Virus record (IMG/VR): IMGVR_UViG_2585427747_000002
Location: 1-33,552 of that record
Strand: one strand, 5' to 3'
Length of the DNA stretch: 33,552 bases
DNA from: a virus
Lineage: Duplodnaviria; Heunggongvirae; Uroviricota; Caudoviricetes
In this document: positions 1 through 33,552 of the stretch, one piece after another
How positions within the stretch are numbered: the stretch's first letter is position 1
How the letters are laid out: every line of letters starts with the position of its first letter
Translations under genes and position numbers: made by a program
The notes under the pieces: model-generated
The model's input: the letters and a program-made list of their open reading frames with translations, nothing else
Database searches by the model: none
Told to the model about the DNA's origin: nothing

Positions 1-25
1 AATCTGACATCTGAAGGTGCAGTTT

Positions 26-547
26 ATGAAACATTCATTTGAAGTAAAACTTGCCGCTGTAAATCATTACCTGGCTGGTCATGCAGGCATCATTTCTACG
101 GCAAAACTCTTTCAACTTTCTCACACCAGCCTCTCACACTGGATTAATCTTTTTCTTCTTCACGGTCCTCGGGCACTGGATTGCAGACACAAGCGTAGCT
201 ATTCTCCTGAAGATAAACTTTGCGTGGTTCTTTATGCTCTCGGGCATTCTGAGTCTCTACCCCGGGTAGCTGCCCGGTTTAACATTCCCAGCCACAACAC
301 GGTTAAAAACTGGATAAAAGGCTACCGCAAATCTGGTAATGAGGCCTTTATCAGGCGCAGGAAGGAGAAAAGCATGACCCGTTCTGATGATACCCATGAA
401 AACGAGGCAAACATGACGCCGGAAGAGATGAAGAATGAGCTGCGTTATCTTCGCGCAGAAAATGCATATCTGAAAGCCATGCAGGAGCATCTCCTGGAAA
501 AAAAGCGCCAGGAGCTGGAGAAAAAACGAAAGTCATCCGGAGCCTGA
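26..547 (+). CDS. IS3-family transposase OrfA (HTH DNA-binding part)
   Basis: ORF track 17..547 begins at an alternative GTG; the first ATG is at 26 (MKHSFEV...). C-terminal part has heptad-like leucine spacing and KK/RK-rich tail typical of IS3 OrfA. Confidence 0.8.
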   Translation: MKHSFEVKLAAVNHYLAGHAGIISTAKLFQLSHTSLSHWINLFLLHGPRALDCRHKRSYSPEDKLCVVLYALGHSESLPRVAARFNIPSHNTVKNWIKGYRKSGNEAFIRRRKEKSMTRSDDTHENEANMTPEEMKNELRYLRAENAYLKAMQEHLLEKKRQELEKKRKSSGA

Positions 548-651
548 GGTGCGGACACTGCCAGTCTGACCTGTTAAAGGCTGCAGGGCTGGCCAGAAGC
601 ACGCTGTACTACCAGCTGTCACTGCAGAAGGCTAAGGACAAGTATGCTGAT

Positions 652-1563
<912 letters not shown>

Positions 1564-1564
<1 letters not shown>

Positions 1565-1893
1565 CAGTTCACCACCTGTTCAAACTCTGCGCTGAACTCA
1601 ACACGCAGCATACTGACCCGCGACGACCATTTTGCGCAGGTCACCTTTATCTGCCGCCACTCATAAGGCGGCGTCCACAGAAAGGCCTTCCAGCCCCCGT
1701 GCTCAGCCAGAAACGACTCCAGCGCCGCGGCCTCCCAACGGGGAACAGAAAGCGTCACGCTGTACGTTTTCAGGTCGGCATTCAGCCCGGCAGGCGCTCG
1801 CTGGGAATAGCCATCACCAAAGCGCACCTTCCTGACGGAAGGGGCCGAAGCCACATCCATACCGGGTTTCACTTTCCAGCGGAAGGTTTTCAT
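1564..1893 (-). CDS. M: Tail assembly protein M
   Basis: 109 aa, MKTFRWKVKPGMDVAS...EFEQVVN, near-identical to recalled lambda gpM; overlaps H stop. Confidence 0.93.
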
Positions 1894-4451
1894 CGTCCAC
1901 CTCCGGAGAACAGGCCACCATCACGCATCTGTGTCTGAATTTCATCACGGGCACCCTTGCGGGCCATGTCATACACCGCCTTCAGAGCAGCCGGACCTAT
2001 CTGACCGTTCGTGCCGTCGTTATTAATCACCACATGGTTATTCTGCTCAAACTTACCGGACGCCTGCGACCGGCTGTCAGCCAGACTGCCCGGTGTACCG
2101 ACATAACCACCGGTGGCATAGCCGCGCATCAGCCGGTAGAGATTTCCCACGCCAATCCGGCTGGTTGCCTCCTTCGTGAAGACAAATTCACCACGGTGAA
2201 CAATCCCCGCTGGCTCATATTTGCCGCCGGTTCCCGTAAATCCTCCGGTTGCAAAATGGAATTTCGCCGCAGCGGCCTGAATGGCTGTACCGCCTGACGC
2301 GGATGTGCCGCCACCAACAGCCCCGCCAATGGCGCTGCCGATACTCCCGACAATCCCCACCATTGCCTGCTTAAGCAGAATTTCTGTCATCATGGACAGC
2401 ACGGAACGGGTGAAGCTGCGCCAGTTCTGCTCACTGCCGGTCAGCATCGCCGCCATATTCTGTGCAATACCATCAAAGGTCTGCGTGGCTGCACTTTTTA
2501 CCTGCGACATACTGTCCGTGGCGCTCTCTTCCCACTCACTCCAGCCGGACTTCAGGCCTGCCATCCAGCTCCCGCGAAGCTGGTCTTCAGCCGCCCAGGT
2601 CTTTTTCTGCTCTGACATGACGTTATTCAGCGCCAGCGAATTATCGCCATACTGTTCCTTCAGGCGCTGTTCTGTGGCTTCCCGCGCTGCCTGCCGGTCA
2701 GTAAGCCCCCGGTTTTTCGCATCAATGGCTGCCCGTTTTGCCCGTTGTTGCTGTGCGAACTTATCCGCCTGCTGCGCCAGCGCATTCAGGTGCTCCTGAT
2801 ACGTGACCTTATCGCCAAGTACAGCCAGCTGGCGTTTGTACTCCAGCGTCTCATCTTTATGCGCCAGCAGGGATTTCTCCTGTGCGGACAGCTGGCGACG
2901 TTGTGCCGCCTCCTCCAGTACCGCGAACTGATTTTCCGCCTTCCACAAATCCCGGCGCTGCTGGCTGATTTTCTCATTCGCTCCGGCATGCTTCTCCAGC
3001 GTCCGGAGTTCTGCCTGAAGCGTCAGCAGGGCAGCATGAGCATTGTCTTCCTGACGATCGCCCGCAGACACCTTCACGCCGGACTGTTTCGGCTTTTTCA
3101 GCGTCGCTTCATAATCCTTTTTCGCCGCCGCCATCAGCGTGTTGTAATCTGCCTGCAGGATTTTCCCGTCTTTCAGTGCCTTGTTCAGTTCTTCCTGACG
3201 GGCGGTATATTTCTCCAGCGGCGTCTGCAGCCGTTCGTAAGCCTTCTGCGCCTCTTCGGTATATTTCAGCCGTGACGCTTCGGTATCGCTCTGCTGCTGC
3301 GCATTTTTGTCCTGTTGACTCTGCTGTTCAGCCTTCTTTCGGGCGGCTTCAAGCGCAAGACGGGCCTTTTCACGATCATCCCAGTAACGCGCCCGCGCTT
3401 CATCGTTAACAAAATAATCATCCTTACGCAGATTCCAGATATCGTCCGCTTTCTTAAACGCGGCCTCTGCCTTAATCAGCATCTCCTGAGCGGTATCAGG
3501 GCGACCAATATCCAGCACCGCATCCCACATGGATTTGAATGCCCGTGCTGTCCTGTCTGCCCAGGTTTCCAGCGTGCCCATGTTCTCTTTCAGGCGTCGG
3601 GTCTGGTCATCAAACCCTTTCGTTGCGGCCTCGTTCGCCGCCTGCAATGCCCCGGCTTCATCGCCGGAACGCTGCAACTGAGCAACATACGCAATCTGCT
3701 CCGCCGTCACGTTATGGAACTGGCGCGCCATCGCTGTCAGCCCTGACGTCGGGTCTGTGGTCAGCTTCCCGAAGGCTTCAGCGACCTTGTCCACCTCCAC
3801 GCCGGATGCAGAGGAGAAACGCGCCACACTCTGGCTGATGGACGCAATCTGAGCCTCACCGCTTACCCCCGCCTTAACCAGTGCGCTGAGTGACTCGCTG
3901 GTCTGGTTAAACGTCAGCCCTGCCGCCCGCCCTGCTCTGGACAGGACCAGCATACGATCTGCCGTCAGACCCGACTGATTGCCGGAAAGGACCAGCGTTT
4001 TGTTGAAATCGGACAGGGTTGAGTTGCCCTGATACCAGGCATACGCCAGCGCACCGGTCGCCACCGCCAGCGAGGTGGCCCCGACCATCGGCAGGGTGAT
4101 CGCACCGGCAAGCCCCCTGAACATGGGGATCATCCCGCCGAAGGAGTCCTTCACCTGACCACCCTGTTGCAGCAGGATCAGCCACGGACTTTGCCCGCCT
4201 GCAAGCTGCGTGGCCACGTCGGTGAACTGCGCAGGCAGCATACGCATGGCGGCTTTATACTGCCCGACGGAAATCCCCGCTTTCTGTGCAGCCAGCGCCT
4301 GCCGGTTCATTGACTGTTCAACGACTGCCGCTGTTTTTTTCGCATCAGTTTCCGTACCGGAAAAATGACGCCTGACTCTGGCCATCTGCTCGTCAAATCT
4401 GGCCGCATCCAGACTTAAATCAACGACCAGATCGCCTACCGGTTCAGCCAT
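1890..4451 (-). CDS. H: Tail tape measure protein H
   Basis: 853 aa, MAEPVGDLVVDLSLDAARFDEQ..., matches lambda gpH in length and sequence as recalled. Confidence 0.95.
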   Translation of the reverse strand: MAEPVGDLVVDLSLDAARFDEQMARVRRHFSGTETDAKKTAAVVEQSMNRQALAAQKAGISVGQYKAAMRMLPAQFTDVATQLAGGQSPWLILLQQGGQVKDSFGGMIPMFRGLAGAITLPMVGATSLAVATGALAYAWYQGNSTLSDFNKTLVLSGNQSGLTADRMLVLSRAGRAAGLTFNQTSESLSALVKAGVSGEAQIASISQSVARFSSASGVEVDKVAEAFGKLTTDPTSGLTAMARQFHNVTAEQIAYVAQLQRSGDEAGALQAANEAATKGFDDQTRRLKENMGTLETWADRTARAFKSMWDAVLDIGRPDTAQEMLIKAEAAFKKADDIWNLRKDDYFVNDEARARYWDDREKARLALEAARKKAEQQSQQDKNAQQQSDTEASRLKYTEEAQKAYERLQTPLEKYTARQEELNKALKDGKILQADYNTLMAAAKKDYEATLKKPKQSGVKVSAGDRQEDNAHAALLTLQAELRTLEKHAGANEKISQQRRDLWKAENQFAVLEEAAQRRQLSAQEKSLLAHKDETLEYKRQLAVLGDKVTYQEHLNALAQQADKFAQQQRAKRAAIDAKNRGLTDRQAAREATEQRLKEQYGDNSLALNNVMSEQKKTWAAEDQLRGSWMAGLKSGWSEWEESATDSMSQVKSAATQTFDGIAQNMAAMLTGSEQNWRSFTRSVLSMMTEILLKQAMVGIVGSIGSAIGGAVGGGTSASGGTAIQAAAAKFHFATGGFTGTGGKYEPAGIVHRGEFVFTKEATSRIGVGNLYRLMRGYATGGYVGTPGSLADSRSQASGKFEQNNHVVINNDGTNGQIGPAALKAVYDMARKGARDEIQTQMRDGGLFSGGGR

Positions 4452-4878
4452 ACCGGGCTCCTCCTGCGATCCCTTCTGATACTGTCATCAGCATTACGTC
4501 ATCCTCCGTCATGTCCGCCACATCCGGGAAATCGGGGATAACTTCATTCCCGTCCGGGCCAAAACGAACGCCTCCGGCAAGCCCTGCCGCTTTCTGCATC
4601 AGCACATCATCTTCAGGCTCTTCGTCATCCTCACGCCGGTTCAGCAGACTGAAATCCAGCGGATGCATATCCGGATCGCTGAAAAACAGGCTGAGCACGG
4701 TGTACGTCAGCCCGGAAAAGTGCATATCCAGCAGAACATCATGAAAATAATGGGTACTGTAAAAGCGGTGCCAGTCGGCATACTCCGTGGATGACATCCC
4801 GGCAAGCATGGCGCGCCAGTCGGGTCGCCCCATCTCACGCGCCAGTTTCAGGGCAAAACTCAGCTCACCGTCGAACAC
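4444..4878 (-). CDS. T: Tail assembly chaperone T frame, expressed only as G-T fusion by -1 frameshift
   Basis: ORF (..FDGELSFALKLAREMGRPDW..) in -1 frame relative to G; slippery G_GGA_AAG on the minus strand at 4878-4884 at the 3' end of G, as in lambda. Confidence 0.9.
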   Translation of the reverse strand: MFDGELSFALKLAREMGRPDWRAMLAGMSSTEYADWHRFYSTHYFHDVLLDMHFSGLTYTVLSLFFSDPDMHPLDFSLLNRREDDEEPEDDVLMQKAAGLAGGVRFGPDGNEVIPDFPDVADMTEDDVMLMTVSEGIAGGARYG

Positions 4879-5273
4879 TTTCCCGCAGAAACAGGCTCTG
4901 CAGGCCCGGCGTCATCTGCCTGTTCAGGGGCATTATTCACCACAAACTCATACATACCGGACAGCCGGTACACCACGTTTTCAGCATGAGAAATTGCCTC
5001 TGTGGGCCAGGTGGTAAGCACTTCCTGCTCAATCTGTTTAACGGCTTCATTCATGGACGGCATCTGCGTCTTCTTCGGATGGTTATGCCACAGGGACATC
5101 GCCACCACAAAAGCGCCGGTTCTGATGACGTCTTCCACAGTAAACTTCCGGTTGCTGTCGGATTCTGCCTGCTGTTTCATCAGGGTGAGATGCTCAATAC
5201 GCTGCAGGGCTGACAGTTCAGAAAGCGTGACAGTCACGCCGTTATATTCAAATGATTCGGTTTTCAGGAACAT
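4860..5273 (-). CDS. G: Tail assembly chaperone G
   Basis: 137 aa, MFLKTESFEYNGVTVTLSELSALQRIEHL..., lambda gpG-like; ends ...AGKCSTVS with the slippery site in its last codons. Confidence 0.93.
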   Translation of the reverse strand: MFLKTESFEYNGVTVTLSELSALQRIEHLTLMKQQAESDSNRKFTVEDVIRTGAFVVAMSLWHNHPKKTQMPSMNEAVKQIEQEVLTTWPTEAISHAENVVYRLSGMYEFVVNNAPEQADDAGPAEPVSAGKCSTVS

Positions 5274-5288
5274 CGCTGACTCTCCGGA

Positions 5289-6029
5289 TTAACTGGCGGT
5301 GACGGTGATTTCTGCAACCGCAGCAAACTCACCATTACCGGATACAACCGGAATGTTGACCTTGCCTGCAGCAACGCCGTTCACGGTGATGGTCATACCA
5401 CTGACCGACACGGTGGCTTTTGTTTTATCCGCTGACACCGCACGGAAGCTCTTGTCGGTTGCGCCTTCCGGCTGGAATGCCACGGTCAGCGTGGTGCTCT
5501 GCCCTTTCACTACGGAAGCACTGGCTGGCGTTACCGTCATGCCGGTGGCCGCTGTTACCGTGCTGCGATCTTCTGCCATCGACGGGCGTCCCACATTGGT
5601 GACCTTCACCGTGCGGGTAATCACTTCCTTAGCCGTCACCGCTTTACCGATACTGCTGACCCAGCCACGGAACACATCGACCGTGCCGTTCGGGAAGCGG
5701 ATTTTATAGGCACGGGTATCACCTTCATTAAACCACGCCAGCAGCGCCTGCTGCCCCTGCTCTCCGGGCATCCACGCCAGCGTGAAGCTGGTATCTCCGG
5801 CAGATTTCTGCCCCTGCCCGGTCGCAGTCCAGTCCGCATCTTCATCATCGAGATAGCTGTCGTCATAGGACTCAGCGGTCAGTTCGCCGGGCGTCAGGTC
5901 TTTAACTTTTGCCAGACGCGACCAGTCAACGTCTGAAAGCGGGTTCGCATAAGGATCACCGTTCCCCTTATAAACCCACAGTGTGGTCCCGGCACCTTTC
6001 ACCGGCATTGTTGGATTTGGTACAGGCAT
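5289..6029 (-). CDS. V: Major tail protein V
   Basis: Track ORF extends to 6059 from an upstream alternative start; lambda gpV begins [14 protein letters not shown], giving start 6029 and 246 aa. Confidence 0.92.
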
Positions 6030-6036
6030 ATCGTCC

Positions 6037-6432
6037 TCACATTTCATAGGTAATGACATAAGTCAGATCGGCAGAACTCCACAGGCCCGCATCATCGTCG
6101 CGCCGGTAGTCATAGCCACTGGCCACCATACTGGTGATCAAATCTGACAGTGCCGGGATATCGCTCATCACCGGATAAATCCGGGACTCCATCCACGAAT
6201 CCAGCTCTGAATCCGGCACCTGAGCAGGCAGGAAAACTTCGATATGCAGCTCCGCCTGCCAGGTATCGCTGTCCAGCTCTTCGCCCGTGTATTCAGCGCC
6301 GGTGAGATAAACGGCAACTGCCGGAAAATCCGCCTCATCAAAAACAGCGGGGCGACCATCAAAAAGCGTCGCCCCGGTGTCATGCTTCTCCAGTGCATCC
6401 AGTACGGCTGCACGGAGTTCAGTATGTTTCAT
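6037..6432 (-). CDS. U: Tail terminator protein U
   Basis: 131 aa, [21 protein letters not shown]..., matches lambda gpU. Confidence 0.93.
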
Positions 6433-7007
6433 CGCTTTATTACCATTCTCAGTTGATGCTGCAGCGCATAGCCCAGCTCTTTCGGAAGACGTTCACGCCG
6501 TATCCGTTCAATATTCTGTTTAAACGCCGTGGTCAGCGGCACCGCCATCGGGATTTTCACCACATCAATGGGGTAACGGTTTTTCCCGGCCACACGCTGC
6601 ATGACATGCCAGCGGCCATTTTTCAGTTGCTGAATAAACGCGCCGGGAATACGACGGTTTCCCACCACAAGCACGCTGCCGCCACCTTTCAGGGCTGAAC
6701 GCTGCCCCTTTTTACGACGCCTGCGTCGGGACAGGACAATCCGCGCGTTACCCAGCTTTATTACGGGCAAATCCCCCCGGTTAACCCTGATTCTGGCCTG
6801 CGGATTTTTGACCGTGGCCCTTTTCAGCCTGGCCCTTTCCTTTACCAGTTTCCGGCGTACCTTTGTCTCACGGGCAACCTGTGACGCCGACTGCGATATC
6901 GCGGATGAAGCAACGCGGTTAATGGCCATTGCGGCGGCACCAGGCACCGCCGTTTTGCTGATACGGCTGAGGTTTTCAACGGCCTGCTCAAGACCTTTTA
7001 TGGCCAT
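6429..7007 (-). CDS. Z: Tail completion protein Z
   Basis: 192 aa, MAIKGLEQAVENLSRISKTAVPG..., matches lambda gpZ. Confidence 0.93.
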   Translation of the reverse strand: MAIKGLEQAVENLSRISKTAVPGAAAMAINRVASSAISQSASQVARETKVRRKLVKERARLKRATVKNPQARIRVNRGDLPVIKLGNARIVLSRRRRRKKGQRSALKGGGSVLVVGNRRIPGAFIQQLKNGRWHVMQRVAGKNRYPIDVVKIPMAVPLTTAFKQNIERIRRERLPKELGYALQHQLRMVIKR

Positions 7008-7018
7008 ACATCCCCCTT

Positions 7019-7372
7019 TCAGCGGCGACGGTTAACGGCAGGCGGTACGCCCCGCCCAAGCCAGAGATGACAGCTTCCACCATCATCCGGCGAAATCCGG
7101 TCTATCCAGAAGTTTTCCTCACCGATGGTCAGCGTGTCGCCGCGCCGCAGCTGCCGCACATCATCAGTCCGGACAAACAGGGACGGGCTGGAGCCTTCAA
7201 CGCGTACGCCCTGTCCGGCATAGCTGATATTTTCAGGATCATCAAAAACACCACGTATTACTGCGCCGGACTGCTCACCGGATGTCATGGTGGCTGACGT
7301 TCCCATGTACCCGCGTATCGTTTCATCGGCGCGGGCAATGGCAGCATCGAACAGGTTATCGAAATCAGCCAC
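7019..7372 (-). CDS. FII: Head-tail connector protein FII
   Basis: 117 aa, MADFDNLFDAAIARADETIRGYMG..., matches lambda gpFII. Confidence 0.93.
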   Translation of the reverse strand: MADFDNLFDAAIARADETIRGYMGTSATMTSGEQSGAVIRGVFDDPENISYAGQGVRVEGSSPSLFVRTDDVRQLRRGDTLTIGEENFWIDRISPDDGGSCHLWLGRGVPPAVNRRR

Positions 7373-7383
7373 AGCGCCTCCCG

Positions 7384-7779
7384 TTATTGCATTCTGGCCA
7401 GGCCACGTTCTGTCATTTCGGCTGCCACACCGGCAGAGACACGAAACGCCGTTCCCGGCAGCACAAATGCCACAGGTTCATCCCGCGTGGCGTGAAGTGC
7501 ATCAGTATGCAGCGTCACCAGTGCCACGACCGTGACCAGAGCAGCCGTATCAATCATGGTATCCGGCTGCTCTGATACCACCTCATTTTCATGTCCGGTC
7601 AGCGCATTTTCCGGTCTGAGAGGGGTATCCTGACCGGCAGCGTCATCCGTGTCATCAAGCTCCTCTTCCAGCTCTGCCACACGGAGCGCCAGTTCTTCTT
7701 TCGTCCCCGTCAGGCTGACATCACGGTTCAGTTGCTCACCCAGCGACCGGAGACGGACAATCAGTTCATCTTTCGTCAT
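7384..7779 (-). CDS. FI: DNA packaging protein FI
   Basis: Track ORF 7384..7818 has a 13-codon N-terminal extension; the lambda-like start MTKDELIVRLRSLGEQL is at 7779. Confidence 0.9.
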   Translation of the reverse strand: MTKDELIVRLRSLGEQLNRDVSLTGTKEELALRVAELEEELDDTDDAAGQDTPLRPENALTGHENEVVSEQPDTMIDTAALVTVVALVTLHTDALHATRDEPVAFVLPGTAFRVSAGVAAEMTERGLARMQ

Positions 7780-7820
7780 GGACTCCTCCACAGAGAGAAA
7801 ATGGCCCCGAAGGGCCACGA

Positions 7821-8846
7821 TTACGCCAGTTGTACGGACACGAACTCATCAGGGTCAGCCAGCAGCATCAGCGGTGCTGACTGAATCATGGTGAACTCAC
7901 GCGCCGGATCGCCGGTGGTCACCCAGTTTTTCGGGTAACGGGCAGAGGAGTTAATGCCTTCGCGCTGTGCGTCCGCATCCTGAATGCAGCCATAGGTGCG
8001 CAGACCGCGTGCCTGAGTGTTCCCCAGCACCATCGTGTTGTCCGGCAGGAAGTTCTTTTTGACGCAGTTTTCCACGTACTGTCCGGAATACACGACGATG
8101 GCCACATCGCCATACATCCCCTTGTAGGACACCGCTTTGCCCAGGTCTTTCACCGCTGTCTCCAGCTCGGAATGAGAGCCGCGACGAGTATCCAGCTTCT
8201 CCTTGACGGCTTTGAAGGAACGGAACAGCGCCCAGCCTTTCGGATCAAACACGATGATATTCAACACTCCGCTGGCGTTCAGCGCGTAGGCTTCGATATC
8301 GTCGGTCGGGTCATACGTGGACTTGTCACGCTTGCTCCACTCCGTGCCGCCGGACTGCGTGATGTTATTCGCCTCACTGCGGCCCATATCCACCTCAACC
8401 GGATCGAAGGCTTCACCGGTCATGGTGTATTTGCCCTTAAGCACGGCAGAAACTGCCTGCATCTCTTCGACCTGGGCAATCGCCAGATTTTCATCCAGCA
8501 TATTCTGCCGAATAATACGGCGACGACGGTAAGCCGGGTCAGCCAGGTTCTGCGGATCTTCATCCGGCAGGCGACGCAGGGTCATCTGCGGATTCACCTC
8601 ATGCTTGGGTTTGACATAACCCGGCGTAAATTCAGAGGTGGAGCCGCCACGGGATCGGATAACCTCACCGGAAACAATCGGCGAAACGTACAGCGCCATG
8701 TTTACCAGTCCCGGAATTTGTGAGAGATAGACTTTCTCCGTGGTGAAAGGATAGGTTTCACGGAAAAACAGGCGCAGAAACAGCGGATCGAACTTAAAGT
8801 GATGCTGGGTCGATGCCAGTAATTCTGCAGTTGTATATACAGACAT
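7821..8846 (-). CDS. E: Major capsid protein E
   Basis: 341 aa, MSVYTTAELL...FKFDPLFLRLFFRE...SVQLA, matches lambda gpE. Confidence 0.95.
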   Translation of the reverse strand: MSVYTTAELLASTQHHFKFDPLFLRLFFRETYPFTTEKVYLSQIPGLVNMALYVSPIVSGEVIRSRGGSTSEFTPGYVKPKHEVNPQMTLRRLPDEDPQNLADPAYRRRRIIRQNMLDENLAIAQVEEMQAVSAVLKGKYTMTGEAFDPVEVDMGRSEANNITQSGGTEWSKRDKSTYDPTDDIEAYALNASGVLNIIVFDPKGWALFRSFKAVKEKLDTRRGSHSELETAVKDLGKAVSYKGMYGDVAIVVYSGQYVENCVKKNFLPDNTMVLGNTQARGLRTYGCIQDADAQREGINSSARYPKNWVTTGDPAREFTMIQSAPLMLLADPDEFVSVQLA

Positions 8847-8901
8847 AAATTATTTCCATAAAAAAAGCCGCACAGGCGGCCTTTGTTGATGAAGGGGAAG
8901 A

Positions 8902-9234
8902 TTAAACGATGCTGATTGCCGTTCCGGCAAACGCGGTCCGTTTTTTCGTCTCGTCGCTGGCAGCCTCCGGCCAGAGCACATCCTCATAACGGAACGAGCC
9001 GGACTTGTAGAACGTCAGTGTGGTGCTGGTCTGGTCAGCAGCAACCGCCAGAATGCCAACGGCTGCACCGTCGGTGGTGCCATCCCACACAACCAGCTTA
9101 CGGGTAGTGCCATCCAGCATCAGTGGGGTCATTGCAGGCGTTTTCGCACTCAATCCGCCAGGCGCAATTGCTGTATGAGCCGGATCACTGTTACCCAGCG
9201 GCTGGTAATGGTTAAACTCTTCTTTTGTCGCCAT
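8902..9234 (-). CDS. D: Capsid decoration protein D
   Basis: 110 aa, ...[33 protein letters not shown]...TAISIV, matches lambda gpD. Confidence 0.93.
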
Positions 9235-9243
9235 AACTGCCTC

Positions 9244-9861
9244 TTATACCGGTAAAGCTTCAGGTGTATTAAGTAATTCTTTATTGGTATCAGATGCCAG
9301 GTTACCTGCAGCCAGCGGTGCCGGTGCCCCCTGCATCAGACGATCCAGCGCAGTGTCACTGCGCGCCTGTGCACTCTGTGGTGCTGCGGCCAGAATGCGG
9401 CGGGCCGTTTCCACGGTCATTCCGGGGGGTTCTGCCAGAACGCGCGCCTGTTCTTCGCGTCCGTGAGCCTCCTCACAGTTGAGGATCCCCATAATGCGGC
9501 TGTTTTCTGCCGCAACCGCTGCGGTGATCTGTGCGTTCACATCCGGCTGCGCCGCGCTGGCGTTTTCGCCCTCCTTCGCAGGCTCCACGGTGGTGATGTC
9601 AGCCTGCGAAGCAGTGGCTGAAACAGTTGTTGATTGAGTCTCTTTGGTCATTCGCCCTCCTGAGAGACGGGATTTACGTGCATCCAGTGCATCACGCATG
9701 ACGGTGATCGCATCGGTGCTGTTAACAAGTTCATCAGCCAGTCCGGCATCAATGGCCTCCTGACCGCTGTACACTGCAGCCTCGGTATCCAGCACAGCCT
9801 GCACAGACAGGCCGGTATATGCCGACACCTTCTGCGCAAACATCTGGCGGGTTGCGTCCAT
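9244..9861 (-). CDS. Nu3: Scaffolding protein Nu3, nested in-frame in the 3' part of C (start approximate)
   Basis: In lambda, Nu3 is translated from an internal in-frame start of C and shares its stop; candidate internal Met (MDATRQMFAQK...) about 205 codons from the stop. Start position is inferred. Confidence 0.5.
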   Translation of the reverse strand: MDATRQMFAQKVSAYTGLSVQAVLDTEAAVYSGQEAIDAGLADELVNSTDAITVMRDALDARKSRLSGGRMTKETQSTTVSATASQADITTVEPAKEGENASAAQPDVNAQITAAVAAENSRIMGILNCEEAHGREEQARVLAEPPGMTVETARRILAAAPQSAQARSDTALDRLMQGAPAPLAAGNLASDTNKELLNTPEALPV

Positions 9862-10555
9862 CCGGGACTGCAGTGTCTCCCGGACGTCATCCGGAAGATG
9901 GCTGTAGGGATTGCCATCCACCTTATGGCTGCCGCTGTAAATCAGCGTGATTTCCACGCCCTGTTTCTCCAGGGCAGCACCGTAATTACTGTGAGCCATC
10001 ATGACGCCGATGGAGCCTGTCCGGGCGGTCTGCGTGACCAGACGCCGGGAGGCGGCGCTGGCAAGCAGCTGACCTGCACTGCAGTTCATGTCGTTGGCCA
10101 GCGCCCATACCGGTTTTATGTCTCGCACACGGGCGATGATGTCAGCACAGTCAAATGCTCCCGCCACCATCCCGCCCGGTGTGTCCATATCGAGCAGAAT
10201 GCCGTCCACCATCGGATCGCTGGCAGCCTGTTGCAGACGGGCGATAATGCCGTTGTAACCGGTCATTCCCGAATACGGCTGCAGCGCCCGCGTCCGGCTG
10301 ACCAGCGTACCGGACACCGGCAGCACGGCGATGCCGTTCATGACCTGATAACTGCGGGCCTGTCGTGGTCCGTCATCATCACCGGATAACGCCAGCGCCG
10401 CGGGTGCCTCTCCGGCAGTCAGGCTGTCGCCGGATACTGCATCCGTCAGGCGGCTGATCCCAAGCTGGCCTGCAAGCGCACAAAAGAAAACCCGCGCATA
10501 GGCGGGTTCAAGCATCAGCGGCTCATTAAAGGCCATGCTGGTAATATGCGGGAGA

Positions 10556-10575
<20 letters not shown>
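9244..10575 (-). CDS. C: Head protease / minor capsid protein C (ClpP/S49-like)
   Basis: Track ORF runs to 10689 from an upstream alternative start; the lambda-like start (V)TAELRNLPHITSMAFNEPLMLEP is a GTG at 10573-10575, overlapping the 3' end of B by 20 nt as in lambda. Confidence 0.9.
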
Positions 10576-14256
<3,681 letters not shown>

Positions 14257-14282
<26 letters not shown>

Positions 14283-14802
14283 TCAGCAACCCCGGTATCA
14301 GTTCATCCAGCGCGGCTGCTTTGTTCATGGCTTTGATGATATCCCGTTTCAGGAAATCAACATGTCGGTTTTCCAGTTCCGGAAAACGCCGCTGCACCGA
14401 CAGGGGGATCCCGTCGAGAATACTGGCAATTTCACCTGCGATCCGCGACAGCACGAAAGTACAGAATGCGGTTTCCACCACTTCAGCGGAGTCTCTGGCA
14501 TTCTTCAGCTCCTGTGCGTCGGCCTGCGCACGCGTAAGTCGATGGCGTTCGTACTCAATAGTCCCTGGCTGCAGATCTGTCTCGCTGGCCTGTCGCAGTT
14601 CTTCAACCTCCCGGCGCAGCTTTTCGTTCTCAATTTCAGCATCCCTTTCGGCATACCATTTTATGACGGCGGCAGAGTCATAAAGCACCTCATTACCCTT
14701 CCCTCCACCTCTCAGAACTGGCATTCCCTGCTCCTGCCAGTTCTGAATGGTACGGATACTCGCGCCGAAAATGTCAGCCAGCTGCTTTTTATTGACTTCC
14801 AT
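14257..14802 (-). CDS. nu1: Terminase small subunit Nu1
   Basis: 181 aa, MEVNKKQLADIFGASIRTIQNWQEQGMPVLRGGGKGNEVLYDSAAV..., matches lambda gpNu1; 3' end overlaps A. Confidence 0.95.
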
Positions 14803-14991
14803 TGTTCATTCCACGGACAAAAACAGAGAAAGGAAACGACAGAGGCCAAAAAGCCCGTTTTCAGCACCTGTCGTTTCCTTTCTTTTCAGGGGGTGTTTTA
14901 AATAAAAACATTAAGTTACGGCGAAGAAGAACGGAAACGCCTTAAACCGGAAAATTTTCATAAATAGCGAAAACCCGCGAGGTCGCCGCCC
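14803..14991 (-). promoter_or_regulatory. cos: cos site: cosB (R1 ~14827-14842, R2 ~14868-14882, R3 ~14928-14939) and cosN with the 12-nt cohesive-end sequence at 14980-14991
   Basis: Plus-strand aggtcgccgccc at 14980-14991 is the reverse complement of lambda's GGGCGGCGACCT cohesive end; upstream region matches the recalled lambda left-end sequence (CGTTTCC-type R repeats) in reverse complement. Confidence 0.9.
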
Positions 14992-15384
14992 CGTAACCTG
15001 TCGGATCGCCGGAAAGGACCCGTTGGCCGTTCTGGTCTACTTCGTAATGGGATTTAATAGCTGAACGACAAAAGTCTTGCGACCACAGTCACACAGACCT
15101 GAATACACGTCCTGTTTCTTCCACCCCCGCACAGGACTGGCGAGCATGAGGGACACCCCCGCTAACCATAAACGCGGTAAAAACCCGGTGTGCATCGTTT
15201 TTGATTATTCCCGCACACTCGCGCAGAAGGAATTCCCCGTCGAGCTACGGTCATGGTTAATGCAGGAATACGGCGACGATACAGCGCATAATGTGTCAGG
15301 CTTGAATACCTTTATCGAATCCCGGTAACGAATTCTCCTGACGTTCCAGTCAGGTGATGATATGCATGGTGAGATTCAGATATG

Positions 15385-15408
15385 AAAAAGCCCCGCTAAA
15401 AGCGAGGC
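15385..15408 (-). terminator. Putative intrinsic terminator after the orphan late gene
   Basis: On the minus strand: stem gcctcgc / gcggggc (6 of 7 bp) with 5-nt loop followed by UUUUU; lies 19 nt past the stop of the 15427..15801 gene. Confidence 0.5.
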
Positions 15409-15426
15409 CATAAATCACTTAATATC

Positions 15427-15801
15427 TTATTGAGGACGCTGGAGTAATCCGCACTGAGCGAGAGTTAGAGCAATGTCGTAAGACCCTTGCCTGTCTTTAT
15501 AGCAAGTTTTATCAACTAACTCAGCTTTGCTAATTCCGGGTAAATCAAGAATCAGATTCGCAACTTCAATTGCCCTTTGGTACAACTTACCGCCCTTTCT
15601 CTCCCCATGCTGTGGTTTTACATTCTTCAGATAACCGCTATCCGCCAGGGCGAGAAATGTTGCCCGTGGGCATATCTTCTTTCTTGACGATTCGCTTTCC
15701 GTAACCTCTGCGACAGCTGCATCCCATGCATCACGAGGATGCATTGAGCTATCAGCAACCAAATGATAAGCGATTAAAGCGGCGTGAGCGTATTGAGACA
15801 T
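15427..15801 (-). CDS. Hypothetical protein (124 aa) between Rz and cos; possible late-operon moron
   Basis: ORF MSQYAHAALIAYHLVADSSMHPRDAWDAAV...; same orientation as the late genes; no family recognised; followed by a terminator-like hairpin. Confidence 0.55.
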   Translation of the reverse strand: MSQYAHAALIAYHLVADSSMHPRDAWDAAVAEVTESESSRKKICPRATFLALADSGYLKNVKPQHGERKGGKLYQRAIEVANLILDLPGISKAELVDKTCYKDRQGSYDIALTLAQCGLLQRPQ

Positions 15802-15839
15802 AATGCATCCATATACAAAAATCTTATGATACGACTTTT

Positions 15840-16283
15840 CTAATATGAGTACTGTGATCTCACATACTCTTGCAGGCCATTCAATTGGTTAGTTATGGTT
15901 TCGATGCGCTCTCTGAGAACGAAATAATCCCGTTGAGCGGTGTCAGTAAGTCTGGGGCTGGAAGCATCATCCACGCCGGAGGCGGCGGTGGTTTTATGCT
16001 TGTCCGGACAGACTGCTTTGACGTGCAGCCACTTACGACCAGCAGAAACATCAGCACGAAGACTTTCGATAGTCGCGTTAGCATCAGCAAGCTCCTTTGT
16101 ATATCTGGCATCGAGTTCAGCTACATCACGTTGACGCTTCTGCATGTCAGTAATAATGGATGCGGCCTTATCACGCTGCTTTTTGTAAGTGATGGCGTTA
16201 TCACGGTAATGATTAACCGCCCATGACAGGCAGACGATGATGCAGATAACCAGAGCAGAGATAATCGCGGTTACTCTGCTCAT
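15840..16283 (-). CDS. Rz: Spanin inner-membrane subunit Rz
   Basis: 147 aa, [34 protein letters not shown]..., N-terminus identical to recalled lambda Rz. Confidence 0.92.
15893..16084 (-). CDS. Rz1: Spanin outer-membrane lipoprotein Rz1, embedded in the +1 frame of Rz
   Basis: Embedded [29 protein letters not shown]...[10 protein letters not shown]... with lipobox (VVSGC) and proline-rich stretch like lambda Rz1; track ORF 15893..16111 includes an upstream extension. Confidence 0.8.
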
Positions 16284-16756
16284 ACCTCAATCTCTCTGAC
16301 CGTTCCGCCAGCTTCTTTGAATTTTGCAATCAGGTTGTCAACCTTATGCTCGAACTGACCATAACCAGCGCCCGGCAGTGAAGCCCAGATATTGCTGCAA
16401 CGGTCGATTGCCTGACGAATATCACCGCGGTCTATCATCGGCAAAGCGCCACGCTCTTTAATCTGCTGCAATGCCACAGCGTCCTGACTTTTGGGAGAGA
16501 AGTCTTTCAGGCCAAGCTGCTTACGGTAAGCATCCCACCAACGGGAAAGAAGCTGGTAACGTCCGGCTGCTGTTGATTTGAGTTTGGGGTTTAGCGTGAC
16601 AAGTTTGCGAGGGTGATCGGAGTAATCAGTGAATAGCTCTCCGCCAACAATGACGTCGTAGCCGTGATTGCGGGTTGGCTGCCGTCCGTTATCCGTTCCT
16701 TCTGACCACGCCAACATATCGAGGAAAGCTTTACGCTGAGGATTAAGATTTTGCAT
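16280..16756 (-). CDS. R: Endolysin R (lytic transglycosylase)
   Basis: 158 aa, ...[44 protein letters not shown]..., matches lambda gpR. Confidence 0.94.
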
Positions 16757-17060
16757 TTTTCACCCCTGTCAGTCGTTCCCAGAAGTACGTCAGTGCAACC
16801 GAACCCATCGCACCACTAATCCCCGCCGTCGCGAGAATCATGTAAATGCTGAATCCACTTTCGATACTGATCAGGCCACCAATAACACCGGTGAATCCCG
16901 ATACCACTATCTGAGCCAGAGCATTTATCCAGCTCCACGTTGCTTTACTCTGCTTCACATCTATCAGGTAGCGGACCAGACCGCCCCAACCTGCGATGAT
17001 CAGCAAAACGAGCCAGAACGCTCCGGCAAGGCTCTCTTTTTCGTGCATATGAATAGCCAA
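16743..17060 (-). CDS. Holin (class I, 3 predicted TM segments), not lambda S-like; dual-start motif
   Basis: 105 aa, MAIHMHEKESLAGAFWLVLLIIAGWGGLV...; sits directly upstream of R and overlaps it by 14 nt; Met1 and Met5 could give antiholin and holin forms. Confidence 0.75.
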   Translation of the reverse strand: MAIHMHEKESLAGAFWLVLLIIAGWGGLVRYLIDVKQSKATWSWINALAQIVVSGFTGVIGGLISIESGFSIYMILATAGISGAMGSVALTYFWERLTGVKNAKS

Positions 17061-17163
17061 TGTTTCGCCGCCGACAAAAGGCCGGGACGTTAAATGTCAG
17101 AAATCAGGCTCACGGGGTAATTTAACGACAAAGCACGGAGTTGATGCTCCCCGCAGGCCTGGA

Positions 17164-17188
17164 ATAAAAAAGCCAGCATGTAGCTGGC
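17164..17188 (-). terminator. Intrinsic terminator downstream of the Q-position gene (tR'-like)
   Basis: Minus strand: GCCAGC-uacau-GCUGGC followed by UUUUUUAUU; located about 190 nt downstream of the Q-like stop and upstream of the holin, matching the lambda pR'-tR' arrangement. Confidence 0.65.
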
Positions 17189-17369
17189 AATAGAGGGTTA
17201 AGCAATATCAACTCAACAGCTGAAGACACCCTGGCTGGGGTAGGTTGGAAGGCTACTCACCGTCCAGAAACAGAAAAGCCCAAAGTTTTAAACCTCGGGC
17301 TTGAATTTGGATTACTGCCAGTGCGTACAACATTGGCAAAATATCAGATTTACACGAAATATATGCTTT

Positions 17370-18059
17370 TTAATCCAGTTTTGCAATACTTTGCTGTGAA
17401 AATGTGGTCTTTTGTTTTGAACGTGTTTTCGTTAAAAGCAATAAAGCTTGGCTATCAAGCTGTAGAAAAATGTGCTTCATTGCAACCCAGCGTTCAGTAA
17501 ATGTCTCAGACCAGTTTTTTGATGTCACTCCCACCAGTAATGCCAGCTTCTGGTATTCATAGGTCTTACGCCCTGCCAGCTCGTTCTTCACATCCTGTGC
17601 CGCCAGCCAGATCAACTTCTTTAAGCGCTCCAGTGTCTTACTGGCAATTTTTCTTGTACCTAACAGCGCCTTAAACTCGCTCCATGCCCACTGCGTTATG
17701 GCAACCTGATGCTCCCAGCGAATATTTTCACTGTAACTCCACAGCAACCACGCTTTCTGATGTTCATCGAGAGACAAAATCGCACGCCGCCACGAAGAGG
17801 TTGAAAACTCGACCGAACTGACCAGGGCGACAGATGAACCTTTTGCGTACGACTGTTTAACGGAAATCGGCGGATTATCCAGCGTAATCATCTTGCCAGT
17901 TACCACATCCAGAATGCGCGGCTTCTTTCGTTTGTAAGTAGCAGTATCAAATTGTGCATGCTCCAGCCAGGCTTCAAGCTGGCCTTTCGTTGCTCCGCTC
18001 AAATCAGCGGTAGCCACAATGAGTTGCTCGCGGACATACTGTAAATATTGGGTATTCAT
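17370..18059 (-). CDS. Putative late-gene antiterminator in the Q position (229 aa, cysteine-free, not Q-lambda type)
   Basis: Position: immediately after ylcG and before the pR'/tR'-like region and lysis genes. No Cys residues, so no lambda-Q-type zinc ribbon. Assignment is positional only. Confidence 0.5.
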   Translation of the reverse strand: MNTQYLQYVREQLIVATADLSGATKGQLEAWLEHAQFDTATYKRKKPRILDVVTGKMITLDNPPISVKQSYAKGSSVALVSSVEFSTSSWRRAILSLDEHQKAWLLWSYSENIRWEHQVAITQWAWSEFKALLGTRKIASKTLERLKKLIWLAAQDVKNELAGRKTYEYQKLALLVGVTSKNWSETFTERWVAMKHIFLQLDSQALLLLTKTRSKQKTTFSQQSIAKLD

Positions 18060-18196
18060 GCGGCAGCTCCTTTCAGTGTTTTGGCGTAATTCTTCAGTAT
18101 CCGGTAATCGGTCAAAACAGAACCGGGGAAACGATATAAGCGCAGGCGCATCCAGCGGTGGCGAAGACGTTCTGCCATATAAGACTCAAACATCAT
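18056..18196 (-). CDS. ylcG: YlcG-like small protein (46 aa)
   Basis: Sub-60-aa ORF missing from the track: [41 protein letters not shown]...; start overlaps rusA stop, stop overlaps the Q-like start. Resembles DLP12 YlcG as recalled. Confidence 0.7.
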
Positions 18197-18555
18197 TCAT
18201 CTCCCAGTTCAGTGATGGTCAGCTCCAGCTTTCCACCCTTGGTAACGGGCATCTTCACAACGCGGTAATCAACGACCTGAGCATCATCCAGCCAGAAACC
18301 TGCTTTGGTGAGTGCGTCAAAAGCGGCTTTTTGCAGATTATCCAGGTCACGGCGGCGGCAATCTGGCATGTGACACTCAATGCGGATTTTCACAGGAATA
18401 GCCAGGCCGATATCCAGCATTGCGTTTTTAATGATTCGGGCGACGTTATCGCGGTATGCCTGCCCCTCTGCGCTGACGTGCGTGCGCCCGCGATTATGGC
18501 GGTAATAGCGATTATTGCTCGGAGGCCAGGGTAATGTGATGCTGTAGGTATTCAC
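18193..18555 (-). CDS. rusA: Holliday junction resolvase RusA
   Basis: 120 aa, [46 protein letters not shown]..., matches recalled E. coli RusA (DLP12). Confidence 0.93.
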
Positions 18556-18842
18556 GCCTTAATAACCCCCTCTTTCAGCCAGATAACCTGTGTTCTCGCC
18601 ATACCTTCCAGCGCGCATTCTTTTGCATATCCAGCGTCAACAAAATGCGTGCGACGGTCGATCTCGTCGTGACAGGCAGAACATGCAATGGTGGCAATCA
18701 GGTCTGGCGGTTTGGTACCGGTGCCGCACAATCCAGCCAGCCGGATATGTGCCAGTACAGACGTTTCAGAGTTGCCATTACATACGCCAGGGATTCTTAC
18801 CTGGCATTCCCGACCACGCGCTGCTTTTCTCAAATCAGCCAT
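18552..18842 (-). CDS. ybcO: YbcO-like protein (DUF1364; reported nuclease)
   Basis: Start [23 protein letters not shown]... (track ORF has a 13-codon upstream extension); matches recalled DLP12 YbcO. Confidence 0.85.
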
Positions 18843-19005
18843 GACTCCTCCTTGCTGCCAGTCGCAACCATTTTTTATCAACCAGGCTGGCGGTATATCC
18901 GAGCAGTGTTGGTATTTCGGATGGCTTCAGCTCAGGTTTACGCTTACGACGATTTGGTACTCTGTAGATGTGTCCGTTCATGACACGAATAAGCGGTGTA
19001 GCCAT
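18835..19005 (-). CDS. ninE: NinE-like protein (56 aa)
   Basis: Sub-60-aa ORF missing from the track: [56 protein letters not shown]; start overlaps ybcN stop (TAATG), stop overlaps ybcO start. Confidence 0.75.
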   Translation of the reverse strand: MATPLIRVMNGHIYRVPNRRKRKPELKPSEIPTLLGYTASLVDKKWLRLAARRSHG

Positions 19006-19460
19006 TACGCCTCCTGCTTGTCGCGCAGCAGCTGGAACTCGCAGCTCTGAGGAATAGTCAGATGGCAGCCAATATTCATCGCCCAGGCTTCAATCTTGCA
19101 CAGGAAGACATACATCTCTCCGGCATCAAGATCGGAGGTATGGCGTAATGACTGAATAGTGGTGATCTCACCGGATACGACATCAACCAGTTCTTTGGTT
19201 TCATAACCGAGATAAGTGTGTTTGAGAGCATCTTTTACCCATGCTGCGGTAGCGAACGATTTCCCCCTGCGGATAAGGTATTCACTGATTTCGCTGTACC
19301 ACATGTGGCTAAGTGCATTCTGGGAAAGACTGCGTCTCTCGCGCCACGGTTTAAGCACCATGCGAAAGCACTTGCCGTCTTCCAAATAAGGCTGGAGCTG
19401 CTGACCGATAGCGGTGAAGTTACCGCGATGCAGTTTGATGCCGTCTTGTGGGAGGTTCAC
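19005..19460 (-). CDS. ybcN: YbcN-like protein (DLP12 nin-region protein)
   Basis: 151 aa, [62 protein letters not shown]..., matches recalled DLP12 YbcN. Confidence 0.88.
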
Positions 19461-19579
19461 GCTTCACCTCCGCAGAGGTCAAACGCTGGATAAAGAATAT
19501 CGCAGGTGCATTTCTGCATCTGTGAATGGAGAAGAGAGGTTGGATTGTATGTGCGCATAAACGTCCCCGTTTAGCGCAG

Positions 19580-19612
19580 AAGTCACCGGAGTTGTTCAGG
19601 CTCCGGTGACTT
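19580..19612. repeat. Perfect 12-bp inverted repeat (AAGTCACCGGAG ... CTCCGGTGACTT) with 9-nt spacer
   Basis: Read directly from sequence; lies between the ybcN start and the end of the 181-aa cargo gene; no clean U-tract on either strand. Confidence 0.7.
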
Positions 19613-19651
19613 AATTATGACAAGTTGATTATGGAAAATCAAAGCTTGTCA

Positions 19652-20197
19652 TCAGAACAACGAATAATTTAAAAACTCTATAATTTCTAAGATTTTTTCA
19701 CTTATCGCTGGAATGAAACGTGAAGCAAAATAGAGCCCCAAAAAAACCAATATTGAGTACGAAACCGTGATAGCGACTCTGTATTTTTTCTCGCCTCGCT
19801 TCACTCTCTCCCACTCAGTTTTAAGAATACTGGAACTATATTCAAAATACTGTCTGACCACATCTGTAATGTTAGATGAGCGATCCATTTTTAAAATGTA
19901 ATCCTCAATGATTTTCAAAAGCTGAGACTCTTCATTAGTTAAGTTTTTACTGGATAATCTAAGCTTCACTTTTGCGGAAAGAAAATAAATTTTTCCAGCC
20001 ACCTCAGGGAGCTTCTCAGGCGGAGTCGTGCGTAATTGTAAAAAGTTCTCCATCAATTCGGCTAACTCTTCCCTTAAACCATCTATCCACGCTTGCCGAA
20101 ACTCAGATGTTTTATTCTCCTTAGTGATAACAAGCCCCACTCCAGCTGCAGCTGCGGCAATAATTGCGGCGACAACTGAGGCTATCCCTGCATCCAT
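19652..20197 (-). CDS. Hypothetical membrane protein (181 aa; N- and C-terminal hydrophobic helices), AT-rich cargo
   Basis: ORF MDAGIASVVAAIIAAAAAGVGLVITK...VAITVSYSILVFLGLYFASRFIPAI...; SD-like gagggg upstream of ATG; no family recognised. Confidence 0.6.
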   Translation of the reverse strand: MDAGIASVVAAIIAAAAAGVGLVITKENKTSEFRQAWIDGLREELAELMENFLQLRTTPPEKLPEVAGKIYFLSAKVKLRLSSKNLTNEESQLLKIIEDYILKMDRSSNITDVVRQYFEYSSSILKTEWERVKRGEKKYRVAITVSYSILVFLGLYFASRFIPAISEKILEIIEFLNYSLF

Positions 20198-20214
20198 GAA
20201 TTACCCCTCAAAAC

Positions 20215-20238
20215 AATATGAATATGAATATGAATATG
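20215..20238. repeat. Tandem hexanucleotide repeat (AATATG)x4
   Basis: Four perfect tandem copies at 20215-20238, 18-41 nt upstream of the 181-aa gene start codon (20195-20197, minus strand). Confidence 0.9.
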
Positions 20239-20342
20239 ATTCGATGTCTTCAGCAATTGAAAACTAAAACTCCCTGTAATGTCACATCTGCCCATGAATG
20301 TGTTTTCTTCATACAGCTTTGCTGCAATATCTAAATCAGACA

Positions 20343-20669
20343 TTAGTCAGCGGTTCTCCCGCGCCAGCGTTTGTTACTTTCTGATATTCTTTCTGTATCA
20401 ACAGATTCAACCTCACCTTCTGAAAACCTAACTGCATTAGCTTTAGCCATTGCCTTCCTAGCATCTTCTTCCGCCTGGCTAAAATGCACCTTCTTTCTTC
20501 CCTTGAAACTACCAACGCGAATTTTGGAAGAGGCCTGCGTCTTGTACTTGCTAATCCGTAATTGTGCCGCCAAATGGGCTTTTGCCTCGGTGCGGTTCGC
20601 TGGCTTCTTCTTTACTAATTCAAGGTCTAAATGGTACTGCTGCTCAGCTCTTAGTTTCTTCGGTTTCAT
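20343..20669 (-). CDS. Hypothetical basic protein (108 aa), AT-rich cargo
   Basis: ATG start MKPKKLRAEQQYHLDLELVKKK... preceded by gagag SD; the track ORF begins at an upstream TTG. Lys/Arg-rich; no family recognised. Confidence 0.5.
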   Translation of the reverse strand: MKPKKLRAEQQYHLDLELVKKKPANRTEAKAHLAAQLRISKYKTQASSKIRVGSFKGRKKVHFSQAEEDARKAMAKANAVRFSEGEVESVDTERISESNKRWRGRTAD

Positions 20670-21037
20670 AATATCACTCTCAAACAAAGTCCATTTATCA
20701 TAGAATAAAAGCCCTCTAAGAGCTTTGATTTGTATCTATGCTAATTCCCGTCAATTTGTTCTTCATTTTACCTCCAGCTGTTGTGCTGCTGCAGTGGCAT
20801 TCAATAGTTTTCCTTCTAAGCATCCTACAAAATCGGTGACGAGTCATGACCAGTTCACGTAGTGCAATGAAATTACTGCAATCTATTATGACGCAAATGC
20901 GTCAATACTCGAATCAACTGATCATCCTGCCACGACTGAAATCTCAAATAGGCCGTTTCTCAAGTAAGAGATTTTGAATGCATTATTGGCTACTGAAAAA
21001 AAACCAGCGCCAACTGGGTTCATATGAAATTTTTTTG

Positions 21038-21532
21038 TCATTTCCAATTGCAAGACTGTGAAATTTTTTCCACAACCTTATCAATCTCAGACAAGTCAAA
21101 CTCAACTACTTGCATAGTTGATCCATAAGGTTCAAACCCAAAAATAGCTTTTTTATGCTTAGCCAAGGTCTTTATAAATTGTATTGGTTGTGGAGCAAAT
21201 GCAGAATCACCGCCTTCCCCACCTCCCCAAACACTCTTGACCGGCTTTCCGCCATCTAACCGCACTGTAATTCTTGGGTTGTCCGAACCCATATAATCAT
21301 TGAATGATAAATAGGCATCTGTTTTGTTATCACTACAACGCAACACCAGTGAAGTTGCACGATCAGTACCTGCTTTGTTATATGAATCTGGTGATAAATT
21401 AAGAGCCACAAAGTCAGTCTGGTCAGTCATTTTATTCATCTCAGACTTTGTTATCCACGGCCCTAACTTCTCTACACCAGCATTTGCTGTAAACGAGGCA
21501 CTTATGACAAAGGCTAAAATAAATTTTCTCAT
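21038..21532 (-). CDS. Hypothetical secreted protein (164 aa) with Sec-type signal peptide, AT-rich cargo
   Basis: N-terminus MRKFILAFVISASFTANA|GVEK (signal-peptide-like, no lipobox Cys); AAGGAG SD 8 nt upstream; no family recognised. Confidence 0.6.
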   Translation of the reverse strand: MRKFILAFVISASFTANAGVEKLGPWITKSEMNKMTDQTDFVALNLSPDSYNKAGTDRATSLVLRCSDNKTDAYLSFNDYMGSDNPRITVRLDGGKPVKSVWGGGEGGDSAFAPQPIQFIKTLAKHKKAIFGFEPYGSTMQVVEFDLSEIDKVVEKISQSCNWK

Positions 21533-21678
21533 AACCCTATCTCCTTGGATTTAAAGAACTAAATATTATCAAGTCTCTTGCCACTAGAAAACCCACTTTA
21601 TTTCCAAACTCTGACGGCATTCCTGAAAATCCGCTTCATACTCACTTGCCCCGCCCTATCATCCTGAGTAGCTAACCG

Positions 21679-21852
21679 TTAAACAAACGTTCGCCAGACC
21701 TTACCATCAATGACCAAGATTCCTGCCCGCGCCATTTTAGCCGCAGCCTGATTTATGCTGGTTACTGTAGCGCCTGTTACCGCGGCAACGTCCTGCGCAC
21801 AGAAGCTCTTATGCGTCCCCAGGTAATAAATAATTGCCTCTTTGCCCGTCAT
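21679..21852 (-). pseudogene. ren: ren, truncated (57 codons, lambda Ren is about 96 aa)
   Basis: Translated by hand: MTGKEAIIYYLGTHKSFCAQDVAAVTGATVTSINQAAAKMARAGILVIDGKVWRTFV*; start overlaps P stop (ATGA); similarity to lambda Ren ends where the AT-rich cargo begins. Confidence 0.7.
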
Positions 21853-22550
21853 ACACTTGCTCCTTTCAGCCCAAACTTAGCTTTGATTTCTGCGATCTTC
21901 GCCAGAGCCTGTGCACGATTTAGAGGTCTACCGCCCATGACAGGAAGTTGTTTTACTGGTTCAGGTATCGCCTCACCACGGTTAATTCGCGCGGTCATAC
22001 AAGTCAGTTCATCGGCAGCCTTGCGCCGTAATTCCGTATCAGTAAGCGCATTGGCCCGCATATTCTGGTACAGGCTAGTAACCAGCCAGTAGTGCGCGTT
22101 TGATTTCCACGGATAAGACTCTGCATCCGGATACAGGCCACGCTTCCGGCAATACTCGTAAACCATATCAACCAGCTCGCTGGCGTTTGGCAGTCCGGCA
22201 ATAACAGATGCTTCTTCACGACACCAGGCAACAAACTGCCCGGGTGATGGCAGGAATGGTCGATTCTGCCGACGGGCTACGCGCATTCCAGCGTTAACCT
22301 GTTCCATCGTGGTGATCCCATTTTCCCGGAAAGCCAGAACCCACTGGCGGCGGATTTCGTTCAGTTCATTCTGGTCCCGGTTAGCCAGGCTCGCCGGGAA
22401 AGTAGCCAGTAACTGGCTGAACACACCATTGATAATCTGCGCTACCTGCTGTACCTGCGGCTTTTCGTCGTACTGTTCCGGCATGTTATTGGCGATCCGG
22501 CGCATCTGCTCACGGTCAAAGTTAACCATCTGTGCGGCGATGTTTTTCAT
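21849..22550 (-). CDS. P: Replication protein P (DnaB helicase loader)
   Basis: 233 aa, MKNIAAQMVNFDREQMRRIANNMPEQYDEKPQVQQVAQIINGVFSQLLATFPASLANRDQNE..., near-identical to recalled lambda P. Confidence 0.95.
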   Translation of the reverse strand: MKNIAAQMVNFDREQMRRIANNMPEQYDEKPQVQQVAQIINGVFSQLLATFPASLANRDQNELNEIRRQWVLAFRENGITTMEQVNAGMRVARRQNRPFLPSPGQFVAWCREEASVIAGLPNASELVDMVYEYCRKRGLYPDAESYPWKSNAHYWLVTSLYQNMRANALTDTELRRKAADELTCMTARINRGEAIPEPVKQLPVMGGRPLNRAQALAKIAEIKAKFGLKGASV

Positions 22551-23476
22551 AGCTCCACCCCGTAAATCCAGTCAGTGTTCGTCAGGTCGAATTTTGGTTT
22601 GCCGGCTGTCACGCCAGCCTGTTGCTTGTTACGGTTGATTTCGAGTTGGGTCCACTTGTCGCGGAGTTTGGCCGGACTTAGCACGTTACCGGACCAGAAG
22701 TTGTCCTGGCATGCCCAGCGGAACAGCACGCACATGTCGCGGTGGTTACGTCCGTCACGTTCACGCATCAGGCGGATATCGTTAGCCCACCCTGCAAAAT
22801 TCGGTTTTCTGGCTGATGGCGCGATGGTCTTCACCATGTCAAACATCCACTCTGCGGCGGTCAGGTCTTCTGCTGTCCCCCACTTGCTGCCGCTCTGAAT
22901 TGCAGCATCTGGTTTCACCACAGGAAGATCGTTTTCTGGTTGGTCAGAGGATTCGCCAGAATTCTCGGACGAAAAAGGTTTTATATTGTCTTTTGTTAGT
23001 TTGTCTTTTGTGTTTACCTGATTCGGGTAAACGCCTTTACCTGATTTGGGTAAACTTTTCTTACCTGATTCAGGTAAATTTACCTCTTTCAGGTAAACTT
23101 TATTTTTCTTACCTGATTCGGGTAATGTTGACCATTCACTGACCACATTATTAATACCGATATTCCGCCCGCTCTGAATCAAAATCCCACGCTTTACCAG
23201 AACACTTTTTGCAGCAGAACACTTGTGCGGCAATATCCCGGTCAATTCGGACAGTTGCTCGTTGCTCACCCAATCCAGTTTTTTATTAAAACCATATGTT
23301 TTGCGCATGACAGCCAGGAAGACCAGAAGCTGGTGCTGTGTTAATCCGGCCAGCATCACAGCTTCCAGCAACTCATTTGCAATGCGCGTATAACCATCAT
23401 CGAGATCTGCCACGCGCCGCTCCTTTTGTGCCTCATCCGGCACTGGAAAATTGAATATCTCAGCAGTGTTTGCCAT
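22547..23476 (-). CDS. O: Replication initiator O (origin-binding); N-terminal domain lambda O-like, remainder divergent
   Basis: Start MANTAEIFNFPVPDEAQKERRVADLDDGYTRIANELLEA preceded by GGAAGG SD (track ORF has a 30-codon upstream extension); contains ori iterons; 3' end overlaps P start. Confidence 0.85.
   Translation of the reverse strand: MANTAEIFNFPVPDEAQKERRVADLDDGYTRIANELLEAVMLAGLTQHQLLVFLAVMRKTYGFNKKLDWVSNEQLSELTGILPHKCSAAKSVLVKRGILIQSGRNIGINNVVSEWSTLPESGKKNKVYLKEVNLPESGKKSLPKSGKGVYPNQVNTKDKLTKDNIKPFSSENSGESSDQPENDLPVVKPDAAIQSGSKWGTAEDLTAAEWMFDMVKTIAPSARKPNFAGWANDIRLMRERDGRNHRDMCVLFRWACQDNFWSGNVLSPAKLRDKWTQLEINRNKQQAGVTAGKPKFDLTNTDWIYGVEL
22981..23126. repeat. ori: Replication origin inside O: five ~19-bp iterons (TTACCTGATTCGGGTAAAC-like, each an imperfect palindrome) at 23014-23126 plus AT-rich tract 22981-23013
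   Basis: Iterons read at 23014-23032, 23037-23055, 23061-23079, 23080-23098, 23109-23126; AT-rich stretch follows in the direction of O transcription, as in ori-lambda. Confidence 0.85.
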
Positions 23477-23562
23477 AATTCCTTCCGCAATGAGTGCGTT
23501 ACGATTTGCACCTGAAAGTCGGTTCTGTTCCAGCAGACCGGCTTTCGCCATTTCTGAACCTG

Positions 23563-24102
23563 TCATATCGCCCCCAGCATGGTAGTAACCATCGCCATCA
23601 ATGGACCAGCCAGATCTGGGTCCACACGAAACATCGACACAATACCTTCACTAATTTCCTTCAGTTTCTGGTGGCGTGGTGCGTTGAGAATGACAGCCTG
23701 TTTTGCCTCACTGAGTTCCTTTTCCATTTCAGCCAACCTAGCCATGAAGCTATCCTGCTCAACCAGGTAACCGCGATATTCCAGCGGTAGTACCGCCAGG
23801 ATTGCCGGGGTCAGTTCACGCACGTTATTTCGGTATTTTTCAGAATCGAATTTGTTATCGAGGAAGCGGAACAGCTTCTGGCGTGCACGGCTGACATCAT
23901 CAGGGAAATCGATGGTGCCGCCGCCCTGCTCCCGATACTCATTCACAATGAGTGTGGCAACGACATCCTGATTATCTTCAGCCGACCAGGCGCGGACGGC
24001 ATCACGGATTTTTTCGTGGCCTGGCACCTGTTTTGTTTGAGAACGATTTATCACCGCAGTCGGGCTAAATCCGCTAGTCTGTTGGTATGTAAGTGGTTGC
24101 AT
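23563..24102 (-). CDS. cII-position regulatory protein (179 aa; much longer than lambda CII, possibly CP76/YdaT-like)
   Basis: Lies between cro and O; AAGGAG SD 7 nt upstream; lambda CII is 97 aa, so this is a different protein family in the same position. Family name is a guess. Confidence 0.5.
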   Translation of the reverse strand: MQPLTYQQTSGFSPTAVINRSQTKQVPGHEKIRDAVRAWSAEDNQDVVATLIVNEYREQGGGTIDFPDDVSRARQKLFRFLDNKFDSEKYRNNVRELTPAILAVLPLEYRGYLVEQDSFMARLAEMEKELSEAKQAVILNAPRHQKLKEISEGIVSMFRVDPDLAGPLMAMVTTMLGAI

Positions 24103-24146
24103 AATTGACTCCTTTAGTTTGAATTGACTGTTAAGTTGATTGCTTA

Positions 24147-24159
24147 TTGTTAAAGAGCG
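24147..24159 (-). promoter_or_regulatory. boxA-like element CGCTCTTTAACAA (nutR-like position downstream of cro)
   Basis: Minus-strand sequence matches the boxA consensus (CGCTCTTTAACAA, rrn-type); 13 nt after the cro stop. No convincing boxB hairpin found next to it. Confidence 0.4.
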
Positions 24160-24171
24160 TGAAATGGAAAT

Positions 24172-24402
24172 TTAAGCTGCGTTCTTTTCGGTGTGTGGAA
24201 ACAACTTCGGAAGATCCGGGCGAATCTGGTGTGCCTTCACTACTCCACCAGTAGCCGTAACAATGCTGCCGACATGTTCAGGGGATACCTTTGCTTTGTT
24301 GTGAAGCCACTTATAGACGGCCTGCTGTGAAACTTCGCAAGCAGCGCCCAGTTTCTTTTGTGAACCAACGATATTGATCGCTGTTTTAATAGCTGGGTTC
24401 AT
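24172..24402 (-). CDS. cro: Cro-like repressor (HTH)
   Basis: 76 aa, MNPAIKTAINIVGSQKKLGAACEVSQQAVYKWLHNKAKVSPEHV...; GGAGG SD; divergent from cI across an operator region. Confidence 0.85.
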   Translation of the reverse strand: MNPAIKTAINIVGSQKKLGAACEVSQQAVYKWLHNKAKVSPEHVGSIVTATGGVVKAHQIRPDLPKLFPHTEKNAA

Positions 24403-24506
24403 AACAACCTCCGTGGTTAATTTGAATCAAGATTAAAACTATGGTTGTTTTTAGTCAACAACCATTTTCGTTTGATGGAATAAAACCTTGGTTGTACATT
24501 TGAACT
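24403..24506. promoter_or_regulatory. Immunity control region: OR operators with divergent pR (toward cro) and pRM-like promoter (toward cI)
   Basis: Minus strand TTGACT-17 nt-TAATCT upstream of cro; plus strand TTGATG-17-TACATT ending 7 nt before the cI ATG (leaderless-type); palindrome ATGGTTGTT-N7-AACAACCAT overlaps the pR -35. Confidence 0.7.
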
Positions 24507-25196
24507 ATGAAAACAACACTCTCAGAAAGACTTAAAGAAGCCAGATTAGCGCGAGGCCTTACACAAAAGGCGCTTGGGGATTTGGTCGGGGTTAGCCAAG
24601 CTGCTATTCAGAAAATCGAAACAGGGAAAGCTAATCAAACAACTAAAATCGTGGAGATCGCGAACGCTTTGGGTGTGCGCGCAGAATGGTTATCTTCTGG
24701 CGTTGGAAATATGTCAGACAGTACAGTGCAACCAATACAACCAACTGTCAGCCATTCCAAATACTTTAAGATTGACGTTCTTGATATAGAAGTGAGTGCC
24801 GGGCCGGGTGTCATCAACCGTGAGTTTGTAGAAGTTCTACGTTCGGTTGAGTATTCGTTTGACGATGCTCGTCACATGTTCGATGGCAGGAAGGCGGAAA
24901 ATATCCGCATCATTAACGTACGCGGTGACAGCATGTCAGGAACGATTGAACCTGGTGATCTGCTGTTCGTTGATATCACGGTTAAATCTTTCGACGGTGA
25001 TGGTATCTATGCGTTTCTGTACGACGACACAGCCCATGTAAAGCGCCTGCAAATGATGAAGGATAAGCTGCTGGTTATCTCTGATAACAAGAGCTACTCA
25101 CCGTGGGACCCGATCGAGAAAGACGAGATGAACCGGGTGTTCATCTTCGGTAAGGTTATTGGGAGCATGCCCCAGACGTACAGGAAACATGGATAA
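24507..25196 (+). CDS. cI: CI repressor (N-terminal HTH, C-terminal LexA/S24-type autocleavage domain)
   Basis: 229 aa, MKTTLSERLKEARLARGLTQKALGDLVGVSQAAIQKIETGK... and C-terminal ...NVRGDSMSGTIEPGDLLFVD...AHVKRLQ... (Ser/Lys dyad context); not lambda immunity specificity. Confidence 0.9.
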   Translation: MKTTLSERLKEARLARGLTQKALGDLVGVSQAAIQKIETGKANQTTKIVEIANALGVRAEWLSSGVGNMSDSTVQPIQPTVSHSKYFKIDVLDIEVSAGPGVINREFVEVLRSVEYSFDDARHMFDGRKAENIRIINVRGDSMSGTIEPGDLLFVDITVKSFDGDGIYAFLYDDTAHVKRLQMMKDKLLVISDNKSYSPWDPIEKDEMNRVFIFGKVIGSMPQTYRKHG

Positions 25197-25262
25197 TCAG
25201 TACTGTGCTGATGAGTCGTTTAGGGGATAGTAAATTTAATTAGAATTAGACGAGAGCGATTT

Positions 25263-26126
25263 ATGGATTGTGACGCTTTACAGGATATAAAAATCTCTCT
25301 TAGGTATGACGGAAAAGATGCTTTAAATCATGAAATAGATTTGAACTGCCTAGGAGAATCCCTAAAGGGTTTTTCTAAAGTTCTCTCAACAGCAGCTTCT
25401 TTCTCTGTTACACAAAAATATAGTAAATACATTAATTATCAGGAAGTTAAGGTTTACGCACGCGAAGCAAAAGCTAACTGCTTTACTCTTGAAGCAGTTC
25501 TTAACTTCGCCACTCAGAACCAGTTGTTCTCGGGGATCGCCGCAACTATACTTGGCGCAATACTACAATATATTTTTGCGAGAAATTCTAACAAGAAAGA
25601 TGAAATGAAAGCTTTGCAGCAGTCACTTGAAAAGGCCATAGAGGCACTAGGAAACAAGGATGCTGGAACCATTGATAAGTTGATCTCTTTGATTGACCGA
25701 ATGGCTGTAGAGCTTCGCCCCTCTGTAAGGCAGGCAGTATCACCTATTGGTAATACTTGCGATCAGATAAGTGTTGCAACAAATGTTGACGGCTGCCTTC
25801 TAAAAGTTAACGAGAGAGATAAAGCTGAAATTGATAGGCTTGATGATGATGAAGTTCTCGGTCTTCGTGAGTATCGTGCTTTTCTTACAGAATTTGATGC
25901 ACAAAATATGACAGCTAAAATAATTTTAGATGGTGATGACTCAAAAAAGAGAATCACTGCTGAAATTAGCGATCCAGCTGCAGGAAAGAAGAATAACCCG
26001 TATATTAGAGCTCTTAGTGCATATATATCAACCAAAGGTGATCCATCTGCAGTATTCACTATAACCGCAAAGGCTACTGTTAAAAAAGGCCAGATAAACA
26101 GGTTATTTATTGTAGATGCGAAATGA
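25263..26126 (+). CDS. Hypothetical protein (287 aa), AT-rich, in the rexAB position downstream of cI
   Basis: [31 protein letters not shown]... with one central hydrophobic segment ([19 protein letters not shown]); gagag SD; followed by an intrinsic terminator; no family recognised. Confidence 0.7.
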
Positions 26127-26129
26127 TTT

Positions 26130-26157
26130 CCCCGGCCGTCGTGCCGGGTTTTCTTTT
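26130..26157 (+). terminator. Intrinsic terminator after the cI-operon cargo gene
   Basis: CCCGGC-cgtcgt-GCCGGG followed by TTTTCTTTT, 4 nt after the stop codon. Confidence 0.8.
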
Positions 26158-26284
26158 GCCTCCCCTCATCACACAAACCGTTCAAAAAACCACCACGACC
26201 TCGCTTCAGTTATCGCTGTGCGATGCAAGTCACAAAATAAATCCATCCTAAATACAACCATTTACATCTAAAAAAACCAATAAA

Positions 26285-26326
26285 ACAACTTTTGTTGTTG
26301 ACGACAAAACAACTATAGTTTTAAAT
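26285..26326 (+). promoter_or_regulatory. pL-like promoter with OL operators
   Basis: TTGACG (26298-26303)-17 nt-TTAAAT, or alternatively TTGTTG-16-TATAGT; palindromes CAACTTTTGTTG (26285-26296) and GTTGTT-N8-AACAAC (26294-26313) share half-sites with OR. Confidence 0.6.
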
Positions 26327-26519
26327 AAATTCATCGCAACAACACAACGATACGGCAACCACCTGATTCACCGTTGCGATGACCGCTTAGATCCGCAGCT
26401 TGAATTTCAGCAGGCTCCGGGAAGTGCGAGGGGTGAAGCGGACGCGTGAACGTCGGTGTGACCAGCTGAAATCAACACAACACTTTATACCTCAGTCGCT
26501 TCAACGAGGCGGCTTAGTT

Positions 26520-26810
26520 ATGACAACCGGCGGCCATCCACCGCCTGAATACGCGCAGAAGTCTCTATATGTTCAGCAGCCCAGCTTACGGGCAGGAGTT
26601 TTTATGGTTCATCAACATTACGGAACGCAGACCGTTAATCGCGGTGCGGTCATGCCAGGAATGCTGGTCAAACACAAAGATGGTACCTGGACTGCATCAG
26701 CTAATTTACGCGGACGGCTTTATCTGCATCGCGGCATCGAGCGCACTTATACCCGTGACTTGCTCGTGGAAGTTTTTCTCGACGGGCGCGGCAACGGTCT
26801 GAATCACTAA
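26520..26810 (+). CDS. Hypothetical protein (96 aa) between pL and gam; start uncertain (alternative TTG at 26400 gives 136 aa with an Arg-rich N-terminus)
   Basis: ATG at 26520 with GAGG 11 nt upstream; the track ORF starts at a TTG at 26400 and would add RLREVRGVKRTRERR. No family recognised. Confidence 0.45.
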   Translation: MTTGGHPPPEYAQKSLYVQQPSLRAGVFMVHQHYGTQTVNRGAVMPGMLVKHKDGTWTASANLRGRLYLHRGIERTYTRDLLVEVFLDGRGNGLNH

Positions 26811-26885
26811 TCCCCTTTCCTGTTTACCTAATCAGCCTGGCATTTCGCGGGCGATATTTTCACAGCCATTTTCAGGAGTTCAGCC

Positions 26886-27182
26886 ATGAACGCTTATTAC
26901 ATTCAGGATCGTCTTGAGGCTCAGAGCTGGGCGCGTCACTACCAGCAGATCGCCCATGAAGAGAAAGAGGCAGAACTGGCAGACGACATGGAAAAAGGCC
27001 TGCCCCAGCACCTGTTTGAATCGCTATGCATCGATCATTTGCAACGCCACGGGGCCAGCAAAAAAGCCATTACCCGTGCATTTGATGACGATGTTGAGTT
27101 TCAGGAGCGCATGGCGGAACACATCCGGTACATGGTTGAAACCATTGCTCACCATCAGGTTGATATTGATTCAGAGGTATAA
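26886..27182 (+). CDS. gam: Gam, RecBCD inhibitor (short GamS-type form)
   Basis: 98 aa, [60 protein letters not shown]..., matches the C-terminal 98 residues of recalled lambda Gam. Confidence 0.93.
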
Positions 27183-27187
27183 AACGA

Positions 27188-27973
27188 ATGAGTACTGCAC
27201 TCGCAACGCTGGCTGGGAAGCTGGCTGAACGTGTCGGCATGGATTCTGTCGACCCACAAGAACTGATCACCACTCTTCGTCAGACGGCATTTAAAGGTGA
27301 TGCCAGCGATGCGCAGTTCATCGCATTGTTGATCGTCGCCAACCAGTACGGCCTTAATCCGTGGACGAAAGAAATTTACGCCTTCCCTGATAAGCAGAAC
27401 GGCATCGTTCCGGTGGTGGGCGTTGATGGCTGGTCCCGCATCATCAATGAAAACCAGCAGTTTGATGGCATGGACTTTGAGCAGGACAATGAATCATGTA
27501 CATGCCGGATTTACCGCAAGGACCGTAATCATCCGATCTGCGTTACCGAATGGATGGATGAATGCCGCCGCGAACCATTCAAAACCCGCGAAGGCAGAGA
27601 AATCACCGGACCGTGGCAGTCGCATCCCAAACGAATGTTACGGCATAAAGCCATGATTCAGTGTGCCCGTCTGGCCTTCGGATTTGCTGGTATCTATGAC
27701 AAGGATGAAGCTGAGCGCATTGTCGAAAATACTGCATACACTGCGGAACGTCAGCCGGAACGCGACATCACTCCGGTTAACGATGAAACCATGCAGGAGA
27801 TTAACACTCTGCTGATCGCCCTGGATAAAACATGGGATGACGACTTATTGCCGCTCTGTTCCCAGATATTTCGCCGCGACATTCGCGCATCGTCAGAACT
27901 GACACAGGCCGAAGCAGTGAAAGCTCTTGGATTCCTGAAACAGAAAGCCACTGAGCAGAAGGTGGCAGCATGA
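27188..27973 (+). CDS. bet: Bet (Red-beta) single-strand annealing protein
   Basis: 261 aa, [66 protein letters not shown]..., matches lambda Bet. Confidence 0.96.
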
Positions 27974-28650
27974 CACCGGACATTATCCTGCAGCGTACCG
28001 GGATCGACGTGAGAGCTGTCGAACAGGGGGATGATGCGTGGCACAAATTACGGCTCGGCGTCATCACCGCTTCAGAAGTTCACAACGTGATAGCAAAGCC
28101 CCGCTCAGGAAAGAAGTGGCCTGACATGAAAATGTCCTACTTCCACACCCTGCTGGCTGAGGTTTGCACCGGTGTTGCTCCGGAAGTTAATGCTAAGGCG
28201 CTGGCCTGGGGAAAACAGTACGAGAACGACGCCAGAACCCTGTTTGAATTCACTTCCGGCGTGAATATTACTGAATCCCCGATCATCTATCGCGACGAAA
28301 GTATGCGCACCGCCTGCTCTCCCGATGGTTTATGCAGTGACGGCAACGGCCTTGAACTGAAATGCCCGTTTACCTCCCGGGATTTCATGAAATTCCGGCT
28401 CGGTGGTTTCGAGGCCATAAAATCGGCTTACATGGCCCAGGTGCAGTACAGCATGTGGGTGACGCGAAAAGATGCCTGGTACTTTGCCAACTATGACCCG
28501 CGCATGAAGCGTGAAGGCCTGCATTATGTCGTGATTGAGCGGAATGAAAAGTACATGGCGAGTTTTGACGAGATGGTGCCGGAGTTCATCGAAAAAATGG
28601 ACGAGGCACTGGCTGAAATTGGTTTTGTATTTGGGGAGCAATGGCGATGA
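27970..28650 (+). CDS. exo: Exo (Red-alpha) 5'-3' exonuclease
   Basis: 226 aa, [65 protein letters not shown]..., matches lambda Exo. Confidence 0.96.
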
Positions 28651-28805
28651 CGCATCCTCACGATAATATCCGGGTAGGCGCGATCACTTTCGTCTACTCC
28701 GTTACAAAGCGAGGCTGGGTATTTCCCGGGCTTTCTGTTATCCGAAATCCGCTGAAAGCCCAGCGGCTGGCTGAGGAGATAAATAATAAACGGGAGGCGG
28801 TATGA
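28647..28805 (+). CDS. Small hypothetical protein (52 aa), translationally coupled between exo and the PAPS-reductase gene
   Basis: Sub-60-aa ORF missing from the track: [52 protein letters not shown]; ATGA overlaps at both ends. Confidence 0.45.
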
Positions 28806-30046
28806 ACGAGGCAGCAATAATTATTGTCCCAACAGACATCAGCAAGAAAATTCGCGAAATAGAAGAGTCCTACAACAGATATATAAATGAATTTCGCATC
28901 CCTAATGATCATAAGATAATCGTGAATTATTCAGCAGGAAAAGACAGCACTGCCACACTCGCAGTGGCGCACACATTATTCGGCAAACAGGTACATGCTG
29001 TTATGGCAGACACGGATAATGAGCATAATCTAACTGTCGAATTCGCCAGGAGCATTCATGAGCAGATCGGTTGTAGCCCTGTGCAGGTTGTGAAGCGGAT
29101 TTACACTGAAGAAGATTTTACCAAACGACGAATTTATCTGCAAAAAAACTGGTCTAAACGACAGATGATCCGCATGGGAGCATACCGTGGCATAGTCATG
29201 CCTTCCCTCGCACGTTCTGACACCAAATTCGGGCAAGCCTGGAAGCGCACAGCAGAACGCTGGGGAATTGAGTTCGAAACTGCTCTTGATGCTGCGCTTT
29301 CCGTTATGCACCCATCCGGTAATAGCTTTTTGGATTGCTCCCTTCTGCATGGCAAGTTCCCTATGCTGCGCGACCGATTCTGTACAGACGAACTGAAAAT
29401 TCAGATAGCTTTCGACGCAGCCATAAAGCCGCTCCTTGATGCTGGCGATGTTATCGTACAATGGTCTGGTGTTCGCGCGGATGAGTCCTCTAAGCGCGCT
29501 GGATATGAGAGGTTTTCCCGCGATATGCGCGACGCCGATTTTCTCTACAACTTCCTGCCGCTCCACAAATGGACGGCTGAGGACGTATTCGCAGTTCACA
29601 AATATTTCGGAATTAAGCCAAATCCACTTTATATGCAAGGTGCGTCTCGTGTTGGCTGCATGAATTGCGTGCTATGCAACAAAGAGGAAATTGCAGAGAC
29701 GGCTGCGCGCTGGCCAGAGCACATCAAAAAGCACAAACAATGGGAGTTGAAGGTACGCCTTGCTAGTAGATGGGTACACTGGATGAGCGTAGGAGAGATA
29801 AGCCAACGCTGGATGAAACAGTTCAATCTGCCACTTGGTCGAAATATTCAACTTTTTGGGCTAAAACCTGATGTGCAACACATCGACTGGTCAGGATTTT
29901 ATGGTCCTCGTGGAGATCTTAATTCTCCGGGTGTTTATGAAGTCGTAGAGTGGGCAAAAACAGGGCGCGGTGGCAAGGTCTACGATCTTGTAAAAGCAAG
30001 TCTCGATATAGAGGTTTGCTCTTCACGCTACGGTCTGTGCGAATAA
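28802..30046 (+). CDS. PAPS-reductase-family protein (PP-loop ATP pyrophosphatase fold; IbrA/DndC-like)
   Basis: 414 aa with PP-loop motif (…NYSAGKDSTATL… near residue 43); length and architecture resemble prophage IbrA as recalled. No ParB-like partner gene follows. Confidence 0.7.
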   Translation: MNEAAIIIVPTDISKKIREIEESYNRYINEFRIPNDHKIIVNYSAGKDSTATLAVAHTLFGKQVHAVMADTDNEHNLTVEFARSIHEQIGCSPVQVVKRIYTEEDFTKRRIYLQKNWSKRQMIRMGAYRGIVMPSLARSDTKFGQAWKRTAERWGIEFETALDAALSVMHPSGNSFLDCSLLHGKFPMLRDRFCTDELKIQIAFDAAIKPLLDAGDVIVQWSGVRADESSKRAGYERFSRDMRDADFLYNFLPLHKWTAEDVFAVHKYFGIKPNPLYMQGASRVGCMNCVLCNKEEIAETAARWPEHIKKHKQWELKVRLASRWVHWMSVGEISQRWMKQFNLPLGRNIQLFGLKPDVQHIDWSGFYGPRGDLNSPGVYEVVEWAKTGRGGKVYDLVKASLDIEVCSSRYGLCE

Positions 30047-30057
30047 TACTAAGTTAT

Positions 30058-30660
30058 TTACTCATTATTTTTTGATAATACAACTTTCTGCCAAGTTATC
30101 TGGTTACGTTGAAAACTATCTTTATTTATTGACGTAACTCGCAATGTTTTCAGACCTAACTGAGACGCTAACTCAAGAAGTTCCTCAGTATTAACAACGT
30201 TAATGTTTCTATCTGGTTCGGGAGGTCCCAAGCGCAATGTAATTATCATTCTCCCATTCAATGTTAAAAGATCAGTTAGCGTCTCTAGTGAGATTTTTTG
30301 CTCTTTTTTTGAAAGATGCATCCATACAGCACTGACTAAAATAAGGTCGAACTTTAGATTCATTGCTTTAACACTATGAAGAAAAGGCAATGAATCATCT
30401 AACCATATAATATGGTTAGATTTATAATATGAAGATGCCAAATTTCGCATCTTTTCACTTGGTTCAACAGCTATTACTTTATAACCTAATTCATCTAACG
30501 CAGCAGCATCACGGCCGGAACCTGAACCGACATCCAAAGAGACACCCTTAGATTGTAAAATAAACTCTTCAACATCCTGAAAGATAGAGTAAAAATCAAG
30601 TGATATATAATCGGCAAATAAGCGATCAGCATTATTGTCATAAAACTTCCACGAAGTCAC
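30058..30660 (-). CDS. Class I SAM-dependent methyltransferase (200 aa; small-molecule / TehB-like type), AT-rich cargo
   Basis: Motif I LDVGSGSGRDAAALDELGYKVIAVEPS and post-I acidic residue, motif DLILVSAVWMHL; overlaps the upstream membrane-protein gene by 4 nt (operon). Confidence 0.7.
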   Translation of the reverse strand: MTSWKFYDNNADRLFADYISLDFYSIFQDVEEFILQSKGVSLDVGSGSGRDAAALDELGYKVIAVEPSEKMRNLASSYYKSNHIIWLDDSLPFLHSVKAMNLKFDLILVSAVWMHLSKKEQKISLETLTDLLTLNGRMIITLRLGPPEPDRNINVVNTEELLELASQLGLKTLRVTSINKDSFQRNQITWQKVVLSKNNE

Positions 30661-31241
30661 TTTGATAATCCTGATTTTGCTTCGATAAATAATCCTGACT
30701 CAATATTTTTAATTGTTGCTTTGTATGTATTATGTGAAATGTCTTTTGAAAACAAGTTTGGATGATATACCCCAGCAATATTAACAAAGAAGCAAACAAT
30801 AAGCATTACTGCCCAGCACGACACTACTATGTAACCAGTTTCCTTATTATCATAGCTAGAGGGCAATTTAAATCCAGCGTCTCTAGTAATTTCATTTAAA
30901 ATATAGTTTTTTGAAGGGTCTTCAATGTTTTTTTGTAGTGCTATTTTCGAACCAATTAAAGACCTTAAGCGATAAAGTGTAATCATTGTTGTGAAATCAA
31001 ACAATGCTAACACTGCAAAGATAATCCATAGGGAACTTTCATTTGCCAGTGTTGTTGCATACCACAACCCACCATTGACAGCAATTACGAAACTAGGGAT
31101 TTGCCACATGAGCTGATTTAAAGCCCGCATGTGTTGTCCTGCTTCAAGATAAGTAATCTCCTGCAGCTTCTGATACCAACGGATTGCCTCAATTTTTAGA
31201 TTTTCGTTAATCTGTTGCTGTTGCTGTTGCTGATTTACCAT
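30657..31241 (-). CDS. Hypothetical membrane protein (194 aa, about 3 TM segments, N-terminal poly-Gln), AT-rich cargo
   Basis: Start MVNQQQQQQQINENLK... at 31241 (track ORF has an 18-codon upstream extension); hydrophobic segments IPSFVIAVNGGLWYATTL, LWIIFAVLALFDFTTMITL, YIVVSCWAVMLIVCFFVNIAGVY. Confidence 0.6.
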   Translation of the reverse strand: MVNQQQQQQQINENLKIEAIRWYQKLQEITYLEAGQHMRALNQLMWQIPSFVIAVNGGLWYATTLANESSLWIIFAVLALFDFTTMITLYRLRSLIGSKIALQKNIEDPSKNYILNEITRDAGFKLPSSYDNKETGYIVVSCWAVMLIVCFFVNIAGVYHPNLFSKDISHNTYKATIKNIESGLFIEAKSGLSK

Positions 31242-31507
31242 GTAATCCCTGCTCAACGAACTGAAACTTTTAATGATGCTATCACAACTTATCAAGAAGA
31301 TGAATTTCGTTATTTAAATTTAATATATCGGAGGCTTTTATCAGAACTTATACATAATACAAGCCCGAAGGCTGTCACCAGACAGGAGCATCAATAACAT
31401 TTGCCGTAGCGTACTGAAGAAGCACCGCGAAACGGTAACGCTGAGGGATTCACACCGACTCATTTAAGCCTGGCGATCGGCATGTTAAACGGCATCTTTA
31501 AGGAGCG

Positions 31508-31603
31508 ATGAACATGAAAAGCAAAATCATCAGGGAGCTACAGGCTCCTTTTTTATTATTCGCATTCACCCTCAAGCGTATTAACCAACAATTCAGAGAT
31601 TAA
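31508..31603 (+). CDS. Candidate small ORF (31 aa) with strong RBS upstream of the traR-like gene
   Basis: TAAGGAG 5 nt before ATG; MNMKSKIIRELQAPFLLFAFTLKRINQQFRD; contains the terminator-like hairpin at 31533-31556; stop is 6 nt before the next start codon. Confidence 0.3.
   Translation: MNMKSKIIRELQAPFLLFAFTLKRINQQFRD
31533..31556 (+). terminator. Terminator-like hairpin with T-tract upstream of the traR-like gene
   Basis: GGAGC-tacag-GCTCC followed by TTTTTTATT on the plus strand. Confidence 0.5.
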
Positions 31604-31609
31604 TGGAAG

Positions 31610-31828
31610 ATGGCAGACATCATTGATTCAGCATCAGAAATCGAAGAATTACAGCGCAATACAGCAATAAAAATGCGTCGTCTGAACCACCAGGCTATAT
31701 CTGCCACTCATTGTTGTGAGTGTGGCGATCCGATAGATGAACGAAGACGCCTGGCCGTTCAGGGTTGTCGGACTTGTGCAAGTTGCCAGGAGGAGATCGA
31801 ACTTAAGAACAAACAATGGGGACTGTGA
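31610..31828 (+). CDS. TraR/DksA-family C4 zinc-finger protein (RNA-polymerase-binding type)
   Basis: 72 aa with CxxC-N17-CxxC (CECGDPIDERRRLAVQGCRTCASC); same family as recalled lambda Orf73 / TraR. Confidence 0.8.
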   Translation: MADIIDSASEIEELQRNTAIKMRRLNHQAISATHCCECGDPIDERRRLAVQGCRTCASCQEEIELKNKQWGL

Positions 31829-31875
31829 TGGCCTCAAAGCAGCAAATTTCAACATCGTCCAATTGAGGTGTAAAA

Positions 31876-32154
31876 ATGTTCAGAATCATTTTTCCTAACA
31901 CCTGGTACGTCGACCACCACGGCACTCCCTGCAAAATCCTGCGTTCTACCCACAACAAAGTTCACTACATCCGAAAAGGCAGAACATGTATCGCCAGCAT
32001 GTTCCGCTTTAATCATGACTTTGAACCTGTGAATAAAGCTGATGCAGATCGGATAGCAGAAGAGCTCGAAACGGCAGAACACATTAAGAAGTTACGTGAC
32101 ATGCGTTCAAAAAGCAGAGGTAACCATGGAATCATACAGCCTCACACTCGATGA
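31876..32154 (+). CDS. Hypothetical protein (92 aa) upstream of xis/int
   Basis: ORF with GAGGTG SD 7 nt upstream; no family recognised. Confidence 0.5.
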   Translation: MFRIIFPNTWYVDHHGTPCKILRSTHNKVHYIRKGRTCIASMFRFNHDFEPVNKADADRIAEELETAEHIKKLRDMRSKSRGNHGIIQPHTR

Positions 32155-32476
32155 GGCCTGTCAGTTTCTCAAGATATCCAGACCTACCGCTACCAACTGG
32201 ATACGAACAGGCCGCCTACAGGCAACACGCAAAGACCCCACTAAACCAAAATCTCCTTACCTCACAACGCGACAAGCCTGCATTGCGGCGCTTCAGTCTC
32301 CGCTGCATACTATCAAGGTGAGCGCGGGTGATGGCATAACAGAGGAAAGAAAATGTCACTCTTCCGCAGAGGTGAAATATGGTACGCCAGTTTCACATTG
32401 CCGAACGGTAAAAGATTTAAACAGTCTCTTGGAACAAAGGACAAAAGGCAGGCGACAGAACTCCATGACAAGCTAA
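32126..32476 (+). CDS. xis: Excisionase-like HTH protein (AlpA/Xis family); 3' end overlaps int in another frame
   Basis: [36 protein letters not shown] is a typical excisionase-type HTH; GAGG SD; ORF stays open 124 nt into int, so the true C-terminus is uncertain. Confidence 0.6.
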
Positions 32477-33516
32477 AGGCTGAAGCATGGCGGGTCAGCA
32501 AACTTGGTGAAATACCTGATATAACGTTCGAGGAAGCGTGTGTCAGGTGGCTTGAAGAGAAAGCACATAAAAAATCACTGGACGATGACAAAAGCCGGAT
32601 CGGATTCTGGCTTCAACATTTCGCAGGAATGCAACTAAGAGACATTACTGAATCAAAAATTTATTCAGCAATGCAGAAAATGACGAACCGGCGTAATGAG
32701 GAAAACTGGAAACTCAGGGCAGAAGCATGCAGAAAAAAAGGGAAACCTGTTCCAGAATACACGCCAAAACCAGCGTCTGTTGCAACGAAGGCTACGCATC
32801 TTTCATTTATAAAAGCCCTACTAAGAGCCGCAGAGCGTGAATGGAAAATGCTGGATAAGGCACCAATTATTAAAGTGCCTCAACCAAAGAATAAACGGAT
32901 CCGCTGGCTGGAGCCCCATGAAGCACAAAGGCTGATTGATGAATGTCCGGAGCCATTAAAGTCTGTTGTTGAATTTGCACTGGCAACAGGCTTAAGACGC
33001 TCGAACATCATCAACCTTGAATGGCAACAAATAGATATGCAGCGCCGGGTGGCATGGATAAACCCGGAAGAGAGTAAATCAAACCGCGCAATCGGCGTTG
33101 CGCTGAATGATACTGCATGTCGCGTATTGAAAAAACAAATCGGGAATCATCACCGTTGGGTATTTGTGTACAAGGAAAGCTGTACCAAACCAGACGGAAC
33201 GAAAGCGCCAACAGTAAGGAAGATGCGGTATGACGCAAACACAGCCTGGAAAGCGGCGCTGAGACGGGCTGGTATTGATGATTTCAGATTTCACGACTTG
33301 AGACACACCTGGGCAAGTTGGCTGGTTCAAGCCGGAGTCCCGTTGTCAGTGTTACAGGAAATGGGAGGCTGGGAGTCTATCGAAATGGTTCGTCGATATG
33401 CTCACCTTGCACCTAATCACCTTACCGAACACGCACGGCAAATAGACTCGATCCTGAACCCATCGGTCCCAAATTTGTCCCAGTCAAAAAATAAGGAAGG
33501 TACTAATGATGTGTAA
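32353..33516 (+). CDS. int: Tyrosine site-specific integrase
   Basis: 387 aa, [46 protein letters not shown]...; C-terminal catalytic residues in ...[18 protein letters not shown]...VRRYAHL (R, H-x-x-R, Y context); resembles Rac IntR-type integrases as recalled. Confidence 0.93.
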
Positions 33517-33530
33517 CTTATTGATTTAAA

Positions 33531-33552
33531 TGGTGCCGATAATAGGAGTCGA
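33531..33552 (-). tRNA. 3' end of a tRNA gene (likely tRNA-Thr, thrW-like), truncated by the window end; prophage attachment site
   Basis: Minus-strand reading ...TCGACTCCTATTATCGGCACCA: T-arm (GTTCGACTCC context), acceptor 3' strand TATCGGC, discriminator A, CCA. Only 22 nt visible; identity from recall of thrW. Confidence 0.55.

Follow-up and report, generated by a model that had tools for sequence, protein, structure and literature searches.

Judged from its sequence, the window analyzed here (i.e., the whole stretch of 33,552 nucleotides) is a lambda-like prophage whose late genes are encoded on the minus strand. A gene encoding a protein of the DUF6979 family starts 38 nt past the stop codon of the spanin gene Rz and occupies a slot between Rz and the cohesive-end site; an intrinsic terminator begins 18 nt past its own stop codon. 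The features relevant to this gene are, in order along the minus strand:

18059..17370 (-), Q-type antiterminator
17358..17386 (-), candidate late promoter (pR'-like), just downstream of Q (TTGCAA-17-TATATT, 9/12 consensus)
17302..17276 (-), second terminator-like hairpin between Q and holin (pattern scan)
17172..17188 (-), tR'-like terminator, ~180 nt downstream of the candidate pR' (pattern scan)
17060..16743 (-), holin
16756..16280 (-), endolysin
15840..16283 (-), Rz spanin gene, upstream neighbour of the DUF6979 gene (Pfam Phage_lysis, E = 1e-38)
15893..16111 (-), Rz1 lipoprotein ORF, embedded out of frame in Rz (ORF list)
15802..15839 (-), Rz-to-DUF6979 leader, 38 nt (alignment; sequence inspection)
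15427..15801 (-), DUF6979-family gene, 124 aa, stop codon included (ORF list; ATG at 15801, TAA at 15427)
15384..15409 (-), intrinsic terminator with a 9-bp stem (6 G-C pairs), UUU loop and U-run (pattern scan and folding)
14980..14991 (-), cosN 12-nt cohesive-end sequence GGGCGGCGACCT, downstream edge of the slot (sequence match)
14802..14257 (-), Nu1 (Pfam Phage_Nu1, E = 4e-101)
14282..12357 (-), terminase large subunit

The original prediction had described a 124-aa ORF that is co-oriented with the late operon, lies between Rz and cos and is followed by a hairpin with a U-tract, and all of these elements were recovered. The ORF runs from the ATG at 15801 to the TAA at 15427 on the minus strand, i.e., the strand that also carries Rz, endolysin, holin, Nu1 and terminase, and it is flanked by Rz (16283..15840) and by cosN (14980-14991), the only match to this sequence in the window (0 expected by chance). 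The hairpin and U-tract at 15409..15384 are formed by the stem GGCCUCGCU/AGCGGGGCU (15409..15389) with the loop UUU, followed by UUUU; the fold has a predicted energy of -17.8 kcal/mol (z = -3.15) and none of 200 shuffled sequences was as stable. The interval 15329-15801 to which the prediction referred comprises the ORF, the terminator and ~55 nt further.

Upstream of the lysis genes, the promoter-like site and the two hairpins between 17386 and 17172 form a layout that we take to recall lambda pR', 6S RNA and tR'. The site at 17386..17358, whose placement relative to Q and the holin gene we infer, is likely the pR' from which the DUF6979 gene is transcribed. As the Rz1-type ORF shows a lipobox-like LVVSGC and a proline-rich stretch, Rz and Rz1 appear to form an embedded two-component spanin. 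A search of positions 14800-16300 against Rfam returned nothing beyond sub-threshold noise.

The ORF had been regarded as an orphan of unknown family, and the homology search overturned this view. The protein gave a full-length match to Pfam PF22399 (DUF6979), with 98.3 bits at a gathering threshold of 27 (E = 4.7e-28; residues 1-121 of 124, profile positions 1-127 of 127), and a match to PHROG 5039 (E = 3.1e-70; residues 1-124 of 124). The identical protein sequence is found in 102 public contigs and is present in NCBI and UniRef, and RefSeq labels close relatives "DUF6979 family protein". The gene is thus an already catalogued DUF, common in E. coli, from a family with no assigned function. 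No match to the protein was found in NCBIfam, nor in PADLOC-DB v2 at E <= 1, and ten DUF6979 relatives compared with PADLOC-DB gave noise only (E >= 0.007). The literature searched held no paper on the family.

Among 5426 complete E. coli genomes, 249 carry the DNA of this gene, in one copy each, always chromosomal and always beside the Rz "lysis protein". Only 9 of 50,697 phage records carry it, again always after Rz; the seven sequenced phages with the gene are 4A7, 1W, 3W, D2, Lambda_4C10, mEp460_4F5 and SfI. An exhaustive profile search found that the wider family comprises 522 representative clusters (E <= 1e-3), nearly all of which are stand-alone proteins of 120-140 aa, and a motif scan with one genome per species placed the family in 314 species of bacteria and archaea. 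The enterobacterial phage subfamily represents a divergent branch with ~30% identity to the main family. It scores below the main family on the Pfam model (E of 1e-28 versus ~1e-43) and has lost two main-family features, the second Cys (LGLC being replaced by LALA) and the NGQMDVV motif (RQGSYDI in the window protein). Ratios of dN/dS were 0.14-0.56 among the E. coli copies and about 0.2 against Salmonella. Together with the full-length Pfam match and the 522 clusters, these ratios indicate a real gene rather than a chance ORF, and, as judged from these substitution patterns, the DUF6979 gene is functional and under purifying selection. Its GC3 is 0.40, as compared to 0.49-0.61 in the neighbouring genes.

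The 38-nt leader between Rz and the DUF6979 gene, which includes a weak Shine-Dalgarno sequence (GGATG at 15810..15806; AGGAA in Salmonella), is nearly invariant among the aligned copies from E. coli, Shigella and Salmonella. A simple consensus scan of the minus strand from 15802 to 16300, which weak, atypical or activator-dependent sites could escape, detected no sigma-70-like promoter with at least 9 of 12 consensus positions, and the same scan detected none upstream of a Salmonella copy (L010); inspection of the leader by eye showed nothing but a lone TATCAT that lacks a -35 element. The terminator was kept with the gene in 4A7, mEp460_4F5 and the Salmonella prophages (L010), where the sequence past the hairpin diverges; SfI has a recombinant 3' end with no adjacent terminator. 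Morons in the sense of Hendrix and Juhala consist of a promoter, an ORF and a terminator inserted in an operon. The suggestion that the gene is a moron is consistent with its terminator, its presence/absence polymorphism and its deviant composition, but not with the outcome of the promoter scan; as no promoter of its own was found, the gene would correspond to a strict moron in its terminator half only.

That the slot varies among lambdoid phages, as had been proposed, was supported. In phage 2B8 the slot is occupied by a Rha gene, and neither gene is present in most relatives. Phages of the 2B8 type and many Stx phages have only the cos-proximal segment 15316..14986 in common with the window and lack the gene, and the homology between SfI and the window is limited to 15900..15475. 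In Salmonella prophages the gene also follows Rz and is then followed by a different packaging module (KilA-N, terminase, portal_3 and Mu-F). Overall, these alignments show that leader, ORF and terminator behave as a mobile unit, which is present in or absent from otherwise similar phages.

The Salmonella copies showed two further peculiarities. In L010 and L012 (~5890-6000), approx. 110 bp of a window-type Rz 3' end lie upstream of the DUF6979 gene and behind a complete Rz that represents another allele; this Rz remnant is a recombination scar and shows that gene and Rz 3' end moved as one. A third Salmonella prophage (L011) has an IS element (rve transposase) 55 bp upstream of the DUF6979 ATG.

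The product of the gene is predicted to be a soluble, cytoplasmic and basic seven-helix protein. An AlphaFold2 model built with 12 close homologues had a pLDDT of 91.7 and a pTM of 0.87 and consisted of seven helices. The window protein has a pI of 8.4 and a GRAVY of -0.32, and the family has a median pI of 9.1, with 89% of its members above 7.5. Among 60 diverse relatives, residues A8, A11, A25, W26, A29, K42, C44, P45, L52, G56, L95 and L114 were conserved in at least 90%; A25, W26, K42, C44, P45, L52 and G56 are all present in the window protein, and Q105 and D109 correspond to Q and D in the NGQMDVV motif of the main family. The Lys-x-Cys-Pro motif (K42-x-C44-P45), which is found family-wide, caps helix 4 N-terminally after a Ser-rich loop and K-K; the conserved A-W is located in helix 2 and the conserved Q and D in the last helices.

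An analogy with lambda bor, with possible effects on serum resistance or adhesion, had been drawn for this gene and found no support in the protein. By inspection, the N-terminus MSQYAHAALIAYHLVADSS is part of helix 1 and shows neither a hydrophobic core nor an L-x-x-C lipobox, the GRAVY value and the predicted helical bundle are those of a soluble protein, and no transmembrane segment or signal sequence was found. The lack of a hydrophobic N-terminus and of a lipobox makes Bor-like surface functions unlikely. As to features of a lysis protein, DUF6979 was the sole Pfam match and the model was a soluble helical bundle.

Structure searches, which had been proposed alongside homology searches, found no convincing match in the PDB or BFVD. 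Weak matches to NusB or NusB-like proteins and to HTH domains recurred, all at noise level (TM ~0.3, Foldseek E > 1), and the NusB lead was discarded after hhalign against E. coli NusB gave a probability of 0.1%. PDB sequence searches with the protein and with a 60-sequence profile returned chance matches only (MGMT, E = 1.7; a 16-residue caspase-4 motif, E = 0.36). An Ocr-like DNA-mimic anti-restriction protein was rejected, as the window protein and its family are basic.

Main-family members of DUF6979 were found at 28 loci in IMG/VR, and the gene was called as an ORF in 22 of these. Within two ORFs on each side, these 22 loci showed a Q-like antiterminator in 11 cases, an endolysin in 6, a holin in at least 5 and a small terminase in 4. 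For example, in a Dickeya zeae prophage the DUF6979 gene abuts a Q-like gene and precedes the holin. In two prophages, a lambda pR'-like sequence, TTGAC(C/T)-17-TAAATT, is located at the 3' end of the DUF6979 ORF (L003, 7399-7427; L115, 6385-6413); there, the gene is part of the Q (delayed-early) unit and not of the late operon. DUF6979 genes are thus found at both edges of the lysis cassette, i.e., after Rz and between Q and pR', positions that differ in timing. This placement argues for an autonomous accessory function in lytic growth and against an integral role in lysis or packaging. Nor is the product a conserved packaging or lysis protein, an identification that would have spoken against the original prediction: archaea, Firmicutes and Bacteroidota have relatives that stand free of nearby lysis genes.

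We also surveyed the neighbourhoods of more distant relatives at 80 genomic loci, using crude ORF calling and clustering all neighbours within 6 kb. The recurrent neighbours were HsdS (10), HsdM (9), McrC (5), resolvase (5) and ABC/AAA_21 ATPases (5), and flanking ORFs were co-oriented with the DUF6979 gene in 109 of 142 cases. At least 15 of the 80 loci had a type I restriction-modification (R-M) system, McrBC or Zorya within 6 kb, as compared to ~0.3 loci expected by chance (Poisson p ~4e-11), where the background is an assumed one of roughly one type I system per 4-Mb genome and the survey had no matched random control, so that the value is not that of a controlled test. About 80% of the genomic loci showed no recognised restriction system nearby, and a search for a conserved partner gene across the 80 loci found none, the immediate flanks being heterogeneous.

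DUF6979 was the first gene before hsdM in four loci. In one of the surveyed clusters (L048, 5722-7711), Pfam assignments give the co-directional order STAND-TPR NTPase, DUF6979, HsdM, HsdS and AAA_21/AAA_23 ATPase, and the DUF6979 stop codon overlaps the hsdM start. Another cluster (L068, 1333-12986) reads HsdM, HsdS, AbiV, AAA_21, a 335-aa ORF with no assignment, DUF6979, EVE-AAA_5 (McrB-like) and McrC. Moreover, pre-annotated contigs placed DUF6979 near Zorya I with GmrSD and an integrase, near type III R-M with SIR2, and near GmrSD_N with Fic; in other such contigs, an HNH gene immediately preceded DUF6979, or DUF6979 lay in an integrated element of an archaeon. Plain contexts, some of them metabolic, also occurred, i.e., a radical-SAM/Zip/TrmO region, a paa cluster (L131) and a block of hypothetical genes.

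In a Brevibacillus contig (L008, 7001-12998), the DUF6979 gene is located directly upstream of Vut_1 (queuosine-precursor transporter family) and two genes with a TGT domain, one of which is fused to DUF6884. By analogy, this cluster resembles a DpdA-type 7-deazaguanine DNA-modification cluster.

The reading that we prefer, and to which we assign somewhat less than an even chance, is that the gene is a self-contained DUF6979 accessory gene at the distal end of the lysis cassette, transcribed late and with a role in restriction or exclusion. The gene would be cargo attached to the distal end of a lambda-like lysis cassette and would be the final cistron in the lysis segment, with transcription starting at pR' and antiterminated by Q; transcription from pR' as a late gene is suggested by the failure to detect a promoter of its own. 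Polymerase modified by lambda Q reads through terminators. Q-modified polymerase would likewise ignore the DUF6979 terminator, so that the hairpin would only keep unmodified transcripts, whether leaky or read-through, from reaching cos and Nu1. In the most speculative step, the protein would act on nucleic acid or on restriction complexes in phage-host or phage-phage conflict, and would modulate restriction or exclusion during lytic growth. This role is proposed because relatives are embedded in type I R-M operons or stand near McrBC, GmrSD, type III R-M, Zorya and HNH genes, and elsewhere lie between Q and pR'. With guilt by association and protein chemistry as its basis, a restriction- or nucleic-acid-directed role is the best-supported mechanistic lead, if an unproven one; the protein is unlikely to serve lysis, packaging or cell-surface conversion. 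A wider hypothesis, which we offer as possible and nonetheless rather doubtful, is that DUF6979 constitutes a widespread stand-alone restriction-conflict family, that its Lys-x-Cys-Pro cap binds or modifies nucleic acid or a restriction complex, and that temperate phages captured it twice, once after Rz and once between Q and pR', as a means of modulating restriction or excluding competitors in lytic growth.

As the hairpin would act on unmodified transcripts only, some room is left for a true moron, i.e., a gene for lysogenic conversion or superinfection exclusion that is expressed from its own weak promoter in the Rz 3' end or the leader, is insulated by its terminator and serves as a stand-alone defence of the lysogen against other phages. 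A strong terminator in a Q-antiterminated operon makes sense only for transcripts that are not antiterminated, and this terminator travels with the gene; the near invariance of the leader and the retention of ~110 bp of redundant Rz remnant in Salmonella could reflect a cis element, and the low GC3 and the relatives in defence islands would also fit. However, neither the scan nor reading by eye found a sigma-70-like promoter upstream of the E. coli or Salmonella copies, the prophage relatives inside the Q unit upstream of pR' occupy a lytic-cycle position, and the protein had no match in PADLOC, all of which make such a moron an unlikely explanation. The same basic protein might instead be a small nucleic-acid-binding regulator, HTH-like or NusB-like, that tunes transcription or antitermination of neighbouring operons (the late operon where it is phage-borne, R-M operons where it is chromosomal). 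Helices 3 and 4, with the conserved K-K-G turn, do recall an HTH arrangement, a Q-like antiterminator is adjacent in 11 of the 22 prophage loci and the gene comes first before hsdM in four loci, but the helix that would serve for recognition is largely hydrophobic, the loci surveyed showed neither a fixed partner gene nor a conserved target operon, and both the structural matches (all noise, with TM ~0.3 and Foldseek E > 1) and the hhalign comparison with E. coli NusB (0.1%) speak against it; we thus consider a regulator improbable.

Position alone might suggest an accessory protein of lysis or packaging in the late operon (e.g., a modulator of spanin, endolysin or cos cleavage), as the gene always directly follows Rz in Escherichia, Shigella and Salmonella and directly precedes the holin region in other prophages. 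This is nevertheless very improbable, given that the gene is missing from the majority of lambdoid phages that share this Rz and cos, that unrelated packaging modules follow it, that chromosomes of archaea, Firmicutes and Bacteroidota carry family members away from any lysis or packaging genes, and that the protein has no transmembrane segment or signal sequence. An autonomous DUF6979 cargo gene read late from pR' remains the interpretation that we favor.

Compared with the main DUF6979 family, the window protein is likewise a stand-alone protein of ~125 aa with the conserved A-W, K-x-C-P, G, Q and D. As cargo between Rz and cos, its gene shares with lambda bor the variable interval, the presence/absence polymorphism, the deviant composition and the flanking terminator. 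Lambda bor is located on the opposite strand, has its own promoter and encodes an outer-membrane lipoprotein, whereas the window gene is co-oriented, has no detected promoter and has a predicted soluble cytoplasmic product without a lipobox. PrrC and AbiV are encoded by accessory genes embedded in type I R-M operons or defence islands. Main-family DUF6979 genes are likewise co-oriented between or beside hsdM, hsdS and hsdR, and stand alongside AbiV, AAA_21 ATPases, EVE-McrB, McrC and GmrSD; unlike genes of the PrrC/AbiV type, they showed no nuclease, HEPN or ATPase domain and no PADLOC match, and the window copy is located in a prophage late operon and not in an R-M operon. With cargo of the stx type between Q and pR'/S, the Dickeya-type prophage DUF6979 genes share a position directly after a Q-like antiterminator and before the holin. 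The stx genes are located downstream of pR', whereas these DUF6979 genes lie upstream of the pR'-like promoter, within the Q unit; the window copy, by comparison, is found at the opposite end of the lysis cassette.

As a finding, the gene is ordinary, i.e., an already catalogued DUF in a slot that is well known to vary among lambdoid prophages. It nevertheless provides a modest lead, as no paper was found in the literature searched and the family is absent from PADLOC. The lead rests on a family that is basic, under purifying selection and horizontally spread across bacteria and archaea, as well as on its recurrent placement, both within type I R-M, McrBC and GmrSD clusters and at lysis-cassette edges in phages. 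A function found in E. coli would be the first for DUF6979, which comprises more than 500 sequence clusters.

Between the terminator and cos, we also noted a small ORF on the opposite strand (15146-15328, plus strand; 60 aa, or 83 aa if started from the TTG at 15077). It is listed as hypothetical in the annotation of phage 4A7 and is not annotated in RefSeq E. coli N3. Its region was matched by tblastn in 385 phage records, including many Stx phages, and these matches mostly covered residues 12-48 only and were mostly unannotated; no match was found in Pfam, PHROG, NCBIfam or PADLOC, and the ORF may represent conserved cos-proximal DNA instead of a gene. The stop codon of this ORF is closely followed by a short inverted repeat (CCTGAC-N6-GTCAGG, 15332-15353), with no U-run on either strand.

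Among the wider family, one apparent relative (P0128) was rejected as a repeat-protein false positive, and candidate fusion proteins (P0101, P0150, P0104 and others) were set aside, as their extra regions have no Pfam domain or their starts were apparently mis-called. One of these, a metagenomic protein of 476 aa (P0101), combines a full DUF6979 domain (1-127) with a C-terminal region of ~340 aa that has no Pfam match; if the domain in this region were identified, it could hint at the function of DUF6979.

What the first reader, a model, noticed from the sequence alone, without database searches (positions are those of the whole stretch)
19461..21678. AT-rich cargo island of three orphan genes replacing part of the nin region, bounded by a truncated ren
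Between P/ren and the DLP12-like nin genes lies about 2.2 kb of AT-rich DNA encoding a Sec-secreted 164-aa protein, a 108-aa basic protein and a 181-aa protein with hydrophobic helices at both ends. ren is cut to 57 codons exactly where the island starts, which marks a recombination junction. The island also carries a tandem hexamer repeat and a 12-bp perfect inverted repeat. None of the three proteins matched a family I know. A secreted protein with membrane and basic partners could be an exclusion, immunity or host-interaction module.
Basis: partly seen in the sequence, partly recalled or inferred. Interest (0 to 1): 0.72.

Follow-up and report, generated by a model that had tools for sequence, protein, structure and literature searches.

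The report
Mosaic cargo slot of lambdoid prophage
The AT-rich stretch is real, but it is a patchwork of three unrelated phage accessory genes that travel separately and sit in a known variable slot of lambda-like prophages, so it is not a three-gene system and is ordinary as an island, although all three proteins remain uncharacterised.

Summary
The AT-rich stretch exists (39.5% GC against 50.5% for the window) and holds three intact minus-strand genes. The hexamer repeat and the 12-bp inverted repeat are also real.

- **ren:** it is not cut at codon 57. It carries a TAC-to-TAA nonsense change and a 1-nt deletion, and ren homology runs on to about 21590.
- **Inverted repeat:** it belongs to the conserved phage-82-type nin leader, not to the island.
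- **Module:** the three genes are not a unit. Each occurs elsewhere with different neighbours.

What the three cassettes are:

- **164-aa gene:** a classic moron with an extended -10-like box, a Sec-exported VasI/TagO–IalB-fold protein and a terminator. It is found in 84 of 5426 complete E. coli genomes, and in tail-gene and P2-end cargo slots of other prophages.
- **108-aa gene:** normally coupled to a phage DNA-polymerase-III theta gene. Here theta is truncated after 38 nt.
- **181-aa gene:** a solitary inner-membrane protein with a cytoplasmic four-helix bundle between two anchors. Its family has about 4800 clusters and no Pfam model or conserved partner.

Functions remain inferred. My best guess is envelope-level lysogenic conversion or superinfection exclusion. 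Interest is low to moderate.

The parts
21584..21852 (-). ren pseudogene. The open part is 57 codons (21679-21852). It is followed by ren-homologous DNA with a TAA in place of Tyr58 and a 1-nt deletion. Homology to intact ren fades at about 21590-21608.
   Evidence: Alignment with intact ren of phage PhiR30_1. blastn gives an end of homology at 21608. PGAP annotates 'frameshifted; internal stop' in relatives.
21563..21571 (-). Extended -10-like box TGATAATAT, 31 nt upstream of the 164-aa ATG. The AAGGAG ribosome-binding site is at 21541-21546. This is the candidate promoter of the moron and it straddles the ren junction.
   Evidence: Read from the sequence. A comparable TGnTAGGAT box lies upstream of the orthologous gene in Klebsiella and Pantoea prophages. 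The consensus scan did not call it, so this is an inference.
21038..21532 (-). 164-aa Sec-exported periplasmic protein of the VasI/TagO-like (IalB) fold, with two invariant Cys (C66, C161).
20996..21017 (-). Terminator-like site after the 164-aa gene: a 5-bp stem CCAGttggCTGG followed by T8.
   Evidence: Consensus scan. The hairpin is weak by energy (z = 0.25). Stronger terminators follow the orthologues in Klebsiella and Pantoea.
20891..21607 (-). Cassette 1 (the moron) as a homology block. It is shared at 97-98% with an E. coli HEPN-variant prophage (from 20891) and with phage IdasGreatGrand (from 20963).
   Evidence: blastn junction map; alignment A6.
20889..20904 (-). Palindrome TGACGCA-TT-TGCGTCA lying on the cassette 1/2 junction and overlapping a TTGACG hexamer.
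   Evidence: Read from the sequence. Function unknown.
20306..20793 (-). Cassette 2 as a homology block, 83% identical to the nin regions of Citrobacter and Enterobacter prophages. It comprises the last ~30 nt of an upstream gene, a terminator hairpin, the 108-aa gene and the first 38 nt of a theta gene.
   Evidence: blastn; alignments A1 and A6.
20708..20726 (-). Terminator-like hairpin just upstream of the 108-aa gene. It is kept in the Citrobacter loci with a differently sequenced stem.
   Evidence: -11.4 kcal/mol, z = -3.2; alignment A6.
20343..20669 (-). 108-aa basic protein (pI 10.3) with an invariant C-terminal tail KRWRGRTAD. It belongs to phrog_14068.
20182..20343 (-). 53-codon ORF that is not a gene. 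It consists of the first ~13 codons of a DNA polymerase III theta (HolE/Hot-like) gene fused to unrelated spacer. It overlaps the stop of the 108-aa gene (TAATG) and the start of the 181-aa gene.
   Evidence: Alignment with intact theta genes of L019 and L010. Homology ends at 20306. Intact theta follows the 108-aa gene in 9 E. coli genomes and in all six Citrobacter/Enterobacter loci.
20215..20239 (.). Hexamer microsatellite (CATATT on the coding strand) in the unique spacer 20208-20305, 18-42 nt upstream of the 181-aa start codon. Copy number varies between strains.
   Evidence: TRF. 4 copies against 3 copies between strains. Absent from the orthologous E. kobei locus.
19652..20197 (-). 181-aa inner-membrane protein built as TM1, cytoplasmic four-helix bundle, TM2, amphipathic tail. 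Invariant juxtamembrane motifs are TKE(N/Q)KxSEFRQxWI and LKxEWxRVKxGE.
   Evidence: (pLDDT 91.3).
19580..19642 (-). Conserved nin-leader element, not part of the island. It comprises TTGATT-N17-CATAAT (19642..19614) and the 12-bp-stem hairpin (19580-19612). Phage 82's record annotates this as a putative promoter plus a 'possible regulator-binding site'.
   Evidence: The hexamers are invariant in 7 loci, and the stem shows some compensatory changes.
19457..19558 (-). 33-codon ORF (ylcH / phage 82 orf33 type) overlapping the start of ybcN/orf151 (19005-19460).

Best explanation
The stretch is the variable accessory slot between the replication genes (O, P, ren) and the phage-82/DLP12-type nin genes of a lambdoid E. 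coli prophage. Recombination has filled it with three unrelated single-gene cassettes that do not work as one system.

**Cassette 1 (20891 to about 21590)** is a moron. It has its own extended -10-like promoter, a Sec-exported 164-aa VasI/TagO–IalB-fold periplasmic protein and a terminator, and it always travels with a dead ren. I infer that it is transcribed from the repressed prophage and acts in the periplasm on an envelope-spanning machine. The most likely target is the DNA-entry apparatus of superinfecting phages (about 0.35). A type VI secretion-related role is less likely (about 0.15).

**Cassette 2 (20306-20793)** is a fragment of another phage's nin region. It carries a basic 108-aa early protein whose usual translationally coupled partner, a phage theta (Pol III epsilon-binding) homologue, was cut off after 38 nt. 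I infer a nucleic-acid- or replisome-associated early function that is now possibly crippled.

**Cassette 3 (19644-20207)** is a solitary 181-aa inner-membrane protein. Both termini are outside, and a cytoplasmic four-helix bundle carries an invariant charged/aromatic patch at the membrane face. It belongs to a very large unannotated family scattered over variable regions of many phyla. I infer a stand-alone membrane-acting accessory protein with an exclusion or abortive-infection type of role (about 0.3).

**Shown:** the mosaic boundaries, the independent distributions, the pseudogenes, the folds and the topology signals.
**Inferred:** expression and all functions.
For: **Junctions**
- Homology to phage 82 and lambda-like phages stops at 19643 and resumes at 21608.
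- Internal block limits lie at 20207, 20306, 20793 and 20891/20963 (alignments).

**Independent distributions among 5426 complete E. coli genomes**
- The whole island is in 15 genomes, the 164-aa gene in 84, the 181-aa gene in 15 and the 108-aa gene in 24. In 9 of those 24 an intact theta gene follows.
- Downstream of the 164-aa gene, other genomes carry a HEPN gene plus a 133-aa gene, a 66-aa gene, an IS3 element, nothing annotated, or a run of small ORFs in the isolated phage IdasGreatGrand.
- Phage PhiR30_1 holds a lipoprotein and an acyltransferase in the same slot.

**Moron features of cassette 1**
- GC is 0.394 against 0.505.
- It has an extended -10-like box and a hairpin plus T8.
- Orthologues at 55-60% identity in Klebsiella and Pantoea prophages sit between the tail chaperone and the tape-measure gene, each with a TGnTAGGAT box and a terminator. 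That is the slot of the HK97 gp15 exclusion moron (PMC3594210).
- P2-like phages carry a 297-aa VasI protein at the prophage end.

**181-aa family**
- The profile search found 4785 clusters at E<=1e-3, and no Pfam family matches.
- There is no conserved neighbour in 71 genomes.
- Upstream partners differ between prophages.
- AF2 pLDDT is 91.
- K+R counts are 7.9 on the bundle side against 1.0 on the tails.
- Some homologues carry N-terminal signal or lipoprotein sequences plus collagen-like repeats before TM1.
Against: - No expression data exist. The consensus promoter scan did not call a promoter for any of the three genes, and the terminator after the 164-aa gene is weak by energy.
- In all 15 E. 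coli genomes that hold the 181-aa gene, the three genes occur together in this same order. A recently assembled functional combination therefore cannot be excluded from co-occurrence inside E. coli alone.
- No hit to any PADLOC defence model, and no experimental literature on any of the three proteins.
- Defence-type neighbours of the 181-aa family are few: 2 Gabija loci and 3 DUF7946 loci out of 71.
Confidence: 0.78

Rival explanations
1. The secreted, basic and membrane proteins form one co-functional exclusion, immunity or host-interaction module that was inserted as a unit and truncated ren.
For: The three genes are always found together and in the same order in the 15 complete E. coli genomes that carry the 181-aa gene. 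All three are on one strand. The 53-codon remnant ORF bridges the stop of the 108-aa gene and the start of the 181-aa gene.
Against: - Each gene has different neighbours everywhere else.
- Internal recombination junctions and a truncated theta gene lie between them.
- Two terminator-like sites separate the 164-aa gene from the other two.
- ren is inactivated by point lesions, not by the junction.
Confidence: 0.07
2. The 164-aa protein is a working type VI secretion accessory factor (TagO/VasI), or an orphan T6SS immunity-like protein. The prophage would supply it to modulate the host's T6SS or to protect the lysogen from T6SS attack.
For: The Pfam VasI hit lies at the gathering threshold, and PGAP names the protein TagO. 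It is periplasmic, as T6SS immunity proteins and VasI are. Phage-borne full-length VasI proteins exist in P2-like phages (89.6 bits).
Against: - The equivalog model TIGR03360 scores 14.4 bits against a cut-off of 124.2.
- Only the C-terminal 107 of the 184 VasI profile positions match.
- No T6SS genes are nearby, and every context found is a phage cargo slot.
- The function of TagO/VasI itself is listed as unknown (PMC13584744), so the name explains nothing.
Confidence: 0.13
3. The region is decaying junk in a defective prophage, and the three ORFs are on the way to pseudogenisation and have no function.
For: ren is a pseudogene and theta is truncated. IS elements have landed in the same slot in relatives. 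A slippage-prone repeat sits in the spacer.
Against: - All three ORFs are intact and 98.7-99.8% identical in 15 unrelated strains from eight host species.
- All three belong to families with strongly conserved motifs across genera or phyla.
- The isolated phage IdasGreatGrand keeps the 164-aa cassette.
- The window encodes a full complement of phage-sized ORFs and an integrase.
Confidence: 0.08
4. The 108-aa basic protein and the 181-aa membrane protein form a two-gene toxin-antitoxin or abortive-infection pair, replacing the HEPN pair found at the same place in other strains.
For: An allelic HEPN-domain gene plus a 133-aa gene occupies the same position in other E. coli prophages. A small basic protein followed by a membrane protein is a common toxin-antitoxin or Abi layout.
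Against: - The two families never co-occur elsewhere. The 108-aa proteins found near 181-aa homologues in Citrobacter-like loci are unrelated.
- 108-aa homologues are followed by theta instead.
- A truncated theta remnant and a unique spacer separate the two genes.
- No PADLOC hit.
Confidence: 0.05

Closest known systems
Morons of lambdoid phages (Juhala/Hendrix definition; the type example is HK97 gene 15, a superinfection-exclusion protein)
   Same: - Cassette 1 differs in GC from its surroundings and is present or absent among close relatives.
- It is bracketed by a promoter-like box and a terminator.
- It encodes an envelope-targeted protein.
- Its orthologues in Klebsiella and Pantoea prophages sit in the same slot as HK97 gene 15, between the tail chaperone and the tape-measure gene (PMC3594210).
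   Different: - There is no sequence or fold relation to gp15. gp15 is a small inner-membrane protein, whereas this is a soluble periplasmic beta-rich protein.
- Expression from the repressed prophage and exclusion activity are untested.
T6SS accessory protein VasI/TagO (Pfam PF11319, TIGR03360) and Bartonella IalB (PF06776, PDB 3dtd)
   Same: - It is a Sec-exported periplasmic protein with a marginal PF11319 match.
- A full-length phage VasI protein also touches the IalB profile.
   Different: - It is shorter than VasI and covers only the C-terminal part of the VasI profile.
- It fails the NCBIfam equivalog cut-off.
- It is never next to T6SS genes in the loci examined.
- Neither VasI/TagO nor IalB has a known mechanism.
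DLP12 ybcL-ybcM cargo and other fillings of the P/ren-to-ylcH/ybcN slot of lambdoid prophages (from my own knowledge of the K-12 DLP12 map, plus loci seen here)
   Same: The position is the same, immediately upstream of ylcH-ybcN-ninE-ybcO-rusA-ylcG-Q. Contents vary between phages. DLP12 also places a secreted protein (YbcL) there.
   Different: The genes are different, and there is no homology to ybcL or ybcM.
Four-helix-bundle sensor modules flanked by two TM helices (NarQ/NarX, QseE, Tar/MCP ligand-binding domains)
   Different: - Topology appears inverted, with the bundle cytoplasmic and the termini outside.
- There is no output domain.
- There is no sequence relation.
- The conserved residues cluster at the membrane-proximal end rather than at a distal ligand pocket.
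Phage DNA polymerase III theta homologues (HolE-like, as in phage P1 Hot; Pfam PF06440)
   Same: The usual downstream partner of the 108-aa gene is a PF06440 gene overlapping it by TAATG. The window keeps its first 38 nt.
   Different: The theta gene here is destroyed, and the 108-aa protein itself has no known family beyond phrog_14068.

Membership tests
T6SS-associated TagO/VasI | Match to the family profile at or above the curated threshold | tested here: inconclusive
   Pfam PF11319 scores 26.7 bits against a gathering score of 26.5, covering profile positions 78-184 of 184 only. NCBIfam equivalog TIGR03360 scores 14.4 bits against a cut-off of 124.2, which is not met.
T6SS-associated TagO/VasI | Encoded within or beside a T6SS gene cluster | tested here: not met
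   The gene lies between the ren pseudogene and the nin genes of a prophage. The annotated neighbours in near-identical E. coli loci are all phage genes. Orthologues lie in tail modules or at P2-type prophage ends.
T6SS-associated TagO/VasI | Exported to the periplasm | tested here: met
   It has an N-terminal MRK + hydrophobic + ANA|G signal, read from the sequence. pLDDT is below 50 for residues 1-17. Two Cys are invariant. No dedicated signal-peptide predictor was available.
Moron (autonomous accessory transcription unit in a phage genome) | Base composition differs from flanking phage genes | tested here: met
   GC is 0.394 for the gene and 0.395 for the island, against 0.505 for the window.
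Moron (autonomous accessory transcription unit in a phage genome) | Present or absent between otherwise homologous phage genomes | tested here: met
   It is present in 84 of 5426 E. coli genomes. It is absent from phage 82, PhiR30_1 and others that share the flanks.
Moron (autonomous accessory transcription unit in a phage genome) | Own promoter | tested here: inconclusive
   An extended -10-like TGATAATAT lies at 21563-21571, and analogous TGnTAGGAT boxes lie upstream of the orthologues in two other genomic contexts. The -35 is poor, and the consensus scan did not report the site.
Moron (autonomous accessory transcription unit in a phage genome) | Own terminator | tested here: met
   A stem plus T8 lies at 21017..20996, although it is weak by energy. 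Clear GC-rich hairpins with T-runs follow the orthologues in Klebsiella and Pantoea.
Moron (autonomous accessory transcription unit in a phage genome) | Expressed from the repressed prophage | not testable with these tools
   This needs RNA-seq or 5'-RACE of an uninduced lysogen.
Lambda nin-region genes (NinA-NinI types) | Sequence homology of the three proteins to Nin families | tested here: not met
   None of the three hits a Nin family in Pfam, NCBIfam or PHROGs. The flanking genes do hit NinB-like/PRK09741 and YbcO.
Multi-gene defence or toxin-antitoxin system | Conserved co-occurrence and order of the component genes across lineages | tested here: not met
   The neighbours of each gene differ outside this one E. 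coli prophage lineage. No PADLOC model is hit.
Periplasmic four-helix-bundle sensor domains (NarX/QseE/MCP type) | Fold: antiparallel four-helix bundle between two TM helices | tested here: met
Periplasmic four-helix-bundle sensor domains (NarX/QseE/MCP type) | Bundle located in the periplasm and coupled to a cytoplasmic output domain | tested here: not met
   The positive-inside count puts the bundle in the cytoplasm, with 7.9 K+R on the bundle-side flanks against 1.0 on the tails over 51 sequences. Some homologues have signal or lipoprotein sequences plus collagen-like repeats before TM1. The protein ends 18 residues after TM2, so there is no output domain.
Ren (lambda Rex-exclusion escape protein) | Intact ~97-codon reading frame | tested here: not met
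   There is a stop at codon 58 and a 1-nt deletion downstream. The last ~9 codons are replaced.
DNA polymerase III theta / Hot (PF06440), for the 53-codon ORF | Full-length theta domain | tested here: not met
   Only the first 38 nt align with intact theta genes, and the rest is unrelated spacer.

The most novel reading that the evidence does not exclude
Two of the cassettes may represent unrecognised classes of single-gene envelope defences.

- The 181-aa family has about 4800 clusters at 50% identity across Proteobacteria, Acidobacteria, Nitrospira, Verrucomicrobia and Bacteroidota, and it has no Pfam model. It would be a new stand-alone inner-membrane effector whose cytoplasmic four-helix bundle senses infection and perturbs the membrane.
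- VasI/IalB-fold morons are found in three different cargo slots of three phage types. They would be periplasmic blockers of phage DNA entry. That would also give a first functional handle on the enigmatic T6SS protein TagO/VasI.
Probability: 0.2. Interest if true: 0.6.

Novelty: new member of a known kind. Interest (0 to 1): 0.3.

Why it matters
As an island it is one more example of the mosaic cargo slot at the replication/nin boundary of lambdoid prophages, and that does not change any picture.

Its value lies in three concrete, cheap-to-test leads:

- **VasI/TagO-fold protein.** It recurs as an autonomous moron in lambdoid, HK97-like-tail and P2-like prophages. Finding what it does in a lysogen could also illuminate the unexplained T6SS accessory protein TagO/VasI and Bartonella IalB.
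- **181-aa family.** It is a very large, sharply conserved, unannotated membrane-protein family with an unusual predicted topology.
- **108-aa protein.** It is a conserved basic early protein genetically coupled to phage theta.

The work also corrects an over-specific database name ('TagO') and an incorrect inference about ren.

Tried and rejected
- **Defence models.** PADLOC models for the three proteins gave only noise.
- **PDB by sequence.** Profile searches for all three families found nothing below E=0.1.
- **Rfam.** Nothing at gathering score on the whole window, and only a chance hit at E=0.5 on the island at permissive threshold.
- **Literature.** A search by protein accessions and PHROG id returned no papers. 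Searches for a described lambdoid ren/ninB defence hotspot turned up only P2/P4 hotspot papers.
- **Fusion partners of the 181-aa family.** Only signal or lipoprotein sequences with collagen-like N-terminal extensions and uncharacterised C-terminal tails were found. Weak 'Bestrophin-like' PF14023 hits in two members (E about 1e-3, below the cut-off) were treated as chance.
- **Conserved neighbours of the 181-aa family.** None exists in 71 genomes; the largest neighbour cluster covers 5 loci, four or more of them alphaproteobacteria (Sphingomonas, Sphingomicrobium, Rhodovarius).
- **Possible 108-aa/181-aa linkage.** The 108-aa ORFs beside 181-aa homologues in Citrobacter-like loci looked like evidence of linkage, but they are unrelated proteins of the same length.
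- **The 53-codon ORF.** I considered it as a fourth gene and rejected it as a theta remnant.
- **Hexamer repeat as a promoter-spacing switch.** I considered this. No convincing -35/-10 pair flanks it, and it is absent from orthologous loci.


Full report
**1. What is there**

All genes of this part of the window run on the minus strand. In transcription order they are:

- O-like replication gene (22547-23566)
- P (21849-22550)
- a 57-codon ren ORF (21679-21852)
- a 164-aa ORF (21038-21532)
- a 108-aa ORF (20343-20669, as PGAP starts it in near-identical genomes)
- a 181-aa ORF (19652-20197)
- a 33-codon ylcH/orf33-type ORF (19457-19558)
- ybcN/orf151 (19005-19460), followed by ninE, ybcO, rusA, ylcG and a 229-aa Q-sized ORF

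GC is 0.395 for 19644-21590, against 0.505 for the window and about 0.50 on either flank. The hexamer array (20215-20239, 4.2 perfect copies) and the 12-bp perfect inverted repeat (19580-19612) are both present. The physical observation therefore holds.

**2. Boundaries and the ren claim**

blastn against fetched relatives shows that homology to phage 82, PhiR30_1 and many lambda-like phages ends at 19643 and resumes at 21608.

Alignment with an intact ren (phage PhiR30_1, 97 codons) shows that the window's ren continues to be homologous past its stop codon.
- Codon 58 is TAA where the intact gene has TAC.
- A 1-nt deletion follows.
- Similarity fades only at about 21590, roughly codon 88.

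The same lesions are present in E. coli strain 48 and in the isolated phage IdasGreatGrand. PGAP annotates 'protein ren, frameshifted; internal stop' next to the 164-aa gene in every genome I opened. ren was therefore inactivated by point lesions.

On the other side, three features belong to the conserved nin leader rather than to the island: the promoter-like TTGATT-N17-CATAAT (19642..19614), the inverted repeat and orf33.
- The GenBank record of phage 82 annotates them as a putative promoter plus a 'possible regulator-binding site'.
- In seven loci, including prophages without any of the island genes, the two hexamers are invariant. The hairpin is kept with some compensatory changes around a conserved CUGAACAAC loop.
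- The hairpin is stable (-20.1 kcal/mol, z = -4.5) but lacks a T-run.

**3. The island is a patchwork**

The junction map and alignments divide it into blocks with separate histories.

*Block 1 (20891 to about 21607): the 164-aa gene.*
- It is 97-98% identical to an E. coli prophage in which a HEPN-domain gene plus a 133-aa gene follows instead.
- It is equally close to phage IdasGreatGrand, where a string of small ORFs follows.
- Among 5426 complete E. coli genomes the gene occurs in 84.
- In four further genomes the downstream content was nothing annotated, a 66-aa gene, an IS3 element, or IS-disrupted DNA.

*Block 2 (20306-20793): the 108-aa gene.*
- It is 83% identical to the nin regions of Citrobacter and Enterobacter prophages.
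- It contains the last ~30 nt of an upstream gene, a terminator-like hairpin, the 108-aa gene and the first 38 nt of a DNA polymerase III theta gene. In those prophages the theta gene overlaps the 108-aa stop as TAATG.
- The hairpin (20726..20708; -11.4 kcal/mol, z = -3.2) keeps its structure with a different stem sequence in those loci.
- In 9 E. coli genomes an 82-84% identical copy of the 108-aa gene is likewise followed by an annotated theta gene.
- The window's 53-codon ORF (20182-20343) is therefore a theta stump fused to spacer, not a fourth gene.

*Spacer (20208-20305).*
- This stretch is unique and holds the hexamer array.
- The array has 4 copies here and in strain 48 and 3 copies in three other strains.
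- It is absent from the orthologous Enterobacter kobei locus. I read it as a slippage-prone microsatellite with no demonstrated role.

*Block 3 (19644-20207): the 181-aa gene.*
- In E. kobei and other metagenomic prophages (72-77% protein identity) it is contiguous with the same nin leader and nin genes.
- There it is preceded by different genes: a 94-aa ORF, a 270-aa Trypsin_2 protease or a 93-aa ORF.
- More distant copies in Klebsiella, Pantoea and Citrobacter prophages follow a dATP/dGTP pyrophosphohydrolase, a 64-aa ORF or a theta fragment.
- The 108-aa ORFs near it in the Citrobacter-like loci are unrelated proteins of the same length.
- In E. coli the 181-aa gene is found in only 15 complete genomes, always in the window's arrangement.

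Phage PhiR30_1 fills the same slot with a lipoprotein and an acyltransferase. The slot is thus a recombinational hot spot for cargo, and the present combination is one rare assembly of it.

**4. The 164-aa protein**

*Sequence features.*
- It has a typical Sec signal (MRKFILAFVISASFTANA|G).
- Two Cys are invariant in 25 homologues.

*Family matches.*
- It matches phrog_1848 full-length (3.8e-70).
- It matches Pfam VasI PF11319 just at threshold (26.7 against 26.5 bits) over the C-terminal 107 profile positions.
- It fails the NCBIfam VasI equivalog by a wide margin (14.4 against 124.2 bits).

*Fold.*
- The AF2 model (pLDDT 78.6, pTM 0.75) is a beta-rich domain with two helices.
- A 297-aa full-length VasI protein of P2-like phages (89.6 bits) also touches the IalB Pfam profile, which supports a VasI–IalB fold relationship.
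- Foldseek against viral models returns only uncharacterised phage proteins.

*Naming.* A 2026 review lists TagO/VasI as an accessory factor of unknown function (PMC13584744). 'TagO' is therefore a label, not an explanation. I do not file this protein as a T6SS component, because the defining genomic association is not met.

*Genomic context, the informative part.*
- Orthologues at 55-60% identity in Klebsiella pneumoniae and Pantoea prophages lie between the tail assembly chaperone (DUF6246) and the tape-measure gene.
- Each is preceded by a TGnTAGGAT extended -10-like box and followed by a GC-rich hairpin plus T-run.
- That is the slot of HK97 gene 15, the founding 'moron', which excludes superinfecting phage DNA. 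Morons are defined by deviating GC content, their own promoter and terminator, and expression from the repressed prophage (PMC3594210).
- P2-like phages carry the 297-aa version at the prophage end after ogr.
- In the window the gene is preceded by TGATAATAT (21563-21571) and AAGGAG, and followed by a 5-bp stem plus T8. That terminator is weak by energy.

I conclude that cassette 1 is a moron. Architecture and mobility are shown; expression is inferred. The product probably acts in the periplasm of the lysogen. My preferred mechanism is interference with DNA entry by superinfecting phages (about 0.35). This rests on the analogy of slot and compartment and on the fact that the fold's solved relatives are periplasmic proteins. 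A T6SS-related role is the main alternative (about 0.15).

**5. The 108-aa protein**

- It is basic (pI 10.3), hydrophilic and restricted to Enterobacterales prophages (44 clusters).
- It has a conserved N-terminal helix-like segment and an invariant C-terminal tail ...NKRWRGRTAD.
- It has no structural or family match beyond phrog_14068.
- In all six Citrobacter/Enterobacter loci examined it sits in the nin region, directly and overlappingly upstream of theta. The nine diverged E. coli copies are also followed by theta.
- I infer an early-expressed protein that binds nucleic acid or the replisome and works with phage theta. In this window its partner is destroyed. This is the weakest inference in the report.

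**6. The 181-aa protein**

*Family size and conservation.*
- The word-indexed search found 332 homologues.
- The exhaustive profile search found 4785 clusters at E<=1e-3, 2315 at <=1e-10 and 739 at <=1e-30.
- A scan of one genome per species found relatives in Proteobacteria, Acidobacteria, Nitrospira, Verrucomicrobia and Bacteroidota.
- No Pfam, NCBIfam or PADLOC family matches.
- Seventeen positions are invariant in 51 diverse sequences. They are concentrated in TKE(N/Q)KxSEFRQxWI just after TM1 and LKxEWxRVKxGE just before TM2, plus an LRL(N) motif.

*Topology.* It appears opposite to those sensors.
- Over 51 sequences, the 15 residues on the bundle side of the two TM helices carry 3.1 and 4.8 K+R, against 0.08 and 0.9 on the N- and C-tails.
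- Several homologues have a signal peptide or lipobox plus collagen-like Gly-X-Y repeats before TM1.
- The bundle is therefore cytoplasmic and both termini are outside. By the geometry of the bundle, the invariant residues sit at the membrane-proximal end.

*Neighbourhood.*
- There is no conserved neighbour in 71 genomes; the largest neighbour cluster covers 5 loci, four or more of them alphaproteobacteria (Sphingomonas, Sphingomicrobium, Rhodovarius).
- Immediate neighbours are a mix of housekeeping genes, integrases, two bona fide Gabija GajA genes, and DUF7946/7947, DUF6988/DUF5677 and theta genes.
- This is the pattern of a stand-alone gene that lands in variable regions. It is compatible with a single-gene exclusion or abortive-infection effector, but far from proof of one. 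I put that reading at about 0.3.

*Expression in the window.* The gene has no convincing promoter of its own. The good TTGAGT-N18-TATAAT seen upstream of the E. kobei orthologue is lost here. It probably depends on read-through of the early rightward transcript.

**7. Verdict on the interpretation**

The 'cargo' reading is right. The 'module' reading is not supported.

The exact three protein sequences are already in public databases from many E. coli contigs, as 'hypothetical protein', 'phage protein' or 'TagO'. No paper mentions them.

**8. Novelty and score**

As a genomic feature this is a new instance of a well-known kind, the mosaic accessory region or moron slot of lambdoid prophages. 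The three proteins are uncharacterised. Two of them, the VasI-fold moron and the large 181-aa family, are reasonable candidates for envelope-level phage exclusion. Nothing here would surprise a phage genomicist. Interest is 0.3. The more novel reading (new single-gene envelope defences, and a functional handle on TagO/VasI) has a probability of about 0.2.

Noticed in passing
window 25263-26126 (+): A 287-aa DUF7946 + DUF7947 protein (187 and 67 bits) lies directly downstream of the cI-like repressor (24507-25196), which is the rexAB-equivalent slot. It has a weak PADLOC hit to defence candidate PDC-S42 (E=1.5e-4). In the near-identical prophage of E. coli strain 48 this slot holds a HipA-family kinase plus DUF3037 instead.
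   Followed up: partly
L075:918-1772, L080:5062-5904, L113:5043-5876 (and window 25263-26126): DUF7946/DUF7947 proteins are the divergently transcribed immediate neighbours (65-124 nt apart) of 181-aa-family genes in three alphaproteobacteria from different families (Brevundimonas, Sphingomonas, Xanthobacteraceae). The window carries both gene types about 5 kb apart. This may be chance, or the two may share the same kind of variable island.
   Followed up: partly
window 28802-30046 (+) and 30058-30660 (-): A 414-aa PAPS-reductase-domain protein resembles SspD/DndC/BrxP-type models (PADLOC 5.7e-19). A 200-aa SAM methyltransferase matches the PADLOC model mad2 (system mads_2, 7.4e-15). Both lie in the recombination/early-left region next to RecT and YqaJ genes.
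   Followed up: no
window 20215-20239: The hexamer array varies in copy number between otherwise ~99% identical prophages: 4 copies here and in E. coli 48, 3 copies in EC77, AR_0061 and O157:H16 Santai. It lies 18-42 nt upstream of the 181-aa start codon.
   Followed up: yes
window 19559-19655 (-): In the nin leader, TTGATT-N17-CATAAT is invariant in seven lambdoid loci. A small TTGATT/AATCAA inverted repeat overlaps the -35. The 12-bp hairpin keeps its CUGAACAAC loop while the stem shows compensatory changes in two loci. It looks like a conserved regulatory element of phage-82-type nin regions whose role is still only 'possible regulator-binding site'.
   Followed up: partly
window 20889-20904 (-): The palindrome TGACGCA-TT-TGCGTCA lies on the junction between the 164-aa cassette and the next block. 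The HEPN-variant prophage has only the left arm.
   Followed up: no
L028-L035 (Klebsiella, Pantoea prophages); L116, L117 (P2-like phages): VasI-like secreted proteins recur as cargo in two other phage slots. One is between the tail chaperone and the tape-measure gene. The other is at the prophage end of P2-like phages, after ogr and beside a MokW/hok-like gene and a zinc-ribbon protein.
   Followed up: partly
proteins P0253, P0268, P0316, P0317 (181-aa family): Some family members carry an N-terminal signal peptide or lipobox followed by collagen-like GPPGPPG repeats before TM1. Others carry 100-aa C-terminal extensions after TM2.
   Followed up: partly
protein collection, cluster of window:21038-21532: The 90%-identity cluster that holds the 164-aa protein also lists many 233-aa replication protein P sequences, and its representative is a P protein. 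This is evidently a clustering artefact, perhaps from a fused gene call across ren. One hit (P0165, 196 aa) is likewise an N-terminally extended call.
   Followed up: no
L002:4383-5179: The allelic filling of the same slot in other E. coli prophages is an overlapping pair: a 138-aa HEPN-domain protein and a 133-aa hypothetical protein. The layout resembles a toxin-antitoxin pair.
   Followed up: no

Follow-up and report, generated by a model that had tools for sequence, protein, structure and literature searches.

The immunity region of the 33,552-nucleotide stretch of phage DNA analysed here (the window) is, as far as its sequence tells, the bistable cI/cro switch of a lambdoid prophage which resembles DLP12 and is devoid of an N gene. 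The whole is best explained by an N-less switch equipped with operators of the phage 434 type, by a cI gene expressed from a leaderless messenger and by a boxA left behind as the orphan of a former nutR site, an explanation to which we attach a probability of about 0.72. Overall the region is ordinary, and the boxA is its one modestly interesting oddity. The divergent repressor and cro genes, the former encoding a self-cleaving repressor of the S24 type, correspond to the lambdoid plan, and a second operator set (OL) covers the pL promoter on the far side of cI, the third site of this set consisting of a half-site only. The repressor and Cro would bind at these sites and thereby provide the bistability.

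The module is widespread, since it was found in 1524 of the 5426 complete Escherichia coli genomes (28%), E. coli O157:H7 being among the carriers. A near-identical region also occurs in plaque-forming phages, e.g., PhiR47_2 and IdasGreatGrand, none of which has an annotated N, and the RefSeq annotation is likewise without N. The literature searched contains no paper on this immunity group, nor on a solitary boxA in lambdoid phages without N, and an Rfam scan of positions 23400-27300 on both strands returned chance-level matches only. The features of the region, from the pR operon to kil at the head of the pL operon, are collected in Table 1.

Table 1. Genes, promoters, operators and RNA signals of the immunity region (positions in the window).
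Feature	Position	Strand	Basis and remarks
ydaT-family gene, CII analogue	23563-24102	-	Pfam, PHROG; follows cro directly in the pR operon
Shine-Dalgarno of ydaT, AGGAG	24109-24113	-	Read from sequence; ~33 nt downstream of boxA
Orphan boxA, CGCTCTTTAACAA	24147-24159	-	Unique exact match; ~264 nt after the predicted pR start
cro, 76 aa	24172-24402	-	Pfam, PDB, phage annotation; YdaS / P22-Cro-like helix-turn-helix
ORx, candidate fourth operator, ACCACGGAGGTTGT	24404-24417	.	One mismatch to ACAAC-N4-GTTKT; over the cro Shine-Dalgarno
pR	24430-24458	-	Read from sequence; -35 TTGACT (24458-24453), 17-bp spacer, -10 TAATCT (24435-24430)
OR1, ACAACCATAGTTTT (minus strand)	24435-24448	.	Exact ACAAC-N4-GTTKT; overlaps pR spacer and -10
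OR2, ACAACCATTTTCGT (plus strand)	24458-24471	.	One consensus half, one weak; overlaps pR -35, abuts pRM -35
pRM	24472-24500	+	-35 TTGATG (24472-24477), 17-bp spacer, -10 TACATT (24495-24500)
OR3, ACAACCAAGGTTTT (minus strand)	24482-24495	.	Exact pattern, conserved half-sites; overlaps pRM spacer and -10
cI repressor, 229 aa	24507-25196	+	434-like HTH N-terminal domain, S24 self-cleaving C-terminal domain
Cargo gene DUF7946/DUF7947, 287 aa, with the terminator after it	25263-26148	+	Pfam; variable, at the rexAB position
Intrinsic terminator after cargo gene	26131-26148	+	Terminator scan
OL3, candidate, ACAAC half-site only (ACAACCATTTACAT)	26254-26267	.	Centre 31 bp from OL2
OL2, ACAACTTTTGTTGT, perfect palindrome	26285-26298	.	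Exact match on both strands; conserved in relatives
pL	26298-26326	+	-35 TTGACG (26298-26303), 17-bp spacer, -10 TTAAAT (26321-26326); near-duplicate of pR
OL1, ACAACTATAGTTTT	26309-26322	.	Exact match, conserved; centre 24 bp from OL2
pL leader, untranslated, ~270 nt	26333-26603	+	Devoid of boxA, boxB and N gene
kil, 68 aa, cell-division inhibitor	26604-26810	+	PHROG 294 (1.3e-37); first gene of the pL operon

The DNA-binding domain of the cI protein is homologous to residues 1-69 of the 434 repressor. Its Pfam matches are HTH_3 (5.5e-13) and Peptidase_S24 (1.2e-18), and its best matches in the PDB are the 434 repressor domain (1per_L, residues 5-68 of 78, 4.9e-10) followed by the 434 Cro (3.5e-8). 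Cro is recognized by the Pfam families YdaS_toxin (1.7e-16) and P22_Cro (4.8e-5) and by the Cro structure 3bd1 (E 4e-4), its counterpart in PhiR47_2 being annotated as Cro. The product of the next gene belongs to YdaT_toxin (Pfam, 9.5e-30) and to PHROG 163, the CII-like activators (1.4e-67), and is only distantly related to the solved YdaT from CP-933P (8bt1, E 0.0015). The operator of the CP-933P YdaT, TTGATT-N6-AATCAA, was looked for around cro and ydaT and rejected, the only candidate (24413-24430) carrying two mismatches; the remote relationship between the two YdaT proteins does not permit a transfer of this motif in any case.

The unit bound by cI, and by Cro as well, would be a 14-bp site of the phage 434 type, ACAAC-N4-GTTKT, with outer ACAA...TTGT. 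Exact sites of this kind number four in 33.5 kb and all of them lie within OR or OL. The centre measures 4 bp in 12 of 12 sites, and also in all 13 OR loci that were compared. The alignment of these 13 loci (~11 genera) shows practically no change in the half-sites and promoter hexamers but variable 4-bp centres and spacers, one decayed locus (L099) being the exception to the invariance of the half-sites, and the same pattern of kept half-sites and variable centres is found in an alignment of 11 OL loci. The centres of OR1, OR2 and OR3 (24441.5, 24464.5 and 24488.5, i.e., 23 bp and 24 bp apart) place three sites about two helical turns from each other across pR and pRM. Once occupied, OR1 would cover the -10 of pR, OR2 its -35 at the border of the pRM -35, and OR3 the -10 of pRM, and the repressor at OR2 would activate pRM, by analogy with lambda; OL1 and OL2 would cover pL in an OR-like fashion.

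Other sites are less clear-cut. OR2, in which CAAACGAA..GTTGTTGA is kept in the 13 loci, possesses only one good half-site, and both ORx and OL3 are weak calls. ORx is centred 31 bp from OR1; at this place the Providencia phage (L089) and the Morganella and Arsenophonus relatives have a perfect ACAACGGAGGTTTT, and the counterpart in another relative (L096) shows one change located in the variable centre (ACAACCGAGGTTTT). The conservation of ORx is inseparable from that of the cro ribosome site. At OL3, AAACAACCAAAT is kept in most of the 11 loci, at a distance from OL2 of either 31 bp or 31 + ~10-11 bp.

An earlier note on this DNA had taken AACAAC/GTTGTT as the recognition motif of a repressor whose specificity is not that of lambda, two points which the present data support, and had pointed to palindromes, all of which are present: ATGGTTGTT-N7-AACAACCAT at OR (24441-24465, with a GTTGTT-N7-AACAAC core at 24444-24462), GTTGTT-N8-AACAAC at OL (26294-26313; 2 matches versus 0.01 expected) and AACAAC-N4-GTTGTT, also at OL (26284-26299; 0.04 expected). 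The long palindromes do exist and would hardly arise by chance, their arms reach 8-9 bp in the Providencia phage as well as in the window, and a single repressor dimer could be imagined to read GTTGTT-N7/8-AACAAC, in the form of ATGGTTGTT-N7-AACAACCAT at OR. As binding units they are nevertheless very improbable, since their spacing is unequal between OR and OL (N7 versus N8; in each of the three phages examined, GTTGT and ACAAC stand 9 bp apart at OR but 10 bp apart at OL), whereas the spacing of ACAAC-N4-GTTKT is constant everywhere. Moreover, no such long-palindrome partner exists for OR3 or for the second half of OL2, and a 434-like domain binds 14-bp sites (PMC1636474). A convergent palindrome arises automatically from two adjacent palindromic operators, and the one at OR consists of the halves by which OR2 and OR1 face each other.

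The 14-bp sites invite comparison with phage 434, whose repressor operators, ACAAT-N4-ATTGT, are 14 bp long and contacted at 5+5 bases in a 5+4+5 layout (PMC1636474). Both phages share a homologous cI DNA-binding domain, the 5+4+5 layout and the outer ACAA/TTGT (ACAA-N6-TTGT in 434), and the conservation of these outer bases around a variable central 4 bp is what characterizes a 434-type operator (PMC1636474). In 434, OR likewise comprises three sites, which occupy equivalent places on pR and pRM, with sites repeated at OL. However, the fifth base pair is T:A in 434 and C:G here, and the recognition helix reads TQQSIEQ in 434 and SQAAIQK here; on account of these two differences hetero-immunity to 434 is expected, and the immunity specificity is probably not the same. 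The two phages also differ in that Cro is here of the YdaS / P22-Cro type and not a paralogue of the 434 Cro, and in that OL comprises two full sites plus a half-site, with a possible fourth OR site over the cro ribosome site.

With respect to transcription, the hexamers of pR are conserved in the 13 related loci, and the pR and pL transcripts would start near 24423 and 26333, respectively; homology to phages of other immunity starts at 26333/26334. A leaderless start of cI, with the ATG about 7 nt after TACATT, had been proposed and is borne out by the geometry: six bases separate the -10 from the ATG, the seventh being the A of the ATG (24507). No start further upstream is possible because of an in-frame TGA at 24501-24503, 3 nt before the ATG. 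The 13 related loci lend support as well, as a TA..TT motif stands 6-7 nt before the cI ATG in 13/13 relatives (~11 genera), with a spacer of variable sequence and without any Shine-Dalgarno. Very probably, cI is expressed from a leaderless pRM transcript starting at A24507, and its mRNA would thus begin at the A of its own ATG.

A leaderless repressor mRNA has also been reported for paaR2 of CP-933P (PMC8630535). The YdaS-YdaT modules of Rac and CP-933P share with the present region the order of their genes, a YdaS-family Cro followed by a YdaT-family gene, but contain a RacR or PaaR2 repressor in place of the classical S24 self-cleaving cI. CP-933P differs further by the consensus of its operators, GTTTAGTAA, and by a YdaT which is a distant relative only; the publication devoted to CP-933P makes no mention of nut or boxA (PMC8630535).

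The boxA is the sole match in the window at a tolerance of one mismatch at most, and no match occurred in any of 100 shuffled sequences. As announced by the earlier note it lies just downstream of cro, where a nut site is expected to lie, and it is close to the consensus; the distance to the cro stop codon (24172-24174) is nevertheless 12 nt (24160-24171) instead of the 13 nt claimed. Similarly, of the announced 13/13 identity to the rrn type only the 12-nt core stands (GCTCTTTAACAA, identical to the rrnB leader CACTGCTCTTTAACAATTT), the first base being C, as in the P22 boxA, where rrn has T. The surrounding RNA is poor in G (A27 C15 G6 U21) and unstructured, which makes this boxA a consensus element in accessible RNA. 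No boxB accompanies it, as had been noticed: the RNA between cro and ydaT has a folding energy (-4.1 kcal/mol) typical of shuffled sequences (z = -0.02), and the folding of this interval yields no stable hairpin within ~10 nt of boxA. The minimum-energy fold pairs GCUCUUU of boxA with AAGGAGU of the ydaT ribosome site, again no better than shuffles. A boxA is equally lacking after pL, where even permissive patterns detected none on the transcribed strand, and no nutL, which would be the second nut site, was found in the pL transcript by this search. Among 181 partly redundant IMG/VR loci of low diversity, one substitution (A9 to G) occurs in the 13 positions of boxA and three variants in the other 56 nt. 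At this low diversity, the population data give no sign of a special constraint on boxA.

Both its sequence and its location shortly after the cro stop relate this boxA to the nutR sites of lambda, P22 and phi21, composed of boxA and boxB and served by N together with NusA/B/E/G; in P22 the nutR boxA, CGCTCTTTACCAA, is located 7 nt after the cro stop. By contrast, boxB hairpin, N gene and nutL are all missing here, and because of these absences the boxA cannot serve as an N-utilisation site.

The pL arm was searched for what might replace these missing elements. No homologue of a cognate arginine-rich N was found after pL or elsewhere in the window, and none is annotated in the identical phages. 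The earlier note had considered the ORF 26400-26810 as an antitermination factor; it stays open over 136 codons and displays an arginine-rich N-terminal stretch (VKRTRERR), so that boxA might belong to a complete nut site served either by this N-like ORF or by the N of a co-resident prophage, O157:H7, a carrier of the module, being known to harbour several lambdoid prophages. This is scarcely credible, because only residues 60-136 match any family, namely Kil, and RefSeq annotates a 68-aa protein at kil. HK225 contains the same kil gene preceded by an out-of-frame mini-ORF that stops before kil, tblastn searches with the upstream 68 codons returned only the same leader, and the TTG and GTG starts of the ORF have no good ribosome site upstream. 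In addition, there would be neither a boxB for N to bind nor a second nut site. The ORF consequently breaks up into Kil (26604-26810) and an untranslated leader.

This leader could be suspected of another role, since put-like RNAs are commonly assumed for N-less lambdoid phages (PMC12315714) and HK022, a lambdoid phage without N, has to cope with the same problem. An HK022-type put RNA located in the pL leader or in the pR transcript would ensure early antitermination, and the boxA would then be irrelevant. The leader is indeed long (~270 nt), is conserved across immunity types from exactly +1 and is present in 60 of 60 sampled loci. However, the chance that put RNA is the answer is slim: a covariance model derived from the HK022 putL and putR, which recovers these two elements at 95 and 86 bits, scores at best 9.1 bits in the window (E 0.35), inside bet, and Rfam offers no relevant match. 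The folding of the leader is no more stable than that of shuffled sequences (z = 0.52), and the relatives compared are 96-98% identical. At variance with HK022, no put-like sequence or structure was detected here. The search covers the HK022 sequence family, and put RNAs belonging to some other family are conceivable. On the other side of OL, the cargo site is occupied in phages of the same immunity by GevT/GevA, HipA-like or ASCH genes, or by nothing.

Rather than a new invention modelled on rrn, the boxA appears as the boxA half of an ancestral nutR. A boxA followed by a boxB hairpin occurs after the homologous cro of five relatives (L089, L094, L095, L096 and L098), and the relatives from Providencia, Erwinia, Izhakiella and Arsenophonus have, besides boxA and boxB after cro, a second boxA after pL. 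Three relatives possess an arginine-rich N-like ORF (with SKSRYKARRKAQRE, NARCRRHERRSAKR and NNAKKRRLAKQ), and in one relative phage the boxB hairpins of nutL and nutR match. Since relatives keep the full nut system and the prophage has neither boxB nor nutL, N or put, its boxA is read as an orphan remnant of nutR. A module exchange would have swapped the left arm for the N-less kil leader, and the right arm now has a ydaT module without boxB; the N-less leader adjoins OL in 60/60 sampled loci bearing the boxA. A clean deletion of boxB with respect to the Providencia phage was also considered and rejected, the similarity downstream of boxA being suggestive by eye only and not significant (173/2000 shuffles). 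No boxA follows cro in the closer cro relatives of Klebsiella, Kosakonia, Enterobacter and Serratia, and phage 4A7, with a common ydaT module and pL leader and a different immunity, is also without boxA. It follows that boxA is dispensable for this type of phage.

An orphan is not necessarily silent, and an unstructured consensus boxA RNA quite likely still binds the host NusB/NusE. Stand-alone BoxA elements, in the rrn leader, in the CRISPR arrays of Salmonella and at suhB, act with host factors only (PMC7665894, PMC5725501). The boxA of the prophage has in common with them the 12-nt rrnB core, the lone occurrence and the location in unstructured 5'-proximal RNA of a long unit; it differs from them by its position between two translated phage genes, and not before an untranslated RNA, and by its origin as a decayed nut site. 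Little or no effect of such binding is a prospect only slightly short of even.

It is possible, if somewhat doubtful, that the boxA works as an active N-independent antiterminator giving the pR operon an rrn-type protection from Rho. NusB/NusE would then assemble with NusA, NusG and SuhB into an rrn-type complex on RNA polymerase, which would carry pR transcription past Rho-dependent stops, through ydaT-O-P and the nin region, up to Q. The identity of the core to rrnB and the location in G-poor, unstructured RNA ~264 nt into a 6-kb operon agree with such an activity, as do the plaques formed by phages of this arrangement with neither N nor put, the shielding of CRISPR arrays from Rho by a lone BoxA (PMC7665894), and the stability of the association of N-less leader and boxA (60/60 sampled loci, in 28% of E. 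coli genomes). On the other hand, the boxA is missing from the close cro relatives and from 4A7, whose ydaT, O, P and pL modules are shared but combined with another immunity, the pL operon has no boxA at all, and an excess of conservation is not detectable at boxA. Terminator-like hairpins, e.g., 21017-21004, also occur between P and Q, and rrn-type complexes act poorly on intrinsic terminators. That the orphan boxA has been kept precisely for being active without N, host NusB/E, NusA, NusG and SuhB alone rendering pR transcription Rho-resistant, is rather unlikely.

A control of ydaT in the manner of suhB is improbable. Nus factors assembled ~33 nt upstream of the ribosome site would restrain the translation of the CII-like YdaT and secondarily permit Rho termination, thereby tuning the lysis-lysogeny decision. 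There are precedents, as the suhB BoxA represses the translation of the next gene, also at a greater distance from the ribosome site (up to 100 bp tested), and lambda N with the Nus factors at nutL similarly represses the translation of N (PMC5725501); furthermore, the boxA can pair with the ydaT ribosome site. This pairing is, however, no better than in shuffled sequences, and the boxA came along with the cro module and not with the ydaT module, the ydaT of 4A7 and of Enterobacter being without it. Its position is moreover that of a canonical nutR, which leaves the expression of the next gene unblocked in lambda and P22.

Independently of the role of boxA, the operator grammar (14-bp ACAAC-N4-GTTKT; OR1-3 and OL1-2) defines an immunity group and allows hetero-immunity and repressor targets to be predicted. 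This group is one of the commonest prophage immunity groups of E. coli, extends over at least 11 enterobacterial genera and includes O157:H7. The region also illustrates that lambdoid modules are swapped at precise joints, here the start codon of ydaT and the +1 of pL, and that a phage can remain viable after losing its whole N/nut system. Should the boxA be inert, the region would simply be a well-behaved lambdoid switch. The orphan boxA nonetheless offers a natural experiment on what a lone BoxA does in a translated phage operon, as regards both the recruitment of host Nus factors and its effect. If it turned out to be active without N, it would represent a third strategy of early antitermination in lambdoid phages, beside N/nut and put RNA, in which a phage family residing in ~28% of E. 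coli genomes would make direct use of the antitermination machinery of ribosomal RNA.

In its immunity region the window carries an ordinary lambdoid switch with operators of the 434 type. A single feature stands out, namely a nutR boxA left behind in a phage from which N, nutL and boxB have been lost. Lambda's leftward direction corresponds to the + strand, and the genes, promoters and operators are arranged as listed in the table. The immunity group is uncharacterised yet very widespread: the region occurs at 96-99% identity in the isolated phages PhiR47_2, PhiR34_1, PhiR5_1, PhiR26_1, IdasGreatGrand and Turner. Within a DLP12-like prophage, it is also present in 1524 of the 5426 complete E. 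coli genomes, O157:H7 included (100% identity).

Features of the immunity region and its surroundings, with operators and promoters as predicted
Feature	Position	Strand	Remarks
O, P, nin-region genes, then Q	Q, 17370-18059	minus	downstream of ydaT
ydaT	23563-24102	minus	YdaT-family CII analogue; downstream of cro
cro	24172-24402	minus	
Weaker candidate operator	24404-24417		over cro ribosome site; perfect in three distant relatives
pR	24458..24430	minus	TTGACT-17-TAATCT
OR1	24435-24448		over pR -10
OR2	24458-24471		one half weak; over pR -35, abuts pRM -35
pRM	24472-24500		TTGATG-17-TACATT
OR3	24482-24495		over pRM -10
cI	24507-25196	plus	
Cargo gene	25263-26126	plus	terminator follows
OL2	26285-26298		perfect palindrome
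Weaker candidate operator	31 bp beyond OL2		conserved ACAAC half-site
pL	26298-26326		TTGACG-17-TTAAAT; near-copy of pR
OL1	26309-26322		over pL
OL/pL, kil, gam, bet, exo, int		plus	in that order past cargo gene

The sequences cited in the earlier note were all found in place. GTTGTT-N7-AACAAC (24444-24462) and GTTGTT-N8-AACAAC (26294-26313) are the sole two convergent palindromes in the window, for 0.01 expected, and AACAAC-N4-GTTGTT (26284-26299) occurs once. For comparison, Klebsiella phage ST101-KPC2phi6.1 and Providencia phage PSTCR7lys were chosen by their OL match in a distant search, and eleven further genomic loci were added using the aligned Cro proteins of the window and these two phages. 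In all instances of ACAAC-N4-GTTKT (K being G or T) the 4-bp centre is constant, whereas the gap of GTTGT...ACAAC differs between the two regions in each of the phages compared, measuring 9 bp at OR against 10 bp at OL. The AACAAC/GTTGTT motif proposed earlier is right, but the long palindromes are unlikely to be the binding unit; the 25-bp one at OR consists of two half-sites that face each other, the right one of OR2 and the left one of OR1. Exact copies of ACAAC-N4-GTTKT number four in the 33.5-kb window, every one within OR or OL. Across the 13-locus cI-cro intergenic alignment, the half-sites are essentially invariant except at one decayed locus, the TTGA of the pR -35 and the TA..TT of the pRM -10 are invariant, and operator centres and spacers vary freely. 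Among solved structures, the N-terminal domain of cI best resembles the DNA-binding domain of the 434 repressor (E 4.9e-10), and also 434 Cro. Since the 434 operators are 14 bp long, are contacted at their outer 5+5 bases and have a conserved ACAA/TTGT at their ends (PMC1636474), the fixed N4 centre and the 434-like domain identify the operators of the window as predicted 434-type 14-mers, with centres 23 and 24 bp apart at OR, and 24 bp apart at OL, to which CI would bind.

The cI gene of lambda is expressed from a leaderless pRM transcript, and the same had been proposed for the window. This proposal is supported by a TA..TT hexamer located 6-7 nt upstream of the cI ATG in 13/13 relatives, with an unconserved spacer sequence, by a TGA in the same frame, three bases ahead of the ATG, and by the lack of a ribosome site before it. 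A leaderless transcript has been reported for paaR2 of CP-933P (PMC8630535).

The rexAB position between cI and OL (25263-26148) is a variable cargo slot, occupied in the window by the gene of a DUF7946/DUF7947 protein (287 aa) that PADLOC PDC-S42 matches weakly and, in otherwise near-identical phages, by GevT/GevA, HipA-like or ASCH genes, or by nothing; over 60 loci, the boxA-to-OL distance falls in several size classes of 1.3 to 2.9 kb. In the pL operon, a 414-aa PAPS-reductase-domain protein (28802-30046) matched by the PADLOC models of SspD, BrxP and DndC, with E values as low as 6e-19, may be defence or DNA-modification cargo. The interval from P to the nin genes contains a moron-like gene (21004-21532), encoding a secreted VasI-like protein of 164 aa with a signal-peptide-like N-terminus, followed on the pR-transcribed strand by a hairpin + T8 terminator (21017..21004), past which pR transcripts must read to reach Q. 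The nin region contains an exact match to the YdaT operator of CP-933P, TTGATTATGGAAAATCAA (19625-19642), overlapping promoter-like hexamers TTGATT-17-CATAAT on the minus strand; its relevance is uncertain because the YdaT of the window and the CP-933P protein are no more than distant relatives.

Downstream of cro, the boxA CGCTCTTTAACAA (24159..24147, minus strand) starts 12 nt past the stop codon and is the sole match in the window even with one mismatch allowed, shuffled sequences giving none. Its 12-nt core is that of the rrnB leader boxA, CACTGCTCTTTAACAATTT, and its first base is C, as in the boxA of P22, whose nutR carries boxA (CGCTCTTTACCAA) 7 nt past the cro stop and then boxB, a position that the boxA of the window copies. 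The 69-nt cro-ydaT intergenic RNA (A27 C15 G6 U21) forms no hairpin beating shuffles, and no boxA-like sequence occurs anywhere on the pL-transcribed strand of the window, so that the exact boxA match, the missing boxB hairpin and the missing pL counterpart described in the earlier note all hold. Between ydaT and boxA, the + (cI-sense) strand displays a direct repeat TTGACT-N6-TTGATT (24124-24141), with a weak -10 TGAAAT (24160-24165) 18 bp past it, which recalls the lambda CII site TTGC-N6-TTGC at pRE and could be a putative pRE analogue; the repeat is absent at the cro-ydaT junction of the type found in 4A7, a sister phage of different immunity.

Complete nut sites exist among relatives with window-type operators. 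In five of them, the Providencia phage and loci of Providencia alcalifaciens, Izhakiella, Erwinia tracheiphila and Arsenophonus, a near-consensus boxA located 6-8 nt past the cro stop precedes a stable hairpin, and a boxA-like sequence also occurs downstream of pL (5/5), 55-60 nt from the OL1 start in the four with a measurable position. The left-site and right-site hairpins of Erwinia and Providencia are alike, e.g., GGGGTGATACACCCC vs GGGTGTTTCACCC, and GATCTGACTAAGTGTTAGATC vs GCTCTGAATATGTGTTGGAGC with paired changes on both sides, as candidate boxB sites of one N protein should be. Open reading frames past pL in Izhakiella, Providencia alcalifaciens and Arsenophonus have Arg-rich N-terminal stretches (SKSRYKARRKAQRE, NARCRRHERRSAKR and NNAKKRRLAKQ), which resemble the N motifs of phi21 and P22/lambda. 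The closest Cro relatives (Klebsiella, Kosakonia, Enterobacter, Serratia) are devoid of boxA after cro. In the Providencia phage (L089 3426-3600) and the Kosakonia, Enterobacter and Serratia loci (L090, L092, L093), a conserved stretch GTCGGAACAG...CTGTTTAGACCC...ACGCAAAAATGCG follows the pL boxA in long leaders with no obvious N reading frame, and may represent a nutL or leader RNA of another type.

In the window, kil is the first pL gene. The open reading frame 26400-26810, suggested earlier for testing as an antitermination factor, was rejected: its Kil-family match begins at residue 60, in the RefSeq annotation the protein is 68 aa long and has its start at a position equivalent to 26604, the upstream frame terminates before kil in HK225, and tblastn with the upstream 68 codons retrieved only the same leader, notwithstanding a VKRTRERR stretch. 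A put RNA of the type found in the N-less phage HK022 is absent from the window, and an Rfam scan gave nothing beyond chance level. A 62-nt element upstream of kil (26484-26545; L085 2501-2562, HK225), 95% identical in HK225, where it lies downstream of an intrinsic terminator, and ~86% identical in Enterobacter phages, comprises two hairpins together with a mini-ORF whose product starts with MTTGGHPPP (MTIGGHPPP in HK225) and has a polyproline run; the element may control kil through a leader peptide or as RNA. In its 5' half (26333-26483), the pL leader has counterparts in E. coli phages alone, where its conservation starts precisely at +1 and extends over at least two immunity types. This half opens with a 7-9-bp stem, TCGCAAC...GTTGCGA; its fold is no better than those of shuffles.

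Homology with phages of other immunity (4A7, Perceval and others) starts exactly at the inferred pL start (26333/26334) and, on the other flank, at the ydaT start codon, joints which place boxA within the cI-cro module. The same N-less leader occurs in 60/60 loci sampled from IMG/VR that have this boxA and reach as far as OL. On the simplest reading of these sequences, the immunity module of an N-dependent ancestor would have recombined into an N-less backbone, boxA outlasting the event and boxB being lost; a clean boxB deletion, looked for by comparison, could not be demonstrated.

Being consensus, accessible and ~33 nt ahead of the ydaT ribosome site, the orphan boxA is likely to bind NusB/E. 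A lone BoxA can act with host factors alone: it shields both CRISPR arrays and rRNA against Rho (PMC7665894), and real anti-Rho antitermination by the boxA of the window is possible, though less likely than not; the BoxA of suhB represses translation of the next gene, also at increased distance (PMC5725501), and a similar control of YdaT appears improbable. A relic with little effect has a probability of about 0.45. Against an important role, 4A7, which shares its ydaT-O-P genes and its pL leader with the window, does without boxA, which is likewise missing from the closest Cro relatives. Among ~180 partly redundant loci, boxA shows one substitution vs three variants in the other 56 nt, a comparison of little power in which special constraint is not evident. 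The stranded boxA is a modest curiosity, and would become interesting only if recruitment of the host Nus complex to the advantage of the phage proves true.

Follow-up and report, generated by a model that had tools for sequence, protein, structure and literature searches.

A phi80 gp40A-family gene in the exchangeable slot downstream of a phage repressor, a candidate exclusion determinant of lysogens

The gene directly downstream of the cI-like lysogeny repressor in the phage genome considered here encodes a 287-aa protein of the phi80 gp40A family (DUF7946 plus DUF7947; PHROG 5147), and it is a horizontally acquired, mobile accessory ('moron') gene. The window, by which we mean the whole stretch of DNA that was analysed, comprises 33,552 nucleotides of a virus of the class Caudoviricetes (IMG/VR record IMGVR_UViG_2585427747_000002). 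Judged by its genomic context, the gene is a candidate for a lysogen-expressed role in exclusion of, or defence against, other phages, a reading to which we give about an even chance. The context evidence for this candidate is unusually coherent, and it comes from the organization of the immunity region, the exchange of cargo between sibling phages, the distribution of the family and the genes that accompany its members elsewhere.

In the window, the minus strand upstream of cI carries P-like, O-like, cII/YdaT-like and cro/YdaS-like genes, and then follow, in this order on the plus strand, cI, the 287-aa ORF, oL/pL-like operators and gam-bet-exo. The local gene map is the lambda map read leftward. 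The features that matter for the argument are these:

Positions 24403 to 24506, unstranded: divergent intergenic region between the YdaS-type cro (minus strand) and cI (plus strand), the equivalent of oR and pR/pRM, with ACAAC/GTTGT half-sites.
Positions 24507 to 25196, plus strand: cI-like lysogeny repressor of 229 aa with HTH_3 and Peptidase_S24 domains (Pfam, PHROG).
Positions 25198 to 26130, plus strand: exchangeable cargo cassette in the cI operon, made up of a 65-nt leader and the ORF (homology breakpoints with sibling phages).
Positions 25263 to 26126, plus strand: phi80 gp40A family protein of 287 aa with DUF7946 and DUF7947 (ORF, Pfam, PHROG, phi80 homology, dN/dS).
Positions 25293 to 25835, plus strand: DUF7946 domain, aa 11-191, predicted as a three-stranded sheet, a long helix and a helical bundle (Pfam, secondary structure of the model).
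Positions 25524 to 25580, plus strand: hydrophobic helix at aa 88-106, conserved and with many small residues (Kyte-Doolittle hydropathy, family alignment, model).
Positions 25863 to 26123, plus strand: DUF7947 domain, aa 201-287, predicted core of the C-terminal OB-fold beta-barrel (Pfam, fold match).
Positions 26131 to 26157, plus strand: intrinsic terminator of the cI operon, a hairpin with a T-run, a backbone element common to sibling phages.
Positions 26250 to 26335, unstranded: oL/pL-like region with an AACAAC-TTTT-GTTGTT palindrome and more ACAAC half-sites (operator k-mers shared with oR).

The product of cI matches HTH_3 (5.5e-13) and Peptidase_S24 (1.2e-18) in Pfam as well as PHROG 4, transcriptional repressor (8e-73), and RefSeq labels the identical cI gene 'S24 family peptidase' and the ORF after it a DUF7946 protein. 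An inverted repeat, ATGGTTGTT...AACAACCAT, lies inside the cro/cI intergenic region, and this oR region (24403-24506) has k-mers in common with the oL region (about 26250-26335), including the recurring ACAAC/GTTGT half-sites. By analogy with the phi80 annotation, pR and pRM would be placed within 24403-24506, and a putative pL has a -35 hexamer TTGACG at 26298-26303 and a -10 hexamer TTAAAT at 26321-26326, both read by eye rather than called by a scan. The layout cI-ORF-oL/pL agrees with the phi80 annotation cI-40A-oL/pL. Because operator half-sites occur in both intergenic regions and the gene map is arranged as described, the ORF lies within the immunity region, in the slot equivalent to that of rexAB. 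An earlier note, made from the letters of the sequence, had assigned the gene to the rexAB position, and the gene order from cro, cII, O and P through to gam-bet-exo bears this out.

The ORF itself is present at 25263-26126 on the plus strand, starting 66 nt after the cI stop codon (25196), which is the arrangement that the earlier note had described. Translation can plausibly start only at ATG 25263, given an in-frame stop at 25221 and TTG 25341 as the next candidate start. The claimed AT-richness also holds: the ORF has a GC content of 0.384 and a GC3 of 0.295 relative to neighbours of about 0.5, with values of 0.467 and 0.50 for cI and of 0.50-0.52 and 0.55-0.63 for gam, bet and exo. The Shine-Dalgarno sequence ascribed to the gene stands in part, in that SD-like pairing to the anti-SD is found at -3.0 kcal/mol, but it is weak: gam, bet and exo reach about -7, and the background mean is -2.2. 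Comparison with homologs about 90% identical gave a dN of 0.05 and a dS of 0.9, and the resulting dN/dS of about 0.05 identifies the ORF as a real gene under strong purifying selection. A 140-aa antisense ORF (25763-26185, minus strand) is taken as spurious, given the plus-strand conservation and this ratio.

The sibling phages Turner, PhiR34_1, PhiR26_1 and PhiR30_1 have cI and pL flanks that are 91-97% identical to those in the window and lack the ORF. In pairwise alignments, homology to Turner, PhiR26_1 and PhiR30_1 stops at 25195-25197, the cI stop codon, and restarts at 26131, where the terminator stem begins; the terminator is therefore a backbone element with which the cI operon ends in all these phages, and what is exchanged is the segment 25198-26130. 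The stem-loop at 26131-26148 pairs CCCGGC with GCCGGG through six G-C pairs around a 6-nt loop and is followed by TTTTCTTTT, and the RNA around it folds at -18.9 kcal/mol (z = -3.0). The clean terminator noticed behind the gene is thus an intrinsic terminator indeed, at 26131-26157, but it belongs to the backbone rather than to the ORF. The contents of the slot differ from sibling to sibling: 122 bp without a gene in Turner, a gene for a 126-aa BamE-like lipoprotein in PhiR26_1, and in PhiR30_1 two genes that match the two-gene defence candidate PDC-M63A plus PDC-M63B of PADLOC (E 8e-36 and 4e-42). Since siblings with the same cI and pL flanks hold nothing, a lipoprotein gene or PDC-M63, the slot is a cargo hotspot, and the suggestion that the gene occupies a hotspot for exclusion cargo is to that extent confirmed locally. 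A scan of the 66-nt gap between cI and the ORF found neither a terminator nor a promoter; the simplest reading is thus that the ORF is transcribed together with cI, and the gene would hence be expressed in lysogens.

Assignment to the family comes from several resources. Pfam DUF7946 matches aa 11-191 (E 3.8e-55, 187.2 bits against a gathering cut-off of 27, model positions 1-183 of 183), DUF7947 follows C-terminal to it at aa 201-287 (E 1.4e-18, 67.1 bits, gathering cut-off 27), and PHROG 5147, which is annotated without function, is matched over positions 1-287 of 287 (E 1.5e-178). A tblastn search against phage records found 'protein 40A' of phage phi80 at 62% identity over 99% of the length (E 2e-114). 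These matches refute the view, held in the earlier note, that the gene is an orphan with no recognizable family. The phi80 gene appears in X13065, the 1988 early-region record, where it is split into 40A and 40B, and as YP_007947967 in NC_021190; the label 'acetate kinase superfamily domain' attached to the phi80 40A record has no Pfam support here. The laboratory strains DH5alpha, DH10B, TOP10, NEB 5-alpha, NEB 10-beta, JM83, XL10-Gold and EPI300 all have the phi80 cI-40A-oL region in intact form, at 100% identity. An intact 40A beside cI is present in phi80 lysogens and in the phi80dlacZdeltaM15 remnant of DH5alpha, DH10B and TOP10.

At the 50%-identity level, an exhaustive profile search resolved the family into 495 clusters, of which nearly all have members of 270-300 aa, and conservation over the full length persists at identities as low as about 20% across hundreds of clusters. 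Among 107 divergent members, all have DUF7946 and 105 have DUF7947 too. Homologs occur in Klebsiella, Enterobacter, Serratia, Proteus, Morganella, Mannheimia, Neisseria, Vitreoscilla and a Burkholderiaceae MAG, and the family spans Gamma- and Betaproteobacteria; in almost every host, the family gene is AT-richer than its flanks. The gene is carried by 77 of 5426 complete E. coli genomes at a query coverage of at least 80%, nearly always with at least 99% identity, and these 77 are the only ones to reach that coverage among 1682 E. coli genomes matching the query, which consisted of the ORF and short flanks. Frameshifts, truncations or an IS1 insertion have broken a few copies, and such occasional disruption fits a dispensable, possibly costly gene. 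The identical protein is found on at least 1000 public contigs under the names 'hypothetical' or 'DUF7946 domain-containing', and no informative name was found among the family members, including those from a second homolog search with the divergent alignment.

The searched literature contains no paper that names the DUF7946/DUF7947 family or its identifiers (PF25678/PF25679, phrog_5147, WP_000340376, A0A0H0RBL4, YP_007947967), nothing on phi80 gene 40A together with a function, and no paper on PDC-S42, a family discussed below. In the Tai tail-assembly-interference paper, phi80 is mentioned frequently and gene 40A is absent. As the family is already in the databases and a record of its phi80 member exists from 1988, the protein represents a known, uncharacterised kind rather than a new one.

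Linkage to a repressor is the family's most conserved feature. We surveyed 98 loci with a family ORF, drawn from genomes, IMG/VR contigs and annotated records, and 84 of them have a co-oriented HTH or S24 repressor ORF no more than 700 bp upstream; at a further four, a repressor is found upstream with one or two small genes in between, which brings the total to 88. The repressors form 31 clusters at 90% identity and 16 at 50% identity, hence at least 16 types by sequence, and some of them are short (127-141 aa), HTH-only and without the S24 GDSM motif. The linkage occurs in four different Morganella prophages and is kept for a family member that is only 36% identical. The Vitreoscilla locus has the order Cro, S24 repressor, DUF7946 gene and then a SIR2 protein matching PDC-S25 (2e-142), and at one locus a Tlde1-domain toxin occurs in the same slot as the family gene. 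Outside repressor contexts, the family gene adjoins AbiD in Serratia (E 5e-55) or has a PNP-superfamily effector nearby; elsewhere its neighbours are a transposase and an integrase, or it is located terminally in an element with a D5_N primase.

Structure prediction and fold searching, which the earlier note had proposed as a check, gave a result for one half of the protein. A first model, built from a 25-sequence alignment, had a pLDDT of 78.9 overall and of only 52-59 for residues 50-100, and a better AlphaFold model based on the 107 divergent sequences reached a pLDDT of 93.1 and a pTM of 0.81, with all five models above 91. In this model, the protein is soluble, compact and two-part, with a C-terminal OB fold. 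The modelled N-terminal part comprises a strand at 9-16, a long helix at 27-50, strands at 62-66 and 75-82, and helices at 87-108, which holds the hydrophobic segment, 112-128, 134-150 and 152-158; residues 168-286 form the beta-rich C-terminal part. Two methods agree that the C-terminal module is a small closed beta-barrel of five strands that superposes on known OB folds, and the lookalikes include the ssDNA/RNA binders IF1, CspA, RPA and SSB. The N-terminal domain found no significant match in the fold search with the first, poorer model, and because the fold searches used that model, in which residues 50-100 are at a pLDDT of 52-59, an N-terminal match may have been missed. A BFVD fold search, likewise with the first model, returned three uncharacterised phage proteins of similar overall build, and two family profiles searched against PDB sequences gave no match with an E-value below 0.01.

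Conservation among the 107 divergent members is concentrated at a few sites. The N-terminal motif (R/K)-Y-(D/E)-G..A..H...L..S..G spans aa 14-36, with G17 at 96%, H23 at 82%, S33 at 93% and G36 at 97%, and a second site is formed by P161-x-G163-x-x-C166. Conserved residues of the OB domain are K219, R230, D237 (99%), P238, N245, Y247 (98%) and K270. No strictly invariant set of catalytic residues was found among these members, and a catalytic Cys/Ser-His site is unsupported, given that H23 is conserved in 82%, position 73 is C or S, and C166 is present in 76% with A in 19%. No signal peptide was found in the 287-aa protein.

The single central hydrophobic segment that had been noticed in the translation is real and lies at aa 88-106. 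Its Kyte-Doolittle value of 1.85 exceeds the classical threshold of 1.6, yet the Hessa sum of +1.6 (family median +3.9) is marginal for a membrane segment. A hydrophobic segment occurs at the same position in 86% of the 107 members, is rich in Gly, Ala and Ser and has a K/R-rich C-terminal flank. The helix at 87-108 is modelled at a pLDDT of 92-97 and is packed inside the compact fold (pTM 0.81). The marginal insertion score and the packing in the compact model together make a constitutive membrane anchor unlikely. A latent, colicin-like insertion helix is possible but speculative.

The reading of the gene as a defence determinant is favoured by the known occupants of the repressor-downstream slot (RexAB and BstA), the parallels in Gifsy prophages, the PDC-M63 cargo of a sibling phage, the defence-type neighbours of family genes and the similarity to PDC-S42. 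The argument is one from association, and cargo expressed in lysogens can also serve other purposes; both points count against it. If the reading is right, the cassette would be transcribed with the repressor in lysogens and its protein would protect the lysogen, and hence the prophage, from other phages. The predicted OB fold would bind a ligand derived from infection, most plausibly a nucleic acid given the conserved Lys, Arg, Tyr and Asn residues, and binding would switch the conserved N-terminal module to an effector state. That state might act by stoichiometric interference with the invading phage, or the buried hydrophobic helix might be released into the membrane in a colicin-like manner and cause abortive infection; since the helix is marginal and packed, this membrane-effector step is weak. 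Any specific version of a mechanism with an OB-fold sensor and an N-terminal effector is unlikely to be correct in its details. The more general proposal, that DUF7946-DUF7947 is a single-protein anti-phage system expressed from the repressor operon, with an OB-type sensor and an N-terminal exclusion or abortive-infection effector, and that its phi80 copy already shapes the phage sensitivity of laboratory E. coli, is a tentative one that we place somewhat below an even chance.

Other functions have to be weighed against this defence role. The tight linkage to the repressor gene, which holds for 16 or more repressor types in several classes of bacteria, would also suit an accessory lysis-lysogeny regulator that tunes induction or repressor stability, e.g. 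through ssDNA binding or interference with RecA-stimulated cleavage, with no action on foreign phages, and an OB fold like that of IF1, CspA, RPA and SSB would be appropriate for such a protein. We nevertheless regard a regulator as improbable: siblings with a cI 95-97% identical at the DNA level have no such gene or carry unrelated cargo, so that it is dispensable for the switch, and the gene is also found behind the short repressors of 127-141 aa without the S24 GDSM motif and outside repressor contexts altogether (beside AbiD, a transposase/integrase or a primase element). A lysogenic-conversion gene with a host benefit unrelated to phages, such as stress tolerance, envelope properties or virulence, is likewise a poor prospect, as the protein has no signal peptide and a compact, cytoplasmic-type modelled fold, and as its neighbours and the genes that share the slot are mostly of defence or toxin types. 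The hosts moreover have very different lifestyles (enterics, Pasteurellaceae, Neisseriales, Burkholderiaceae), which speaks for action on phages more than for a function tied to one niche.

Phage-directed action could also take the form of constitutive superinfection exclusion at the inner membrane, of the type of SieA, Imm or HK97 gp15, with aa 88-106 as an anchor of a protein that blocks DNA entry. Membrane exclusion proteins are common lysogen-expressed cargo, and the position of the segment, kept in 86% of members, and its positively charged C-terminal flank would agree with such a role. The segment is single and marginal (Hessa +1.6; family median +3.9), however, there is no signal sequence that would serve the 87-residue N-terminal part, and the model buries the helix in a compact globule (pTM 0.81, pLDDT 92-97), which together make this form of exclusion very unlikely. 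The possibility that the ORF is spurious or a decaying, functionless remnant could draw on the few frameshifted, truncated or IS1-interrupted copies and on the weak SD, but it is effectively refuted by a dN/dS of about 0.05, full-length conservation to about 20% identity and a confidently predicted fold. The preferred reading is accordingly still that of a lysogen-expressed exclusion or defence gene, at the strength given at the outset.

The slot downstream of the repressor has already yielded RexAB and BstA, and the gp40A family is a widespread occupant of it, on record since the 1988 phi80 sequence and with no function found in the searched literature. If its members are defence proteins, they would constitute a new single-gene family with an OB-fold sensor, and the phi80 member would already be shaping the phage sensitivity of the most widely used laboratory E. 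coli. Should the gene prove to regulate the switch or to serve host fitness, that finding would still explain a strikingly conserved linkage. The candidate is unusually easy to test, with intact phi80 copies available in laboratory strains and sibling phages with an empty slot or other cargo as natural controls.

In the comparison with known systems, PADLOC gave no match to a validated defence family. Its only match was the single-gene candidate PDC-S42 (E 1.5e-4, 19.3 bits, aa 9-127 against positions 4-113 of 302), with which the protein shares a similar length (the model has 302 positions) and a weak similarity over the N-terminal 110-120 residues, and which is matched by 27 of the 107 family members (best E 3.2e-8). 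At 19 bits, over part of the protein and with the C-terminal half unmatched, PDC-S42 is a remote sister family at most, and the PDC families are unvalidated candidates, as the term is used in PMC11514479. The NCBIfam model LAPAL_fam (NF053583) reached 26.2 bits against a cut-off of 60, over the N-terminal 111 residues only, and was rejected as an assignment.

A looser analogy leads to the CBASS effector Cap15 and to colicins, in that a small C-terminal barrel (as predicted) and a conserved hydrophobic helix are combined in one polypeptide. Cap15-type defence proteins join a small beta-barrel ligand sensor to a membrane-active part, and colicins contain a buried hydrophobic helix. No homology to Cap15 or colicins was detected, no upstream signalling enzyme is present here, and the model predicts no membrane insertion.

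The slot between cI and oL/pL is the one that rexA and rexB occupy in lambda, where they are co-transcribed with cI from pRM in lysogens, and the expression logic is presumably the same. RexAB excludes T4 rII mutants, with membrane depolarisation, and RexB is the multi-pass membrane partner. The cassette described here differs in consisting of a single gene whose product has one marginal hydrophobic helix, whereas RexAB consists of two genes with a multi-pass RexB, and homology is ruled out by hhalign probabilities of 0.2% for RexA and 0.1% for RexB. BstA, of which the N-terminal part is a KilA-N-type DNA-binding domain, shares no domains with the protein, for which Pfam finds only DUF7946 and DUF7947 and PADLOC finds no BstA match. 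The likeness to BstA of Salmonella phage BTP1 and its relatives is one of arrangement, a single gene for about 300 aa behind the repressor; BstA is a proven abortive-infection protein encoded by a single gene directly downstream of the prophage repressor in diverse Gram-negative prophages (PMC8585504). GiPD474 and remAIN offer further parallels for the slot in the immunity regions of Gifsy prophages (PMC12724215); GiPD474 of Gifsy-1 is an unrelated ATPase and serves as a precedent for the slot only.

The closest comparison remains phi80 40A itself. The gene in the window is another allele, with another cI and another operator set and a DNA identity of only about 68%, and it has the same Pfam architecture and the same slot as its phi80 counterpart, where the order is pRM, cI, 40A, oL/pL, nutL and N.

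The complete cI-40A-oL segment of phi80 (positions 3154-5260 of the phi80 genome, NC_021190) is present at 100% identity in common cloning strains of E. coli (genome matches H49-H88), including DH5alpha, DH10B, TOP10, NEB 5-alpha, NEB 10-beta, JM83, XL10-Gold, EPI300 and HST04, and these strains therefore carry a member of the family in a lysogen-expressed position. The two phi80 records describe this member differently. The 1988 entry for the early region (X13065, 3624-4253) has two genes in the same frame, 40A with 209 aa and 40B with 95 aa, whereas protein 40A of the 2012 genome (4001-4867) is one protein of 288 aa, and the tblastn match to X13065 falls into two pieces. This pattern suggests that X13065 differs in sequence by a change of the frameshift type. 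Pfam does not support the label 'acetate kinase superfamily domain' that the phi80 genome record gives to protein 40A.

Other cargo is found in repressor operons. The slot between cI and the terminator of the sibling phage PhiR30_1 (3082-4436) holds a two-gene cassette with PADLOC matches to PDC-M63A (DUF6932, E 8e-36) and PDC-M63B (E 4e-42), which on the strength of these matches is a candidate system carried in the repressor operon. In an Erwinia sp. locus (L015, 4188-4933), a protein with a Tlde1 domain (E 1.4e-29), an L,D-transpeptidase-type toxin domain, and a 71-aa hydrophobic ORF are flanked by an S24 repressor on one side and a DUF7946 gene on the other; the two look like a toxin-immunity pair sharing the repressor operon.

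Members approximately 50% identical and without a nearby repressor occur at three loci, L002 (BK070131, labelled a Helicobacter pametensis prophage), L093 and L095, where the gene order is large genes, family member and KilA-N gene, and the GC content of the members is 0.45-0.49. This context is unlike that of the repressor-linked majority of the family. Frameshifted or truncated copies, otherwise 94-100% identical, were found among loci L057, L058, L064, L090 and L100, and in one E. coli genome (H48, NZ_CP128594) an IS1 insertion lies in or adjoins the family gene. The disrupted copies could mean that the gene, being dispensable or costly, is inactivated now and then; alternatively, they could be assembly errors.

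Downstream of the pL-like region, no N-type antiterminator was recognisable in the stretch up to gam (26340-26885), and a 136-aa ORF within it (26400-26810) had no Pfam match. A small Kil/cell-division-inhibitor gene is annotated for this stretch by RefSeq and in sibling phages. Directly 3' of exo lies a further gene:

28802-30046, + strand: PAPS-reductase/PP-loop protein, 414 aa (Pfam PF01507, 7e-21)

Its PADLOC matches are partial, namely to SspD (5.7e-19), BrxP (3.9e-16) and DndC, and GC content around it falls to approximately 0.42-0.45. This gene could be a second accessory one, located in the pL operon and related to DNA modification or defence.

At the cI start, anti-SD pairing is nearly absent (-2.6 kcal/mol, 24487-24506, upstream of cI). 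The lambda cI message from pRM is leaderless or weakly initiated, and the apparently weak cI start found here recalls that arrangement.

Follow-up and report, generated by a model that had tools for sequence, protein, structure and literature searches.

A conserved, structured leader RNA at the nutL/put position of the pL operon of N-less lambdoid phages, a candidate early anti-termination signal

The interval between the early left promoter, pL, and gam was analyzed in the window, a 33,552-nucleotide stretch of phage DNA; coordinates are those of this stretch and features lie on its plus strand unless stated otherwise. The interval almost certainly consists of a non-coding leader followed by a kil gene that starts at 26604, and not of one long gene. 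The leader includes an element of about 80 nt with two stem-loops (26384-26463, here called the core) that occupies the position held by nutL or put in related phages. From this position and from its structure, we lean toward reading the core as an anti-termination signal. How lambdoid phages anti-terminate their early genes is a textbook case of transcriptional control and, to our knowledge, only two solutions have been described, the N protein with its nut sites and the put RNA. No published description of the core element was found in literature searches.

The pL promoter was read from the sequence at 26298-26326, with a -35 box TTGACG (26298-26303), a 17-nt spacer and a -10 box TTAAAT (26321-26326). 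This layout agrees with that of the annotated pL of phi80 and predicts a transcript start at about 26332/26333. An operator-like repeat at 26306-26324 has a 95% match to 24433-24451, beside cro/cI, and homology with 4A7 and D2, phages whose immunity is different, starts at 26334. On the 5' side of pL, an intrinsic terminator (26131-26158; CCCGGCCGTCGTGCCGGG followed by a T run) comes after the DUF7946/DUF7947 gene (25263-26126) and ends the cI-moron transcript. The first ~20 nt of the leader are homologous to the pL transcript starts of phi80, HK639 and HK225. The 5' domain of the transcript (26332-26381) is closed by a stem between CAUCGCAAC (26332-40) and GUUGCGAUG (26373-81). The first-pass annotation had recorded an 8-bp inverted repeat here, ATCGCAAC (26333-26340) with GTTGCGAT (26373-26380), which is indeed present and reaches 9 bp (CATCGCAAC with GTTGCGATG, 26332-26340 and 26373-26381). 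The minimum free energy of the domain is -11.6 kcal/mol (z = -2.3; 3 of 200 shuffles were as good), and the relatives L034, L143 and L009 preserve the closing stem as CAUC..GAUG together with either AAC/GUU or GAC/GUC. A local 5' hairpin, AUCG/CGAU, could form instead of the inverted repeat, but the diverged lineages keep the long closing stem. Folding of the whole leader was uninformative (z = +0.38). The leader (26332-26603, about 270 nt) is an untranslated, folded RNA.

In the predicted transcript the core spans +52 to +132. Its two domains, of 45 and 32 nt, are joined by a 3-nt linker. Domain A (26384-26428) is formed by P2 (26384-86/26426-28) and P3 (26393-26402/26411-26420), the latter with the loop AAUUUCAG (26403-26410), and domain B (26432-26463) by P4 (26432-34/26461-63) and P5 (26438-44/26451-57, with its loop at 26445-50). 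RNAalifold and manual pair counts gave the identical two-domain fold, in which 93% of the core cells were paired, as opposed to 25-40% when the partners were slid. Across five lineages, five pairs were altered on both sides, three in P3 (G-C/A-U, A-U/C-G/G.U) and two in P5 (A-U/G-C; A-U/G-C/G.U), a stem that was 97% paired; as there are only five diverged lineages, these covariation events are few. The thermodynamic z-score of the core alone was unremarkable (-0.77). Its conserved blocks are GAUGACCGCUUAGA, CUUGAAUUUCAGCAGG, GGGGAGUGCGAGGGGUG and GUGUGACCAGCUGAAA.

A long-range complementarity noted before, GCTTGAATTTCAGC (26398-26411) with GCTGAAATCAA (26465-26475), was also found, with one bulge. 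Both arms are invariant in the five diverged lineages except for changes that keep the pairing via G.U, and the 5' arm is mostly the loop of the covarying hairpin P3. The sequence CUGAAAU (26466-26472), complementary to the P3 loop and 89.8% paired, may form a pseudoknot or an alternative pairing with it. Variation between the two was restricted to single-sided A to G changes that produce G.U pairs (L009, L220, L049/L136), and no compensatory change in this pairing was seen among the core lineages. If formed, the contact would be either an alternative fold or a pseudoknot between the loop and the 3' sequence, and not a simple long stem. The proposal that the pL leader holds a nut- or put-like RNA structure was borne out in its essentials: a conserved structured RNA does lie in the nutL/putL slot, its fold is unlike the one drawn and it has no sequence relation to put.

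The core did not resemble known RNA families. Scanning of the whole window against Rfam at gathering scores yielded no match, and the region 26250-26900 gave only noise (E >= 0.7). Searches for more diverged cores returned 0 matches in the metagenome scan and only 3 in the viral scan. Three other candidates were considered and set aside. A 15-nt match of CGCAGCTTGAATTTC with CGCAGCTTAAATTTC after cro was judged mostly coincidental; its CGCAG is not kept in L034/L143, and nothing further of the core occurs there. The sequence CGCTTAGA was rejected as a degenerate boxA, the U-rich center being missing, and the CA-rich motif CACAACA, which is not kept in the relatives, was rejected as a GcvB sponge like AgvB. 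AgvB is located at the pR' moron site (PMC4104026).

Comparison of related leaders placed the core at a slot where known anti-termination signals are found. L143, L220 and L221 share both flanks with HK639, the 5' domain of 54 nt on one side and TTACCAGCAGCTCTTTGCGAGGGGCTGACGGTAAACAA on the 3' side. What HK639 has between them is a GenBank feature named "putL-like antiterminator RNA", and the other three have the core. A second context shows the same exchange: the order is pL, 5' domain, putL and H1/H2 cassette in L047 and L050, and pL, 5' domain, core and H1/H2 cassette in the window. In phi80, the annotated nutL boxA directly follows the same 5' domain. Among 135 distinct leaders that begin in this way, a boxA-type nutL was present in 60, a put in 42 and the core in 33, and none carried two; these loci were gathered by put, core and cassette patterns, and the counts show exclusivity, not prevalence. 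These results indicate that the position of the core is equivalent to that of put and nutL. The function of the HK639 putL is taken from its GenBank feature and from reference 31 of PMC9378689.

By sequence and profile comparison, the core is not a relative of put. A put covariance model (R2), built from 16 put sequences, scored true puts at 88-95 bits (HK022 putL, 94 bits; HK639 putL, 88 bits) and HK022 putR at 49 bits, and it had no match in 26330-26480 with filters off and E up to 10; with filters off, it found no put elsewhere in the window. BLAST of the leader against HK022 putL and putR showed no similarity, and a model of the core had no match in HK022 or HK639. Neither a block search nor the covariance model located a second core copy on the pR side, as an analogue of putR. 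Considered by itself, the core is an element that has no boxA, fails the put model and lacks a copy in the pR operon, and an equal position is not an equal function.

The remaining components of the known systems were also sought. There is no N gene in the window or in its annotated relatives, and the pL leader has no boxA. Instead of cognate nut sites in both early operons, the core occurs only once and a boxA stands alone after cro. This boxA, CGCTCTTTAACAA, is perfect and rrn-like, lies at 24155-24143 on the minus strand and may serve the right operon. It is missing in 4A7, which has the same core, and its presence therefore goes with the cro allele, not with the core. The first gene 3' of the core is different in every lineage, and none is an antiterminator; the core is consequently not a gene-specific regulator. 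In L143 and L220, strong intrinsic terminators separate the core from kil. None was found between pL and exo in the window or between the core and kil in L034, so that the need for anti-termination is less obvious in these two. Further along the pL operon of the window, a strong intrinsic terminator (31532-31560; AGGGAGCTACAGGCTCCTT followed by TTTTTATTATT) precedes a DksA/TraR-like gene, xis and int and is a candidate read-through target; the gene at 31610-31828 matches PHROG 54.

We propose the following sequence of events. Transcription from pL begins at about 26332 and yields a 270-nt untranslated leader, with translation of kil beginning at the ATG at 26604. The leader comprises the 5' stem-loop domain, the 80-nt core, possibly with its loop-to-3' pairing, and a three-hairpin cassette that ends in the kil ribosome-binding site. 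The core would be the early anti-termination signal of a phage family that has neither N nor put: once transcribed, the nascent RNA would fold and, in cis, render RNA polymerase resistant to termination. The put RNA needs no phage protein for its action in cis on RNA polymerase, and mutations in the beta' zinc-binding domain block its action. The core could act by direct binding to the polymerase, as put RNA does, or through host factors. The polymerase would thereby get through the long untranslated leader and past terminators such as that at 31532-31550, and read-through would permit expression of kil-gam-bet-exo and of xis/int. Taken whole, this account is the one we mildly favor. Its most specific element, action without any protein in the manner of put, is a tentative suggestion.

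The core could instead be a conserved leader element with a different job, such as mRNA stabilization or processing, or control of translation or of Rho access for the first gene; it could also be a sensor of the riboswitch kind, or an RNA that acts in trans or as a sponge. We consider this unlikely, although it has points in its favor: the core is always in a 5' UTR, no strong terminator is close by in the window or in L034, the alternative pairing (P3 stem versus loop-to-3') could be a switch, and module exchange among lambdoid phages can also join unrelated functions. A different job would not be expected of an element that exchanges exactly with put within two distinct sets of flanks and is mutually exclusive with both known signals in 135 leaders, nor does the change of downstream gene from lineage to lineage agree with it. 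It would also leave these phages without early anti-termination despite the strong terminators in L143 and L220.

Somewhat less likely still, the core could be a nut-type recruitment site in need of an unrecognized partner. That partner could be a phage protein whose gene lies elsewhere than in the pL leader; host factors, Nus or others, could also fill the role, as they do for the rrn leader. The rrn-type boxA after cro implies that the right side, at least, makes use of host Nus factors, several early genes are of unknown function, and the window and L221 have their pR-side genes (cI, cro, YdaT/CII-like, O, P) in common. Against a partner of this kind, the core has no boxA, Kil is the only protein common to the core-carrying pL operons, the core travels with different immunity regions and 4A7 has the same core without the boxA after cro.

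Between the core and kil lies a cassette of three hairpins (26486-26603), which in N-encoding phages is located directly 3' of the terminator tL1. H1 (26486-26522) has 15 bp, with an inner stem at 26494-26502/26506-26514, GAGG in its 3' arm and a base, UAUA/UAUG or CAUA/UAUG, that buries the ATG at 26520-22. Among 41 distinct sequences it was 96.9% paired, with 9 of the 15 pairs changed on both sides; its covariation was 0.349 versus 0.128 in shuffles (0 of 500), slid controls were 31-50% paired, and z was -2.7. Because many of its pairs are G.U, H1 forms on the plus-strand RNA. H2 (26529-26545; GGCGG-CCAUCCA-CCGCC) is almost invariant in sequence. Exact copies occur in at least 120 IMG/VR contigs and, when an independent anchor was used, 106 of 121 copies were exact and the remainder differed by one base. 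As it shows no covariation, constraint on its structure and constraint on its sequence are indistinguishable. H3 (26579-26593; GCCC-AGCUUAC-GGGC) is followed by the kil Shine-Dalgarno sequence, and GCGC-GGCUUAA-GCGC is found at the homologous place in L033 and L060. Rfam has no entry for H1-H3, a second structured 5'-UTR module that is widespread.

The interval had previously been described as holding a single open reading frame between pL and gam (26886), 136 amino acids long from a TTG at 26400 to 26810, with an in-frame ATG at 26520 that gives a 96-amino acid form. The frame and both starts exist, and no other open reading frame lies in the interval. Neither start is the real one, however: the ATG at 26604 had been overlooked, and the true coding sequence is kil, at 26604-26810, with a Shine-Dalgarno sequence, AGGAG (26594-98), 5 nt ahead of it. 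Nor is the product of unknown family, as had been thought. The C-terminal 68 amino acids, which constitute the kil product, match two profiles: that of PHROG 294 ("Kil protein for bacterial septation inhibition") over positions 4-80 of 83 with E 1e-38, and that of the NCBIfam FtsZ inhibitor NF008465 over positions 1-70 of 73 with E 4e-17, the latter match beginning at the Met encoded at 26604. By sequence the product is a member of the KilR/Kil family, predicted from homology to inhibit cell division through FtsZ. With an NF008465 score of 61.9 bits, under the curated cut-off of 92 bits, the protein is related to Rac KilR without being its equivalog. Of the 80 Kil homologues found, several carry the source name "cell division inhibitor protein", and in the protein alignment conservation is seen only from MVHQHYGT, the Met of 26604, onward. 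An ATG with a Shine-Dalgarno sequence occurs at the matching place in 26 of 27 loci from other genera, among which upstream extensions are not conserved. The RefSeq annotation is a 207-nt CDS with the product "phage encoded cell division inhibitor protein". In phage D2 a module boundary falls exactly at the kil ATG, where a 47-amino acid lambda Kil replaces the gene. Variable sites at codon positions 1/2/3 of kil number 0/5/20, and the gene sits in the pL operon immediately 5' of gam/bet/exo. The 68-codon gene corrects a recurrent annotation error, since "Kil" has been called at 96, 128 or 136 amino acids in several phage records.

It is very improbable that the 96-amino acid product from 26520 is a real or second Kil isoform, with MTTGGHPPP... 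as an N-terminal extension or as a regulatory leader peptide acting by polyproline stalling. The ATG and GGHPPP are kept in most cassette copies, GAGG lies 10 nt ahead, the frame runs into kil in the window, and the PHROG 294 alignment starts at residue 20 of this form. This ATG, however, is the base of H1 (CAUA/UAUG), 100% paired, and L107 has AUC in its place with a compensating C-to-G change across the H1 base. The short frame stops after 10-31 codons in L009 (TAA ten codons past the ATG), HK225, L025, L032 and phi80, with unrelated genes downstream, and it is shifted in L038, L074, L114, L104 and L082, the ATG being out of frame with kil in L082 and L104. H2 variants are 3 synonymous versus 6 non-synonymous, and the Kil homologues begin at the downstream Met (26604). 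The early ends, shifted frames, H2 variant counts and H1 base likewise leave the short-frame peptide unsupported as a conserved leader peptide.

Translation from the TTG at 26400 had been proposed to yield an N-like antiterminator with an arginine-rich motif. The string RLREVRGVKRTRERR is present in the translation from the TTG, the frame is open in the window across the extension, some GenBank submitters annotate a 128-amino acid "Kil" from a GTG, and the string resembles the lambda N motif, TRRRERR. An in-frame TAG (26493-95) or a frameshift nevertheless separates the TTG from kil in 18 of 33 distinct close relatives, and in-frame stops or frameshifts interrupt the extension in three of the five diverged lineages; the stops come 5-16 codons past the TTG in L034, L143 and L220/L221, and in L009 an R of the motif is changed to C. 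Variable sites in the extension are distributed 8/6/5 over codon positions 1/2/3, with no third-position bias. The TTG has no Shine-Dalgarno sequence ahead of it and is buried within the 5' arm of P3. Neither the 40-amino acid extension nor the 136-amino acid form beyond the Kil domain matched Pfam, NCBIfam or PHROG, no conserved open reading frame crosses the core in any of the six frames, and RefSeq has no gene over the leader in any of the 40 E. coli records listed. The codons for RTRERR, CGG ACG, CGT GAA and CGT CGG, correspond to the arm, loop and arm of P5; the arginine-rich string is the arms and loop of an RNA hairpin, not a protein. With a pL that has no boxA/boxB pair besides, an N-like protein made from the TTG, or from the GTG at 26424, alone or fused to Kil, can be dismissed for practical purposes.

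Of 5426 complete E. coli genomes, 2253 (about 40%) contain the leader, in a Bievrevirus-like prophage family. The core may tentatively be viewed as a third class of lambdoid early anti-termination signal, a cis RNA unrelated to put and without boxA or boxB that replaces nutL-N-tL1 and acts alone or with host factors only, present in about 40% of complete E. coli genomes. If so, it would be a new natural RNA that reprograms RNA polymerase and is interchangeable with nutL and put, it would offer a new point of comparison for the put-polymerase cryo-EM structure, and it would explain expression of the left operon in a very common E. coli prophage family.

Compared with known systems, the kil product resembles KilR of the Rac prophage and phage Kil (PHROG 294; NF008465/PRK11354) in its 68 amino acids, its full-length profile match and its place in the pL operon just 5' of gam/bet/exo, and is unrelated to the 47-amino acid lambda Kil. 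The window shares a perfect boxA with rrn-type anti-termination, but after cro and outside the pL leader. With the nutL/N system of lambda and phi80 the likeness is one of place, the core standing right after the shared 5' domain where phi80 has the nutL boxA and nut core. Further on, the post-tL1 cassette and then kil follow in phi80 as they do in the window. Unlike these phages, the window has no N gene and neither boxA nor boxB in the pL leader, and the segment with the phi80 N gene and tL1 is simply missing from it. The core differs from the put elements of HK022 and HK639 in sequence, profile, conserved blocks and its possible pseudoknot. It is like them in lying within the first ~150 nt of the pL transcript, in having no adjacent N gene, in having the same flanks as the HK639-type and L047-type putL and possibly in its build, ~70-80 nt with two stem-loops a few bases apart. 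HK639 has one put only, on the left operon, and the core is likewise a single left-operon copy.

The window contains the early region of a lambdoid prophage, with cI (24507-25196) on the + strand followed by a DUF7946/DUF7947 moron (25263-26126), then an intrinsic terminator (26131-26158) and pL (-35, 26298-26303; -10, 26321-26326), and then by the ORF in question, gam, bet and exo. The - strand carries cro, a CII-like/YdaT gene, O, P, nin genes and a Q-like antiterminator. Phages closely related to this one belong to the genus Bievrevirus (4A7, D2, Perceval, the PhiR phages and IdasGreatGrand). Of 5426 complete E. coli genomes, 2253 contain the 270 nt at 26334-26603 at 95-99% identity; none of the 40 E. 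coli records listed has a RefSeq gene on this segment. Between cI and pL, where lambda has rexAB, the window has the DUF7946/DUF7947 gene, and near-identical relatives have GevT/GevA (PhiR47_2 annotation) or a HipA-family kinase with a DUF3037 protein. This position looks like a variable accessory-gene slot and is possibly a defence or toxin-antitoxin hotspot. Inserted genes are also found in the pL operon between exo and a DksA/TraR-like gene (28802-30046 and 30058-31295): a + strand 414-aa PAPS-reductase-like gene and two oppositely oriented genes, one weakly similar to tRNA methyltransferase, all of which look like morons. In the right operon of this phage, which lacks an N gene, a perfect rrn-type boxA, CGCTCTTTAACAA (24143-24155, - strand), directly follows the cro stop codon, ahead of the CII-like gene. 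It may serve Nus-factor-dependent anti-termination on that operon, and is absent from 4A7, which has another cro allele and the same pL leader. In HK639, GenBank has an "M3-like RNA" downstream of the CII-like gene (locus L314, 1911-1970); there is no room for an equivalent in the window because its own CII-like gene overlaps O.

The ORF at 26400-26810 had been assigned to no known family, but its C-terminal 68 residues align with PHROG 294, "Kil protein for bacterial septation inhibition", at E 1e-38 and with NCBIfam NF008465, "FtsZ inhibitor protein", at E 4e-17. Since the latter score is below the curated cut-off, the product is a relative of Rac KilR rather than an equivalog. The NF008465 profile begins at the Met of the ATG at 26604, which has AGGAG 5 nt before it, and RefSeq annotates kil as a 207-nt CDS. 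Among 80 database homologues conservation starts at MVHQHYGT, where several of them begin exactly, and the residues upstream are unrelated or absent. An ATG with a Shine-Dalgarno sequence is found at the homologous position in 26 of 27 loci from other genera (Citrobacter, Klebsiella, Kluyvera, Leclercia, Scandinavium and others), the exception, L030, matching from residue 5 with an ATG a few codons upstream; in these loci the reading frame 5' of the start is unconserved and meets a stop 1-77 codons back. D2 is identical to the window through ...AGGAGTTTTTATG and has, straight after its ATG, a different ORF and a lambda-type kil. In 33 distinct close relatives, variable sites at codon positions 1/2/3 number 0/5/20 in kil (26604-26807), 4/2/6 in the ATG extension (26520-26603) and 8/6/5 in the TTG extension (26400-26519), and 18 of the 33 have a frameshift or an in-frame TAG (26493-95) upstream of kil. 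The comparative evidence supports a Kil of 68 aa, and the safest reading, of which we are nearly certain, is an untranslated structured leader followed by this gene. GenBank records PV340567 (PhiR47_2), PP925829 (IdasGreatGrand) and OM475427 (D2) annotate Kil inconsistently (128 aa, 96 aa) or split it, and PP925829 additionally places a spurious CDS of 31 aa over the core RNA described below. The kil-gam intergenic segment (26804-26885) is about 97% conserved in 179 phage records, many of them Stx-converting phages otherwise without the window-type leader and kil allele.

The ATG at 26520, from which a 96-aa protein had been proposed, is not the kil start: it sits in the base of a hairpin within a cassette (26486-26603) that precedes many different first genes. 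The cassette is found in at least 120 IMG/VR viral contigs, in HK225 and in phi80 (locus L223, 2530-2663), nearly always directly 3' of an intrinsic terminator (tL1A after N in phi80); a tL1-type terminator in this position is seen in phages encoding N or put. Hairpin H1 has a 15-bp stem whose base, CAUA/UAUG, includes the ATG. Its pairing over 41 distinct sequences is 96.9% (slid controls, 31-50%), both sides have changed in 9 of 15 pairs, and the covariation score is 0.349 against 0.128 for shuffles, none of 500 reaching that value. One sequence has AUC in place of the ATG with a compensating change, and G.U pairs are frequent, which assigns the structure to the + strand RNA. H2 is nearly invariant and shows no covariation, and H3, which adjoins the Shine-Dalgarno sequence on its 5' side, has one compensatory variant (GCCC/GGGC vs GCGC/GCGC). 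The short ORF from this ATG varies from 10 to 31 codons and is sometimes frame-shifted or fused to the next gene. We regard the cassette, which has no Rfam entry, as a structured 5' UTR with a plausible role in translation control or in processing after tL1.

The sequence features listed in the first-pass annotation were all found, within 1-2 nt of where it had placed them. The inverted repeat is real, and its arms form the stem that closes a distinct 5' domain (26332-26381); this stem is kept in shortened form in diverged lineages. The first 45-53 nt of the leader of L143, a locus with a diverged core, match the pL transcript starts of phi80 and HK225 exactly, and that of HK639 at 96% identity. 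The first ~20-50 nt (CAUCG(A/C)AAC...; window 26332-26350, phi80 L223 1801-1845, HK639 L222 2501-2553) are conserved across phages that differ in immunity and anti-termination modules, which points to a role of its own for the 5' end, for instance as a stabilising stem-loop.

Between the 5' domain and the cassette lies the core (26384-26463). The leader upstream of the cassette is near-identical within the family, and four diverged core versions were found (L009, L034 from Scandinavium, L143 and L220/L221), which share the invariant blocks GATGACCGCTTAGA, CTTGAATTTCAGCAGG, GGGGAGTGCGAGGGGTG and GTGTGACCAGCTGAAA. RNAalifold and our own pair counts agree on two domains, A (P2 and P3) and B (P4 and P5), with 93% of cells paired vs 25-40% with slid partners; both sides have changed in five pairs, a covariation drawn from five lineages only, and the core by itself has an unremarkable folding energy (z = -0.77). 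The long-range complementarity is present, as the P3 loop (AAUUUCAG) with CUGAAAU at 26466-72; this pairing is possible but unproven because only single, G.U-preserving changes were seen. The adjacent CA-rich CAACACAACAC (26473-26483) includes the GcvB target consensus CACAACA, and is probably not functional because most relatives have CAACTCAACAC. The proposed N-like protein initiated at the TTG at 26400 is refuted: its frame meets a TGA after five codons in L143, L220 and L221, a TAA just 5' of the arginine-rich motif in L034 and an additional stop within the motif in L220, one central arginine of the motif is cysteine in L009, none of the six frames stays open across the core in all five lineages, and the motif is a by-product of a GC-rich RNA stem, its codons CGG ACG, CGT GAA and CGT CGG being the 5' arm, loop and 3' arm of P5 (26438-26457).

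A covariance model built on the core locates a single copy in each core-carrying locus (26369-26481 in the window, 138 bits) and has no match in HK022, HK639, HK225 or phi80. The put model, which scores 88-95 bits on true putL sites, has no match in the window. Of the nut- or put-like RNA structure proposed earlier, a structured core in the nutL/put slot stands; by the put profile, the sole membership criterion tested, it falls outside the put family. No description of the element was found in Rfam or the searchable literature. There is no N gene in the window or its annotated relatives, and the gene that follows the core is a different one in each lineage (kil, an HNH endonuclease, PHROG 1965, a Cys-rich protein or a 56-aa ORF), none being an antiterminator; Kil is the only protein common to core-carrying left operons. 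Two strong intrinsic terminators separate core and kil in L143 and L220, and one precedes the DksA/TraR-like gene, xis and int in the window; no strong terminator lies near pL in the window or L034.

The slot itself is shared with known systems. In HK639, the ~125 nt after the shared 5' start are annotated in GenBank as "putL-like antiterminator RNA" (King et al. 2011, cited for HK639 putL as reference 31 of PMC9378689); L143, L220 and L221 have both flanks in common with HK639 and carry the core where it carries put. L047 and L050 have the order pL, 5' domain, putL and cassette, and the window has the same layout with the core replacing put. In phi80 the slot is occupied by the annotated nutL boxA and the nut core; N, tL1A and the cassette come next, with kil further on. 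A hybrid leader in L295 (IMG/VR) has put stem I (GTCGAACGGCGCGAC...AAACCATGCGTCGG) and then directly boxA CGCTCTTTAACAA in place of put stem II. Among 135 distinct leaders with the shared 5' start, 60 have a boxA-type nutL, 42 put and 33 the core, counts biased by the way in which the loci were retrieved; exclusivity, which this leaves unaffected, is complete, every leader having one of the three signals and none having two. We lean towards the core being the early anti-termination signal of a phage family with neither N nor put, its likeliest function. On the basis of position and interchangeability it would work like put, and may act on RNA polymerase unaided, in the manner of put, or via host or unrecognised phage factors. 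A single-copy core has a precedent in HK639, which has one put only, on the left side.

Follow-up and report, generated by a model that had tools for sequence, protein, structure and literature searches.

DNA phosphorothioation (PT) systems depend on dedicated sulfur-inserting enzymes. One of these is DndC, the Fe-S ATP pyrophosphatase of DndABCDE, a system that modifies double-stranded DNA, and another is SspD, which belongs to the single-strand phosphorothioation system SspABCD, whose product in DNA is the phosphorothioate CpsCA. The partner proteins DndA, DndD, DndE, SspB and SspC have been reported as required in the Dnd and Ssp systems (PMC8569181). TdpABC represents a more compact solution: PMC12914056, citing An et al. 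2025, reports tdpC alone as sufficient for PT synthesis and describes TdpC as a single-gene PT writer that operates via an adenylated DNA intermediate.

Genes annotated as "PAPS reductase" are among the commonest unexplained early genes of temperate phages and are routinely mis-filed as auxiliary genes of sulfur metabolism. One such gene lies in the window considered here, that is, the whole stretch of 33,552 nucleotides of tailed-phage DNA that was analysed (IMG/VR record IMGVR_UViG_2585427747_000002). Its 414-aa product is best read, at a rough probability of 45%, as a solitary Fe-S, ATP-dependent sulfurtransferase of the SspD/DndC branch, which would mark DNA, probably with a phosphorothioate, would be made early from pL and would be functionally tied to a neighbouring pair of genes for a membrane protein and a methyltransferase.

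The early-operon gene and its product

The 414-aa reading frame is a real gene and not a chance ORF, because it has 484 homologues, with orthologues at E ~1e-250 in the homologue search. The locus is 99.9% identical to a prophage of E. coli SE11 inserted at the argU/intD site. The gene is rare in E. coli, being found in 29 of 5426 complete genomes and in one isolated phage, phi458. A reading made from the nucleotides only (the sequence-only reading) had proposed that a 52-codon ORF chains the gene to exo through ATGA overlaps at both junctions, and both overlaps are found in the sequence: the ATGA at 28647-28650 combines the exo stop with the DUF1317 start, and the ATGA at 28802-28805 holds both the stop codon of DUF1317 and the start codon of the 414-aa ORF (Table 1). 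Its suggestion that the gene is expressed from pL alongside the recombination genes follows reasonably from the lambda architecture and the translational chaining. DUF1317 was considered as a specific partner of the enzyme and rejected, since it merely occupies the lambda orf60a position after exo; it precedes the PAPS-like gene in several loci and is missing from other loci with the three-gene arrangement described below. An alternative ATG for the DUF1317 ORF is present at 28641.

Table 1. Features of the locus, with positions numbered along the window
Feature	Position	Strand	Description
exo (lambda exonuclease family)	27970..28650	+	Upstream gene in the part of the pL operon linked by translational chaining; named by PGAP at the 99.9%-identical locus in SE11
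DUF1317 ORF (lambda orf60a-like)	28647..28805	+	52 codons; PF07026, E 8e-34; ATGA overlaps at both ends
PAPS-reductase-like ORF	28802..30046	+	414 aa, ATG start, TAA stop; solitary SspD/DndC-like PP-loop ATP-pyrophosphatase (PAPS_reduct fold)
PP-loop S44-A-G-K47-D48-S49	28931..28948	+	Read from the sequence; predicted binding of ATP alpha/beta-phosphates
C194-T-D-E-L-K199 motif	29381..29398	+	Common to SspD (WCTxxLK) and DndC (WCTxxxK); predicted Fe-S ligand and substrate lysine
GCxxC motif G285-C286-M-N-C289	29654..29668	+	Predicted Fe-S ligands
C-terminal tail C406...S-x-Y-G-L-C413	30017..30040	+	Candidate mobile persulfide or nucleophile cysteine
Class I SAM-dependent methyltransferase	30058..30660	-	200 aa; convergent; small-molecule type, TehB/UbiE/GNMT-like; PADLOC mad2, E 7e-15
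Membrane protein	30657..31235	-	~192 aa; at least 2-3 hydrophobic segments; signature YLEAGQHMRALNQLMWQIPS; stop overlaps the methyltransferase start
Terminator-like hairpin and T-run	31532..31550	+	Immediately beyond the antisense pair; consensus match only
Weak sigma-70-like site	31555..31584	-	Candidate promoter of the membrane/methyltransferase pair, upstream of it; consensus match only, 9/12

In a Pfam scan, PAPS_reduct (PF01507) matches the protein above its gathering score (E 7e-21), with residues 39-290 spanning positions 2-173 of the 175-position profile, and the enzyme therefore carries an insertion of ~80 aa relative to PF01507. This match, together with an intact and conserved PP-loop, bears out the earlier assignment to the PAPS reductase/DndC superfamily on the basis of an SAGKDS motif. 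Across 38 sequences with identities down to ~35%, the invariant residues include S44, G46, K47, D48 and S49 of the PP-loop, C194, E197, L198 and K199 of the central motif, G285, C286 and C289 of GCxxC, and S408, Y410, G411, L412 and C413 of the tail, in which C406 is at least 90% conserved. C286 and C289 are in register with the GCxxC of SspD and DndC in hhalign comparisons, and in a PDB profile search they align with the Fe-S ligands C228 and C231 of P. aeruginosa APS reductase (2goy). The AF2 model is confident in the core (pLDDT 81.7), and tail residues 390-414 fall below pLDDT 50 and are disordered.

Database names would make this protein a CysH-type PAPS/APS reductase, an auxiliary metabolic gene boosting host sulfate assimilation during infection: both PHROG 424 ("phosphoadenosine phosphosulfate reductase") and PGAP use such a name, and the best solved-structure matches are APS/PAPS reductases. 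Such a role is hardly credible, since the NCBIfam models for CysH and APS reductases match the C-terminal half only and score far under their cut-offs (NF002537, 50 against 154 bits; TIGR02055, 47 against 235; TIGR00434, 34 against 165; TIGR02057, 24 against 254). Moreover, the PP-loop is of the canonical ATP type, SxGKDS, whereas Vibrio CysH (6vpu) has SSSFG at this place in the profile alignment, and in six annotated contexts and 35 neighbour sets the gene is accompanied by replication, recombination and DNA methylation genes and never by cys genes. The CysH-type C-terminal ECGLH motif is absent from the protein, which ends in SRYGLCE. Model scores, PP-loop and genomic setting together led to the rejection of the metabolic reading. 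The sequence-only reading had named a missing PP-loop and a standard cysH-type gene as the two outcomes that would count against it; the PP-loop is present on alignment, and NCBIfam scores below the cut-offs show that the gene is not of the standard cysH type.

A second possibility within the superfamily is an IbrA-like co-activator of gene expression whose IbrB partner has been lost or is not needed. In IbrA, a C-terminal DUF3440 (PF11922) follows the PAPS_reduct domain. Membership of the same superfamily, and the label "putative transcriptional regulator" given to the gene in the phi458 record (OP434518), speak for this idea, which is nevertheless very improbable: no DUF3440 was found in the 414-aa protein at E <=0.1 or in the precomputed Pfam annotation of the ~170 homologues listed, no ParB-like neighbour occurs in any locus examined, and the catalytic motifs are strictly conserved. 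The resemblance to IbrA that had been claimed is thus unsupported, and the analogy was rejected on the absence of both DUF3440 and the ParB partner. The domain search that had been proposed accordingly gave PF01507 and no C-terminal DUF3440. The observation that the gene lacks a ParB-like partner was correct, as none was detected by Pfam scans among the unassigned early and nin-region ORFs of the window, and the wider look through the prophage that had been advised, covering those ORFs and the PGAP annotation of the SE11 prophage, also gave none. Likewise, no IbrB/ParB partner appears in six homologue contexts or among the neighbour families seen in at least 2 of 35 groups.

Family placement and association with DNA-processing genes

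In profile comparisons the 414-aa protein comes closest to the two sulfur-inserting PT enzymes, SspD and DndC. Hhalign returned a probability of 99.4 (E 1.6e-21) against SspD and 98.7 (E 4e-16) against DndC, with the cysteine motifs in register in both alignments. The best PADLOC matches were SspD (5.7e-19), BrxP (3.9e-16) and DndC (6e-9), those to DndC and BrxP being partial, and the DndC model TIGR03183 scored 32 bits, far below its cut-off of 290. No BREX type 4 genes, such as those for DUF4007, BrxC, PglZ or BrxL, are found fused to or near the 414-aa ORF in the window or in the SE11 prophage annotation.

Among phage proteins, the family includes orf84 (CP84) of coliphage 186, which shares 35% identity over residues 40-414 and is annotated as non-essential and of unknown function, as well as gp57 of Burkholderia phage phiE125 and PHROG 424 "PAPS reductase" (E 7e-66). 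At 50% identity the family splits into more than 1,400 clusters, and the 414-aa long form is mainly limited to prophages of Enterobacterales and Aeromonas. A BFVD structure search matched only other phage proteins named "PAPS reductase", and a literature search turned up no work on the function of the solitary phage enzymes or of the membrane/methyltransferase pair.

Gene fusions and neighbours connect this family with DNA. One member is fused to an MT-A70 domain (P0107) and another to an NPPF-motif methyltransferase (P0125), and in phage Rivra two methyltransferase genes flank the enzyme gene. In a neighbourhood scan of 35 independent groups, five DNA-methyltransferase families produced 12 matches within two genes of the enzyme, and the gene A replication nickase adjoins it in 8 of the 35; replication nickases or primases are adjacent in other phages as well. 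The DNA-modification role that the sequence-only reading had offered as possible is supported as the most likely function.

These results also bear on the nature of the substrate. The tRNA of host or phage might instead be the substrate, thiolated as by TtuA, TtcA or NcsA, for example to tune translation or to protect tRNAs from anticodon nucleases. This is improbable: the SspD and DndC profiles (E 1e-21 and 4e-16) are matched far better than any tRNA thiolase, of which TtuA reaches E ~0.8 in the PDB profile search; the genes fused to the enzyme gene or next to it encode DNA methyltransferases or belong to replication or recombination; and the membrane/methyltransferase pair tracks DNA-PT clusters. 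An equally low probability attaches to sulfur-free, ATP-dependent modification of nucleobases or nucleotides, in which an amine or other nucleophile would act after adenylation (QueC-type or amidotransferase chemistry), either to make a new hypermodified base or to degrade a nucleotide that serves as a defence signal. This chemistry would fit the weak similarity to QueC, NAD synthase and GMP synthase at the level of the PP-loop, an Aeromonas prophage in which the MT-A70 fusion adjoins Nmad5 and DUF4406 genes of nucleotide-modification type, and a Salmonella locus with a dATP/dGTP pyrophosphohydrolase gene next door. However, the QueC-type matches are confined to the N-terminal PP-loop region, and four invariant cysteines together with the SspD/DndC-type motifs favour Fe-S and sulfur chemistry.

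A conserved three-gene cassette and its gene pair beside phosphorothioation clusters

Downstream of the enzyme gene, two genes converge on it, the methyltransferase stop codon lying 11 nt from that of the PAPS-like gene. The methyltransferase was considered as a DNA methyltransferase and rejected as such, since no DPPY/NPPF motif is present in it and the closest proteins of solved structure methylate small molecules. The membrane protein has no family match in Pfam, PHROG or PADLOC; a start at TTG 31295 would extend it to 212 aa. Because the pair is transcribed against the direction of pL, it is not evident that it would be expressed together with the enzyme. Promoter and terminator scans gave counts no better than shuffles, and they therefore indicate nothing firm about expression.

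The sequence-only reading took these genes for an unrelated module. This view is contradicted by their conservation, as enzyme, methyltransferase and membrane protein form a co-inherited, conserved three-gene cassette, and in bacteria the pair also stands beside dndBCDE and sspBCD. Specifically, the convergent triad recurs in diverged phages with identities of 68-84% for the enzyme, 40-63% for the methyltransferase and 38-67% for the membrane protein, with a gap of 11-34 nt between enzyme and methyltransferase genes, and it also occurs with an enzyme of the short form (359 aa). Different phage backbones show identical junction geometry, and the divergence of the three genes is correlated (Spearman 0.77-0.91, n=13).

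In one bacterial locus (L132) the pair follows dndBCDE, and in two others (L097 and L200) it adjoins SspB-C-D. Counting the phage loci, the pair accompanies PAPS-family systems of three kinds, those of SspD, DndC and the phage type. Of 30 informative membrane-protein lineages, 25 have a PAPS-family or PT gene beside them, and among 76 controls with the methyltransferase alone this holds for one (Fisher p = 3e-18); around the other five informative lineages no PT gene is present. Unrelated systems also gather in defence islands, and part of the Dnd/Ssp association could reflect simple co-residence.

The three genes may alternatively be adjacent through insertion history, the pair being an independent moron or defence pair that is expressed in the lysogen, tends to insert at the same hot spot and is uninformative about the enzyme. 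The GC content of the pair (32-36%, against 46-53% for the enzyme gene) and its opposite strand are in line with such a history, as is its absence from most orthologue groups (~22 of the 27 enterobacterial ones). Independent insertion is nonetheless unlikely, given that the same junction geometry and correlated divergence are found in different backbones and that the pair accompanies three different PAPS-family systems. Five lineages, one of them a prophage remnant in Klebsiella, carry the pair without a PAPS-family gene, a distribution that the insertion history would accommodate.

Proposed function and comparison with known systems

The motifs point to a Fe-S cluster and sulfur chemistry in the phage enzyme, and homology suggests how a DNA sulfurtransferase of this kind could work. 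The PP-loop would bind ATP and adenylate an oxygen of the nucleic-acid substrate, the invariant C194, C286 and C289 would hold the Fe-S cluster, and sulfur, probably supplied by the host cysteine desulfurase IscS, would be relayed by the invariant C413 on the disordered C-terminal tail. In the end, sulfur would replace an oxygen in the DNA, most probably yielding a phosphorothioate in the backbone. In view of the predicted early expression from pL, and of the nickase and primase neighbours in other phages, the enzyme would act on replicating or recombining phage DNA. Since the pair is otherwise attached to dndBCDE and sspBCD, it would probably read, regulate or depend on the sulfur mark. The mark may serve self-marking or anti-restriction, or the enzyme may be the writer half of a compact defence system.

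A broader and more doubtful proposal is that temperate phages are carriers of a minimal DNA sulfur writer consisting of one enzyme, the lambdoid prophage described here being one case and the relatives of 186 orf84 others by extension, and that the pair is a previously undescribed module, acting as effector, sensor or regulator, which serves DndBCDE, SspBCD and the solitary phage enzyme. On this view the prophage cassette would be a hypercompact viral system that tells self from non-self by phosphorothioates. If a single phage enzyme does write sulfur into DNA, viruses join the known writers of backbone phosphorothioates, the pair becomes a new accessory module of the Dnd and Ssp systems, and there is an explanation of how defences that sense PT might be escaped, or turned to use, by some phages. 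If it does not, a widespread mis-annotation is still removed. Placing the family beside SspD and DndC, with a two-gene partner shared with PT clusters, makes single-enzyme DNA sulfur modification by coliphages testable in phi458 and 186.

Compared with SspD, the phage enzyme has the same PP-loop, WCTxxLK and GCxxC motifs, and cysteines near the extreme C-terminus. It differs in length (414 aa against ~275 aa), in the ~80-aa insertion relative to the Pfam profile, which in family alignments lies mostly around residues 118-160, in an extra region at 325-390, in a C-terminal motif of the form CxxxxxxC-E rather than CxxC, and in being encoded in a phage early operon. SspA, SspB (the DUF4007 nickase) and the SspC ATPase were not found beside the enzyme in any phage locus examined. 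DndC aligns through the same motifs, and the phage enzyme is without its C-terminal extension of ~200 aa; DndA, DndD and DndE were not found in any phage locus examined (six annotated contexts and 35 neighbour sets). The assimilatory APS/PAPS reductases (CysH; PDB 2goy, 6vpu and 4bwv) differ from the phage enzyme, which has an ATP-type PP-loop and a different genomic context, and for IbrA/IbrB of E. coli the PAPS_reduct superfamily is the sole likeness.

The likeness to TdpC, compared by description only, is one of concept, in that a single protein would suffice for phosphorothioate synthesis; Tdp is a thermophile defence system with TdpAB as restriction partners, whereas the phage enzyme is an early phage gene product. 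The counterpart in coliphage 186 is closer in setting, as orf84 also occupies an early-operon position and is translationally coupled to the DNA-processing gene A, just as the 414-aa gene is chained to exo. Together with phiE125 gp57 and PHROG 424, orf84 represents a short form of ~320 aa, in contrast to the 414-aa long form of this locus.

The enzyme gene in the prophage

A lambdoid prophage occupying the argU/intD (DLP12) site makes up the window, which matches E. coli SE11 at 99.9% identity across the region. The 414-aa ORF with an SAGKDS PP-loop and a PAPS-reductase fold, recognized in a sequence-only reading of this DNA, is upheld by Pfam, and its chaining to exo through a 52-codon ORF, with ATGA at both junctions, is confirmed in the sequence. 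The PF01507 match covers residues 39-290 against 172 profile positions, leaving about 80 residues as an implied insertion. Few E. coli carry the gene (29 of 5426 complete genomes); among isolated phages one, phi458 (OP434518), has an identical copy at 6203-7447. Its record names the gene a "putative transcriptional regulator", a label probably propagated from IbrA, and leaves the DUF1317 ORF unannotated.

Features of the window discussed in the text
Feature	Position	Strand	Remarks
Nin-region ORF, 164 aa	21038-21532	-	borderline T6SS VasI match (PF11319, 26.7 vs 26.5-bit cut-off)
cI-like repressor gene	24507-25196		
DUF7946+DUF7947 gene, 287 aa	25263-26126	+	E 4e-55, 1e-18
GC-rich terminator-like hairpin	26131-26148		
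exo	27970-28650	+	upstream member of chained run
ATGA overlap, exo/DUF1317	28647-28650		
DUF1317 ORF, 52 codons	28647-28805	+	PF07026, E 8e-34
ATGA overlap, DUF1317/enzyme	28802-28805		
PAPS-reductase-fold gene, 414 codons	28802-30046	+	PF01507 (PAPS_reduct), E 7e-21
PP-loop S44-A-G-K-D-S49	28931-28948	+	read in sequence
Class I SAM methyltransferase, 200 aa	30058-30660	-	convergent; stop 11 nt from enzyme gene stop
Membrane protein, ~192 aa	30657-31235	-	stop overlaps methyltransferase start
TraR/DksA-type zinc-finger gene	31610-31828	+	intact
DUF4222 gene	31876-32154	+	

Other genes of the window merit mention. The DUF7946+DUF7947 gene, directly 3' of the repressor gene, occupies the position of lambda rexAB and is followed by the hairpin. 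It is a candidate for exclusion or a moron, probably expressed in the lysogen; at this position the SE11 prophage carries other genes. The TraR/DksA-type and DUF4222 genes separate the antisense pair from xis/int, and the TraR-like gene, intact here, is annotated as frameshifted in SE11.

Family assignment and conserved cysteines

The enzyme belongs to PHROG 424 (E 7e-66), a phage family of 1494 clusters at 50% identity (E <= 1e-3) that includes coliphage 186 orf84, Burkholderia phiE125 gp57 and members from several P2-like phages. Typical lengths are 310-380 aa; the window protein represents a long form occurring in prophages of Enterobacterales, Aeromonas, Shewanella and Oceanisphaera. The phage 186 record describes orf84 as "unknown function; not essential", with translation to its end apparently necessary for translation of the A protein.

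An alignment of 38 sequences, reaching down to ~35% identity, conserves the PP-loop, A69-D-T..E74-H, G173-N-x-F-L-D (N174 at >=90%, short of strict invariance), C194-T-x-E-L-K199, W221-x-G-x-R-x-x-E-S, N274-P-L-Y..R283-V-G-C286-x-x-C289, W384..T387..G390-G..D395 and a terminal S408-x-Y-G-L-C413. A profile search of solved structures set G-C286-x-x-C289 against IGC228EPC231 in the APS reductase of P. aeruginosa, an enzyme in which C228 and C231 are two of the Fe-S ligands. Profile-profile comparison matched SspD (probability 99.4, E 1.6e-21) and DndC (98.7, E 4e-16), with RFC194TDELK in register with RRWCTxxLK of SspD and RWCTxxxK of DndC, and GCxxC with GCxxC in both; PADLOC ranked SspD above BrxP and BrxP above DndC. 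These profile matches, in-register motifs and ranking place the protein, as judged from its sequence, in the SspD/DndC branch of sulfur-inserting enzymes, as a divergent member that stands alone. It is very probably an active enzyme of SspD/DndC type. Three of its cysteines are placed as predicted Fe-S ligands and a fourth would sit on a mobile C-terminus; SspD likewise ends in a cysteine pair. By the curated model TIGR03183 it is not a DndC, scoring 32 bits against a 290-bit cut-off.

The resemblance to IbrA proposed earlier does not hold. DUF3440 is absent from the protein and from the precomputed Pfam annotation of every homologue among the matches listed, and a ParB/IbrB neighbour is missing from every context examined. 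The accompanying remark that a ParB-like partner is lacking is correct: the PGAP annotation of the SE11 prophage contains no such gene, nor did Pfam detect one among the early and nin-region ORFs of the window that had no assignment. With the family tests failed, an IbrA-like regulator is highly improbable. The same applies, slightly more strongly, to a CysH-type metabolic gene: all CysH/APS-reductase NCBIfam models score far under cut-off (e.g. 50 vs 154 bits) and match the C-terminal half only, the N-terminus having an ATP-type PP-loop.

Genomic context and likely substrate

In the contexts examined, homologues always lie in early regions of temperate phages: in the nin region 3' of lambda P (Klebsiella), 3' of exonuclease and RecT (Oceanisphaera), 3' of a VapE-type primase (Microvirga and gut metagenome phages) or 5' of gene A (phage 186). 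No Dnd, Ssp or ParB partner adjoins them in the phage contexts examined. Ties to DNA methylation come up repeatedly. An Aeromonas prophage carries a homologue fused to MT-A70, with Nmad5 and DUF4406 genes alongside; a second homologue has an NPPF-motif methyltransferase as its fusion partner, and in Agrobacterium phage Rivra two methyltransferase genes flank the homologue. A scan of the two nearest genes on each side, covering 35 independent groups with a single locus for each group at 90% identity, gave 12 matches to five DNA-methyltransferase families (D12, C5, N6_N4, MT-A70, Dam) and placed replication gene A beside the homologue in 8 groups, counts that are approximate given a purpose-written simple ORF caller.

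Further neighbours were observed. In the Aeromonas veronii prophage (6357-10094), DUF4406 (nucleoside deoxyribosyltransferase-like), Nmad5 and an unassigned 232-aa gene precede the MT-A70::PAPS-reductase fusion, all overlapping, and may form a larger nucleotide or DNA-modification operon. A single gene, for a dATP/dGTP pyrophosphohydrolase (PF04447) plus DUF551 protein, lies immediately 3' of the orthologue in a Salmonella diarizonae prophage (8331-9266), and a DUF551 gene does so in three Klebsiella loci (9344-10141).

DNA is judged the likelier substrate in view of the methyltransferases found fused to homologues or beside them, the setting among replication and recombination genes, and the partner pair, described below, that phosphorothioation clusters share. 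tRNA thiolation, suggested by structural similarity to TtuA, draws no support from profiles or context and is unlikely; a sulfur-free base or nucleotide modification, for which matches exist but are confined to the PP-loop level, is equally so.

By homology to SspD, DndC, TtuA and APS reductase, ATP would bind at the PP-loop, the nucleic-acid substrate would be adenylated, and sulfur delivery would rely on an Fe-S cluster held by C194, C286 and C289 and on the mobile C413 as carrier of a persulfide, with host IscS its probable source. SspD, DndC and BrxP make phosphorothioate, and for this reason phosphorothioate is the leading, if tentative, candidate product. Early expression from pL, chained to exo, would bring the enzyme to phage DNA undergoing replication or recombination. 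For a writer made of one gene, TdpABC is a reported precedent: according to PMC12914056, which cites An et al. 2025, tdpC alone suffices.

The convergent gene pair and phosphorothioation clusters

The convergent genes next door, first taken for an unrelated module, form with the enzyme gene a triad that recurs in different phage backbones. Their low GC (32-36% vs 46-53% for the enzyme gene) is probably why the pair looked like an independent moron. Stop-to-stop distance is 11 nt in most triad loci and 6 nt in L051; taken from the ends of the BLAST alignments, the spacing comes to 18-34 nt. Divergence is correlated among the three genes (Spearman 0.77-0.91, n=13, points not phylogenetically independent), and three loci (L194-196) pair the module with a 359-aa short-form enzyme.

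Identity of triad proteins to those of the window (%)
Locus	Enzyme	Methyltransferase	Membrane protein
L186	84	60	67
L189	84	58	57
L023	83	63	61
L031-33	77-78	62	55-57
L207	71	40	41
L051	69	45	47
L210	68	45	38

Among the matches listed, the methyltransferase accompanies the enzyme gene in 20/20 E. coli genomes. Its family is broad and chromosomal, and in 76 of 80 genome loci of that family the membrane protein and PAPS-family genes are both missing; the protein itself resembles small-molecule methyltransferases (UbiE, GNMT, TehB), and no DNA amino-methyltransferase motif was found in its 200 aa. The membrane protein has the sharp signature YLEAGQH[MLI]R[AS]LNQ[LI][ML]WQ[IV]P, and neither Pfam nor PHROGs nor PADLOC has a family for it; a homologue is labelled DUF202-like in one UniRef entry.

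Where the two genes occur together in bacteria, they usually have a phosphorothioation writer nearby. The pair lies directly 3' of DndB-DndC-DndD-DndE in a Moraxellaceae genome (PADLOC E 1e-167, 1e-221, 1e-213, 5e-19), divergent from SspB-SspC-SspD in Methylotenera and Chitinimonas, and 4-8 kb from dndB, dndA, dndE and dndD in Luteimonas. A metagenome scan seeded by the membrane-protein signature alone, together with earlier loci, yielded 38 lineages at 80% identity. The nearest phosphorothioation-type gene was the phage-type enzyme in 9, SspD in 8 and DndC in 4; 4 had only Dnd or Ssp partner genes, the locus being cut off, and 13 had none, 8 of them on contigs <=3.8 kb. Leaving out those 8, such a gene lies near the pair in 25/30 informative lineages vs 1/76 methyltransferase-only controls (Fisher p = 3e-18), the controls coming from a different collection and the lineages being mutually related. 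As a two-gene module beside dndBCDE or sspBCD, the pair was seen in many Proteobacteria (loci L097, L132, L199, L200, L215-L245). Five informative lineages have it without a phosphorothioation gene, including a Klebsiella aerogenes prophage remnant (9001-10271) where, in the nin region and without a PAPS-family gene, it adjoins NACHT, HATPase_c_3 and PD-(D/E)XK-like genes.

Unrelated systems gather in defence islands, and the cassette as an accident of insertion is given a modest chance; if true, functional inference would weaken and the family assignment would be unaffected. Even so, co-residence by itself would hardly account for a small gene pair lying so close to PAPS-family writers of three different kinds. 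The preferred reading, a solitary SspD/DndC-like sulfurtransferase marking DNA and tied to the pair, is given a probability of roughly 45%. The pair runs antisense to pL transcription and may be driven by a promoter of its own; a promoter scan found only a weak consensus site. Speculatively, lysogens could express it as a sensor or effector that reads the mark, or it could regulate or depend on the writer.

No description of the pair was found in the literature searched, which included work reappraising Dnd and BREX machinery by comparative genomics. The enzyme family is already known as an annotation; what goes beyond the descriptions found is the SspD/DndC-like assignment of a solitary phage enzyme, and a conserved cassette whose pair also accompanies Dnd and Ssp clusters.

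What the first reader, a model, noticed from the sequence alone, without database searches (positions are those of the whole stretch)
30058..31241. Convergent AT-rich two-gene module (3-TM membrane protein plus small SAM methyltransferase) inserted antisense in the early-left operon
Two minus-strand genes overlap by 4 nt, so they are likely co-translated. They are much more AT-rich than the flanking lambda-type genes and are transcribed against the pL operon; their stop is only 11 bp from the stop of the PAPS-reductase gene. The methyltransferase has class I motifs typical of small-molecule or TehB-like enzymes, not DNA methyltransferase motifs. The membrane partner begins with a poly-Gln tract. 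I know of no such pairing in lambda and cannot assign a function, so it is a candidate moron such as an exclusion, toxin-modification or resistance module.
Basis: partly seen in the sequence, partly recalled or inferred. Interest (0 to 1): 0.75.

Follow-up and report, generated by a model that had tools for sequence, protein, structure and literature searches.

The report
Membrane-tethered methyltransferase linked to DNA-sulfur systems
The two antisense prophage genes are real and encode an uncharacterised methyltransferase held at the membrane by a small partner protein, and across phages and bacteria this pair almost always sits beside the sulfur-inserting enzymes of DNA phosphorothioation, so the neighbouring "PAPS reductase" gene probably belongs to the same unit.

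Summary
Two minus-strand genes overlap by 4 nt (GTGA): a membrane protein with three hydrophobic helices (30657-31241) and a 200-aa class I SAM methyltransferase (30058-30660). Their GC is 0.35 against 0.47-0.52 in the flanks, and they end 11 bp from the PAPS-reductase stop.

The pair is not TehB-like, not a DNA methyltransferase, and not a self-contained two-gene insert.

- Every relative of the membrane protein with readable downstream sequence has the methyltransferase directly after it. The exceptions are three weak partial matches, one of them an RNase_T-membrane-domain fusion. In Alphaproteobacteria and cyanobacteria the two are fused into one protein.
- Of 50 distinct copies with flanking DNA, 40 lie next to a DndC/SspD-type PP-loop gene or other dnd/ssp genes. 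Four further loci, chosen without knowing their context, all did too.
- In temperate phages the pair abuts a convergent DndC-like "PAPS reductase", even when that gene is only about 39% identical and alleles have been reshuffled.

I therefore read it as a membrane-tethered methyltransferase module that accompanies PP-loop sulfur-insertion (phosphorothioation-type) systems. Here it forms a convergent three-gene prophage cassette. Its substrate is unknown; methylation of the installed sulfur is my leading guess. No annotation or paper I found describes this link.

The parts
30657..31241 (-). Membrane subunit, 194 aa. It has a long N-terminal helix running into hydrophobic helix 1, then helices 2 and 3, and a short C-terminal beta-hairpin. 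The family core motif is R-x-L-N-Q-L-M-W-Q-[IV]-P ... G-G-L-W-[YF], followed by R-[LI]-R after helix 2.
   Evidence: ORF; alignment of 31 homologues; AlphaFold model with pLDDT 78. No hit in Pfam, PHROGs, NCBIfam or PADLOC and no PDB fold match. A profile search finds only 232 cluster representatives among 1.84 billion proteins.
30058..30660 (-). Class I (Rossmann-fold) SAM-dependent methyltransferase, 200 aa, GTG start. It is the catalytic subunit.
30657..30660 (-). GTGA stop/start overlap, implying translational coupling of the two subunits.
   Evidence: Sequence. The same 4-nt overlap occurs in L005, L011 and L019. The two are fused into one ORF in L020-L028 and in more than 100 protein clusters.
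30047..30057 (.). 11-bp spacer between the convergent stop codons. There is no room for independent terminators, so the 3' ends of the two transcripts must overlap.
   Evidence: Coordinates; no terminator-like site found there. Comparable tight convergent junctions with dnd operons are seen in L028 (8 bp), L131 (10 bp) and L130 (15 bp).
28802..30046 (+). PAPS-reductase-family PP-loop protein, 414 aa, in the pL operon. It carries the motifs SAGKDS, RFCTDELK, GCMNCVLCN and a C-terminal YGLCE. It is the constant phage partner of the pair.
   Evidence: Pfam PAPS_reduct at 7e-21. PADLOC SspD 5.7e-19, BrxP 3.9e-16, DndC 5.8e-9. PHROG 424. Adjacency statistics.
31242..31609 (-). Upstream region that must hold the promoter of the pair; the promoter is not mapped. 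It overlaps a frameshifted ZapA-like remnant on the + strand (31327-31511) and a + strand terminator-like hairpin (31532-31550). The divergent HTH_73 regulator gene found in some relatives is absent here.
   Evidence: The promoter scan is not better than shuffled sequence. HTH_73 is present in L003-7, L035, L043, L050 and L058 but gives no tblastn hit in the window.

Best explanation
The two genes encode one enzyme in two pieces: a soluble class I SAM-dependent methyltransferase and a small membrane subunit with three hydrophobic helices. Translational coupling, and outright fusion in other lineages, indicate that the subunit holds the enzyme at the inner membrane.

The module is an accessory of PP-loop sulfur-insertion systems of the phosphorothioation type, that is DndC, SspD and the phage 'PAPS reductase'. 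In this prophage it is the AT-rich, oppositely transcribed half of a convergent three-gene cassette with the DndC-like gene at 28802-30046.

Proposed working:
1. The PP-loop enzyme, transcribed from pL, installs sulfur on a nucleic-acid or nucleotide target.
2. The membrane-tethered methyltransferase, transcribed from its own promoter and presumably in the lysogen, methylates that sulfur or a sulfur by-product. This would either complete a thio-to-methylthio mark or remove it.
3. The convergent, abutting arrangement gives reciprocal, R-M-like expression of the two halves.

What is shown: the gene structure, the obligate pairing and fusion, conservation of the catalytic motifs, and the genomic linkage to PP-loop/Dnd/Ssp genes.

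What is inferred: complex formation, lysogenic expression, and functional dependence on the PP-loop partner.

What is speculative (about 0.25-0.3): sulfur as the methyl acceptor.
For: Pairing:
- The methyltransferase lies directly downstream of the membrane gene in 18 of 18 genome loci, 18 of 18 viral loci, and all metagenome loci with readable sequence downstream except three weak partial matches.
- Single-ORF fusions occur in L020-L028, in at least 14 of the top 150 profile hits, and in more than 100 clusters of 335-390 aa.

Linkage to sulfur systems:
- 40 of 50 distinct copies with at least 3 kb of flank have a PP-loop, Dnd or Ssp gene in the flank.
- The architectures are varied: sspD-C-B divergent (L012, L013, L019, L076-78); pair followed by sspB, sspC, sspD on one strand (L073); fused gene followed by dndB-C-D-E-A (Nostoc, L025); dndB followed by the fused gene with a 4-nt overlap (L022, L130); dndC-D-E-A, an 867-aa gene, then the fused gene (L021); an FtsK-like 1819-aa gene, a cysteine desulfurase, then the pair (L018).
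- Blind test: four fused homologues were picked only by genus and contig length, and all four lie in dnd loci. Two of these are minimal integrase-flanked islands of DndC, a small ORF, DndD and DndE-FtsK plus this gene.

Phages:
- A PAPS-reductase gene is convergent and abutting in 17 of 18 IMG/VR loci and 8 of 8 phage-type metagenome loci.
- In E. coli, 29 genomes carry the pair and 29 carry this PAPS-reductase allele.
- Adjacency survives allele shuffling. L046 against L056: membrane protein 82%, methyltransferase 73%, PAPS reductase 39% identical. L042 against L056: 51%, 57% and 92%.

Other support:
- In a neighbour-joining tree of the methyltransferase domains, the loci without visible sulfur genes nest inside clades that have them.
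- The same membrane domain is also fused to an RNase_T exonuclease inside another locus with an FtsK-like gene and a cysteine desulfurase (L079).
- Catalytic motifs are invariant in both split and fused forms.
- Class I methyltransferases of this general type are known S-methyltransferases, for example MddH (PMC11445057). Precomputed Pfam hits of homologues include TPMT and TehB.
- PAPS-reductase-domain proteins outside Dnd/Ssp do make phosphorothioate DNA, as shown for BrxP (PMC12914056).
Against: - There is no biochemical or expression data of any kind.
- The phage cassette lacks the P-loop NTPase (DndD, SspC or BrxC) that known phosphorothioate synthesis requires (PMC12914056), so the phage PP-loop enzyme may not make phosphorothioate at all.
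- The linkage is one-way. Only 9 of 38 viral contigs with a closely related PAPS reductase carry the pair.
- 10 of 50 copies show no sulfur gene nearby. These include prophages with the pair in the nin region, and betaproteobacterial islands where a HipA-like kinase sits directly upstream.
- The pair and its partner are on opposite strands and differ in GC by 0.12-0.2 in every enterobacterial version.
- The need for a membrane anchor is unexplained, and the topology is inconsistent with three spanning helices plus a cytoplasmic catalytic domain.
Confidence: 0.55

Rival explanations
1. The pair is a self-contained prophage defence or superinfection-exclusion module of the abortive-infection or RexAB type. 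The methyltransferase would sense or modify something and the membrane protein would act as effector. Its proximity to dnd/ssp and PAPS-reductase genes would then only reflect clustering of defence genes and insertion hotspots.
For: - It is antisense, AT-rich and sits in moron positions in lambdoid prophages, either the exo-xis region or the nin region.
- Some copies have their own divergent HTH_73 regulator.
- It occurs in islands with Mrr, a helicase and HipA and no visible sulfur genes.
- Nin-region copies have no PAPS reductase within 10 kb.
- The methyltransferase gives a partial PADLOC hit to MADS Mad2.
Against: - The adjacency is too specific: 40 of 50 copies, 4 of 4 blind loci, and eight or more different architectures that include overlapping start/stop codons with dndB.
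- Adjacency to PAPS reductase survives allele exchange and a drop to 39% identity.
- The region downstream of PAPS reductase otherwise carries same-strand ea-type or gpA genes, not a varied antisense cargo.
- Neither protein matches a PADLOC system.
Confidence: 0.2
2. The pair is the restriction or sensing-side partner of a phosphorothioate modification module, functionally analogous to SspE, DndFGH, PbeABCD or DndI. The PP-loop operon marks self DNA. The membrane-tethered enzyme, sometimes with an HNH nuclease or a DndB-like NTPase in the same operon, acts against unmarked or mis-marked DNA at the membrane.
For: - It is co-operonic with dndB (L022, L130, L083, L087) or with HNH nucleases (L008, L129), rather than with dndCDE, to which it is usually convergent as in many R-M systems.
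- The minimal mobile islands L131 and L132 contain only DndC, a small ORF, DndD, DndE-FtsK and this gene.
- An RNase_T exonuclease can replace the methyltransferase on the same membrane domain.
- 83.9% of sspBCD clusters have no known restriction partner (PMC8092258).
- In the prophage, the pL-expressed PP-loop gene and the antisense pair would mimic the split between modification and restriction.
Against: - A SAM methyltransferase with an intact active site is an odd restriction effector.
- Several loci also carry DndH/SspH-like FtsK proteins or ScoMcrA-type HNH nucleases that could be the real restriction component.
- There is no evidence of toxicity.
Confidence: 0.15
3. The pair carries out lysogenic conversion by methylating a membrane or small-molecule substrate unrelated to sulfur chemistry, such as a phospholipid head group, a quinone or a xenobiotic. 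The membrane subunit would present the lipophilic substrate.
For: - The enzyme is tethered to the membrane.
- The best structural neighbours include UbiG, phosphoethanolamine and phosphatidylethanolamine N-methyltransferases, and the toxin methyltransferase Rv0560c.
- Homologues without a membrane partner occur in ordinary metabolic contexts, for example Streptomyces L010.
Against: - This does not explain the linkage to dnd, ssp and PAPS-reductase genes.
- It does not explain the alternative RNase_T head on the same membrane domain.
- The structural similarity is generic, at 12-20% identity.
Confidence: 0.07
4. The pair is a TehB-like tellurite, selenite or other oxyanion resistance determinant.
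Against: - NCBIfam TehB equivalog models score 18-24 bits against cut-offs of 218-303.
- The Pfam match covers only the shared Rossmann core.
- There is no TehA-type 10-helix partner.
- The genomic context is phage and phosphorothioation loci.
Confidence: 0.02

Closest known systems
Partners of phosphorothioate modification modules: SspE, SspFGH, DndFGH, PbeABCD, DndI
   Same: Like them, the pair is encoded immediately beside dndBCDE or sspBCD, often divergent or convergent to the modification operon, and on mobile islands.
   Different: There is no sequence or domain relationship. Those partners are nucleases, NTPases or translocases, whereas this is a membrane-anchored class I methyltransferase. 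No defence phenotype is known for it. It also occurs beside a lone phage PP-loop gene with no DndD/E or SspB/C.
DndC, SspD and BrxP (PAPS-reductase-domain PP-loop sulfur-insertion enzymes). This comparison concerns the neighbouring gene.
   Same: The neighbour has a PAPS_reduct domain, the PP-loop motif SAGKDS and cysteine clusters. It matches PADLOC SspD, BrxP and DndC models.
   Different: It scores below every curated family cut-off. No P-loop NTPase partner is adjacent. It is a phage lineage (PHROG 424) also found alone in 186-like, P2-like and Burkholderia phages.
TehA/TehB tellurite resistance
   Same: Both combine a membrane protein with a small class I SAM methyltransferase. There is weak Pfam TehB similarity.
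   Different: The curated TehB cut-offs are not met. The membrane partner has 3 helices and is unrelated to the 10-helix TehA. The genomic context is different.
S-methyltransferases of the class I fold: MddH, TPMT, TmtA, and the thiol and halide methyltransferases
   Different: Identity is at most 20%, and the similarity is no better than to N-, O- and C-methyltransferases. None of these enzymes has this membrane subunit.
MADS Mad2 (PADLOC model mads_2)
   Same: This is the best PADLOC hit, at 7.4e-15 over residues 36-198.
   Different: Only positions 290-446 of the 492-position profile match, which is the methyltransferase core. The Mad2 characterised in that work is a predicted N6-methyltransferase required for methylation of a DNA motif (10.1101/2023.03.30.534895), whereas this protein lacks the (D/N/S)PP(Y/F/W) motif. 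No other mad genes are present.
Lysogen-expressed lambdoid morons and exclusion genes such as rexAB and sieB (from general knowledge)
   Same: They are AT-rich, lie outside or antisense to the lytic operons, and pair a membrane protein with a cytoplasmic partner.
   Different: There is no homology. Expression in the lysogen and exclusion activity were not tested. This pair has a conserved partner gene within the lytic operon.
TIGR04096, 'DNA phosphorothioation-associated putative methyltransferase' (recalled from memory, not verified here)
   Same: It is a methyltransferase family defined by its association with dnd loci.
   Different: No NCBIfam model of that kind was reported for the window methyltransferase at E up to 0.01. 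I did not confirm that this model is in the library searched. All database sources name this family only 'class I SAM-dependent methyltransferase'.

Membership tests
Class I (Rossmann-fold) SAM-dependent methyltransferases | A GxGxG SAM-binding motif I, an acidic residue after strand 2, and a seven-stranded Rossmann-like fold. | tested here: met
TehB tellurite-resistance methyltransferases | A full-length match above the curated family cut-off. | tested here: not met
   NCBIfam NF008992 scores 24.1 against a cut-off of 303; NF008405 18.9 against 218; TIGR00477 18.4 against 219.5. Pfam TehB scores 23.0 against 20.4, but only over profile positions 29-113 of 193.
TehB tellurite-resistance methyltransferases | Operon partner TehA, a 10-helix anion-channel-type membrane protein. 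| tested here: not met
   The partner is a 194-aa protein with three hydrophobic helices and matches no known family.
DNA N6-adenine and N4-cytosine methyltransferases, including MADS Mad2 | The catalytic (D/N/S)PP(Y/F/W) motif after strand 4, and a target-recognition domain. | tested here: not met
   The motif IV region is SAVWMH. A 200-aa protein has no room for a target-recognition domain. The PADLOC Mad2 match is limited to profile positions 290-446 of 492. The top-ranked rows shown for both fold searches are small-molecule, protein or tRNA methyltransferases, with no DNA methyltransferase among them.
Dnd or Ssp phosphorothioation system, as a complete system in this window | A PAPS-reductase-domain protein together with a P-loop NTPase (DndD, SspC or BrxC) and a DNA-binding partner (DndE or SspB). 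| tested here: not met
   tblastn of the window with my own TM, MT, PAPS-reductase and HTH_73 queries found only those three genes. The 99.9% identical annotated locus lists no DndD/E or SspB/C-type genes. The requirement itself is taken from PMC12914056.
PAPS-reductase / PP-loop ATP pyrophosphatase superfamily (the neighbouring gene, 28802-30046) | The PF01507 domain and the SGGxDS-type PP-loop motif. | tested here: met
   PAPS_reduct scores 75.4 bits against a cut-off of 22.5. SAGKDS is present in the translation.
CysH (true PAPS or APS reductase) | A match above the curated equivalog cut-off. | tested here: not met
   NF002537 scores 50.4 against a cut-off of 154; TIGR02057 23.8 against 254; TIGR00434 34.3 against 165.
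Prophage moron (independent, lysogen-expressed transcription unit) | Deviating base composition, and an orientation outside the lytic operon. | tested here: met
   GC is 0.35 against 0.505 for the window. The pair is on the minus strand inside the plus-strand pL operon.
Prophage moron (independent, lysogen-expressed transcription unit) | Its own promoter and terminator, and expression in the lysogen. | tested here: inconclusive
   The consensus scan found fewer promoter-like sites than in shuffled sequence, and no terminator after the methyltransferase gene. Expression cannot be tested with these tools.
Known anti-phage defence systems (PADLOC v2) | A match of the system's proteins to PADLOC models. 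| tested here: not met
   The membrane protein has no hit and the methyltransferase only the partial Mad2 hit.

The most novel reading that the evidence does not exclude
The membrane-tethered methyltransferase is a previously unrecognised component of phosphorothioation-type systems, and it acts on the sulfur that DndC/SspD-like enzymes put into DNA. It would either create an S-methyl phosphorothioate, which would be a new neutral backbone mark, or erase phosphorothioates by methylation followed by hydrolysis. Temperate phages would carry a minimal version, a lone DndC-like enzyme plus this module, to mark, unmark or police DNA at the membrane.
Probability: 0.12. Interest if true: 0.9.

Novelty: new variant of a known kind. 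Interest (0 to 1): 0.68.

Why it matters
Most dnd and ssp modification clusters have no known partner; 83.9% of sspBCD clusters lack sspE or sspFGH (PMC8092258). The function of the widespread phage 'PAPS reductase' genes is also unknown.

This gene family is conserved and often fused. It is annotated everywhere only as 'class I SAM-dependent methyltransferase' plus 'hypothetical protein'. It ties the two problems together and gives concrete, cheap experiments.

The system is easy to work with. The E. coli prophage version is three genes, and an inducible phage carrying it, phi458, has been isolated.

If the enzyme methylates the sulfur, that would add a new chemical step to the only known DNA backbone modification. 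If it is an effector, it would be a new type of partner for phosphorothioate-based immunity.

Tried and rejected
- **TehB or tellurite resistance.** Rejected: the curated cut-offs are missed by a factor of about ten and there is no TehA.
- **DNA methyltransferase or MADS Mad2.** Rejected: only the Rossmann core matches, there is no DPPY-type motif and no other mad genes (10.1101/2023.03.30.534895).
- **Membrane protein.** No family in Pfam, PHROGs, NCBIfam or PADLOC. No PDB fold match; the best E-value is 0.57. The afdb50 library was unavailable.
- **Promoter and terminator scan.** Not better than shuffled sequence.
- **HTH_73 regulator in the window.** Searched for and found absent.
- **PAPS reductase in prophages with the pair in the nin region.** None within 10 kb.
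- **Insertion hotspot after PAPS reductase.** Considered and judged unlikely. Most relatives of that gene are followed by same-strand ea-type or gpA genes, adjacency survives allele exchange, and the bacterial contexts are independent. It is not fully excluded.
- **Literature.** The phi458 paper does not mention these ORFs. Neither do the Dnd reappraisal, the DndI, SspFGH and BREX type 4 papers, or the P2 hotspot paper. The BREX type 4 paper notes only in passing an unspecified methyltransferase next to cyanobacterial dndBCDE.
- **Solved structure related to the phage PAPS reductase.** Only a marginal CysH hit.
Full report
**1. What is in the window**

Two ORFs lie on the minus strand, 30058..30660 (200 aa, GTG start) and 30657..31295. 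Starting the second at the ATG at 31241 gives a 194-aa protein. RefSeq annotates exactly these two CDS in a 99.9% identical E. coli locus, as 'class I SAM-dependent methyltransferase' and 'hypothetical protein'.

The upstream stop and the downstream GTG start share the tetranucleotide GTGA, and an AGGA lies 8 nt before the GTG. The methyltransferase stop is 11 bp from the stop of the plus-strand PAPS-reductase-family gene at 28802..30046.

GC is 0.35 for both genes, 0.47 for the PAPS-reductase gene and 0.505 for the window.

The surrounding genes are a lambdoid early-left operon on the plus strand: kil-like, gam, bet, exo, DUF1317, PAPS reductase, then the pair on the other strand, then a ZapA-like remnant, TraR/DksA, DUF4222, a xis-like gene and int, next to tRNA-Arg.

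**2. The two proteins**

An alignment of 39 homologues shows an invariant SAM-binding site (D43, G45, G47, G49, R50, D51, E66, P67). It also shows an invariant A-V-W-M-H stretch after strand 4, plus Y7, Y18, F23, W86, R143, R151 and W190. There is no (D/N/S)PP(Y/F/W) motif.

TehB is not supported. The NCBIfam TehB models score 18-24 bits against cut-offs of 218-303.

The PADLOC hit to MADS Mad2 (7e-15) covers only positions 290-446 of a 492-position profile. The Mad2 characterised in that work is a predicted N6-methyltransferase required for methylation of a DNA motif (10.1101/2023.03.30.534895).

The upstream protein matches no family in Pfam, PHROGs, NCBIfam or PADLOC and no PDB fold. Hydropathy and the model (pLDDT 78) give a long N-terminal helix running into hydrophobic helix 1, then helices 2 and 3, and a short beta-hairpin.

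The poly-Gln tract is not conserved, and the loop between helices 2 and 3 varies by up to 60 residues. The core R-x-L-N-Q-L-M-W-Q-[IV]-P ... G-G-L-W-[YF], with R-[LI]-R after helix 2, is nearly invariant.

A profile search of 1.84 billion cluster representatives finds only 232 relatives.

**3. The pair is one unit**

I collected relatives of the membrane protein from one genome per species (18 loci), from IMG/VR (18 loci) and from metagenomes (39 loci). In every locus with readable sequence downstream, apart from three weak partial matches, a homologue of the methyltransferase follows directly on the same strand. It is often joined by the same 4-nt overlap.

In Alphaproteobacteria and Nostoc the two are a single ORF of 338-383 aa. 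At least 14 of the top 150 profile hits are such fusions. A search with the Nostoc protein returns well over 100 clusters of 335-390 aa from Mesorhizobium, Rhizobium, Agrobacterium, Sphingomonas and others. All are named only 'class I SAM-dependent methyltransferase'.

The fusion and the coupling argue that the membrane protein is a subunit or anchor of the enzyme. Methyltransferase homologues without the membrane partner also exist, for example in Vibrio and Streptomyces.

**4. The company it keeps**

This is the main result.

*Bacterial loci.*
- sspD-sspC-sspB lie divergently next to the pair in Methylotenera, Chitinimonas and Pseudomonas (L012, L013, L019), with full-length PADLOC matches, and in L076-78.
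- In L073 the order is pair, sspB, sspC, sspD, all on one strand.
- In L018 an FtsK-like 1819-aa protein and a cysteine desulfurase precede the pair.
- In Nostoc the fused gene heads dndB-dndC-dndD-dndE-dndA.
- In L022 dndB overlaps the fused gene by 4 nt. Related dndB-then-fused-gene arrangements occur in L083 and L087.
- In L021 the fused gene follows dndC-D-E-A and an 867-aa gene.
- In Burkholderia cenocepacia the pair and an HNH gene lie beside dndE and dndD.

*Counts.* Counting distinct sequences with at least 3 kb of flank, 40 of 50 have a PP-loop, Dnd or Ssp gene in the fetched flank.

*Blind test.* I took four fused homologues, chosen only by genus and contig length. All four are in dnd loci:
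- Sphingobium: dndA-E-D-C-B divergent from an HNH gene followed by the fused gene.
- A Rhizobium phaseoli plasmid: dndB followed by the fused gene, convergent with TusA, DndE-FtsK, DndD and DndC.
- Paragemmobacter and Seohaeicola: integrase-flanked islands holding only DndC, a small ORF, DndD and DndE-FtsK/HerA plus the fused gene.

*Phages.* 17 of 18 viral contigs and 8 of 8 phage-type metagenome contigs have a PAPS-reductase homologue convergent and abutting the methyltransferase. In complete E. coli genomes the pair and this PAPS-reductase allele each occur in 29 of 5426, and the listed accessions coincide.

The adjacency has survived allele exchange. L046 and L056 share 82% and 73% identical pair proteins but only 39% identical PAPS reductases. 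L042 and L056 share a 92% identical PAPS reductase but only 51% and 57% identical pair proteins.

*The phage partner gene.* It has the PP-loop motif SAGKDS and cysteine clusters. It matches PADLOC SspD, BrxP and DndC models.

*Tree.* In a neighbour-joining tree of the methyltransferase domains, the copies without visible sulfur genes nest inside clades that have them. That tree has no support values.

*Alternative heads.* The same membrane domain is sometimes fused to an RNase_T exonuclease instead. One such gene (L079) lies between an FtsK-like 1792-aa protein and a cysteine desulfurase. Two others have HIT-hydrolase neighbours.

**5. Limits of the linkage**

- It is one-way. Only 9 of 38 viral contigs with a 70-100% identical PAPS reductase carry the pair. 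The others continue with ea-type genes or a P2 gpA-type replication gene. The PAPS-reductase family occurs alone in 186-like, P2-like and Burkholderia phages.
- Ten of 50 copies show no sulfur gene nearby. These include prophages with the pair in the nin region, again antisense, with a divergent HTH_73 regulator and no PAPS reductase within 10 kb. They also include betaproteobacterial islands where a HipA-like kinase is directly upstream.
- The phage cassette lacks the P-loop NTPase that known phosphorothioate synthesis needs (PMC12914056).
- In every enterobacterial phage version the pair is AT-rich (0.32-0.40) and the partner is not (0.47-0.54).

**6. How it most likely works**

*Shown:* gene structure, obligate pairing and fusion, an intact catalytic site, and genomic linkage to PP-loop/Dnd/Ssp genes.

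*Inferred:* the membrane subunit tethers or activates the methyltransferase. The pair is transcribed from its own promoter, independently of pL. The tight convergent junction is 11 bp here, and 8-15 bp with dnd operons in L028, L130 and L131. It makes the two transcription units interfere, as in many convergent R-M gene pairs.

*Speculative:* the methyl acceptor is the sulfur installed by the PP-loop enzyme, or a sulfur by-product. The reasons are as follows.
- The PP-loop enzyme is the only component common to the Dnd, Ssp and phage contexts.
- A phosphorothioate or thiol sulfur is a far better SAM acceptor than a phosphate oxygen.
- Generic class I enzymes such as MddH are proven S-methyltransferases (PMC11445057).
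- The alternative heads on the same membrane domain are enzymes that act on nucleic acids or nucleotides.

*Probabilities.* I put about 0.8 on a real functional link to PP-loop sulfur systems, about 0.25-0.3 on sulfur methylation specifically, and a similar weight on a restriction or sensing-side role. The last two are not mutually exclusive.

*Unresolved.* The need for a membrane anchor and the topology are not explained. Three hydrophobic helices followed directly by a domain that must be cytoplasmic do not fit together, and the positive loop after helix 2 adds to the problem.

**7. Comparison with what is known, and novelty**

The methyltransferase is a member of the class I superfamily. 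It is not a member of TehB, of the DNA methyltransferases, or of any PADLOC system.

The known partners of phosphorothioate modification modules are SspE, SspFGH, DndFGH, PbeABCD and DndI. They are nucleases, NTPases or translocases and are unrelated to this pair.

None of the papers I could search describes this membrane protein plus methyltransferase. They include a 2024 comparative-genomic reappraisal of Dnd (PMC10853773), the DndI and SspFGH papers, and the BREX type 4 paper. The BREX type 4 paper notes only in passing that a methyltransferase sits beside cyanobacterial dndBCDE and 'may function independently' (PMC12914056).

The literature search covers open-access text only, so an earlier description cannot be excluded.

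I rate the finding as a new variant of a known kind: an unrecognised accessory module of phosphorothioation-type systems, here in a minimal prophage form.

**8. Verdict**

The gene it abuts is its partner, and the family links phage 'PAPS reductases' to bacterial DNA phosphorothioation. The function remains untested. The experiments listed under next steps are simple and would be decisive.

Noticed in passing
window 19652-20197 (-): A 181-aa protein with an N-terminal hydrophobic helix (…ITKENKTSEFRQAWI…) sits in the nin region. Homologues at 33-37% identity lie right next to the HTH_73 and membrane-methyltransferase module in other prophages (L005-7 and L088-89 at 4590-5027, and L041 at 7288-7812). 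It may be another moron that travels with the module.
   Followed up: partly
window 25263-26126 (+): A 287-aa ORF lies immediately downstream of the cI-like S24 repressor gene (24507-25196), which is the position of lambda rexAB. The closest annotated E. coli prophage has a different gene there, a SEN1984 lipoprotein. I did not search this ORF.
   Followed up: no
window 31327-31550 (+): A frameshifted ZapA-like remnant (31327-31511) is followed by a terminator-like hairpin with a T-run (31532-31550), just upstream of the TraR/DksA gene. This is inside the stretch that should hold the promoter of the antisense pair.
   Followed up: partly
window 12000-33552: No complete E. coli genome covers more than 80% of this stretch in one place; the best is 71% at 96% identity. 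The prophage is therefore a mosaic not represented as such among 5426 genomes, although the three-gene cassette itself is 99.5-99.9% identical in the listed genomes (≥99% in 28 records).
   Followed up: partly
L079 7227-8483; P0229 (L047 354-1358); P0266 (L048 6001-7272): The same membrane domain is fused to an RNase_T (DEDD) exonuclease, or to an unknown 250-aa domain, in place of the methyltransferase. L079 lies between an FtsK-like 1792-aa protein and a cysteine desulfurase. In L047 and L048 a HIT-family hydrolase gene is adjacent.
   Followed up: partly
L015 6283-7917; L067 1106-2374 (also L014, L017, L064, L069): In a betaproteobacterial subclade, a HipA_C-domain kinase of 422-544 aa sits directly upstream of the pair on the same strand, within an island that also carries Mrr and a ResIII helicase. 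No dnd or ssp gene is visible within 8 kb.
   Followed up: partly
L003 5665-5907, L005 5669-5911, L035 7673-7912, L050 186-425, L058 135-374: An 80-aa HTH_73 (PF24718) protein is encoded divergently just upstream of the pair in several prophages, some with and some without the PAPS reductase. It is probably a local regulator. It is absent from the window.
   Followed up: partly
L020 841-2367; L130 9272-10798; L131 9073-10608; L132 9280-10818: Alphaproteobacterial dnd islands encode a fusion of about 510 aa with DndE at the N-terminus and an FtsK/HerA-type ATPase after it, downstream of DndD, and a 66-71-aa ORF (Pfam Sp-DndD in L130) between DndC and DndD. L131 and L132 look like minimal integrase-flanked dnd islands.
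   Followed up: no
L012 65-2467; L013 57-2483: An 800-aa protein with two HATPase_c-type domains follows sspD in the same operon and matches no PADLOC model. It is a candidate unknown partner of sspBCD.
   Followed up: no
L102-L108, L114, L126 (about 5215-7690): In nine IMG/VR contigs a PAPS reductase 72-82% identical to the window's is followed immediately, with overlapping or abutting start, by a P2 gpA-type replication protein of 750-813 aa. The same arrangement is seen in phage 186. The same PP-loop gene therefore serves in two different phage backbones.
   Followed up: partly
L129 6992-8008; L008 2535-3539; L026/L027/L086 about 5340-5610: Unrelated HNH nucleases recur in the same operon as, or next to, the membrane-methyltransferase gene in dnd loci. 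The two co-operonic ones (L008, L129) share only the HNH motif.
   Followed up: partly
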